A stretch of 36,433 bases of DNA from a virus (taxonomy: Duplodnaviria; Caudoviricetes), in the IMG/VR virus record IMGVR_UViG_3300037847_003348, positions 1 to 36,433 of that record. One strand, written 5' to 3'. Position 1 is the first letter of the stretch. Every line of letters starts with the position of its first letter. The position numbers and the translations under genes are program-made. Below, one piece after another: positions 1 through 36,433 of the stretch. The notes beneath the pieces were generated by a model, which saw only the letters and a program-made list of their open reading frames with translations, made no database searches and was not told the origin of the DNA.

Positions 1-100
1 TTTAGGATTCCTAAATACATCCTTTTATTTTCACTATCATTTTTAGCCATTGCTGTATTGCTATTAAATTCATCTGTGAAGTCTGGCCTACCCTCTATGA
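1..100. repeat. Terminal direct repeat (circular-assembly overlap), copy 1
   Basis: 1-98 is identical to 36334-36431; position 99 g vs 36432 a, position 100 matches. Confidence 0.97.
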
Positions 101-224
101 TTGACCTATCTTTTTTGTCTTTTAAATGCTCATTAAACAACATCGCTGTTGCTCCATAAAACTTGACATAAGGAGTCATTAAATGAGTGGCCTTTTTGGA
201 CCGTTTAGAGCGTTTCTTAACCAT
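1..224 (-). CDS. 5' part of a ~345-aa hypothetical protein that spans the circular junction (continues to 35520)
   Basis: Open frame from ATG at 224 (MVKKRSKRSKKATHL...NSNTA) runs in frame into MAKNDSENK, adding 58 aa; GGTGTGA RBS-like sequence upstream. Confidence 0.85.
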   Translation of the reverse strand, partial: MVKKRSKRSKKATHLMTPYVKFYGATAMLFNEHLKDKKDRSIIEGRPDFTDEFNSNTAMAKNDSENKRMYLGIL

Positions 225-324
225 CTTTATCACACCTGAGGCATACCCTGCCTCTCTCCTCTAAAAAGGCATAGAGCGCCCCACATTCACATCTGAGGAA
301 CGCGTCTAATTCTGCCATTTTCAT
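217..324 (-). CDS. 35-aa Zn-finger microprotein
   Basis: Manual translation MKMAELDAFLRCECGALYAFLEERGRVCLRCDKDG; CxC...CxxC; overlaps both neighbours. Confidence 0.7.
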   Translation of the reverse strand: MKMAELDAFLRCECGALYAFLEERGRVCLRCDKDG

Positions 325-563
325 TATTTCTCCACTCGTGGAATGATTTCTAAATCTTCCAATCTATCAATAGTTTGGTCAAAGATTACATCCTCTTCAA
401 AGCTCAATTCCTCGCCTCCGATTGTAACGTTTAATTCATTACAATAACTATCGTATTCAAGAGTAGGTTCTTCTAACCAAATAACCGCACCTTCATTGTC
501 GAGGAAATCCTTAGCCATTTCTAAAGTCTTTTTGACTATCGTTTCTATTAGTTTTCTATCCAT
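324..563 (-). CDS. Acidic hypothetical protein (~79 aa)
   Basis: ORF track 324..572; the ATG at 563 is preceded by GGAGGTGA, so it is the likelier start. Confidence 0.75.
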   Translation of the reverse strand: MDRKLIETIVKKTLEMAKDFLDNEGAVIWLEEPTLEYDSYCNELNVTIGGEELSFEEDVIFDQTIDRLEDLEIIPRVEK

Positions 564-582
564 GTTTTTCACCTCCTTTTAT

Positions 583-765
583 TTATTCCATTGACTCCAA
601 AATACTCTCACATTCTGGAGCATGATTAACTATCATGTTTAAGAATCGCACATAGGCGTCCTTTTCATATTCACTCATATCCTCCTGAGAATCATACATA
701 TGTTCGAGACAATCCCACATATCATTCACTGTATTCTCGTACCTACAATAACTCATATTAGGCAT
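583..765 (-). CDS. Small acidic viral protein (MxNMSYCRxENT-type N-terminus)
   Basis: ORF track; TAATG coupling with the upstream gene; N-terminal motif recalled from small phage proteins of unknown function. Confidence 0.75.
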   Translation of the reverse strand: MPNMSYCRYENTVNDMWDCLEHMYDSQEDMSEYEKDAYVRFLNMIVNHAPECESILESME

Positions 766-950
766 TACTTTTCACCTCTTACTCCTGCTGAATAAGTTGC
801 AGGTATTGTAACGTTTTTAATTCTAGCTAAAACACTACTGATGTAGGTAGCAGATAATTGAATGTCTGGTTGAGATTCAATCAATGCCATTAGTTCTTTG
901 ATTTCCTCAATGCCTTCATCCATAGTAATTCTACTTATGTGTTTAGACAT
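765..950 (-). CDS. Hypothetical protein (61 aa)
   Basis: ORF track; TAATG coupling on both sides. Confidence 0.75.
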   Translation of the reverse strand: MSKHISRITMDEGIEEIKELMALIESQPDIQLSATYISSVLARIKNVTIPATYSAGVRGEK

Positions 951-1072
951 TAGAAATCAAACTCCATTCTGAGTGTTTCCATAAGGTCAAGTTTGTAATC
1001 AATACAAACCCGACAGTCGCATTGCTGGGCGTTTGTTGAGGCATTGCAGCCTCTTGGTTTTGCGTAGTTCAT
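950..1072 (-). CDS. 40-aa Cys-rich microprotein, first gene of the leftward operon
   Basis: MNYAKPRGCNASTNAQQCDCRVCIDYKLDLMETLRMEFDF; GGTAATACA leader; stop overlaps the next ATG. Confidence 0.7.
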   Translation of the reverse strand: MNYAKPRGCNASTNAQQCDCRVCIDYKLDLMETLRMEFDF

Positions 1073-1120
1073 TGTATTACCGCCGGTTAGTCGCCTAACC
1101 AAATCTCCACAGGGGGCAGT
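1073..1120 (-). promoter_or_regulatory. Archaeal TATA promoter with GNRA-loop hairpin before the start codon
   Basis: TTTATATA at 1112-1119; GGTTAG-GCGA-CTAACC hairpin at 1085-1100; GGTAATACA before ATG. Confidence 0.65.
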
Positions 1121-1374
1121 GTATATAAACCTTGCGTTAACCTTTTATACCCCCTTCTACAAAATTTTCTCTATATTGGGGTTTATAAGGCCACCGGTCA
1201 AAAAACCGAAATTTAAAGAAGCGTCTATATATACTTCCTTTATATGCAAATCATTCTAAAGCGTTTTAACACATGGTGTATATAGTCCCCTTGTGATTGT
1301 ATACAAATAGCACTTTGGACGCTTAACGGCCCTTAAAATGCACGTTTTTGTTTCAGTTAACAACCTCTAGTTGT

Positions 1375-1550
1375 TATCCTAAATGTCAAAAAATACAATA
1401 ACCTAAAAACCAAAACTCCTAAAAAACCTAATCACCTAATCAACCCAAATAACCTAAAAGACATTATAACCTAAAATACAATATGGCTTATCGCCATTAA
1501 TCTAAATCCCCCAAATCTCCTAAAAAACCTATTAGGTTATTTGCCCTAAT
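1375..1550. repeat. CCTAA-rich repeat cluster, candidate replication origin/iterons
   Basis: About nine CCTAA motifs in ~175 bp; 15-bp direct repeat CTCCTAAAAAACCTA at 1416-1430 and 1517-1531; G-poor strand; lies between divergent promoters. Confidence 0.5.
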
Positions 1551-1559
1551 GTCCAGAGA

Positions 1560-1633
1560 CCATAAAGTATATATGCACCCTCCGCCATGTCATTCTGCTA
1601 GGAGTCCTTTATCCTAGTAGAGGTAATACACCT
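1560..1633 (+). promoter_or_regulatory. Plus-strand promoter and 5' UTR hairpin
   Basis: CCATAAAGTATATAT at 1560-1574; stem CTGCTAGGA/TCCTAGTAG at ~1595-1620; GAGGTAATACA before ATG 1634. Confidence 0.65.
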
Positions 1634-1987
1634 ATGAACAATACGCCCCCAATGAACATCTATATACAGAAGTCAGCTACAGGTGGAAACACTTATGAGA
1701 CAGGATGCCTTATCTGTCAAGGTGAAGGCTCCGGTCTGATAAACATGGTTCCACTCCCGACACATAGAACGGTTTCAACTGATTTGGAAACAGGTGAATT
1801 GATATTCAATTACATCTGCAAATCTTGCGTTGATTCTGGCCCTCCCAATTTTACTTGGTTTTGGGTCGAAAAATTACCGGTCTTCCCCGATGACATCGCG
1901 GTAACTGAAATACCCAGCTACCTTGATGAATGGGGAAAAAGACAAATGTGTAAGGATAGAAATATCAAGCACGACGACTACGCTTGA
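1634..1987 (+). CDS. 117-aa putative Zn-binding protein
   Basis: CLIC...CKSC pair; has its own promoter and RBS; one of only two credible plus-strand genes. Confidence 0.75.
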   Translation: MNNTPPMNIYIQKSATGGNTYETGCLICQGEGSGLINMVPLPTHRTVSTDLETGELIFNYICKSCVDSGPPNFTWFWVEKLPVFPDDIAVTEIPSYLDEWGKRQMCKDRNIKHDDYA

Positions 1988-1989
1988 AA

Positions 1990-2230
1990 CACCGGCTACC
2001 ATAAGACTCCGGTCTTATGGGGCCAAAGGTGACCAAGGGTTTTTCTTTCCCTGAATCAAACCTAACGGCTACAGGGTGTCACCAGACGTAGCGGTGGTAC
2101 GGCCTACCACTATCCTAAAACAGGCCAGCATTTGCTCCTTGTCTGAGTTGACTGTCCTACGGGAAGCTGTCAAGGACGGAGCAATCGGTTAGAGAAGATG
2201 AAAATAGCAAAATAGTATTGCACTCTAACC
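1990..2230 (+). ncRNA. Unknown structured RNA (multi-hairpin, pseudoknot)
   Basis: c(UCCG)g hairpin 1994-2024; GGTGAC/GTCACC helix 2028-2083; H-type pseudoknot 2093-2126; long hairpin with c(UACG)g 2132-2184; GGTTAGAG/CTCTAACC helix 2187-2230. Confidence 0.7.
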
Positions 2231-2241
2231 ACCTTACATTT

Positions 2242-2436
2242 ATGAATTACAAAAAACAAATAGAACGCTACAAGCAACTAAGAGAAATCTATTATGGAGA
2301 ATCTGAAAATAAAGTTGTCCTTGATGATGATGAATTTAAATCAATGCTGATTCAATTAAAAAGAAGCATTATGGCAAAAAGAAATCGGTCAACAGAAAAT
2401 CAAAAGCTATACAAAACCGGATTTCCAGAGGAGTAG
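2242..2436 (+). CDS. ~64-aa basic helical protein
   Basis: ORF track 2218..2436 (TTG start); ATG at 2242 lies just after the last RNA helix; no clear SD sequence. Confidence 0.55.
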   Translation: MNYKKQIERYKQLREIYYGESENKVVLDDDEFKSMLIQLKRSIMAKRNRSTENQKLYKTGFPEE

Positions 2437-2450
2437 GGTAAGTTTAACCC

Positions 2451-2627
2451 TTAGGACTTTAGCTTTCTAATGACTTCCTGTGTCTCTTCTACTGTCAATG
2501 TCTTAGCCTGTACTTTAGTATTTTTTCTATTCATACTATAATTACATTTGAAACATCTCCAAGATTTATTCTTGTCGTCCCCTGCCCTAAATGTATAACA
2601 CCTAGGGCATCTCAAGACATAGAACAT
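2451..2627 (-). CDS. 58-aa Zn-ribbon protein, DUF1922-like (archaeal)
   Basis: MFYVLRCPRC...SWRCFKC...TVEETQEVIRKLKS; architecture matches archaeal DUF1922 as recalled. Confidence 0.7.
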   Translation of the reverse strand: MFYVLRCPRCYTFRAGDDKNKSWRCFKCNYSMNRKNTKVQAKTLTVEETQEVIRKLKS

Positions 2628-2710
2628 TAGAAGTCTTTTATTATTTGTTTACAGATGACACACTGCCATCCTTTATCGTTACACACTTGTGCTTCATGTT
2701 TACAGCTCAT
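2627..2710 (-). CDS. 27-aa Zn-finger microprotein
   Basis: MSCKHEAQVCNDKGWQCVICKQIIKDF; coupled by overlaps. Confidence 0.6.
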   Translation of the reverse strand: MSCKHEAQVCNDKGWQCVICKQIIKDF

Positions 2711-2817
2711 ATTTTGGGGGCCATAAGGTGTTCAATGAACGAACACGTAATAAGAGTGGGTAATACAATCGTCGTGCGTAGTTCTCTTACGCCTCTATTC
2801 CTTATGACCTTTCCCAT
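2707..2817 (-). CDS. 36-aa hypothetical microprotein
   Basis: MGKVIRNRGVRELRTTIVLPTLITCSFIEHLMAPKI; fills the gap exactly, with ATGA overlap downstream. Confidence 0.45.
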   Translation of the reverse strand: MGKVIRNRGVRELRTTIVLPTLITCSFIEHLMAPKI

Positions 2818-2985
2818 TTAAAGTTGTTTTACGAAGTCTTTGAATTCGTTTATTGCTTTCAATACTTTGTCTACCTTTCTCTCTAAAAGACAGGACTTAC
2901 AATACTTGTGGTGCCCTTGTGTTGGGACGTCAAGCCTTGTTATATGTCCTTCCTGTTTACAGGTAAAACAATTACTGTAAGGCAT
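2818..2985 (-). CDS. 55-aa Zn-finger microprotein
   Basis: MPYSNCFTC...YCKSC...; AGGAGA upstream. Confidence 0.7.
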   Translation of the reverse strand: MPYSNCFTCKQEGHITRLDVPTQGHHKYCKSCLLERKVDKVLKAINEFKDFVKQL

Positions 2986-3070
2986 CCATCTCCTTTTTTG
3001 TTTTCTTAATGTAAGCTTCCCACTTACGAATAACCTTCTCTCCCTTTGGAGTTACAATCCACTCACTCAT
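2972..3070 (-). CDS. 32-aa microprotein
   Basis: MSEWIVTPKGEKVIRKWEAYIKKTKKEMDALQ; GGAGGTGA RBS. Confidence 0.65.
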   Translation of the reverse strand: MSEWIVTPKGEKVIRKWEAYIKKTKKEMDALQ

Positions 3071-3216
3071 GGTGGGTCACCTCCTAAGTAAACATATTCT
3101 AAATATTTTAAACACGTCTCTGTGTTTTTCATTTGTTCTCTAATATGAAATATCTGTGTTTCTAATATAGTTGCATTAACATTTGTTAATGTCAAATCCC
3201 TTGCGTCTTTACTCAT
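3067..3216 (-). CDS. 49-aa microprotein
   Basis: MSKDARDLTL...YLGGDPP; ATGA overlaps at both ends. Confidence 0.6.
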   Translation of the reverse strand: MSKDARDLTLTNVNATILETQIFHIREQMKNTETCLKYLEYVYLGGDPP

Positions 3217-3353
3217 TGGGACAACCTCAATATCTCTTCTTCTGCAAATTCCTTTGTCATAGAATTAACTAAACCTTCTGGAGCTTTTAGAATATCAATA
3301 CACAAAAGTAAATACTTGTGTTTGTTTACCAACACTTCTTCTGTCTTACTCAT
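3213..3353 (-). CDS. 46-aa microprotein
   Basis: MSKTEEVLV...ILRLSQ; overlapping coupling. Confidence 0.6.
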   Translation of the reverse strand: MSKTEEVLVNKHKYLLLCIDILKAPEGLVNSMTKEFAEEEILRLSQ

Positions 3354-3480
3354 CTATTAACTCCGCTTCTATGTATTCAACATTGTTTGGACATCCTATA
3401 TCTTGATGTTCCATTGCTTCTTCTTCAGTGTCTGCCCACACTGTTTGCCATCCTTTGATTGTGACTTTCCATTTTGACAT
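3346..3480 (-). CDS. 44-aa acidic microprotein
   Basis: MSKWKVTIKGWQTVWADTEEEAME...; GGTGA RBS; TAATG coupling. Confidence 0.7.
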   Translation of the reverse strand: MSKWKVTIKGWQTVWADTEEEAMEHQDIGCPNNVEYIEAELIDE

Positions 3481-3779
3481 TAGTCACCGCCATACTGTTT
3501 TAGTAGTTCTTTGAGTTTCTTAGCTTCTGAGGCTTTTAAGGCCTTACCAGCCTCTTCTGGTACTACCCCAGCCAACTCATCTTTAACAGTCCTTAACGCG
3601 TCTTTAAGGTGTATCCTTGCGCGTCTTAGCTCATACTCATAGACTTCCATTGCCTTTTCTAAATCCAAAGCATCTTCATCACTTATAGTATAAGTTGTTT
3701 CTATATCAGCGCGAGCTGATTCATATTGCTTGTCCGTGGGCGTTGTTGCCCCTAGTTTTATTGTTACCTGTTTTATCAT
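3480..3779 (-). CDS. Hypothetical protein (99 aa), first gene of the microprotein operon
   Basis: ORF track; GGTGATACA leader; TATA at ~3827-3834. Confidence 0.8.
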   Translation of the reverse strand: MIKQVTIKLGATTPTDKQYESARADIETTYTISDEDALDLEKAMEVYEYELRRARIHLKDALRTVKDELAGVVPEEAGKALKASEAKKLKELLKQYGGD

Positions 3780-3824
3780 TGTATCACCATTGTTTTACAT
3801 TGAGTAGAATGTCATTACGGCTAG

Positions 3825-3836
3825 TCTATATAAGCA
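3825..3836 (-). promoter_or_regulatory. TATA box of the microprotein operon
   Basis: CTTATATAGAC on the minus strand. Confidence 0.6.
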
Positions 3837-3847
3837 TTACGCCCGAC

Positions 3848-4034
3848 AGACAGACACCTTCATTTCCACTGGAACTTTTTGGATGAGTGACAGCAAGTTT
3901 AACCCTCAGGATTTGCCTGTTTTAAGCACAACAAGGCTAAAAAAAACAAAAAAGGTTCGACGGCTTATTATGAAAAATGTAAATAAACTTCTTTATTCTA
4001 ATAAAATCTCCAGTGGAAATGAAGGTGTCTGTCT
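3848..4034. repeat. Perfect 26-bp inverted repeat pair flanking a 135-bp spacer
   Basis: AGACAGACACCTTCATTTCCACTGGA (3848-3873) is the exact reverse complement of 4009-4034. Confidence 0.95.
3939..3953 (-). terminator. Oligo-T archaeal-type terminator for the structural operon
   Basis: Minus strand T6-G-T8 about 80 nt downstream of the last tail gene. Confidence 0.45.
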
Positions 4035-5153
4035 CTATCTAACTAATCTAATTAATTCTTGTACTGATAGTTCTTTTTCACCAAGAGAAAGAGTTGTTAT
4101 TCCTCCATCAAAATCTGTACTTATACTCTGTATGGGGAGGGTTCTTTCTCCTATTATATTGCTTGTCACACTTACATACTGACCAAGACAATACGCATTA
4201 TCATTAGATATTTCTATCTCATATTTTATTGTTGGTTTAGAAAACCTAGATACAAGCTCAAAAGCAGTTGTTTCTATTACTTCGCGTCTTGTCTCATTAG
4301 TAGATACTAAACTTGAAGAAACCCCATATTGACTAATTGATGAATTATCATTATGTGTAAATACTAAACCTATCTTTTGATTTTCAACAGTGAGAGAGTT
4401 TATTAGTCTTTGAGTGTCTATGGTAGGTGAAATGTTATAGGCGTTGTTACTATTCAAAGAAACAGATAATACTGGCTTGTTGTTTACATTGTCTGGGTCT
4501 AATTTGTATATGTCAAACACATTATTAGTTTTTATTGCGTATTGATAATACACAGGATTGATTGCATCAAAATATTTGGAACTGTCTGTGGCTATTGATA
4601 CCGAATTAGCAATACATGAATCAATAAACTGTTTCCTAGTTTTTAATCCAGTCAGCCCCATTTCTGGAGTTGCATCTATTCCAATACCTCCTACTAGATT
4701 AGTTGTGTCTATCTGCTCAATGTTTGCTGCATCTGCTATCAGTGTAAACAAATCTCTACCTATTACATCTTCAGGTTTGTATTCTTCTATCTGAGATGTT
4801 TTAAGTAATGAAATATAATCATAAGCAGTTACTGAAGCTCCATGTGGTGTAGGGTTTACTTGTCGTATGATACCTTGAAAATGATAATGATTAGTATAAC
4901 TATATCCAAAGTTTGTAGCACTGTTAGTTATAGTGTTTATATTTGGAGGTACACGGCCAACAAGCACAGTAATCTTTGCACCTAATCTGCATTTAAGCGA
5001 ATCCTCTAAGCTATTAACACTAAACTCTACAATTCTTGCAGCGTTTATCTTTTGACTATATCTTAAATTTGTTACAGATATTGTTTCGTTATCATCTATA
5101 ATTATAGATACATCACTACTGTTTACTAAAGGGTCAGAACTTATTATTGCCAT
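4035..5153 (-). CDS. Putative baseplate hub/tail-tip protein
   Basis: Last gene of the tail module; FxG-I...V.AYD...L motif and C-terminal LGQYVSV...TTLSLG typical of hub proteins. Confidence 0.6.
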   Translation of the reverse strand: MAIISSDPLVNSSDVSIIIDDNETISVTNLRYSQKINAARIVEFSVNSLEDSLKCRLGAKITVLVGRVPPNINTITNSATNFGYSYTNHYHFQGIIRQVNPTPHGASVTAYDYISLLKTSQIEEYKPEDVIGRDLFTLIADAANIEQIDTTNLVGGIGIDATPEMGLTGLKTRKQFIDSCIANSVSIATDSSKYFDAINPVYYQYAIKTNNVFDIYKLDPDNVNNKPVLSVSLNSNNAYNISPTIDTQRLINSLTVENQKIGLVFTHNDNSSISQYGVSSSLVSTNETRREVIETTAFELVSRFSKPTIKYEIEISNDNAYCLGQYVSVTSNIIGERTLPIQSISTDFDGGITTLSLGEKELSVQELIRLVR

Positions 5154-8100
5154 TAAGCAATTTCCTCACCGACCACTATGAAACTCAAGCGTGCAGTATA
5201 TTGAGCTGCATTGTCTGGGGATTTATTTATGCTACCACTACTTAATTTTAATCTATAACTTTTGTAAACGGTAGCTGGCGAATCTATTTCGTTACTATCT
5301 AAAAATACAAAATCATATCTGTCTCCTTCAACTAAAGACCATATTTGTCTGAAACCCGCCTGTGTGAGTATTCTAATATTTGCACTCATAGTTATGTCAC
5401 CAAGCTTAGTGTTGAATCCTGCAATAGGATATTTTCTATCTCCTAAAGCCATTGCTGAATTAATACCACCACTCCTTGATATGCTTGTATCAAGTATTGC
5501 TATATCAGAAACTGCTAAGCTGTCTAAGTCTAATGTTCTAGGAGTTACTCCTCTTACGATTGTCTCTGTATATGCATCTCTGTGTATCCAAGGAGCTGTG
5601 GCTGCTGTAGGGTCTGTGCCTGTATTGTTAGCATCTATAACTCCTCCTGCAAACAAAAAGTCATCTGCCTCGCCATCATAAGTATCACTAGACGAATTAA
5701 AACTGCTTAGAGTAACTGTGCGTGATGGATTCATTGCATTATCAAATCTAACTATGTCTGCTGCTGTGTCTGTGTTTTGTGTTCCTATGCTTGTCGTAAT
5801 AAACAACGCCTCATCATCTGTTAATAAATCTGTAGAGTCTGCAACTTCAATACTGTCTCTAGCAGCCGTAATTAGAGGGTCTGCACCAGAATTAAACATT
5901 CTCATTATCTTAAAGTACTTAGGTGCAGTATAAGTTCCGTTATTCGTGGTGTTACCTACTTTAATTATATCTCCTTCTAAAAAGCCATGATTATACCAAT
6001 CTAATGCAGAAGTGCCTGTAGAATTAGCATCTAGTACTGTTTGAAGCTCTATAGTTTCGTCTGTATCAAAATCTATACCATCGCCAGAGCTATCGCCTAC
6101 AATGCGTGCAAAGCCACCCCAACGCCAATACGCACCATCATTAGTTGTTGGAACTACAGATTCATTTCCTGCAATTCTTAAATCTCTGTTAATAAACATA
6201 TTATGGTTGATGACTTTAACAGGAGTATTATTTCCATGAGTTACTGGCGTTGAAAACATCATACCGCGGTACACCGTTAAATTAGTAGACGAAGCTATTG
6301 TTCTTATTTGCATGATTTCATCTGAACCGCTAGTGTCGCTTCCTTTGACTAATATAAAATCACCAACATCATAATTTTGCGTATCTGGGTCATCTACTAC
6401 AATATTCGTTTGTGTTGCATTGTTAACTGTACCATTAAGTAATGCTACATCATTTGTTTCAACATCTGCGTTGGCTACCTTTAACACATATCGAGTGACC
6501 TCTACATCATTAGAACTTATGTCAACAGCTACAATACAATCTATAGATTTATAGAAGTTAGTAGAAACTGTTTCTGTTAATCGTTGTGCATTGACTGTGA
6601 TTGTCTCACTTACATATTTATAGTGTGAAAACGTACCGCCTGTATTGATGTCAGAGGTTGGACTCGTATTGTCTGCTTGAAACGACGCTACTCCAAATAT
6701 CTTAAACTTAGCATCAGAGTGGTCTTCAACTGCGCCAACGTTTACAATCGCAACACGCTTTGAACCAGAATCAAAACAAGAGTTATCATTAGTAAGACCA
6801 TTAGCACAAGCAATAGGCTGAGGTTCAGTAGAACTGTTACTGCCTTTACCAACTCTATATGAAAACAAATGATGTGTTAATTCATTGTCACTACCTATTG
6901 CTTTTGAATTAGATAATGATAATGTCAATCCTGCAACGTTGTCTCCGTACTGAGCATACGGCACTTTAGTTCTACTTGCACTTAATTTAGCTATAGGATT
7001 AGATTCACTGACGTTTACTGCTATATGTGCAGGGTCACTACGGAATCCATTTGCATCTTTTACATAAGCAACAGCCGTGTGTGATGTTTTAGCTTTAGGA
7101 TACTTGTAACTAAATGTGTGTAAAGATGTAGGATTTGTCAGCTTTGTAAATAAAAATTTAGTATCGTCTACTTTAAAAATTGAAGCACCGCTACTATGTG
7201 ATGCGGCAGTGCTGCCTAATGCGCCCCGCACAAATGTAACTCTGTTATTAGGTGAACTGCCACCTTCAAAACCAACTATACGCAAATATTCACTGTCTAT
7301 TTTTATTAAGTCTCCTATTTCAAAAGGAACCTCTGAACTAAATTCATGTTGAATATTGCTAGAGTTTAACGTACCAGAAGCAACCGTAGCACCTGTATCT
7401 GCGACTATATCATCTACACTTGGATGAAATGCATACTCTGTAAACTGTCCTTCAAAATCTCCAAGACCTGCGCCAGTGGTTGCATTCTTACTAGTTGTTA
7501 AAGTAAATACATTTTCATCGCCAATGTTTATTGCACCTGTTGCGCTATCAGTCATGGTGATTGCAGGTCTACGTATTGTAACTATATTACTTGAACCTCC
7601 ATTAGTGTCTGTATTATAATTGTCTTCTGCATATAATCTGAATGTAGTTCTAGCAGGTGTGTCTCCAGTGCTATTTCCAGTCGTATCAATACTATTTCCT
7701 GAATCAAAAGCTAAGGGAAAAAGATGTTCATAAGCAACCTCAGAACCTCCGCTAGCATTGTATATGGCAGTGCCTGCATCTTCTGTAAGTTCAGTAGTTA
7801 ATATTTCCGTTCTACCAATGTCTGTAAAATCAGTTGACACTGTAGTAGTATCTACGCTAGTATCAATCCTATGTTTTACTACTGCTTCATCTTTACTTGG
7901 CGTTATTTTAATTATACCATTTATACCGCCTGCATCAGGTACAACTTGAATTGTTGGCGGTTCAGGCGTTGGCTTATTAAAAAATACTTTTATTTTAGGT
8001 CGGTCAGCTTCAGCACCGTCCATCATGCCAATCGTCATGTTTACACTTGAGTACAAAATAAACTGAAACTCTGAGCCAAAAGTAATATCATTTACATCTA

Positions 8101-8581
8101 ATTTTTGCAAAACAAAATCCGCTGTGCCTGTGCCAGAAGACAATGAAACAGCAGGTATTATTCGGCTTTTGTATATCTCTCTACCTCCAGTAGTGTTTGC
8201 AAACTCTGGGTTCCAAGCCGTAGTACCATCGGTAGTATCATGCGTTACTAATTCTAAATTTAACTCATCTTTAAGCAAATAACCTGTAATTGCAGTTGTA
8301 GATGCGTTTTGTAAAGTTCTGTCAAATTGAAATGTTAGTCCTGAAAATGTAACATCATCTGGAATTACGTTACCGTTACTGTCTAAAACTTCATTACGCT
8401 CTGGTACTTTTATGTTAAATATTGCTGCGGTTTCACCTGCGCCTCCTGTAGCAACAAGCGGAGCAGTTGTATCACTTTCATTATTGTCAGTACCTGCGTT
8501 TTTATCAACATAAGTATCTGTAATCAAAGCAGTTCCTGCTGTTGTCGTATTAATAAATCCTGTGTCTCCTGTTTGTCCCAT
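5153..8581 (-). CDS. Large beta-rich tail/distal tail protein (1142 aa)
   Basis: Thr/Ser/Gly/Asp-rich; repeated GDxIxI...E...RG..ST...H module; position after the tape-measure candidate. Confidence 0.7.
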   Translation of the reverse strand: MGQTGDTGFINTTTAGTALITDTYVDKNAGTDNNESDTTAPLVATGGAGETAAIFNIKVPERNEVLDSNGNVIPDDVTFSGLTFQFDRTLQNASTTAITGYLLKDELNLELVTHDTTDGTTAWNPEFANTTGGREIYKSRIIPAVSLSSGTGTADFVLQKLDVNDITFGSEFQFILYSSVNMTIGMMDGAEADRPKIKVFFNKPTPEPPTIQVVPDAGGINGIIKITPSKDEAVVKHRIDTSVDTTTVSTDFTDIGRTEILTTELTEDAGTAIYNASGGSEVAYEHLFPLAFDSGNSIDTTGNSTGDTPARTTFRLYAEDNYNTDTNGGSSNIVTIRRPAITMTDSATGAINIGDENVFTLTTSKNATTGAGLGDFEGQFTEYAFHPSVDDIVADTGATVASGTLNSSNIQHEFSSEVPFEIGDLIKIDSEYLRIVGFEGGSSPNNRVTFVRGALGSTAASHSSGASIFKVDDTKFLFTKLTNPTSLHTFSYKYPKAKTSHTAVAYVKDANGFRSDPAHIAVNVSESNPIAKLSASRTKVPYAQYGDNVAGLTLSLSNSKAIGSDNELTHHLFSYRVGKGSNSSTEPQPIACANGLTNDNSCFDSGSKRVAIVNVGAVEDHSDAKFKIFGVASFQADNTSPTSDINTGGTFSHYKYVSETITVNAQRLTETVSTNFYKSIDCIVAVDISSNDVEVTRYVLKVANADVETNDVALLNGTVNNATQTNIVVDDPDTQNYDVGDFILVKGSDTSGSDEIMQIRTIASSTNLTVYRGMMFSTPVTHGNNTPVKVINHNMFINRDLRIAGNESVVPTTNDGAYWRWGGFARIVGDSSGDGIDFDTDETIELQTVLDANSTGTSALDWYNHGFLEGDIIKVGNTTNNGTYTAPKYFKIMRMFNSGADPLITAARDSIEVADSTDLLTDDEALFITTSIGTQNTDTAADIVRFDNAMNPSRTVTLSSFNSSSDTYDGEADDFLFAGGVIDANNTGTDPTAATAPWIHRDAYTETIVRGVTPRTLDLDSLAVSDIAILDTSISRSGGINSAMALGDRKYPIAGFNTKLGDITMSANIRILTQAGFRQIWSLVEGDRYDFVFLDSNEIDSPATVYKSYRLKLSSGSINKSPDNAAQYTARLSFIVVGEEIA

Positions 8582-8582
8582 A

Positions 8583-9311
8583 TTACTCCACTAAAAATGC
8601 CTCAAATATTCTGTTGTTTTGTATGTCAAATCCTGTAATTGCTTCTATACCTTCTATTAATGCTTCAAACTTTCTAGTTACTGGGTCTAATTTTCTATCC
8701 AATGCCATAAGTTTATCATTAAAAGATTCAATTTCTCTACCTGCATGAGCTAAAGCTAGGGCTGCACCTAAAACTAAAACTGCAAATTTAATAAAAGGAT
8801 TTTTTAACATGGCTGCTGTTTGTAGTTTTATAGCTGCTGTACCGCCTTGTGTAGCCTTAGTAAACACAGTTTGAGCTGCGGCTGCTGCGTATTGTGCTAC
8901 TTTATAGAATCTTAACATTGCAATAGTTTTTTCTAAAGCACTTGAATATTTTTCTTGTTGTTTTACTTCTTTACGCAATTTTTCTGCTTCTTCTTCCGTA
9001 ATTTCGCCACTTGCTAGTTTAGAATCTATTTCTTTGTACCTTGCAGAAATCAACTGATTTGTTGCACTTGTCGCAGCTTCCATAATCATCAAAGATTCTA
9101 TGTTTTTTACTGAGTTGTTTTGCGTAGATTTTGCACTTTTTTCACTAGCCTTACGTAATTTATCCATTGCCTCAGCGTGGCCTTCTGTACGAGCTTTGCC
9201 TTTTTGCATTGTAGCACCAAGTTTAGTATATTTAGTATCTACAACATCAAGCACTTCGATACCATCAGCTTTAATTCTTACAGCTAACAATGCCACATCT
9301 TCTTCAGCCAT
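8583..9311 (-). CDS. Short tape-measure-like protein (242 aa)
   Basis: Follows tail tube and chaperone; LAVRIKADG start; helical Ala/Lys-rich with a hydrophobic segment. Confidence 0.55.
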   Translation of the reverse strand: MAEEDVALLAVRIKADGIEVLDVVDTKYTKLGATMQKGKARTEGHAEAMDKLRKASEKSAKSTQNNSVKNIESLMIMEAATSATNQLISARYKEIDSKLASGEITEEEAEKLRKEVKQQEKYSSALEKTIAMLRFYKVAQYAAAAAQTVFTKATQGGTAAIKLQTAAMLKNPFIKFAVLVLGAALALAHAGREIESFNDKLMALDRKLDPVTRKFEALIEGIEAITGFDIQNNRIFEAFLVE

Positions 9312-9856
9312 TATTGAATTACCATCCCTGCTTCTTTAGTGCGTTTATCAAGTATGTGTTTAGCTACTAACGCTTTTTCAGAAGTCATAATACTTACATA
9401 ACTAAGCAAAGTATCCACGTCATTTGAATCTAATATCTCCATCATATACTTAACATCGTCAAAAGACATCTTAGGTTCATCAATAATAAACTGCAACATA
9501 GTATAATTCATAGGCCTCATCTTAACACTAAACTCATCTAAGCGTTTATATTCACTTTCAGTCAACTCTTGCCCCCCAACATATTTGTTTACTAATGGTG
9601 TAAACTCAGGCAACGCTTGTTCTAATTCTGTTTGTAACACGTAATTACGACTTTCTATTTCTTGCCAATCAGATTGTGTCAATCTTTTTAGTACTATTTT
9701 AGGTGCTTGTGTTTTGTAAAACCATCTACGCCATCCTTTTGGTTTGTACAATCGAGCTAAACTAGGCAGTAGTATCTCCTTGCGTTCCCAGTAATCTTCT
9801 CTTACTGCTCCTACGTCAAGTAGAGGGGCGTCTAACTGACCTATGACTCTTGCCAT
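9311..9856 (-). CDS. Putative tail assembly chaperone
   Basis: Synteny between tail tube and tape-measure candidate; helical. Confidence 0.5.
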   Translation of the reverse strand: MARVIGQLDAPLLDVGAVREDYWERKEILLPSLARLYKPKGWRRWFYKTQAPKIVLKRLTQSDWQEIESRNYVLQTELEQALPEFTPLVNKYVGGQELTESEYKRLDEFSVKMRPMNYTMLQFIIDEPKMSFDDVKYMMEILDSNDVDTLLSYVSIMTSEKALVAKHILDKRTKEAGMVIQ

Positions 9857-9864
9857 TTACCTAC

Positions 9865-11133
9865 CTATAATGTAAAGTCTGCACTTATTGCATATGCACT
9901 AAAATCTTTGATATCTCCTGCACCTCTAAACTTGATGGACATTGTATCTACAATCTCTCCACCGCCTGTTAAAGGTCTTGAAAAAGCAGTTATTGTACCG
10001 TTTGTCAATGCAATACTGCCTGATGTACCAAAGTCTAATCTGATAAGAGGAATAGTTCCTCCTGATTTGTATAAATCATAATACGTTTCATCTTCTGCTG
10101 TCATTGTAAGGTCTAGCGTAATGTCAGCTTTACCTCTTGAAATCTTGTTGTTTTGTAAAAACTTAGTGCCAGTCTTACCAGGAATAGAAACATTGTTGTT
10201 CATAACCTTTAATGAAACTGTTTTAAGATTTTTAAATTCGCTTGTCATGTTAGTTGTTGCAAATATGTCTCTTGCGCTTGTAGCATCATAAATTCCTTTT
10301 AGTAAGTTAACTGCACTGCTAGAACCTCCTGCTGGTGCTGAACAAGACCAACTGCCATCTCCATCAATTGTGCCTGCTAAAGAAGTTAAATTTACAGATG
10401 CAATGTCTATAACTCCGTCTGAACTTATTGAAGTATCTAATCCACTATTGTCAAACAAGCGTACAAACTTTTCACCTACTTCAATGTAACCTTTACTGTG
10501 AGTAGTTGATATATTTATTTTGTTAGTGTCTGCTGCTAAGCCAACGCTTACTGTCAAGTCTGTTGGGATTAGTGGGTCTGCACTAGGACTTGCTGGAAAA
10601 ACAACGCCAGAATAATCTTCTGTATAAAAGTCACCGCCAGTAAAATTACCGTCAGTATCGTCTTCTGTATATTGTGCAGTACACTGCGCATCTAGTGTAA
10701 TAAATCCACCAGTTGTGTAATCTGCTTCTAAAGTAACTTCATTAGGAACAACGCCTGCTACTAATGTAAAATCACCACCTGTCTCTTTTGCTAATATAGC
10801 TAATGAGTCTACAGTGTTTGTCAATTTTAAAGGATAGTTGACAGTGCCACCGCCTTCTGTAAAGCTAGTGCCTCCTATAGCTCTACCCAATAATGCCTGC
10901 CATCCTGTGCCTTGACAAGCTACCTTTATCGGAAGAGATACTGCAATAGGTCCAGCCGCGTGAAATGCATCCGTTGACTGACCAATGCTAGGAACAGGAG
11001 TTATATTTCTCTCTACCGCTCTAGGGTCAAATGTGTCCAATAGACCAAAGTGTGACAAAGCAGAAGCCGCTGGATTCCCATACGCCGCCTCAGCCTCGTA
11101 AGCCGCCTCTACGTTTTGTGTGATTCTTACCAT
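9865..11133 (-). CDS. Major tail tube protein (siphovirus-like)
   Basis: N-terminal EAAYG-P motif; beta-rich; synteny; no sheath gene present. Confidence 0.7.
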   Translation of the reverse strand: MVRITQNVEAAYEAEAAYGNPAASALSHFGLLDTFDPRAVERNITPVPSIGQSTDAFHAAGPIAVSLPIKVACQGTGWQALLGRAIGGTSFTEGGGTVNYPLKLTNTVDSLAILAKETGGDFTLVAGVVPNEVTLEADYTTGGFITLDAQCTAQYTEDDTDGNFTGGDFYTEDYSGVVFPASPSADPLIPTDLTVSVGLAADTNKINISTTHSKGYIEVGEKFVRLFDNSGLDTSISSDGVIDIASVNLTSLAGTIDGDGSWSCSAPAGGSSSAVNLLKGIYDATSARDIFATTNMTSEFKNLKTVSLKVMNNNVSIPGKTGTKFLQNNKISRGKADITLDLTMTAEDETYYDLYKSGGTIPLIRLDFGTSGSIALTNGTITAFSRPLTGGGEIVDTMSIKFRGAGDIKDFSAYAISADFTL

Positions 11134-11135
11134 TT

Positions 11136-11597
11136 TTAATTTACCACCTCATAACTTGTGATTTCACAGTTAAGAACATAACGAAACCAACGTCTGTTTT
11201 TGTCAGACTGGTCTGTGCGACTAAGAAGCTTGATGCTTGCATAATCGCTACTAAGTGCGGTTCCTGCACTCTTTGAATGCGCCGCGTGAATGATGTGTAC
11301 TACACCTTGATACAGATTTCTAAGCCTTGCTCGACTTACTGCTGTTGATATATCCACTGTAATAGTTGCACTGTGTTTGTCAATGCCTTTACCTATTCCT
11401 AAGAACTCGTGATTTGATGCCGTCTCATAGCATCTAATAATGTCTCCACCTTTTAAATTATGTTTACCTATATCCCATGATTCATCTATTGTTGGGGTTG
11501 TACCTACGCCACTTGCTACCGCTGACCAGTTATCACTCAACAAATCAACTACTGCTGATACAGGGTCTGCCAGTGTCGCATAGGTTGCTGCCATCAA
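11136..11597 (-). CDS. Putative tail terminator/neck protein
   Basis: Size, synteny, alpha/beta pattern (ITVDIS...RYVLNCEI). Confidence 0.5.
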   Translation of the reverse strand: MMAATYATLADPVSAVVDLLSDNWSAVASGVGTTPTIDESWDIGKHNLKGGDIIRCYETASNHEFLGIGKGIDKHSATITVDISTAVSRARLRNLYQGVVHIIHAAHSKSAGTALSSDYASIKLLSRTDQSDKNRRWFRYVLNCEITSYEVVN

Positions 11598-12325
11598 TAT
11601 ACGTTATCTAAGGCGGTCCTCCCTACGCCAAATCCACCAACAGCTCTTGCCATTGCCAAACCTCTATCTAATCTGCCACCGTCTTTCAACACCTTCATTG
11701 CCATCTCTTCAAATCGCTGTGAACGTGCTGCGTTGTCCATAGAATCATCGCCCTCTTGCATCAGATTTAAATCGTCATTCATTGCAATCATTGCTGCTGT
11801 AAAATAGATAGTTGCTAGTTTTATATCATCTGGAGTAGAAGCAGTTCTGTATCTGTACGTAACATACGCATCTACGCCTTGTGGGCTGCTGTTTAACATA
11901 TTAAGTGTAGCATAATTATCAATATAGACAATACCACGCTCTGTGTCTACCCACCAATCCTTGTTTACAGAATCTGTAACTGTATTAGTTCCAGTTTTGT
12001 TTGCAACATATTCTACATACGCAGAACCGTCCCAGACATTCAAAGCATCTGTACCGCTTGCTAATCCTATAATCGGATAATGTTCTAGTTGTATTCTACC
12101 CCTAGAGTTTATTACATTAGACCTTACTAATTGTATTCTTGCTCTTTCGTTTGTCACTGTACCTGCTCTTGATGTAGCCCATGCGTGATTTGTTAGCTCA
12201 TCCACACGTGCTTCTGACATCTCAATAAATGAATCTACAACGGTGTTAGTTGGCGTAGTAGAACCGCTAAATGCATCTACCTGAAGAAATTGTGCTACTT
12301 GAGTTGCAGTACAGTAAGCTACCAT
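11594..12325 (-). CDS. Head-tail adaptor (gp6/gp15-like)
   Basis: N-terminal YCT..QV...L and C-terminal VTY.Y....P.DIKLA motifs. Confidence 0.7.
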   Translation of the reverse strand: MVAYCTATQVAQFLQVDAFSGSTTPTNTVVDSFIEMSEARVDELTNHAWATSRAGTVTNERARIQLVRSNVINSRGRIQLEHYPIIGLASGTDALNVWDGSAYVEYVANKTGTNTVTDSVNKDWWVDTERGIVYIDNYATLNMLNSSPQGVDAYVTYRYRTASTPDDIKLATIYFTAAMIAMNDDLNLMQEGDDSMDNAARSQRFEEMAMKVLKDGGRLDRGLAMARAVGGFGVGRTALDNVY

Positions 12326-13083
12326 TATAGTATCCTACTCAATGCTGTATTCATCAACTTTTCGCCTGTAGTTGCTACAACCATACCATTCATGTCGATT
12401 GGTTGTCCTGCCATGTTCCAGCCGATTGCTCCAACTGGTAACGTAAGGTATCCTTGCTGTTGTGCCAATGGTGGAGGTCCTCCGCCATTTGCTGTGTAAA
12501 ACTGTTCTCCATTAGCTAGTGTATCTATCTGTGGAGGTGGTAATTGCCAAGCTTGAGGTTGGGCGGCTGCTGTACCGACTCCGAACCATGTCCACGGTTT
12601 GAACATACTTGCGCCGCCCTGCATAGGCATCTGCTGCTGCATATATGGGTTTGGCATCATTGGTTGTTGAGTCACGGCAGGAGCTTGTTGGAGTTGGCCA
12701 TTATCACCGTAAGGATTTTGCCAGTTTAGGACAGAATGATGGGCATTGTCCTCGGAGGCCCACTCCTCATGCAAGGTGAGACGAGCATTAAGCTCCTCCG
12801 CAGCCTCGTCACCATACATAGTTCTAGGATGCCAGTCTATCTGTGTGTTATAGACTTTCTTTAAAAATTCCATGTTGTCTGCTAAATCTGTAGGAACTTG
12901 TACGTCTGTTTCCTTACATAGTGCTTCTAACATCTCTACAGAGTTCTTAATGACTGGATACAAATATTGTACCATTCTCATTGTTGTATTCTCTGCTGCC
13001 TTTGCATCGTAATCTGGATGCTGTATCTTATCTACCGCTACAGGGTTTAAGTATCCTGATGGGCTTCCTGCATATCCGCTCAT
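12325..13083 (-). CDS. Gln/Pro/Met-rich protein of unknown function (~252 aa)
   Basis: ORF track (TTG 13095); ATG 13083 with GGAGG is the likelier start; low-complexity C-terminal half. Confidence 0.8.
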   Translation of the reverse strand: MSGYAGSPSGYLNPVAVDKIQHPDYDAKAAENTTMRMVQYLYPVIKNSVEMLEALCKETDVQVPTDLADNMEFLKKVYNTQIDWHPRTMYGDEAAEELNARLTLHEEWASEDNAHHSVLNWQNPYGDNGQLQQAPAVTQQPMMPNPYMQQQMPMQGGASMFKPWTWFGVGTAAAQPQAWQLPPPQIDTLANGEQFYTANGGGPPPLAQQQGYLTLPVGAIGWNMAGQPIDMNGMVVATTGEKLMNTALSRIL

Positions 13084-13154
13084 AATTTCCTCCAATATAT
13101 GTTTTGCTTTACACCGTCACAGTGTAATGTAAATCTAAGTAATGTAGGCTTCAT
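13080..13154 (-). CDS. 24-aa coupling mini-ORF
   Basis: MKPTLLRFTLHCDGVKQNIYWRKL; ATGA overlaps at both ends. Confidence 0.4.
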   Translation of the reverse strand: MKPTLLRFTLHCDGVKQNIYWRKL

Positions 13155-13513
13155 AGTCCAAACCTCCTATTCTGACGGGTTGACAAAGCCGAGAGATACT
13201 CATCGTAGTCGCGCTGGTGTAATTTACAGAATCCGCCTCCTGTAGTCATACCACAATAAGGACACTCGTCTTTGCCATGTTTCCGCCTTAACCCCCACCA
13301 CTTTCGTGATAGCCTTTTATGTCTCATAGTGAGACGTTTCACATACAAGTCCAGTTCATCATCAGACATTGCTTCCGCTGTTGGCATCATCTGTTGTTGT
13401 ACTGGTTGTCTTGTAAGAACATTAGGGGCTGGAGCCACCTCTCGTGCTGGTTCCTCAGGTTGTGTGTGTTGAGGTTTGCGTACTAGGGTCGTCATCTGTG
13501 GTGGTCCAGCCAT
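13151..13513 (-). CDS. Gln/Pro-rich protein with CxxC...CxxH Zn finger
   Basis: CPYCG...FCKLH; GGAGG RBS. Confidence 0.8.
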   Translation of the reverse strand: MAGPPQMTTLVRKPQHTQPEEPAREVAPAPNVLTRQPVQQQMMPTAEAMSDDELDLYVKRLTMRHKRLSRKWWGLRRKHGKDECPYCGMTTGGGFCKLHQRDYDEYLSALSTRQNRRFGL

Positions 13514-13587
13514 CAGTCTAAGTCCTCCTTATGGTCTCTATATGCTTCCATAAGTTTTAACATATCTCTAAGCCATCGCATTTTCAT
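13513..13587 (-). CDS. 24-aa amphipathic mini-ORF
   Basis: MKMRWLRDMLKLMEAYRDHKEDLD; overlaps both neighbours. Confidence 0.45.
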   Translation of the reverse strand: MKMRWLRDMLKLMEAYRDHKEDLD

Positions 13588-13967
13588 AGTCCACCCTTTC
13601 TCATCATTTGTGCTGTCCTTGTCGCAGCTTGTCCTACCTGTACTTCAGGACTGACAAAGGCTTTGACTACCAATGCTTTGATTGTTGATAATATTACACT
13701 TACAGCTAAGACAAACATTAGGAATCCATTGTATAACCAAGCAACTCCCCATATTGCCATACCGTATTCTGTAACTACTGTATCATAATAATAACCTACA
13801 TAAAGTCCGATTCCACCAAATGCAAGGCCTAAACCCATTATCCATACACATCTTTTGAACCAAACCCATTCTATGTATCTACAGAACTCTACGTCCTGTT
13901 GGCCTCCTGCACCCATTGTGCTAGGATACCTGCCAGTGCTAAACAACATATTTCTTATAAATTTCAT
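13584..13967 (-). CDS. Two-TM membrane protein
   Basis: Two long hydrophobic segments; GGTGA RBS. Confidence 0.8.
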   Translation of the reverse strand: MKFIRNMLFSTGRYPSTMGAGGQQDVEFCRYIEWVWFKRCVWIMGLGLAFGGIGLYVGYYYDTVVTEYGMAIWGVAWLYNGFLMFVLAVSVILSTIKALVVKAFVSPEVQVGQAATRTAQMMRKGGL

Positions 13968-14788
13968 GGTCTCACCACATCTACGTATGCATTCTTTTGC
14001 GAATCCATCTTTTCGTACATATCACGCTTAAACTCCCTAGAGAGTTGATAAGCGACCTCGTATCCGATTGGTTCCGCTCCATCAGGCATAGGTATCCATT
14101 TTGGATGATACGTATATATACTTATCCGTCTAAAGTTAGGCTTGAAGTCTAATTTGTCATCGTGAAACTCAATGTAGGCTTTCTGTGCAAAACCTTCCTC
14201 GTCTACTAATGATTCTAAACTGTGCTGAGAAAGTACGGCATTAACCGTATTTTCTATGTTTTTAACAGGAACCATTTTAGAAATAGAAACAGGTGTCTCC
14301 CATCTGAATATGTCTGAGGGTGTCAAATTCTCTACAACTGAATGAAGCAATTCATCACAGGAGACAATTGCCTCTGACATATCAAACGTTTTAAGCCTTA
14401 CGCCTTTTAGACTAAAATCTTTAACTTTTCCTTTAATTTGTCCTGCTTCGTTAGATATTTTTATCCAATCATCTATAGCAAACTCTGTTTTGTATGCTAC
14501 AGTCAAAAAGGATAATGCTCCATTAACAGGACTGTACTGGGAAAATGCAGCGTAAGTAAGTGCTGAAACGCCTACTATATACTCGGTCCGTGCCAATAAC
14601 CCACTATACATCAGAAGCCCTACTCCAAAGACTAAGGCTCCTAAAACTCCAAATACTTGCGCTGCTGCTTTTCCTTGTAAACTTCTAATTTTGTAATCAG
14701 TAAATGCTGACTTTTTTGCTCTAGCTACCGCTCCAGAAACTCCTAACGCTACTGCGATAAACCATGCAAAAACTAGACCCTCATCCAC
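13964..14788 (-). CDS. mscS: MscS-family mechanosensitive channel-like protein
   Basis: Three TM segments, then F...DWIKI...GKVKDFSLKGVRLKTFD...IVS...L...VENLT (MscS beta domain) and an alpha/beta C-terminal domain. Confidence 0.75.
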   Translation of the reverse strand: MDEGLVFAWFIAVALGVSGAVARAKKSAFTDYKIRSLQGKAAAQVFGVLGALVFGVGLLMYSGLLARTEYIVGVSALTYAAFSQYSPVNGALSFLTVAYKTEFAIDDWIKISNEAGQIKGKVKDFSLKGVRLKTFDMSEAIVSCDELLHSVVENLTPSDIFRWETPVSISKMVPVKNIENTVNAVLSQHSLESLVDEEGFAQKAYIEFHDDKLDFKPNFRRISIYTYHPKWIPMPDGAEPIGYEVAYQLSREFKRDMYEKMDSQKNAYVDVVRP

Positions 14789-15269
14789 TGTTTTTTCCCT
14801 TCTTTGCTATCTTGTCAATATGCGGACCTTGTTCCGCTTCTAACAACTCACCAGTGTTTGGATTAATATATCCACCAGCCTGTGCTGGCATAGGCATTGG
14901 TTGTTGCTGTTGTTGATATTGTTGGTATGGAATCATGTTAGGCGGTATGGGTTGTCCCACATGACCGTCACGGTTCATGTCCCAGCCTGTTCTGTTTTCC
15001 ATGTAGTTCATTGCATTACTGAACATTCCTTGGTTTTGATAGCCCGAAGGTTTTTTCTTTCTCTCTGCAAATTCTTCTAAATCTTGCGAATCTGCTATTG
15101 TGGAGAGTATGGTATATGTGAAAGCACCACTTACCGAACCAAACCAAAGAGCGTCATTGTATGCCATGCCGCCCACATACATTAAAGTGAATGCGTTAGC
15201 TATGAAAACTAACAAGGCACTCAACCTGTTGTATGATTGTTTTATTTTGTGCTTAATCGTTTCTTCCAT
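14781..15269 (-). CDS. Two-TM membrane protein with DxNxDG motif and Gln/Pro-rich tail
   Basis: Two hydrophobic helices; DMNRDGHVG EF-hand-like loop; poly-Q/P region. Confidence 0.8.
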   Translation of the reverse strand: MEETIKHKIKQSYNRLSALLVFIANAFTLMYVGGMAYNDALWFGSVSGAFTYTILSTIADSQDLEEFAERKKKPSGYQNQGMFSNAMNYMENRTGWDMNRDGHVGQPIPPNMIPYQQYQQQQQPMPMPAQAGGYINPNTGELLEAEQGPHIDKIAKKGKNSG

Positions 15270-15594
15270 TCTCGATTTCCTCTTTTGCTCTTAGCGTCAC
15301 AAACCGCGCAGTGTAATAATTCCACGGCCTGTTTGCTTTAGTCTTTATACCTGCATCGTTTAAATACTTTGCTATACCGCCATATGTATAGCCATCTTCT
15401 CTTAATTGTACCATTTTTTTACAAACTAACCATTCTACTTTTGTAGCTCCAAACCGTATAGAGCGATAAGGTCGCTTTCTAGCTGTTTTAACAGCACTGA
15501 AATTACTATCTGATGAAGAACCCATGCCGTACCATATCGTGCCTTTAAACGCCCTTTGAGGGCCTTTCATACCTATTTCTTCCTTAGGCCTCAT
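15253..15594 (-). CDS. Standalone serine-recombinase 'Recombinase' DNA-binding domain protein
   Basis: LREDGYTYGGIAKYLNDAGIKTKANRPW matches the PF07508-type pattern; no catalytic resolvase domain. Confidence 0.65.
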   Translation of the reverse strand: MRPKEEIGMKGPQRAFKGTIWYGMGSSSDSNFSAVKTARKRPYRSIRFGATKVEWLVCKKMVQLREDGYTYGGIAKYLNDAGIKTKANRPWNYYTARFVTLRAKEEIENGRND

Positions 15595-18500
15595 TTAGTC
15601 ATTAACTCTAGTGCGTTATCTAGTGCTGGCTTTGTAAGTCTCAAATCATCATCCCCTGCCTCATCTGCATCCAATAACTGCTGAGTGTCTAAGGTGTGAA
15701 AGAATTGTCTTATGTTAGCTCCTGCCGCTGAAGCATCACATCTAATTACTGAACCTATTACAGTAATATCTCCGTTAGTTTGCATTGTGCAATCTTGTAA
15801 AGTTCCTACTAATTCATGATTTCCATCTGCTTGAACATATAATGCAACGGGTTTTGTACTGTCAAATCCTTGTATAATACTATTACCTGATAATAATGTA
15901 CTGTCTAAAAATTGGAATGTTCTACCGCCTGATGCTGTTGCTTTAAGTGTTGAGTTTCTTAAATCAATAGTACCGTCTGTTTTCATATCTAGTATGTAAC
16001 AGTTAATTGTATTACCATTAGCATTGAAAGTATTTCCTCCCGATACTTCTAATTCTGCTGTAATTGTAAGGTTTCCTAGACTCAAAGTCTCAATAGTACT
16101 TGAAGAAGTAATAAACAATCTTTGAATTGTTAAATCTTTATCTGCTGAACTTGATGATGGAAAATTCCTTATGCCACTTTGACTATTTTGAAATATAAAG
16201 AATTTAAACACATCTGCAAAAGCTATTGCACCTTTACCTGCTGCAACTTTAACATTACCAAAAGTTCTGCCTATTTGTATATACTCGTTACTCGTAGATG
16301 CTAATTTACCTGATTCCTGTTCAAGCGTTCCAAATACTACTATGCCGCCATTATTGCCATTTATTTCATTTAAAGTTATAGTATTAGAATCTCCGCCTGT
16401 AGCTATTGTAAGACTGCTTAAGTTTAAGTCGCCAGTATAGTTTATTTTCTTAGAAGTGCCTGTCATCTTTAGCGTAGAAGTGCCATAGGTAAATGTTCCT
16501 GCTCCTGCCCAAGCATCTGTAACTGTAGCTGGACTGCCTCCATTGTAATCATAAATAACACCATTTAAATTTGAATTAGAACAAGAAAGTGCAGAACCTG
16601 TGCCTTCATTAGCACCCCAACGACCTACTAAACCAGTAGAAGAAGAAGTTGCTAAAGTATTAAAATGTGTAAGACTTGTTCCTGCATCTTTAAACATATC
16701 TTCTCTTATTTGTGCTGCTGTTTTAGCTGCTGCAAACACACGAATTTCATCCATTTCTCCGTTTAAAAAATGCTCATTTGAGTATCTTGTGCCAAACCGT
16801 AATGGTATTGTTCCGCTATATATTGCTCCACTTCCTGTTTCTTGAGCTTCTAATTTACCATCAATATAAAGTGAATGCACCCCTGTGCTACCCTCATAGA
16901 CTAATGCAACGTGATGCCATTTACCATCATTTACTGTTGAAGTTCCTCGTAATTCATTAGTAGTTCCACTTGTAAATATTTTGCCTTTTAGGGAGTTAGT
17001 TCCACTATCTATGTGTAAGTAAAATACATCTTGACCATTTCTTCTGTCAAATAAATATTGATGTGCATCATTAGTGGATGTCTTAAACCAACACTCTAAA
17101 GTTATCTTGTTATTGTTAAATGGAAAATCTAAATCTGCATGGTCTGCTACTTCAGCATATTCTGTATTAGAACTATCTAAACTTAAACAACTTGCGCCAA
17201 GCAGACCACCACTGGTAGTAAAATCTCCTGCTACTGTAAGTTCTGATGAACCTGCACTTAACTTTGCTCCAGTTGCAATTTGCAAATTACCATCAGTGCT
17301 TAAATCAAAATTATTTGTTAAAAATCCATCTCCTGAAGTATCTGTTGATGCAACAATAATGTCTCCAGTAGGCACTCTAGTTGAAGAAGTCCACGCTACT
17401 GCATTAAGAAATGCTGCATTGTTTGGGCCATTGTTAAACACAACTCTACCCATTCTTTTTGAATTACTACCAGGTGCTTTGTTAAACTCAAATCTTTGAT
17501 TGCCGTCTGATTGATTAAAAACTAAAGTTCCTTGTGCAAAACTTAAGTTTGATAAACCAGATGATAAACCAAAACAAGAACTTCCACCACCATTAAGAAA
17601 AGTAATTCCACTTGTTAAAGTTAAAGAACCTGTAGAATTATTAGCATTTATTGAATTAATATTATGCAGTCCTGAACCTCCTGTAAAAGTTCCTTCAACT
17701 GTTAATGTTCCTGATGTTGTAATATCGTGTGTTCCACAATCTAAAGTATATCCACTACTTACTGTTACGGCATCAAACTCACAATCTCCTGTAAGTGTTA
17801 TTTTTTCTGATGCAGAACCTGAACCTGTTACAAGTGCAATCTGATAATCTAAATTAGCTAACTTCCAATCTGCTGCGGAATTTGCATTCCAATCCCAATC
17901 AGTTCCCGTACATACCGCAGGATACAAACTCGATGCTCCTTGTACTGTTGGCTTATTAGTGCCTGAATTGTCTACACTTAACGTACCATTGTTGACTATA
18001 GAGCCTGCTGCTGTTGTAGTACCGATAGTAAGTGTAACTGCATTAGAACTGTTGTTTAATTTAAAATGACCTGTACTAATCGTAAGTGCGTTTTCTACAG
18101 TTGTATCTCTGTAAATCTGTGTAAAAGCTCCCCCACTGTAAAGAAAGTTGTGGAATGTAATTGGTGCAGTTCCAGAGGTGTTTATCAGAGTATTATCTCC
18201 GCTGACTGACTCGAATGTTCCGCTGTTGTGTGTAAATGTGCCAGAGTTCTGAAAGTTGCGTACTAAAGATACTGTGCCTCTTGGTGCTGAAAACGTACCG
18301 TTAGCTGCTATAACAAGGTCAAAGTCAAGGTCAAGAGTGCCGTTACTCCAAGTTGCTCCAGTTCTTATACCATCTGAATCTGTGCCTGTTCCATAATCCT
18401 CAACATAAGGTTCGCCTGTCGGATGTAATCCAGCATCATCCATTTTCCACCAATGTTCTGGAGTTTGAGGATATGTTCCTGAATAAAGCGAGGCTACCTG

Positions 18501-19802
18501 CTCTGCACTTAAAGCATAATCAAAAAATTTTGAATCTCGAATTTTACCGTGAAAATCATCTATTGTGCCTCTAAGTCCGTGTTGGTCAAAAGAAGGGTCT
18601 CCAACTATATCATTAGATGTCAAAGGCTGCTCTACACCATCAATATATATTTTACCATTTGAATCACCATTAAGAGTTATTGCTATATGGTGCCAATTTG
18701 TATCTGCTATTTGTGCAGACGTTTTTAAATCATTTGGATAATCTCGCATCACTACTTCTCCATTAGTTTTTATTTGAAGCCAGTGTTGATTTTGGTCAGC
18801 AGCTTGCCCAAGAATAGTATCTATATTTCCAGTAGCGTTAGCTTTCTTTACCCATACAGCATAAGTAGCTCCGTTATGGTCCATAGTAAAACTTGTGCTT
18901 GATATTTTATCAGATGAACCGTCTAAATCCAAAGAAGTAAGTGACAAACCCTCTACCTTTCCCTGTGTTACTGTAAACGTTCCATCTGTCGTTGTACTAT
19001 TATCATATACATCTACACTGTAAGCGTCATAATCCCAGTAAGTACCTGAGAAATTAGTCAAAGTTCCTTGATTTACTGTGCCTGATTCATCTACAACAAA
19101 TCCTTCTCCAGGACTACCGCCTGTTGCAGTCTCGTTATTTAGTTTCCAATATCCTTTTAGATTTGTAGTACCTGCTCCTAATGAACTATCAGTATTTATT
19201 TTACTTGCAAGTAATTGTATGTTTGCATCTGTAAGTACTGCATTGTAGATTCTAGCATCTGCCATCTGACCTGTCCAAGTGTGTGAACCATCTTGGTATG
19301 CTCCTAAGTTTACCTCTATCGCATTATTAGAGTGTATTGCTGTAAGTGTGCCACTGTTATCTGTGTTTGTAACTAATACACCGTTAACGTAAAGCTTCAT
19401 AACTCCGCCATCAAAAGAAGCTGCATAGTGATTCCAATGTTCTAATAGTCCAGTCATACTGTGAGTAATCTCTATTGATGAATTACCACTGTTATATCCT
19501 ACACCAAATCTTAAGGTACTACCGTGAATATATAATCTAAACAATCTTTGCCCGTTACTTCCGTTATACTTAGCGATTAAGTGTTCTCTGTCACCATCAG
19601 CAGTAGTTGCATTATCGTTTTTAGCCCAACAAGCTAAAGTAAAATGGTCAGTAAAATCATGGTCAGTATCAGTGCCACATTGAACAAAATCATCAGTACC
19701 GTCAAACATCAAAGATTTGTCAAGATTTACATTAACGTTTGCTGCTCCAAGATTTCCTTCTATTATTCCGCCCGTGCCTAAAAAATTAAGATTTATTGCC
19801 AT
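15591..19802 (-). CDS. Virion fibre/adhesin with three LamG (ConA-like) domains and beta-helical repeats (1403 aa)
   Basis: Three FDG...W.H.A......LY.DG....G...E/D.R.Y/F modules; G/T/S/N-rich repeats. Confidence 0.8.
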   Translation of the reverse strand: MAINLNFLGTGGIIEGNLGAANVNVNLDKSLMFDGTDDFVQCGTDTDHDFTDHFTLACWAKNDNATTADGDREHLIAKYNGSNGQRLFRLYIHGSTLRFGVGYNSGNSSIEITHSMTGLLEHWNHYAASFDGGVMKLYVNGVLVTNTDNSGTLTAIHSNNAIEVNLGAYQDGSHTWTGQMADARIYNAVLTDANIQLLASKINTDSSLGAGTTNLKGYWKLNNETATGGSPGEGFVVDESGTVNQGTLTNFSGTYWDYDAYSVDVYDNSTTTDGTFTVTQGKVEGLSLTSLDLDGSSDKISSTSFTMDHNGATYAVWVKKANATGNIDTILGQAADQNQHWLQIKTNGEVVMRDYPNDLKTSAQIADTNWHHIAITLNGDSNGKIYIDGVEQPLTSNDIVGDPSFDQHGLRGTIDDFHGKIRDSKFFDYALSAEQVASLYSGTYPQTPEHWWKMDDAGLHPTGEPYVEDYGTGTDSDGIRTGATWSNGTLDLDFDLVIAANGTFSAPRGTVSLVRNFQNSGTFTHNSGTFESVSGDNTLINTSGTAPITFHNFLYSGGAFTQIYRDTTVENALTISTGHFKLNNSSNAVTLTIGTTTAAGSIVNNGTLSVDNSGTNKPTVQGASSLYPAVCTGTDWDWNANSAADWKLANLDYQIALVTGSGSASEKITLTGDCEFDAVTVSSGYTLDCGTHDITTSGTLTVEGTFTGGSGLHNINSINANNSTGSLTLTSGITFLNGGGSSCFGLSSGLSNLSFAQGTLVFNQSDGNQRFEFNKAPGSNSKRMGRVVFNNGPNNAAFLNAVAWTSSTRVPTGDIIVASTDTSGDGFLTNNFDLSTDGNLQIATGAKLSAGSSELTVAGDFTTSGGLLGASCLSLDSSNTEYAEVADHADLDFPFNNNKITLECWFKTSTNDAHQYLFDRRNGQDVFYLHIDSGTNSLKGKIFTSGTTNELRGTSTVNDGKWHHVALVYEGSTGVHSLYIDGKLEAQETGSGAIYSGTIPLRFGTRYSNEHFLNGEMDEIRVFAAAKTAAQIREDMFKDAGTSLTHFNTLATSSSTGLVGRWGANEGTGSALSCSNSNLNGVIYDYNGGSPATVTDAWAGAGTFTYGTSTLKMTGTSKKINYTGDLNLSSLTIATGGDSNTITLNEINGNNGGIVVFGTLEQESGKLASTSNEYIQIGRTFGNVKVAAGKGAIAFADVFKFFIFQNSQSGIRNFPSSSSADKDLTIQRLFITSSSTIETLSLGNLTITAELEVSGGNTFNANGNTINCYILDMKTDGTIDLRNSTLKATASGGRTFQFLDSTLLSGNSIIQGFDSTKPVALYVQADGNHELVGTLQDCTMQTNGDITVIGSVIRCDASAAGANIRQFFHTLDTQQLLDADEAGDDDLRLTKPALDNALELMTK

Positions 19803-22213
19803 TATGTTATGTCTACTGACCCTCCAAGATTTCTAAACGAACCATATATGTTAAGTGCTGAAGAGCCTTCGGTAGATGAAGTTTCGTCTCCATCTCCAAA
19901 CAAGAACTGACCATCTGAATTTATAGTAACATTGTCTACATACATCGTTCCATCAAAAACATCTGTTTCAGCCAGTGATAACTTTGCTGAATTTGCTGAA
20001 CCTGTGCCATCTCCTATTATAAGATTATGAACAAATAATTTACTTATAGCATAAGGATTAACTGCGTTATTATTAATACGGAAAGTTCCTTCTATAGAAA
20101 TAGAATCAGCAGCAGTTGTCCCATCGGGCATTGTGGGTTGAGGCAATAAAGTTGTAGTATATCCATATAATAGAACATCTGTTGTGACATTATAGAACGT
20201 GCCTCCTACTGGGATTCTATACTGCGCTCCAGATGCAAAATGTAGTGTTCCGTTATTGTGAGTAAATGTCCCTTCGCCATATAATGATGTGGCGGCATCA
20301 CCATTAGCACCACCACTCGTAAGAGTAGTAGTTAACGGTGTTGCATCGTATGTTGCTCCACTTGCTATTGTAAGACTTCCAAATGAAGCATTAACTCCAC
20401 CTGCTGCTAACTGGCTTGTTTCCGTTCTAAAATGTGATGAATTGGATACTGTAACATCACCATCTATAGTTACGTCTCCTGAACCGCCATATGCTCTAAA
20501 ATCGCCATTAGTTACTTCTAAGTCGTCTGCACAATTTACAACACCTACATAAGCTACTGCTGCTGTTGTTGCAGTGTTATCTATTACCAATTTGTGTATT
20601 GCTGCACTACCAAGTTCTAAAAATCTTGTTCCTGATGCACTAGACCTATCTACCTTTAAGGTTCCACTATTAGGAGTATATGTTCCTAAATTTCTTAACA
20701 CATACGTACTGCCTTGGTCTACAGTAGTAGTTCCGCTTGTTGCAAAGTAAGTTCCATCGTTTCCTATTGTAAGACTTCCAAAGGTAGCAGGATGTGTACT
20801 TGCAGTAGATACGTTTCCCATCTGTAACTTTGCAACATCCGAACCATCATCAATTACAACATCACCAACCACTTCAAGTTCGTGATTAGTATTCATTTGC
20901 AATATACCTCTTGTAATTGTCAAATCATTATCTACTATTAATTTTGAGCCATTATCTATGCCTACTGTTCTTGTATCTCCATTCATATGTATAATTAAAT
21001 TATGAAACGCATTGTTAGCGTGACTTTCACTTCTCATTGACATTCGGGAATCAAAACCATTGAACTGAAACATTACAGTTCCATTAGCATTGTCAAAAGT
21101 ATCTCCACCATATTCTACTCTCCAAGCTTTGTTTGCACTTGTATTTTCTCCGTTTACTTTTACTTGACCAGTTGTCATAGTAGCTTTAGCATTAGCACTT
21201 TGAGCCATAAATAAACTACCAAACGTGTGAGTTCCTGTACCGCCTACAAACGTTCCGCCTACTTCTATGTTTACAGCATAATCTGCCTGTTGTCTAAGCG
21301 CACCTAAACTTATGTCTGAAGAATTACAAGTTAACGTTGCTTGGTCTGCTGCACCACTTGCTGGCCCTATTGTTGTTACTCCTGTTACTGTAAGGTCGTG
21401 AACATTTGAACCATCTGAATCTAATGTATTAAACGTTCCTGCCGTGATTGTAAGGTTTCCTGCTATTGGTGGTTTGTTATCACCAGTAGGCCGTGCAATA
21501 CAACTTGCGTGGTTAATTGTAAGATTATTTAAAGAGCTACTTGAAGGACAACGCAAATCTGTATCTGCTGGTGTTTGTATTTCTAAAGTTCCATTATTAT
21601 GTGTATAAGTTCCTACGATGTCTATTGCTCGACCATTGCTTCTTTCACTGGTTATTATAGTTGTTCCGCTTGTTGCACTATAGGTTCCTCCTACTGCAAG
21701 ACTTCCAAGACTAATTGCAGAAGCATTACCTGTAAGTGTTCCATCTACAATACAATCTCCTGTTACTGTAAGGTCATGATTATGTGTTGCATTTGTATTT
21801 AATGTTCCTTGTGTTATTGTAAGCTTTCCTAATGTTGTATCTCTACCTATATCTACATTTAATCCAGAACCGTTTAATATTAAATGATTAATGTTTCCAG
21901 TTCCCATAAAATCTTCAGTAGTGTTATGAGTTCCTTGTAATTCTACATCTAACGTGCTACCAGAGTGTATGGTTCCACTGTGGTCAAATAATCTTCCTGA
22001 TGTATTTATACAGGTAAGCTTGTTACCTCCACCAGCAATAGTTCCATTAAGGATTAATTTACCACAACTTTCATCTTGCGTTAAAGTTACAGTGTGACTT
22101 CCCGATATTGTTACATTATCGCCTGCTGCTGGATAATTGTTTAAACCCAAACCCCAAGTGTCTGCATCATCTGCTCTCCAGTTACCGCTTGTTGCTGATG
22201 TTCTATCGGCCAT
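19802..22213 (-). CDS. Beta-helical virion fibre protein with G8-like N-terminus (803 aa)
   Basis: P.AGDNVTI...HTVTL start; repeats FGSLTI..G.TY.AT..TT and GT.THNNGTL. Confidence 0.7.
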   Translation of the reverse strand: MADRTSATSGNWRADDADTWGLGLNNYPAAGDNVTISGSHTVTLTQDESCGKLILNGTIAGGGNKLTCINTSGRLFDHSGTIHSGSTLDVELQGTHNTTEDFMGTGNINHLILNGSGLNVDIGRDTTLGKLTITQGTLNTNATHNHDLTVTGDCIVDGTLTGNASAISLGSLAVGGTYSATSGTTIITSERSNGRAIDIVGTYTHNNGTLEIQTPADTDLRCPSSSSLNNLTINHASCIARPTGDNKPPIAGNLTITAGTFNTLDSDGSNVHDLTVTGVTTIGPASGAADQATLTCNSSDISLGALRQQADYAVNIEVGGTFVGGTGTHTFGSLFMAQSANAKATMTTGQVKVNGENTSANKAWRVEYGGDTFDNANGTVMFQFNGFDSRMSMRSESHANNAFHNLIIHMNGDTRTVGIDNGSKLIVDNDLTITRGILQMNTNHELEVVGDVVIDDGSDVAKLQMGNVSTASTHPATFGSLTIGNDGTYFATSGTTTVDQGSTYVLRNLGTYTPNSGTLKVDRSSASGTRFLELGSAAIHKLVIDNTATTAAVAYVGVVNCADDLEVTNGDFRAYGGSGDVTIDGDVTVSNSSHFRTETSQLAAGGVNASFGSLTIASGATYDATPLTTTLTSGGANGDAATSLYGEGTFTHNNGTLHFASGAQYRIPVGGTFYNVTTDVLLYGYTTTLLPQPTMPDGTTAADSISIEGTFRINNNAVNPYAISKLFVHNLIIGDGTGSANSAKLSLAETDVFDGTMYVDNVTINSDGQFLFGDGDETSSTEGSSALNIYGSFRNLGGSVDIT

Positions 22214-22266
22214 TAGGCCACCTCACTTACTGAGACTATATTAGTGTATATAGGAGAAGCCATTCA

Positions 22267-22653
22267 CTAAAGTTGCTCCGCATAGACAATGGCCGTAAGC
22301 GACGAACCACTACCTGCTGCTGTAATTCCTAAATGCCTTACTGCGGTAGTTGATATTGACTTCAAAGCTGTACTGTTGCCAGTTACTGAAATGTCATCTC
22401 CAACTTGTGTCCAATCAACGCCACCTACAGAACCTGGTGCTTCTTTTAATGAACCAAATACCTTTACTGTAGCTGTACTGCCACCTGTATTGTATAACTG
22501 TACAGACATTCTCTCATAATGTGAGGCTTGAAACTTATCCAGAATCACACCTTGAGAACCACCAGGCGTTGTTGCGCTAGTGGTCTCAAAGATTGCTGCT
22601 TCTCTAGTGTTGTTTATTCTTTTCCTTGTCGCTACTACGTCGTATGATGCCAT
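22267..22653 (-). CDS. Putative capsid decoration/structural beta protein
   Basis: Beta-strand-rich 128 aa, downstream of the major capsid gene. Confidence 0.55.
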   Translation of the reverse strand: MASYDVVATRKRINNTREAAIFETTSATTPGGSQGVILDKFQASHYERMSVQLYNTGGSTATVKVFGSLKEAPGSVGGVDWTQVGDDISVTGNSTALKSISTTAVRHLGITAAGSGSSLTAIVYAEQL

Positions 22654-22943
22654 TAGTCAGCCTTACCCTTTGTCTTCTTAAGACCTTTCTTAGGCTTGGC
22701 TACTTCTTTTTTGGCTGCTTTAGGAGGTCGGCCCCTAGATTTAGGAGCTTTGACGTGCGTCTTAACCCCACCTCCAACTTTGGGACCAACATCTTTGTCA
22801 ATGACAAATCCTGGACCTTTAAGGTCCTGTAGTAACCTTTCGCTTGTGACATCAACTGTCCCTTGAGGCGCCCATTCGACGTAACCCCCACGAGGTAGCC
22901 TGCGATAAACGAACTTGTTAGTAGTGTTGGTAACTTTGACCAT
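22653..22943 (-). CDS. Small basic capsid-associated protein
   Basis: Directly after the major capsid gene; Lys-rich tail with RGRPPK (AT-hook-like); GGAGG RBS. Confidence 0.7.
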   Translation of the reverse strand: MVKVTNTTNKFVYRRLPRGGYVEWAPQGTVDVTSERLLQDLKGPGFVIDKDVGPKVGGGVKTHVKAPKSRGRPPKAAKKEVAKPKKGLKKTKGKAD

Positions 22944-22964
22944 TTAATTAGTCCTCCAATCACT

Positions 22965-24137
22965 CTAAAGGTTCAAGTCTCTGATACTGCCTTGAGTGTT
23001 CCTTCTGTAACAGACTAATTCACCAGCAGTTATGAATGCATATTCTCTGCTTAGTTTTTGTCTAATAGCCAAGTTAGTGTTGTCAACATAGGTTGTTGGT
23101 GCTGCTACACGAATTGCCAAGTGGTCCATGTCCAAGAAGTAAATTCTTCCTGCACCTGCACTGTCTTTTGGTACGTGTTGTGATAGGAAAATTGGTATTC
23201 CATCGTATGCACCGACTCGTGAATCAAAGTTCAAACCAGCTTCTCCAGTAACTCCGTTCTGACTGCCTGCTGCTGCTGCATTTAGACCAAAGCTGAAAGC
23301 TGCATTTGTTTGCTGCATTTTACCTTTTAGTTGTTGATATGTATCATATCCCATCAACATAATTAAGCTGTTGTAGTTAACACCTTTTTCTAACAATGCT
23401 GAAATCATATCGTCTAACATATTTAATTCTAAGTCACGGTTGTTTCCGTTTGTAGAGTTAAAGTCAGTCTTTCCAGCAGTCCACTCTGCAAATCCAGAAT
23501 CTCCTGCGTTTTTGTCGTATAATTTACCATATGCTGCATTGTCTCCACCAGCGGAGTGTGCGCTACCACAGTATGTGTGAGATGCTGTAACACGGTCTAA
23601 AGATTCCATGTTAACTCCAGCAGTTCCTGCACCTGAACCACTTGCTGAGCCGTCACCATCTGCTTCGTATGTTTTTAACAACATCTGGTCAATAGCAAAA
23701 GAGTGTGCTTCTCCTTGTTCTCTGCGCATAAATGCTAGTAAGTTACCTAATCCATCGTCTGCTTCTGACAACATTTCTGCTTTAGAAGTCATTTCCCATG
23801 GCGTAACTATTTCTTTTAGTGTAAGAGTCAATTCTTCAATGTCTGGTTTTTCAGTAGCTGGGAAATTTCCGCCTTCGGATACACCAGCAGTTGTGCTGTG
23901 CCTTCCAGTCATGATTCTGAAACCTGATTGTGTCCATGCTTCTTTCTTCAAAAGTTTAAATACTTCTGATTTGGTATTCAACTGATTGAATACTTTTGCT
24001 CCGAACATAGTGTTGAATGCTCCAGCAGGGTCTGTGCTGGTCACTGTGTCGTCTTTTGCGATACCATATCTCTTAGAGATTCCTAGAGTACCACCATAAT
24101 ATGCGTTTACATATTCTTCAAAACTTATTCCTGCCAT
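22965..24137 (-). CDS. Major capsid protein (HK97 fold)
   Basis: VSEGG..P...P.I..LTL..K motif; GIPI..S..VP; C-terminal G.IRDL; synteny after scaffold. Confidence 0.9.
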   Translation of the reverse strand: MAGISFEEYVNAYYGGTLGISKRYGIAKDDTVTSTDPAGAFNTMFGAKVFNQLNTKSEVFKLLKKEAWTQSGFRIMTGRHSTTAGVSEGGNFPATEKPDIEELTLTLKEIVTPWEMTSKAEMLSEADDGLGNLLAFMRREQGEAHSFAIDQMLLKTYEADGDGSASGSGAGTAGVNMESLDRVTASHTYCGSAHSAGGDNAAYGKLYDKNAGDSGFAEWTAGKTDFNSTNGNNRDLELNMLDDMISALLEKGVNYNSLIMLMGYDTYQQLKGKMQQTNAAFSFGLNAAAAGSQNGVTGEAGLNFDSRVGAYDGIPIFLSQHVPKDSAGAGRIYFLDMDHLAIRVAAPTTYVDNTNLAIRQKLSREYAFITAGELVCYRRNTQGSIRDLNL

Positions 24138-24139
24138 AC

Positions 24140-24652
24140 TTAGTTTCCTCCTACCATATCTTCTAGTTCATCCCATGACTTAGATAAATTATTCCAGTCA
24201 ATGGTTTTTTCTTCAATAGTAGCTTCAGTGGCTGGTGCGGGGGTTGCTTTTTGTCCCGTGTATACACCAATACCGTGTTTCTTTAATGTTGTGACGGCTT
24301 TGTAGAGGTCATCGATGTCGTCTTTCTTTTTAGGTTTCTTGTCGTCCATCATTTTTTCTTCTTCTTCTTCTTCCTCTTCTTCTTCGTCTTCGTGTTCGGC
24401 TTTTTCTTCGTCTTCAGCTTTTTCTTCGTCCATTTTTTCTTCATGGTCCATTTTTTCTTCTTCTTTTTCACTCAAGTAGTTTATTACTTCTTTAAGTTTC
24501 ATAAGAGTAGCTTCCATGTCTTTTAGGACTGCTTCTTCCTTACCGACTTCTACTGGCTCATCTAATCCAGCGGTAATTTCCACGTCCTCTGATTCGACAA
24601 TTTCTTCGTCGATAGCTTCAGTATGATTACCACCACAACTGCAATCTGTCAT
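24140..24652 (-). CDS. Scaffolding protein
   Basis: Highly acidic coiled-coil protein between protease and major capsid gene; probably leaderless. Confidence 0.7.
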   Translation of the reverse strand: MTDCSCGGNHTEAIDEEIVESEDVEITAGLDEPVEVGKEEAVLKDMEATLMKLKEVINYLSEKEEEKMDHEEKMDEEKAEDEEKAEHEDEEEEEEEEEEKMMDDKKPKKKDDIDDLYKAVTTLKKHGIGVYTGQKATPAPATEATIEEKTIDWNNLSKSWDELEDMVGGN

Positions 24653-24672
24653 GTATATAGACTGAGAAAAGG

Positions 24673-24704
24673 GTATATAAGTAATTCAATCTGTCCGGAA
24701 ACTA
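24673..24704 (-). promoter_or_regulatory. Late promoter: TAGTTTCCGGA-N13-TTATATAC
   Basis: Same motif and spacing as 26677-26708. Confidence 0.7.
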
Positions 24705-26657
24705 CGATTTTGACCAAGAAGGTTTTTTGCCTCTTCTTAATCTTTCTTTAGGTTTCCAACCTGCATCTGCCAAAGCTCTACGTAGTTTTTGACCCGATTG
24801 GTCTCTTACTCTACTAGATGTCATTCTAGGACCTCTACCTGAATACTTACCGGGATTTCTAAATATTTCTGCGCAAAATGCTTCTGGGTCTCTTACACTT
24901 TGAAGTCCCTCATAATTTCTAAGCTTTAATGCATTTCTACGACAATCAGTCATAAACGCTCTCATACCTCTTTGACTTCTACCTGTCCTAGGTTGTTTAA
25001 TTATATCAAGTATTTCATCTAAGTGTTCATTGCTTTTCGCAAGTATATCTGACACATTCTTTGCACTCCACATTTTACAAGACCAATACCTTGCTTTATG
25101 TTTAGGTCCGGGATTAGCACAGTTGTGTCTAGCTCTAAAGTTCCTACGCCTTTCTGGGTCATCACGCTTTATATCCAAGTTAGGGTCACCAAACTTAACC
25201 TGTACAATGTTGCCTTTGTCATTCTTTACATATACACCAAACTTCTTGTTCTCACCAGAAAGCCTGCGTGGTTTGTTTAATTCTACCTTCTTACCCTGAT
25301 ACTCTGCCTTTACTATTCTACTGTCTTCATGGTCTTCTATAAGTCCAAACTCAAATGCCTCAACAGCTCCGGGATGTGGCTTATAGTCGCCCTCCATAAG
25401 CATAGGACCATTCAAGGTCTGCATCCAATGATAACCTTTAGGTGCTTTTACCTTTAGTGTTTTATCTTCTGCTTTTTTTGTAGACTTGGGATGACCTGCG
25501 GGCAACAAATCGTAATCTGTGGTGTACTTAGGATTTGACGGCCTACCTGAACTTAGTAGCTTTAAGAATGCCTTGACACGACCTAATGCCCACTGGTCTC
25601 GGCTACGAACGCTAGGACGATGACTGGTTGAAAATGCACCAGCACCTCTACGGAACACTGCTTTCAATGCTCCCATGTTAGCCTTTTTCCCTTTAGCGTT
25701 ACCAACTTTCTTGTTATGTTTGTCTCGATAACCTTCTAATGTTTTAATATTCGCAGCACTTAATTTTATTCCACCACGCTCTCCACTAGCTGTACCCTTT
25801 GGATTTCTAGTACTACCTGTCCTTCTTTCACTTGGCTTTGCAGGCGTCTGTGGATGTCGGCTTTTCTTTTGAGGAACACAGTTAGGTGTTTTCTTACCGC
25901 CCTCATACTTGAATCCTACCATTTCATATCCTGCCCAGCATGGCTTTTTCTTTAGAACTTCCAATATTCCGTCAAGCTCTTCATTCATTTTACTAAATCT
26001 TCTAGCTTGTATTGCGCGTTCTTGATTTACTGCACCTGCTCTTGTCTTGTGACATCCTAGTAACCTTCTATCTTTCTTAGCATATAGACAATACTCGCCA
26101 TTCTTGCGTTCTATTATCTTTTCTACCATGCCTTCTATTTCATCTAGTGTTACTTGTTTTGTCACCTTTACAGGTTCTTCTGATTTTGCTGCTGCTACTG
26201 CAGTTACAGTAGCTTCTGGGTTAGCAGGCTTGTTACCAACCCATGACACGGACCAAAGAGACAACTCGGAGATGTTGTTGTGGCAGACGTCTCCTTCGCA
26301 AACCTTCTCTTGCTTTTCAGCTTCACCCCTAATAGATGAACCGCCCTTGTCACCGTATATCTTCATTTCTTCCCACACTCTATCATGCATAGGAAGCCTG
26401 TTGTGTATGCCTACACGTATTTTGACTTTACCGTCTTTTACCTTATATGCAAGAGGCAACCCTACTGGCATCTCCTCATGCTTGTATGAATAAACACCAT
26501 ATTTCATATAGAAATCCATGGCTTCTTTAATTGTCTCTGTTTTAATTTTATCGTTCTGTTTATCGACGATAGGCGAGCTAATAAACGTTTCTAAAACTCT
26601 GTCATTGTACCAGTCTGGTCGATAGACCTTCCAGTTAGTATTATTAGCGTCTGCCAC
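24702..26657 (-). CDS. Prohead protease fused to multiple small basic domains (651 aa)
   Basis: N-terminal DKQND...H...PVG...SIRG...SVS.V..PANPEA protease motifs; about 480-aa basic multi-domain tail. Confidence 0.85.
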   Translation of the reverse strand: MADANNTNWKVYRPDWYNDRVLETFISSPIVDKQNDKIKTETIKEAMDFYMKYGVYSYKHEEMPVGLPLAYKVKDGKVKIRVGIHNRLPMHDRVWEEMKIYGDKGGSSIRGEAEKQEKVCEGDVCHNNISELSLWSVSWVGNKPANPEATVTAVAAAKSEEPVKVTKQVTLDEIEGMVEKIIERKNGEYCLYAKKDRRLLGCHKTRAGAVNQERAIQARRFSKMNEELDGILEVLKKKPCWAGYEMVGFKYEGGKKTPNCVPQKKSRHPQTPAKPSERRTGSTRNPKGTASGERGGIKLSAANIKTLEGYRDKHNKKVGNAKGKKANMGALKAVFRRGAGAFSTSHRPSVRSRDQWALGRVKAFLKLLSSGRPSNPKYTTDYDLLPAGHPKSTKKAEDKTLKVKAPKGYHWMQTLNGPMLMEGDYKPHPGAVEAFEFGLIEDHEDSRIVKAEYQGKKVELNKPRRLSGENKKFGVYVKNDKGNIVQVKFGDPNLDIKRDDPERRRNFRARHNCANPGPKHKARYWSCKMWSAKNVSDILAKSNEHLDEILDIIKQPRTGRSQRGMRAFMTDCRRNALKLRNYEGLQSVRDPEAFCAEIFRNPGKYSGRGPRMTSSRVRDQSGQKLRRALADAGWKPKERLRRGKKPSWSKS

Positions 26658-26676
26658 AGTCTAACATCAGATATGT

Positions 26677-26708
26677 GTATATAAATAAAACGAACTTTCC
26701 GGAAACTA
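26677..26708 (-). promoter_or_regulatory. Late promoter: TAGTTTCCGGA-N13-TTATATAC
   Basis: Palindrome TTTCCGGAAA at 26696-26705; TATA at 26677-26684. Confidence 0.7.
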
Positions 26709-27218
26709 AGTTTTAGGCATTGCTTTTGCAACACGTATTACTTCGCCTTCTAAAGCAGGAAGTCCTGCACGTAAAGCATTTCTCATAAAAAAAGTACCTT
26801 CTTTAAATGGCTGATTTCTATATATTCCTCTAGCAAGCTCAAAAAAGGGGTCGCTTGAGTTAGTGCTTGAATAAACATATGCATATTCTACAATTCCCGG
26901 ATTACCCTCGTGAGTTTTTGAAGGTGCAGATGGCATTGGAGACGGACCCCCATACTCCATAATACCTGCTGCTGGATGGTTTGATGACAAACTCAAATAA
27001 ACATTGTTTCCTCTTTTGTAAACTCTTGGTTTTATGCTCTTACCTAGCTTGCCTTTACGTTTTGTAAATTTTGTATATACTCTTTTTTCAGCATCATCTC
27101 TTATAGCTGCTGCTACATTTTTTGCAGCTTTGTCTAAAATTGAAACCCAATTTTTTTCTTTTTTATAAAAATTAATCGTCCGTGTAAATTTCTTACCGCC
27201 AGTTACTTTTACTCTCAT
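26706..27218 (-). CDS. HK97 gp10-like protein
   Basis: G.L..SI ... MEYG ... FMR.A motifs. Confidence 0.55.
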   Translation of the reverse strand: MRVKVTGGKKFTRTINFYKKEKNWVSILDKAAKNVAAAIRDDAEKRVYTKFTKRKGKLGKSIKPRVYKRGNNVYLSLSSNHPAAGIMEYGGPSPMPSAPSKTHEGNPGIVEYAYVYSSTNSSDPFFELARGIYRNQPFKEGTFFMRNALRAGLPALEGEVIRVAKAMPKT

Positions 27219-27451
27219 TTATACTCACGTACATTTTCAACAGAATCGTCACCGTACTTTTCTTTCCATTTTTTGTCTATGTACTTTTCTGCTTTCTTAA
27301 ACATCTTCATGCGTTGCGCCCTTGCTGCCTGTTGTCGTGCTACTCTTTCTCCTTGCTTCCAAGACAACTCACTTGTACATGCTTGACAAAAACCATTACT
27401 CAATATATGTACTGACATCGGACCTGCTCTACACTTTTTACATGCACTCAT
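27215..27451 (-). CDS. Zn-finger protein (78 aa)
   Basis: CKKC...CQAC plus a basic helix. Confidence 0.75.
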   Translation of the reverse strand: MSACKKCRAGPMSVHILSNGFCQACTSELSWKQGERVARQQAARAQRMKMFKKAEKYIDKKWKEKYGDDSVENVREYK

Positions 27452-28848
27452 GGTTTCAACGCTCCTACTTCTGGCTTAGCATCATCTGGCATACTTATCT
27501 GAGGATTGTCTGGTAACTTAAGGTTACCGTCTTTGTCAAGTGTTGCTTCTATTCCTACCTTGTTAAGTACTGTAATTATATTTGCCTTCTGTAACATATT
27601 AGCAAGTTGCTGTTGCTCATTCTTTACATTTATATCTGCAAACCTTATCTTCCAAGTTTCTATGCCCAATATTTTTAACAGCGGTTTAAAGAATCCCATT
27701 TCAATACATTTCTGTGTTTCCAATATAGTTCTGTCAAATATACTAACCTGTTCTCCTTCTGCATTCAATCCACCTACGCCTGCCGTACTTCCTGTTATGA
27801 TTGGCATAACGCCATACGCTGCGTTTATGTCGTTGTTAATGCGCTCCATATATGGCAGTGCCATCAACTCATCCATGTTAGGCATAACAGGCACAAACTT
27901 AGCTTGTCCTGTTCCTGTACCCTCACCCCTACTGCTTATGATTGGTACAAAGTTAGGATTACGCCTTGTTTCCTCTGCTATGTATTCTCCCAATCTGTTA
28001 AGAGATTCCTCATCATGGCCGGGAATATCCAAGAAACCCTTGGGTGGTCTCTCTAATTTGTAGATTTTGTTTTGGAAGTTCTCAATGGCGAGAGCGGTTT
28101 CTATTTTTTTAGAAAGACCCATAATTGGCGACTGTCCATATAATCTGGCCGTCGCACTGTATTTGTTAAAATGTATAATCTCATCTCTTGCAAACGGTAT
28201 TTTGTCACTGTCACCACCTTGGTCATAAAAATATGCCATCTTTGCAGCAGGAATACCGCCTTCTGTTTTTTCATCTTTGTCTACAAACTGTCTTGTAATA
28301 ACATCAAAATAAACATCATCCTTAAACCTGCCAAACTCATCTACATGAAATCTCATGTGCTTTGCATCTTCTACCCAAAGCTGTTTGACAACTTTCATCT
28401 GACCGCCTTCTACTCGGTCATAAACTATACTAACCCACACATCATCAAATATCTCAAGTTGTCTTATCATTGCCTTAAACAATTCCATACCTGATATGTC
28501 TGCATCTCCTCTTGTCGGGTCTCTAAGTAATGTCTCTAAGATTTTTCTCTCTTCTTTGTCACCAGTGTCGCCGACTGCATGATACTCCCAGCCCTTTGCA
28601 ACTGACTGCGAAGCAATACGCGAAATAACTGTCCTTAAATGCGAGTAACGGTCTGCTAGCTGCTCTAGGTACCTCTGGTCTATCGGAGGCAATATCGACT
28701 CTTGATATTGCGCATTTGTTCCCATAGCAGAATACACTGGAGTCCTTGCCTCTTTCATAATCTGATTAGTATCATTTGCTATCATCTCTTCTAACGCAGA
28801 TATTTTTCTAATCGGTTTGCGTCCAATTATCCTATCGTACCATGCCAT
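27448..28848 (-). CDS. Portal protein
   Basis: EIIHF.......YGQSPI and I..AYGV.P motifs; 466 aa; synteny after TerL. Confidence 0.9.
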   Translation of the reverse strand: MAWYDRIIGRKPIRKISALEEMIANDTNQIMKEARTPVYSAMGTNAQYQESILPPIDQRYLEQLADRYSHLRTVISRIASQSVAKGWEYHAVGDTGDKEERKILETLLRDPTRGDADISGMELFKAMIRQLEIFDDVWVSIVYDRVEGGQMKVVKQLWVEDAKHMRFHVDEFGRFKDDVYFDVITRQFVDKDEKTEGGIPAAKMAYFYDQGGDSDKIPFARDEIIHFNKYSATARLYGQSPIMGLSKKIETALAIENFQNKIYKLERPPKGFLDIPGHDEESLNRLGEYIAEETRRNPNFVPIISSRGEGTGTGQAKFVPVMPNMDELMALPYMERINNDINAAYGVMPIITGSTAGVGGLNAEGEQVSIFDRTILETQKCIEMGFFKPLLKILGIETWKIRFADINVKNEQQQLANMLQKANIITVLNKVGIEATLDKDGNLKLPDNPQISMPDDAKPEVGALKP

Positions 28849-29224
28849 GTATATCCTCCAATGTCTTCATTATCTTATTAAGCCTTTCTGTTTTTTGTAG
28901 TAAATCCAACCTCTTCTTCAATGACTTACTCCACCTGTGACCTGCATCACCACCCATTTGCTTCCACATAACATAACCCTTGCTAGGATTACGCCTGTCA
29001 CCAAAACCCTTAGCAGGCGGGTCTACCTTCTCATGCCTTCTATAATATGTGTCAATCTTAACTGCCGTATCATAACCTACGTCCTTTTGCATACGTAACT
29101 TACGGTTTATCATCTTTGTCACCTTACCACCGCCATACCCGTGCATACGACGTAAATCACGGCCATCCATCGCCTCTTTCTTTACACCCTTAGGAATCTT
29201 ATACCTAGTTCTCTTATCTGCCAT
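28832..29224 (-). CDS. Basic head-associated protein (RRH...S.GY..W...GGDAG..W type)
   Basis: Motif recalled from phage head-morphogenesis loci. Confidence 0.65.
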   Translation of the reverse strand: MADKRTRYKIPKGVKKEAMDGRDLRRMHGYGGGKVTKMINRKLRMQKDVGYDTAVKIDTYYRRHEKVDPPAKGFGDRRNPSKGYVMWKQMGGDAGHRWSKSLKKRLDLLQKTERLNKIMKTLEDIHGMVR

Positions 29225-29363
29225 GATACTCCCGAACGTACCTTCTAAGGACTGGCTCCACTAGGACGCCTGTGGGAACATTCTCCGCCTTAGCAATCTC
29301 TTTAAGGCTCTCTTTGGTAGAGTCACTAATTCCATAAATTTCCAACCTCGTTCGCTTTTTCAT
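29214..29363 (-). CDS. 49-aa ribbon-helix-helix-like regulator
   Basis: MKKRTRLEIYGISDSTKESLKEIAKAENVPTGVLVEPVLRRYVREYHGR; TATA at 29395-29403; absent from the ORF track. Confidence 0.7.
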   Translation of the reverse strand: MKKRTRLEIYGISDSTKESLKEIAKAENVPTGVLVEPVLRRYVREYHGR

Positions 29364-29408
29364 AGTATGGTTGGATGTCTCGTATATAGTTTGTGTATAT
29401 AAACTTTA

Positions 29409-30875
29409 CTATATGTAATCCCAACCTACAAACGCAAGACCCTTTTTGTTCATACCTTTAATCGCTAACTCACACATCCACAACGCCATCACAGCATCAG
29501 GAGTGTGACCCTCTAGCCTTCCGTTCTTACCATAAACCAAACGACTCAAGCCATCCGTCAACTTTCTAGGTCCCGGTCTGCTTGCTTCTCTTATTTCTTT
29601 TTCCCACGGAACCGAGTATCTCTCCTTTTCAAACTCCAAGGCCAACCCCGGTATACCCACATCGTGGCTGTGCTTTTCTCTGCCCGTGTTGTGTCCTTCG
29701 ACTGGTAAACCCGCCAAGTCCGACGCACTGTGGACAACCAATCTCTGATACCCATTCGATTCTATCATAATCGTTTCTGGATTAAAACGTTTCGCAAGCT
29801 CTCTGATTTTCAACACCTGTGTCTCTAACCAACCCGAACCCTGTGCCATTACCTTGCCTGTCCAACTATACAGTATCCTACGATGCTCTGTTTTCTTATT
29901 ATAAGCCACAATACAGTAGCTTGTCTCATCATTTTGACTGTTCATACCCACAGCCAAGTCAACACCCATAACGACGCTTATATCGTCCGTGTAATCTGGA
30001 AGACCCATATCTAAATTCTCATCCAAACAACGCTGAAGCACCTCATACGGTATAACGGCAGACTCTGGGTCCAACGGATTTAACATATACTCAGACTCAA
30101 ACGCTCGACTTCCCATTGTCTCCTTTTCTTTGTCTAACCGTTCTTGATTCCAATACTCAGGCCATCTAGGCGTACCGTCCTCCAAAAGTGCTGGATGTCG
30201 TATCACATTCCACTCCGAACTCTCAGATACCCAGTCCGTTATGTCTCCAACACGTTTTTGTGTACCTACAAGCAACATCTTAGATTCTGGAAGTCGCATT
30301 GGCATCACAACTCTTTGTACATAATGGATTACCTTATCATCAGTCAAATTAGGAAACTCCTGCAAAACGTCATCCAGAATAATCATGTGTACGTGAGGAC
30401 CCTCAAGTGCTTTTCCTATACTTGCAGCAGCAACCCTACTACCATTGTTGAATCTTTTTGCACTCTTTCGTATTGTCACCTTCTTATCATCTGACTTTTC
30501 TAAGAACGCACTAAGCCTCCAAGACCTCTTACAAAGTTCCTCAAACTGCTCTAACTTGTCCCAAGCCTGTTCCAAGGTCGCAGATATATACAAAGCCCTA
30601 AAGTTTGGCTGCTTGTGCATCATATAAGCCAATACACACAAACCCCATGTCGTTTTCAAGTGACCTCTTGCACAAATTATAGAAGCAAACTCACCTTTGT
30701 TAAAATTCTCTTCCCACTGTTTGTGCATCTCACCTAACGGAACATAAGTCCCCGGCTCTTGGTCCATATAGTCCGACATTACCTCATCTATGAACTCATT
30801 CAAAGTCAATGGCTGGTCATTCATTATCTCCAATGCCCCTGCGATTGCCTGCGTGATGTGTTTACTATTGTCCAT
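29409..30875 (-). CDS. terL: Terminase large subunit
   Basis: Walker A ARGHLKTT, Walker B IILDD, nuclease GVDLA, IESN and D.VMALW. Confidence 0.95.
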   Translation of the reverse strand: MDNSKHITQAIAGALEIMNDQPLTLNEFIDEVMSDYMDQEPGTYVPLGEMHKQWEENFNKGEFASIICARGHLKTTWGLCVLAYMMHKQPNFRALYISATLEQAWDKLEQFEELCKRSWRLSAFLEKSDDKKVTIRKSAKRFNNGSRVAAASIGKALEGPHVHMIILDDVLQEFPNLTDDKVIHYVQRVVMPMRLPESKMLLVGTQKRVGDITDWVSESSEWNVIRHPALLEDGTPRWPEYWNQERLDKEKETMGSRAFESEYMLNPLDPESAVIPYEVLQRCLDENLDMGLPDYTDDISVVMGVDLAVGMNSQNDETSYCIVAYNKKTEHRRILYSWTGKVMAQGSGWLETQVLKIRELAKRFNPETIMIESNGYQRLVVHSASDLAGLPVEGHNTGREKHSHDVGIPGLALEFEKERYSVPWEKEIREASRPGPRKLTDGLSRLVYGKNGRLEGHTPDAVMALWMCELAIKGMNKKGLAFVGWDYI

Positions 30876-31012
30876 TACTTGCGCTTTCGTACAGTTATAA
30901 CTATCTCTTTAACATCTTTGTCATGAATTACAAGCTGTTCGTGTATATAATGTAAATCGCGTGTCTCCTCTATAACCTTACCATCCTTAATTAGTCTAAT
31001 GATGGTAACCAC
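30875..31012 (-). CDS. 45-aa microprotein
   Basis: MVTIIRLIKDGKVIEET...; stop overlaps the TerL start. Confidence 0.55.
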   Translation of the reverse strand: MVTIIRLIKDGKVIEETRDLHYIHEQLVIHDKDVKEIVITVRKRK

Positions 31013-31500
31013 TCCTGTCCGTCAAATGTACTAACTGTAAAATAACCACGAAAATCAAACCTAGGTATCAAATAACAACGACTTACCTTTTTTCCTGTCT
31101 TTTCATCAGGCTCTCCCGCTGCTACTGTCTTAAATTTGTTCTCCTTTATTAGTTCTTTTAATTTATCCATACGAATAATCCATAAATGGTTCTCACTTAA
31201 GTTAGGAAAGTAATATGCAAACCAATCAGACAAGGTTGTCTTAATTCCACTATCCTTACCACGACACTTGTACTCGATTGCCATGTTACCTGTACCACCC
31301 TTGTCCCAGTCTTTCTCAAACATATCTGTCTTGACTTCAAAAAATATAGGCTTCTGTTTGTTGTTTTGAAACATAATGTCAAAAGCTGCTGTGTTGCCAT
31401 ATGTGATAAACTTCTTGTGCCATTGCGTCTCTACAAAATGTCGAACAGCACGCTCACCCATCTGACCGTCTTCTAAATCATCGTCAAAATTGTTGTTCAT
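30991..31500 (-). CDS. PD-(D/E)XK nuclease
   Basis: GE..V...FDI...FEVKTD. Confidence 0.75.
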   Translation of the reverse strand: MNNNFDDDLEDGQMGERAVRHFVETQWHKKFITYGNTAAFDIMFQNNKQKPIFFEVKTDMFEKDWDKGGTGNMAIEYKCRGKDSGIKTTLSDWFAYYFPNLSENHLWIIRMDKLKELIKENKFKTVAAGEPDEKTGKKVSRCYLIPRFDFRGYFTVSTFDGQEWLPSLD

Positions 31501-31850
31501 AACAATAACTCCTTAGTAAATTTTTGGTTTGCATTAACAACACGTATTTCCAACGGATACATATGCTGCTTCTTTAGTATAGAATCGCTGCCTTCTGTAT
31601 TTACAACCTCGTAAACTATTCCTTCATCCGCATCTATTACATCTGCACGCAATCCTGACGGCTCAAACACAGCCTCTGTGTAAAATTCATGCCCCCATTC
31701 CTTTAATTGCTTGCAAATCGCAAACTTCATGTCTATGTGCTCTGGCGTCTCGTTCTTACTCCAACGCATGGCGTTCCTGTTTCTATTACTTGTGCGTAGC
31801 AAACGAGAAACCTTGTTGCGTTGCTCCTGAACTGCGTATCTATTCATCAA
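31497..31850 (-). CDS. PD-(D/E)XK-like nuclease
   Basis: H...K...TE.......RADV.D......YEV. Confidence 0.6.
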   Translation of the reverse strand: MMNRYAVQEQRNKVSRLLRTSNRNRNAMRWSKNETPEHIDMKFAICKQLKEWGHEFYTEAVFEPSGLRADVIDADEGIVYEVVNTEGSDSILKKQHMYPLEIRVVNANQKFTKELLL

Positions 31851-32004
31851 TAAACCTCCTACAAGCCAAACAGTTTACCTCATGGTCCTTGTCCGTTGCT
31901 GTCACATTCATCAATCCTTCTGTATTATCCACATAACGGCCACACATCGTCCAAAAAGACCTGCCCATGTACTTGTGAATTACCTTATCTCTATAATCAC
32001 CCAC
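31840..32004 (-). CDS. 54-aa Zn-binding microprotein (H...TMCG...NCxxC)
   Basis: Manual translation from GTG 32004. Confidence 0.65.
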   Translation of the reverse strand: MGDYRDKVIHKYMGRSFWTMCGRYVDNTEGLMNVTATDKDHEVNCLACRRFIDE

Positions 32005-32182
32005 GGTTACCAACTATCTCCCCCATCAATGGTGTATATATCATGTCTATTTTACATCGATAACAATCTAACATAGGACGTCCTTCCTTCTTTTTACTAA
32101 ATATAAAATCATCTTTATGCAATTTTCTGTGCTCCTCTTCCCATGTCTCACCACATACAAAACAACTAAACTTCCATCTCAT
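31997..32182 (-). CDS. Zn-ribbon protein (~61 aa)
   Basis: CFVC...CYRC; ATG 32182 overlaps the upstream stop (ATGA). Confidence 0.7.
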   Translation of the reverse strand: MRWKFSCFVCGETWEEEHRKLHKDDFIFSKKKEGRPMLDCYRCKIDMIYTPLMGEIVGNRG

Positions 32183-32319
32183 TTTAACAACGCTAAACAT
32201 CGCTTACAATTTATGTACTTCGGATGCATCTCCTTCATCTTACGAAACTCCTGCGGCGTCGCCTCATGACCACACATTGTCATGTGATGTACTTCACTAG
32301 GTGCGTGTTTTTTTCTCAT
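32179..32319 (-). CDS. 46-aa Zn-binding microprotein (H...TMCG...NCxxC), probable paralog of 31840-32004
   Basis: MRKKHAPSEVHHMTMCGHE...INCKRCLALLK. Confidence 0.65.
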   Translation of the reverse strand: MRKKHAPSEVHHMTMCGHEATPQEFRKMKEMHPKYINCKRCLALLK

Positions 32320-32417
32320 AAGTTCTTCTTCAACTGCTCCCTATATGTATTAACGCCAAGCCAAAAACCTGCGATAAACGCCACTACCATCAAAAACAAC
32401 GTAGCCAAACTACTCAT
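32316..32417 (-). CDS. 33-aa single-TM microprotein
   Basis: MSSLATLFLMVVAFIAGFWLGVNTYREQLKKNL. Confidence 0.65.
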   Translation of the reverse strand: MSSLATLFLMVVAFIAGFWLGVNTYREQLKKNL

Positions 32418-32499
32418 TGCGACACTCCTTGCAAAAACCACCATGGTCCTCTACATCCACGGGTGTCACTACCATACCACAAGCCTTACACCTCCACAT
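32410..32499 (-). CDS. 29-aa Zn-finger microprotein
   Basis: MWRCKACG...FCKECRNE. Confidence 0.65.
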   Translation of the reverse strand: MWRCKACGMVVTPVDVEDHGGFCKECRNE

Positions 32500-32680
32500 C
32501 AGCCTTCTCCCTCTGTATGTCTTCTATCATGTTCTTAGCTAATATACTTACCATTCCTAAAGCCGTCGTATATGCCTTCAACTCTTTACCTTTATATTCC
32601 ATAGGATTGTCATCCACAAACTTCTGAATGTGTAACATCATCTCATGCAACACAACCGTCCAACCATCGTAATTACTCAT
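32486..32680 (-). CDS. Hypothetical protein (64 aa)
   Basis: ORF track; coupled overlaps. Confidence 0.75.
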   Translation of the reverse strand: MSNYDGWTVVLHEMMLHIQKFVDDNPMEYKGKELKAYTTALGMVSILAKNMIEDIQREKADVEV

Positions 32681-32930
32681 TATCTATACGGCCCTCACAC
32701 CATCCAAGAAAATCATCACAAGCATCAAACAAACCCTGCATATAGACCTTCAAGTTGTCATCCGTAACCTGCCAGTGCTTGTCTCGATACTCTTGCGATA
32801 CCTGCATTTTTTTTAAACAATATGCACGTATGTCCATATACCTGATTTGCTTTTCTAAATCTTCCTTTGTAAAAGTGTGATTTCTTTTTCCTGCAACATG
32901 ACCACCACTCAATCCATTACGCTTAGCCAT
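32673..32930 (-). CDS. Hypothetical protein (85 aa)
   Basis: ORF track; GAGGTGA RBS. Confidence 0.75.
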   Translation of the reverse strand: MAKRNGLSGGHVAGKRNHTFTKEDLEKQIRYMDIRAYCLKKMQVSQEYRDKHWQVTDDNLKVYMQGLFDACDDFLGWCEGRIDNE

Positions 32931-33438
32931 CTAAGTCACCTCGCAATAACGCAATATATGTCCTCAAAAAATGTTGCTTTTTTGCCCTAGGTATATCTGT
33001 CTCATTCAACGCCTGCTGTATACACTCGTTAATGTGGTTCACAAGCTCGTCCTTCTCTTTCTGCACATCACCCATGCTGTTCAACATCTCTGTCATCTTA
33101 GCAAACTCATGCCCGCGTATCTCCGCGTCACCCTGCCGGAGGCGGCCCAAAAATTCCTGCCTTACTTCCTCAACCTCTGCCATGCGTGCACCCATGTCTT
33201 TTACAACCGTGCGTTTTACTTCCTCTGCCAAGTCATGCTCAACTTCCGTAAGTTGCTCTTTCCAACCCATCTTAGCTGCCCACTTCTGTATAGTACGCAT
33301 ACTCAAATTCCAATCATACCGCTTGTTTAACTCATCTGCAATAGCCTTAAACGTCATACCATTCAAGTACATACCAAAAGCCTCCTGCTTATCTGCTAGG
33401 CTATATGTACTAGGTCTGCCTACCTTTCCTTCGCTCAT
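32923..33438 (-). CDS. terS: Terminase small subunit (putative)
   Basis: GRPSTY start, helix-turn-helix (TFKAIADEL...SMRTIQKW...GW), then coiled coil; upstream of TerL. Confidence 0.7.
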   Translation of the reverse strand: MSEGKVGRPSTYSLADKQEAFGMYLNGMTFKAIADELNKRYDWNLSMRTIQKWAAKMGWKEQLTEVEHDLAEEVKRTVVKDMGARMAEVEEVRQEFLGRLRQGDAEIRGHEFAKMTEMLNSMGDVQKEKDELVNHINECIQQALNETDIPRAKKQHFLRTYIALLRGDLDG

Positions 33439-33800
33439 TTGCCTCCCTTATTTCTAAAAAAATCGCTTCTAACCATTCTTTGTTCGACTCTACGCTCGGC
33501 ATCTAATATCTCCTCTACTACATCTTCCTGTGCAGCATATGTCTCATTAGCAACCACATCATCAAACTCAGTGTCACGGGCCATGTGTATCCTGCCATCT
33601 CCACCATCATCCTCCGGCTCTAATATATCCTTATGCCTCTCTACGTGCATATACAAAGCATCCCATACCTCGTCCGCCATCGAAGAACCCTCTATCGTAA
33701 CTATACGCCACAAATCCTCCATGACCTTCTCTCTCAACCTATCTCGACCTACCGAAATCAAATATCGCTTAGGCCGTTCCTTAGTCTTTGACCATACCAT
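33435..33800 (-). CDS. Putative RHH-like DNA-binding protein, first gene of the packaging operon
   Basis: RYLISV strand followed by two helices (G.S....V..AL); promoter at 33822-33837. Confidence 0.55.
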   Translation of the reverse strand: MVWSKTKERPKRYLISVGRDRLREKVMEDLWRIVTIEGSSMADEVWDALYMHVERHKDILEPEDDGGDGRIHMARDTEFDDVVANETYAAQEDVVEEILDAERRVEQRMVRSDFFRNKGGK

Positions 33801-33821
33801 GTATATACATTATACAATAGA

Positions 33822-33837
33822 CTATATATACTTATGG
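33822..33837 (-). promoter_or_regulatory. Promoter CCATAAGTATATATAG
   Basis: Identical 16-mer on the plus strand at 34665-34680; variant at 1560. Confidence 0.7.
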
Positions 33838-33886
33838 TACAAAAATATAAAAAATTTAGAGATTACCTGCCCTTGCAGGACCATAA

Positions 33887-33934
33887 CCACCCCCTCCACA
33901 TAATGCGGGGGGAGTGGCGTTTTTGGCTTTTTTT
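33887..33934 (+). terminator. GC-rich hairpin followed by T-tracts
   Basis: CCACCCCCTCC...GGGGGGAGTGG stem, then TTTTTGGCTTTTTTT. Confidence 0.4.
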
Positions 33935-33936
33935 GA

Positions 33937-34206
33937 TTATTTCCTTTGTTTGGCTGCTTCAAATCCTTCAATAAATGCATTAATTAAATAATACAATTCT
34001 TTTTTTGGATAATAAAAACCGTTTCCAACTGGAACGGATTTTATACAGTGCTTATCATCAATTATTTCTAATCTCCAACCACCATAAGCAGAGCCAATAT
34101 TGTATGTATTGTCTGGGTCCATTGCGTTTAGATAGTCTTCAAGATTGTATAACATCTCTTTTGATATTCTAAACATATTGTACTTCATACCTGCTATAGA
34201 GGCCAT
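33937..34206 (-). CDS. Hypothetical protein (89 aa)
   Basis: ORF track. Confidence 0.75.
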   Translation of the reverse strand: MASIAGMKYNMFRISKEMLYNLEDYLNAMDPDNTYNIGSAYGGWRLEIIDDKHCIKSVPVGNGFYYPKKELYYLINAFIEGFEAAKQRK

Positions 34207-34383
34207 TTAACACCATCCTTCTGCCTTTTCATGGCAAGGTGCGCAGCGGTACCCAAAGCCCTTATTTGGCTCATACATTTTTAATGCGCACATTCTACAA
34301 TAATAGATAGGTGTTGCAAAACCTGATATTGAATCTGGTTCGTATTGCTGGCCTGTTTTTGAGGTGTATTTTTGTTCGCTCAT
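34207..34383 (-). CDS. 58-aa Zn-finger protein, probably leaderless
   Basis: CRMC...CAPC; TATA at ~34406-34413, about 25 nt upstream. Confidence 0.7.
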   Translation of the reverse strand: MSEQKYTSKTGQQYEPDSISGFATPIYYCRMCALKMYEPNKGFGYRCAPCHEKAEGWC

Positions 34384-34664
34384 GTTTTAGTTATTTACAA
34401 GGTAGTATATATAATTTCTATGGCCTATTTGTGCTTAGAGGCTGTTTTTCTAGGGGTTTGAAAAATCCTGTTTGCACTTTTCGGGCACCCTAAATTTGCT
34501 GATATCTATTAGACCATAGTTCTTATATAGCCTAGTCTCTGGGGGCCTAGGGCTAGGTCTAAAGACGCCGCCCAGATATTTAGGGTAGTCTAAACTATCC
34601 TAAATTTGCTAGGAGGGGGATAGATAGATATTTAACCCTTGGGATTCCTTGCAAATAATCCTAC

Positions 34665-34680
34665 CCATAAGTATATATAG
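34665..34680 (+). promoter_or_regulatory. Promoter CCATAAGTATATATAG with no downstream protein gene
   Basis: Exact copy of the 33822-33837 promoter; only a 12-codon ORF follows. Confidence 0.6.
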
Positions 34681-34857
34681 CCCTTTCGTCATGAGCTCTC
34701 GCACCCCCAAATCTAACCCCGACAAGTAAGATTATTACTATAGAGTAAGATTGGCATCATTGGAACTAATTATTCCTCCGCCATCCTACGCGCCCGCACG
34801 AGGGATTTAAGGTGCTACACATGAACGAAATGTAGTCTAATTGCGTATATGGGGGGT

Positions 34858-35046
34858 CTATTCCTTGTTGTTTTTAACCTCCTCCATTGTGTGTTTTGCA
34901 CTTAGATAATGTAATCCTGATTTGATTACTTTAAAGGCATTCCATAGCTCTTCTTCTGTCTTTAGATTATCTGTTAAGTCTATTATAGTTTCTTTTATTC
35001 TTGTCGCCTTTGCTGCTGCAAAAAAAGACTTTTGAGATTCAGCCAT
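34858..35046 (-). CDS. Hypothetical protein (62 aa)
   Basis: ORF track; GAGGT RBS. Confidence 0.7.
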   Translation of the reverse strand: MAESQKSFFAAAKATRIKETIIDLTDNLKTEEELWNAFKVIKSGLHYLSAKHTMEEVKNNKE

Positions 35047-35388
35047 TTAAAGAACCTCTCCGTCCCATCCTATGGTCTTTGGGTCCCTTACCCTGTCCAT
35101 TTGCTCTAGACCGTCTAATTTGCGCTCTAAATGCATCCTATAGAGGTCTTCTATCTGACTGCCTGATAATGAAAACCAGCAAAGGTTCATCATATTATCG
35201 GCATCCTCTGCACGTGTATGTTTTATCATTGGTCTAAAAGAATCCTGATGGTCTTTTTGCTTCTGGGAATCAATAACGAAGGTTAATTGGTATCCCATTT
35301 CTCTACCTGCTGAAAATGCTGTAATGTCTACTGCATTTGTCATAGAGTTTTGCGTGTTTACTTTGTAAGTTCCTAATTGTTCGGTCAT
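35047..35388 (-). CDS. Hypothetical protein (~113 aa)
   Basis: ORF track 35047..35421; ATG 35388 with AGGAGA is the likelier start. Confidence 0.75.
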   Translation of the reverse strand: MTEQLGTYKVNTQNSMTNAVDITAFSAGREMGYQLTFVIDSQKQKDHQDSFRPMIKHTRAEDADNMMNLCWFSLSGSQIEDLYRMHLERKLDGLEQMDRVRDPKTIGWDGEVL

Positions 35389-35505
35389 GTGTGTTTCTCC
35401 TTGTTTGTTAATGGGAGACACGCCCCGCTGGTCCTCCAGATATACTGGGCCATTTGGGGTGGTCCGTGTTTCTCATAATTTGCCATGAACATAGGTCTAT
35501 ATAAA
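35389..35505 (-). promoter_or_regulatory. TATA promoter plus structured ~90-nt 5' UTR
   Basis: TTTATATA at 35498-35505; nested stems GAGA..CACG/CGTGTCTC, CCCC/GGGG and CCAG/CTGG. Confidence 0.6.
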
Positions 35506-35519
35506 GTTGGTGGTGAAAC

Positions 35520-36433
35520 CTAATCCTTACTAAATTTGACCCTCCTATGCTTTGGAATATATACACCACTTCCAACTATTGTGGGTTTAATCCATTGGTA
35601 TTTACCGACCTTTCCATCAGGTCTGGTAATGATTGGGACGTGTTTGTATTTCCTGTGCCTATACTTGCGCCAAAACGCTATTCTATCGTGTTTAGTGACA
35701 CCCATAGCTCCAGAGTCAACAGCCTCTTTGTATTTAGCAAAGTATTCTTTGGTTTTATTGTCACAAGTAATTAAGGTCGATGATGGTATTGGAATATAGC
35801 CACTTTTCTTTCTTTTCTTAAATGAATTTGTCCTATTTCTCTCAATTAAAACTTTCTCTTTCAATGTTAAAAAACAAACCAAATTTATAAGATAATTTTT
35901 CACTACTGTTGTGTGTGTTTCATTTTTAATAAAAGAAGTATCCGCATCTACTCCGTATATCTCTTTTATCTCGTTGTGAGTAAATATGATAAATGAATTA
36001 TTTATGTAGTAATTACCATTATCAAAATCAATCCTATAATTTACTTCATATCCATCTATTGAATGCTCTATACTTGATTCTCTTGTCGCGTTTGTTCCAC
36101 TAGGCAAATATTTTAACTCTGGGCCATCGTCGCCTATCTCCATTCTTATTGATTTTTTACAAACCAACATTCCACTGATAATAGAATTTTCATGCTTGAT
36201 TGAAGTACTAATAAACATTCTATCAAAGGGCATTTGGAAGTCGTTGGATTGACTAACATCTAGCGGTTTAGTCCTTTCTAAATGTTCACTCAAATCCTTA
36301 TCAACCTCAAAGTATTTGGCCTGTTCTAATCTTTTTAGGATTCCTAAATACATCCTTTTATTTTCACTATCATTTTTAGCCATTGCTGTATTGCTATTAA
36401 ATTCATCTGTGAAGTCTGGCCTACCCTCTATAA
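35520..36433 (-). CDS. 3' part of the ~345-aa hypothetical protein (H.R..FWR...WIKP..VG C-terminal motif)
   Basis: Frame is open to the window end and joins 1-224; C-terminal motif recalled from uncharacterised viral proteins. Confidence 0.85.
   Translation of the reverse strand, partial: IEGRPDFTDEFNSNTAMAKNDSENKRMYLGILKRLEQAKYFEVDKDLSEHLERTKPLDVSQSNDFQMPFDRMFISTSIKHENSIISGMLVCKKSIRMEIGDDGPELKYLPSGTNATRESSIEHSIDGYEVNYRIDFDNGNYYINNSFIIFTHNEIKEIYGVDADTSFIKNETHTTVVKNYLINLVCFLTLKEKVLIERNRTNSFKKRKKSGYIPIPSSTLITCDNKTKEYFAKYKEAVDSGAMGVTKHDRIAFWRKYRHRKYKHVPIITRPDGKVGKYQWIKPTIVGSGVYIPKHRRVKFSKD
36334..36433. repeat. Terminal direct repeat, copy 2
   Basis: Matches 1-100 with one mismatch. Confidence 0.97.

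Follow-up and report, generated by a model that had tools for sequence, protein, structure and literature searches.

Channels of the MscS family (PF00924), exemplified by E. coli MscS and the MSL proteins (PDB 6vyk, 2oau, 7uw5 and 7n5d), have three membrane helices followed by beta and alpha/beta cage domains. They are homo-heptamers that conduct when gated by tension and rescue cells from downshock, and the hydrophobic seal of MscS is formed by L105 and L109. A conserved but not universal motif of MscS, PN(X)9N, is defined in PMC3386975. Viruses can also carry mechanosensitive-channel genes: Aureococcus anophagefferens virus (AaV), a giant virus of an alga, has an MscS gene distant from cellular ones, described as a lone gene (PMC6163359), and estuarine caudoviruses carry MscL genes (PMC13288924). 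Late-position two-helix membrane proteins with charged cytoplasmic ends, exchanged as a cassette, occur in holin–endolysin cassettes, including the putative holin and amidase of Adrikavirales as presented in PMC11706807. Archaeal tailed viruses fully lyse their hosts, with players that PMC10791045 calls ‘completely uncharacterized’. Our literature search found no report of an MscS protein in an archaeal tailed virus, nor of the gene block B-C-D-F-H described here.

The window, the whole 36,433-nt stretch of IMG/VR record IMGVR_UViG_3300037847_003348, is a complete tailed virus genome of 36.3 kb with a 98-bp end repeat. Among GenBank phages, its capsid protein matches only haloviruses (8 records) of the Druskaviridae, at approximately 30% identity; the portal and adaptor also match genes of HCTV-1, the adaptor-position gene being a homologue of HCTV-1 gene 117 at 31% identity. 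Marine archaeal viruses dominate the capsid clade shared with Druskaviridae, according to PMC8651126. However, the Druskaviridae HCTV-1 and HVTV-1 have genomes of approximately 100 kb, and around the capsid gene of HCTV-1 no such block is present. Magrovirales, whose hosts are Poseidoniales, also differ, with a genome of about 100 kb and a PolB replisome module (PMC5434244), whereas no DNA polymerase or replisome family was matched among the ORFs scanned in this virus.

TATA boxes 25–30 nt before the starts of the protease, the scaffold, a 121-aa gene and B correspond to archaeal TBP-type promoters with leaderless starts, and a scan for sigma-70 promoters stayed at chance level (15 found versus 17.2 expected). 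Together with virion genes related to those of archaeal viruses, these promoters make an archaeal host likely, as a sequence-only reading of this DNA had proposed. Pattern-seeded scans of GTDB contigs with capsid and C alignments, which miss distant relatives, gave no provirus or MAG contig as a host link, and no tRNA genes were found in the genome. The family is common in the ocean (181 protein clusters; 142 metagenome matches), and its terminase sorts into identity classes at terminase-anchored loci with 300-nt flanks.

Eight minus-strand ORFs between the fibre genes and the adaptor had been read from the sequence as one module held together by start/stop overlaps. All eight were recovered with the same boundaries, and overlaps of 1–17 nt are present at all nine junctions from fibre gene to adaptor (Table 1). 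However, overlaps are a genome-wide property, with 16 of 27 junctions outside the block overlapping and 20 of 27 lying within 10 nt, so that a module is not supported by translational coupling.

Table 1 Genes of the block and its two neighbours (window coordinates)
Feature	Coordinates	Strand	Remarks
Upstream neighbour, laminin-G fibre gene, 1403 aa	15591..19802	-	overlaps A by 4 nt; in 44/44 loci
A, 113-aa basic protein, recombinase-type DNA-binding domain	15253..15594	-	PF07508; optional gene
B (core), 162-aa two-helix membrane hairpin	14781..15269	-	no family
C (core), 274-aa MscS-family protein	13964..14788	-	PF00924 and predicted fold
D (core), 127-aa two-helix membrane hairpin	13584..13967	-	no family
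E, 24-aa amphipathic mini-ORF	13513..13587	-	accessory, variable array between D and F
F (core), 120-aa soluble protein, zinc finger	13151..13513	-	CxxC-x8-CxxH
G, 24-aa mini-ORF	13080..13154	-	accessory, variable array between F and H
H (core), 252-aa soluble acidic protein	12325..13083	-	no family, no confident model
Downstream neighbour, head-tail adaptor-position gene	11594..12325	-	phrog_17057; overlaps H by 1 nt

The block is a conserved unit nonetheless, neither absent nor scrambled among relatives, and the true unit is the five genes B, C, D, F and H, whose order is kept wherever contigs reach (73/73 loci for B, 64/66 for D, 42/42 for F and 28/28 for H). The proposed eight-gene unit thus gives way to a five-gene core with optional A and mini-ORFs. 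C is present in all four capsid-anchored records at least 90% complete and at all 18 D-anchored loci, and H lies directly upstream of the adaptor in 32 of 33 adaptor-anchored loci, the 33rd having no upstream DNA. This near-universality of H and C in anchored loci is a pattern unlike that of sporadic cargo.

Our comparison shows that the block is the most conserved part of the genome, at 84–91% identity versus 51–62% for terminase or capsid, which explains the frequent assembly breaks inside it. It is under strong purifying selection, with dN/dS of 0.10 for B, 0.058 for C, 0.07 for D, 0.10 for F and 0.08 for H (0.15 for the optional A), and it is exchanged between viruses, moving among divergent virion backbones. 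Conservation above that of terminase and capsid points to a fixed interface, either with the host or among several proteins. That the block is a recently captured host passenger locus is already largely refuted: it always lies between viral fibre genes (44/44) and adaptor genes (18/18), and no close match to a contiguous host locus was found. For C in particular, no close cellular relative exists among 1.84 billion representatives, and there is no match in GTDB contigs by pattern scan or in plasmids. C also has no match in GenBank phages.

C scores 34.9 bits against PF00924, the beta, Sm-like middle domain (cut-off 20.2), and a 51%-identical relative scores 33.8 bits. Its AF2 model (pLDDT 75.5), built on an alignment of 66 sequences, 34 of them cellular MscS matches retrieved with a viral-only profile, has the architecture TM1-TM2-TM3a/3b, beta domain and alpha/beta cage domain. 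MscS/MSL structures are the top matches of the model across all three domains in both Foldseek (E of 6e-10 and probability 1.0 against MscS structures) and VIA (Z of 10.2–11.5 for the top six matches, all MscS family), so the MscS call made from the letters alone is upheld by the predicted fold. Structural identity is approximately 9–16%, and PDB sequence searches with C, single or as an alignment, returned nothing significant; the MscS relation is therefore visible only by Pfam, profile and fold. The AaV protein, 13% identical, is the only viral structure matching the C model at E ≤ 0.001. The C clade is isolated and viral, 13–21% identical to cellular channels, with a long stem of 1.54 substitutions per site. 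No loci could be located for the divergent C relatives P0127, P0128 and P0177, and a search with their alignment added P0357 only.

Compared with MscS and MSL channels, C stands out as a core gene of a virus, accompanied by four genes that belong to no known family, and its product has a polar, bulky pore helix with no Gly at G104, an SP kink, and an extra cage loop. GD is changed to DD and PN to (S/G)C: the DDW and SC noticed in the earlier reading are D106-D107-W108 and C144, invariant in 122/122 viral C sequences, whereas cellular matches mostly have GD and PN. In place of PN(X)9N, C carries (S/G)C(X)9N, with the last Asn in 20/20. The mean hydropathy of the pore helix is 0.83, versus a median of 1.75 in the 34 cellular matches, and the helix is near-invariant (T78 in 121/122; Y79, S83 and Y85 in 122/122). 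C retains the positions matching MscS G101, L105, F130 and N177; in both of the best registers L77 aligns with L105, and this position is Leu in 116/122 and Phe in 6/122. The L109-equivalent is Ala81 or, with a one-residue insertion, Phe82, and the two register scores tie at 27.7 versus 27.5, so both seal rings may be intact. Loss of the lower seal ring, our first reading, was downgraded after this test. Membership of C in the MscS family rests on its modelled fold, and its gating may differ.

Among the 53 ORFs scanned, multi-pass membrane proteins are predicted only for B, C and D; a single-helix ORF of 42 aa and the tape-measure-position gene account for the remaining hydrophobic matches. 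The hydrophobic hairpins expected of two-helix proteins are seen in both B and D, which have the shape of class II holins by hydropathy and charge (small, two membrane helices, charged cytoplasmic ends), with topology taken from the positive-inside rule. B has near-invariant residues 12–65 and a variable Q/P/M tail, and D has near-invariant soluble ends and a basic C-terminus. The DxNxDG loop of B is present as described, but it is an optional insertion, absent from 55 of the 87 B sequences covering the site, and a key role for it is not supported. Of the sequence-only reading, the eight-gene unit and the coupling argument are not supported either; its MscS call, its conserved unit and its likely archaeal host stand. 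Neither B nor D significantly matches a known holin family in Pfam, PHROGs or NCBIfam, the best match being PF07332 at E 4.6 for one D relative. B has no match of note in Pfam, PHROG, NCBIfam or PADLOC, D has no match in GenBank phages, and the Atlas neighbours of D at 0.9 or more have no Pfam family.

The soluble proteins are built differently. F comprises a Q/P-rich start, a basic Trp-bearing helix and then the zinc finger, whose motif is invariant, bearing out its description as a Q/P-rich zinc-finger protein; PADLOC gave a single weak, short match, to F only. H, which most likely starts at ATG 13083 (252 aa) with GGAGG ahead, has a helical N-domain, a Q/P/M linker, an invariant Trp-rich motif and a conserved Gly/Pro-rich C-domain; its model, with a pLDDT of 36.7, is of too low quality for a structure search, and we found no usable match in Atlas and no match in GenBank phages. 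B, F and H consist of 21–24% Q+P+M. The recombinase-type DNA-binding domain recognized earlier in A scores 29.8 bits (cut-off 21.1), and A is found at 32 of 44 loci. The two 24-aa ORFs are also present, as members of interchangeable mini-ORF arrays that are wholly missing between D and F in locus L003 and between F and H in locus L016. E (dN/dS 0.12, 15 sequences; hydrophobic moment 0.86) is replaced, multiplied or absent in relatives, and G (dN/dS 0.15, 12 sequences) is replaced or absent.

Near-invariance of the kind expected at fixed interfaces is seen in the soluble ends of D and in the H and F motifs, and Q/P/M linkers recur in three proteins. These features would suit a non-conducting membrane scaffold, in which the cage of C together with B, D, F and H would form a membrane-attached platform (an assembly site, a division block or a site of remodelling) and bind a conserved host partner. 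In PMC6261518, MSL10 is described as killing without conducting and the MscS C-terminus as reported to bind FtsZ. The altered PN motif of C may inactivate gating. However, the pore helix itself is near-invariant across the 122 C sequences, and we regard such a scaffold as rather unlikely.

In relatives without A, a TATA box stands just before B (20/20 unique A-less spacers, 0/30 A-plus), suggesting that a TATA promoter takes the place of A, from which the tail genes would be driven as well. We discarded the idea of a promoter hidden within the first 25 codons of A, since TTTAAA is not conserved there and relatives keep the region as coding sequence. The block is coupled to the tail genes through H, which overlaps the adaptor or directly abuts it, and the minus strand of the window has no run of at least six T from 16769 to 7985; from these features we infer late expression of the block with the tail genes, in keeping with the timing first proposed. 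In five marine RNA-library runs from four studies, there are contigs that span parts of B, C, D, F and H, in some cases together with capsid and fibre genes; as contigs, with DNA possibly present and no start at B seen, they show neither transcription nor timing.

Small membrane proteins with their own promoter in A-less relatives, shared among viruses probably infecting one host group, could also act in superinfection exclusion or lysis inhibition, by blocking the DNA entry of related viruses or sensing their tails. C identity weakly tracks that of the tail tube (Spearman 0.72 over 21 non-independent pairs). Genes for exclusion are usually early, accessory and variable, whereas the present block belongs to the core gene set and is coupled to tail genes, and we think this role improbable. 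Still less probable, and only slightly credible, is virion-borne entry machinery, in which some block proteins are packaged and help DNA across the host membrane. The position among head-tail genes and the very short tape-measure-position gene (242 aa) would fit, but three integral membrane proteins require co-translational insertion, and HCTV-1, which has the capsid and adaptor genes in common with this virus, carries no such block between them.

We tentatively favour, at a probability of roughly 40%, an endolysin-free lysis cassette for a likely archaeal host, in which B-C-D-F-H would combine an MscS-derived pore, its gate remodelled and more polar, with two holin-shaped proteins. What favours lysis over osmotic control or exclusion is only position, universality and a process of elimination. 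Hydrolase families acting on murein or pseudomurein were not found among the 33 larger ORFs scanned, and the lack of a recognisable holin or endolysin remarked on in the earlier reading persists in our ORF scans. Lysis cassettes move between divergent virion backbones, as this block does. Polar changes at or upstream of the seal of MscS yield lethal, easier-gating channels, as set out in PMC3386975. In the proposed course of events, the block would be expressed late together with the tail genes, and C would assemble into a ring of the MscS type with an altered gate that leaks or opens at low tension. Clusters of B and D in the membrane would sustain or set off the lesion, while H and F would act on the cytoplasmic face of the membrane. 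As ions and water entered, the membrane potential would collapse and the cell, in which there is no murein to be digested, would burst.

Several observations count against lysis. The normal task of an MscS pore, as a release valve, is to keep cells from bursting. The gate of C is ambiguous, since both of its seal rings may be intact given the tied registers. Changes at N167 of E. coli MscS are characterized in PMC3386975 as loss-of-function and fast-inactivating, so the altered PN(X)9N of C speaks against a leaky pore. B, C and D are unusually conserved, unlike holins, which usually evolve fast (PMC11706807); compared with the holin–endolysin cassettes treated there, the block has no endolysin or holin family match, includes an MscS-fold member and is very highly conserved. 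The holin could also be the 42-aa single-helix protein, whose separate gene occurs in 8 of 9 relatives, rather than B or D.

C could instead be an ordinary tension-gated release channel that stops early bursting, an osmotic safety valve or a means of delaying lysis, which B, D, F and H would regulate or anchor. All three domains of the MscS fold are preserved, with a dN/dS of 0.058, one register retains both seal rings, and caudoviruses along salinity gradients carry MscL genes (PMC13288924). Against this stand the universality of C, its long stem and the lack of any cellular relative above about 21% identity, and a valve leaves the virus without a clear lysis gene. Accessory genes with an osmotic role tend to occur sporadically and to resemble host copies closely. 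We consider a valve unlikely, if less so than a scaffold.

The lysis reading can be taken further, with somewhat less confidence: the block may be the missing endolysin-free egress machine of widespread marine archaeal tailed viruses, a safety-valve MscS converted into a lethal pore whose timing would be set by two new holin-shaped proteins together with two soluble regulators, the whole being carried as an exchangeable cassette across the family. How archaeal tailed viruses break their hosts is treated as an open question in PMC10791045, and the block offers five universal, strongly selected genes with which to approach it. Whatever its role, C establishes a new MscS subfamily that branches deeply, is naturally altered in its pore helix and PN motif, and is kept as a core gene by a common ocean virus family.

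The unit conserved among these viruses comprises five genes, B, C, D, F and H, which encode two membrane hairpins (B and D, two helices each), an MscS-family protein (C), a Q/P-rich zinc-finger protein (F) and a 252-aa Q/P/M-rich protein (H). The sequence-only reading had described a module of eight overlapping ORFs, and all eight are present with every overlap between them; the conserved block stands, but the recombinase-type DNA-binding gene A and the mini-ORFs E and G proved optional. The overlaps are weak evidence for a module, because they also occur at 16 of the 27 junctions beyond the block. Among the best 80 of 142 metagenome loci anchored on C, some of them near-duplicates of a single virus and each counted only where its DNA suffices, B lies upstream of C in 73/73 and D follows in 64/66 (the remaining two have a partial D further on), with F (42/42) and H (28/28) downstream, the fibre gene upstream (44/44) and the adaptor downstream (18/18). 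Loci anchored elsewhere show C in 18/18 (D-anchored) and H directly upstream of the adaptor in 32/33 (adaptor-anchored; the 33rd has no upstream DNA). Of 80 capsid-anchored loci, 21 lie on contigs >15 kb and 7 of these carry C, including all four records at least 90% complete, two of which were originally found through C; no capsid-anchored locus with >3.5 kb downstream has a differing gene set after the fibre gene.

Around this core, A occurs in 32 of 44 C-anchored loci, and the D–F and F–H gaps are either empty or contain up to a few mini-ORFs, each about 20–70 aa long and of one of several interchangeable types (some with CxxC). Mini-ORF arrays are seen in the window and in metagenome loci L010, L013, L181, L206 and L208; many of the ORFs end in similar ribosome-site and overlapping stop/start junctions, resembling small cassettes exchanged at a common junction. 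The DxNxDG loop is absent from 55 of 87 B sequences.

Positions of the features discussed, in window coordinates
Feature	Position	Strand	Remark
Terminal repeat	1-98 and 36334-36431		98 bases
Tail tube, terminator	9865-11594	minus	
Head-tail adaptor	11594-12325	minus	downstream neighbour
ORFs A to H	12325-15594	minus	
Mini-ORFs	13080-13154, 13513-13587	minus	24 aa each
C	13964-14788	minus	MscS family
A	15253-15594	minus	DNA-binding
Fibre gene	15591-19802	minus	laminin-G; upstream neighbour
Scaffold promoter	24655-24705	minus	
Protease-position gene	24702-26657	minus	651 aa
Protease promoter	26660-26710	minus	
Terminase	29409-30875	minus	
Single-helix membrane ORF	32316-32444	minus	42 aa; upstream of terminase
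Basic ORF	35520-36383	minus	287 aa

No other part of these genomes is as conserved as the block, which also moves between viruses. All-versus-all median identities among nine relatives (window excluded) are 91, 84, 91, 90 and 88% for B, C, D, F and H, against 61, 62, 51 and 55% for terminase, portal, capsid and tube. Because seven of the nine relatives had been found through C, an adaptor-anchored set of 30 loci was also checked: H stands at a median identity of 90%, the adaptor at 64% and the tube at 55%, and in 431 of 435 (non-independent) pairs H scores above the adaptor. dN/dS is 0.06–0.10 for the five core genes versus 0.18–0.26 for adaptor, terminator and tube. Four-fold sites of the block are also closer (63–77% identity versus 46–52% in terminase, portal and capsid), which argues for recent exchange in addition to selection. 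Of the trees for packaging genes, tail genes, C and B-D-F-H, each one rejects all three others (AU p<0.003; eight genomes, excluding relatives G005 and G008, in which the block is incomplete). H is where 14 of 33 adaptor-anchored contigs break off, which is what a near-identical segment common to co-occurring viruses should cause.

Pairwise identity of C tracks that of tail tube and terminator (Spearman 0.72 and 0.63) and the identities of B, D and H track one another (0.57–0.67), over 21 non-independent pairs and probably driven largely by one relative, G007. Relatives of the terminase group into separate identity classes (about 87–98, 70 and 57–59%), which occur in free combination with the capsid and tail types.

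C is an MscS-family protein, as first read from its sequence: PF00924, Foldseek, VIA and profile matches agree. It lies above the Pfam cut-off for PF00924, and databases already auto-label it 'small-conductance mechanosensitive channel'. Among 1.84 billion representatives, a profile built from viral C only picked out 104 proteins: the C family and its fragments, the divergent relatives P0127 (7e-18), P0128 (2e-12) and P0177 (3e-4), and, from 2e-10 on, cellular-type MscS proteins, which share 13–21% identity with C (34 aligned) and carry that same name in 2 of the 10 looked up. The model of C (pLDDT 75.5) has three membrane helices, a beta domain and a cage domain. Its top Foldseek match is E. 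coli MscS (E 6e-10), all matches listed being MscS or MSL channels; its top six VIA matches are MscS family (Z 10.2–11.5); and among viral structures a giant algal virus MscS is the only match at E<=0.001. A tree built from 66 core regions places viral C and the three divergent relatives in a single clade (support 98) whose stem measures 1.54, for which long-branch effects are possible. A fourth divergent relative, P0357, is 70% identical to P0128; an SP kink is common to three of these four proteins, which also group with C in the tree. A pattern scan of GTDB contigs and searches of plasmids and GenBank phages turned up no close copy of C, and recent host capture was rejected. The block is real and no passenger.

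The pore helix of C, near-invariant across 122 viral sequences, contains T78, Y79, S83, Q84 and Y85, and its mean hydropathy is 0.83; for 34 cellular matches the median is 1.75 and the minimum 0.73. L77 is the counterpart of L105; the second seal ring, L109, corresponds to Ala81, or to Phe82 with a one-residue insertion at 79–81, the register scores being tied. The PN(X)9N motif has become (S/G)C(X)9N. The pore is remodelled relative to cellular MscS, and the change may favour either easier or weaker gating. In E. coli MscS, polar seal changes give lethal easy-gating channels and N167 changes cause loss of function (available portion of PMC3386975); the pore and PN changes thus point to altered gating, which need not mean a leak. 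That C acts as an osmotic valve seems unlikely, and a non-conducting scaffold, for which MSL10 and FtsZ offer precedents (PMC6261518, in part), somewhat more so.

The window's terminal repeat, in a record classed linear, and its CheckV completeness of 100% identify it as one complete virus, with terminase, portal, protease, capsid, two fibre genes and tail genes all on the minus strand. The only matches to its capsid protein among 50,697 GenBank phage records are haloviruses HCTV-1, -5 and -16 and HVTV-1 and -2 (~30%). TATA boxes stand 26–30 nt before the start codons of the protease, scaffold and a 121-aa gene, in the window and most relatives with the region recovered, which is the archaeal leaderless layout. 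Together with the dominance of marine viruses of archaea in the HCTV-1/HVTV-1 capsid clade (PMC8651126, in part), this makes an archaeon the likely host. No polymerase, helicase or primase family matches the complete genome; magrovirus genomes are three times its size (PMC5434244, in part), and for size and want of a detected polymerase we do not class the virus with them. The early region of these genomes is highly variable overall. The 287-aa basic ORF has no assigned family and is unmatched in nine related records; the long basic extension (net charge +55) of the protease-position gene is only partly common to relatives.

In the window the block is coupled to the fibre gene through A. The 24 A-less loci comprise 20 unique spacers, and in 20/20 of these the start of a TATA-like box lies 25–28 nt ahead of the B ATG, a count that overstates independence because the pattern was picked after viewing the sequences and the spacers are related; it occurs in 3.8% of shuffles and 0/30 unique A-plus upstream regions. 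The block of A-less viruses thus appears to start its own transcript. A and the B promoter are mutually exclusive in 75/75 loci (24 A-less, 51 A-plus), the DNA-binding gene sitting where the promoter stands in A-less relatives. In both layouts H runs directly into adaptor and tail genes, and no T-run of at least six occurs between window positions 16769 and 7985, from which we infer late expression. RNA-library contigs cover pieces of the block, coverage that is no proof of transcription. Protease and scaffold promoters of the window, G005, G006 and G010 have a common layout, a near-palindrome TTTCCGGA(A/C)A about 45–50 nt upstream and then a TATA box 26–28 nt before a leaderless start; the near-palindrome is a candidate late-activator binding site. 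In the remaining relatives this position holds different motifs.

For MscS in magroviruses, phages and archaeal viruses, the literature yielded only an MscS in a giant algal virus (PMC6163359) and an MscL in estuarine caudoviruses (PMC13288924), both sources available in part. Mechanosensitive channels go unmentioned in the available portions of PMC11706807 (annotation tables probably not covered), PMC10791045, PMC5332604, PMC13465236, PMC8651126 and PMC5474096, and were not found in those of PMC5434244 and PMC10160649 or the supplements examined. No description of the block and its properties was found in the open-access literature. C is a new MscS variant in a five-gene core cassette without known counterpart.

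B, C and D are the sole predicted multi-pass membrane proteins of the genome, and none of the window ORFs scanned against family databases matches an endolysin or holin family. Archaea lack murein. Archaeal tailed viruses lyse their hosts through uncharacterized players (PMC10791045, in part). For a universal, late, membrane-directed cassette moving between virion backbones, lysis is the best fit; superinfection exclusion appears improbable, and a part in entry very improbable. Against lysis by this cassette, C may still have an intact seal, its PN change may make gating weaker, and holins normally diverge fast. A further point against it is the separate 42-aa single-helix gene, present in 8/9 relatives at 43–93% and without significant PHROG matches, which is an alternative holin candidate. 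Our tentative mechanism for lysis, at a probability of roughly 0.42, is that C would make a pore whose gate is altered, the holin-shaped B and D would serve as timers or co-lesions, and F and H would operate at the inner membrane face.
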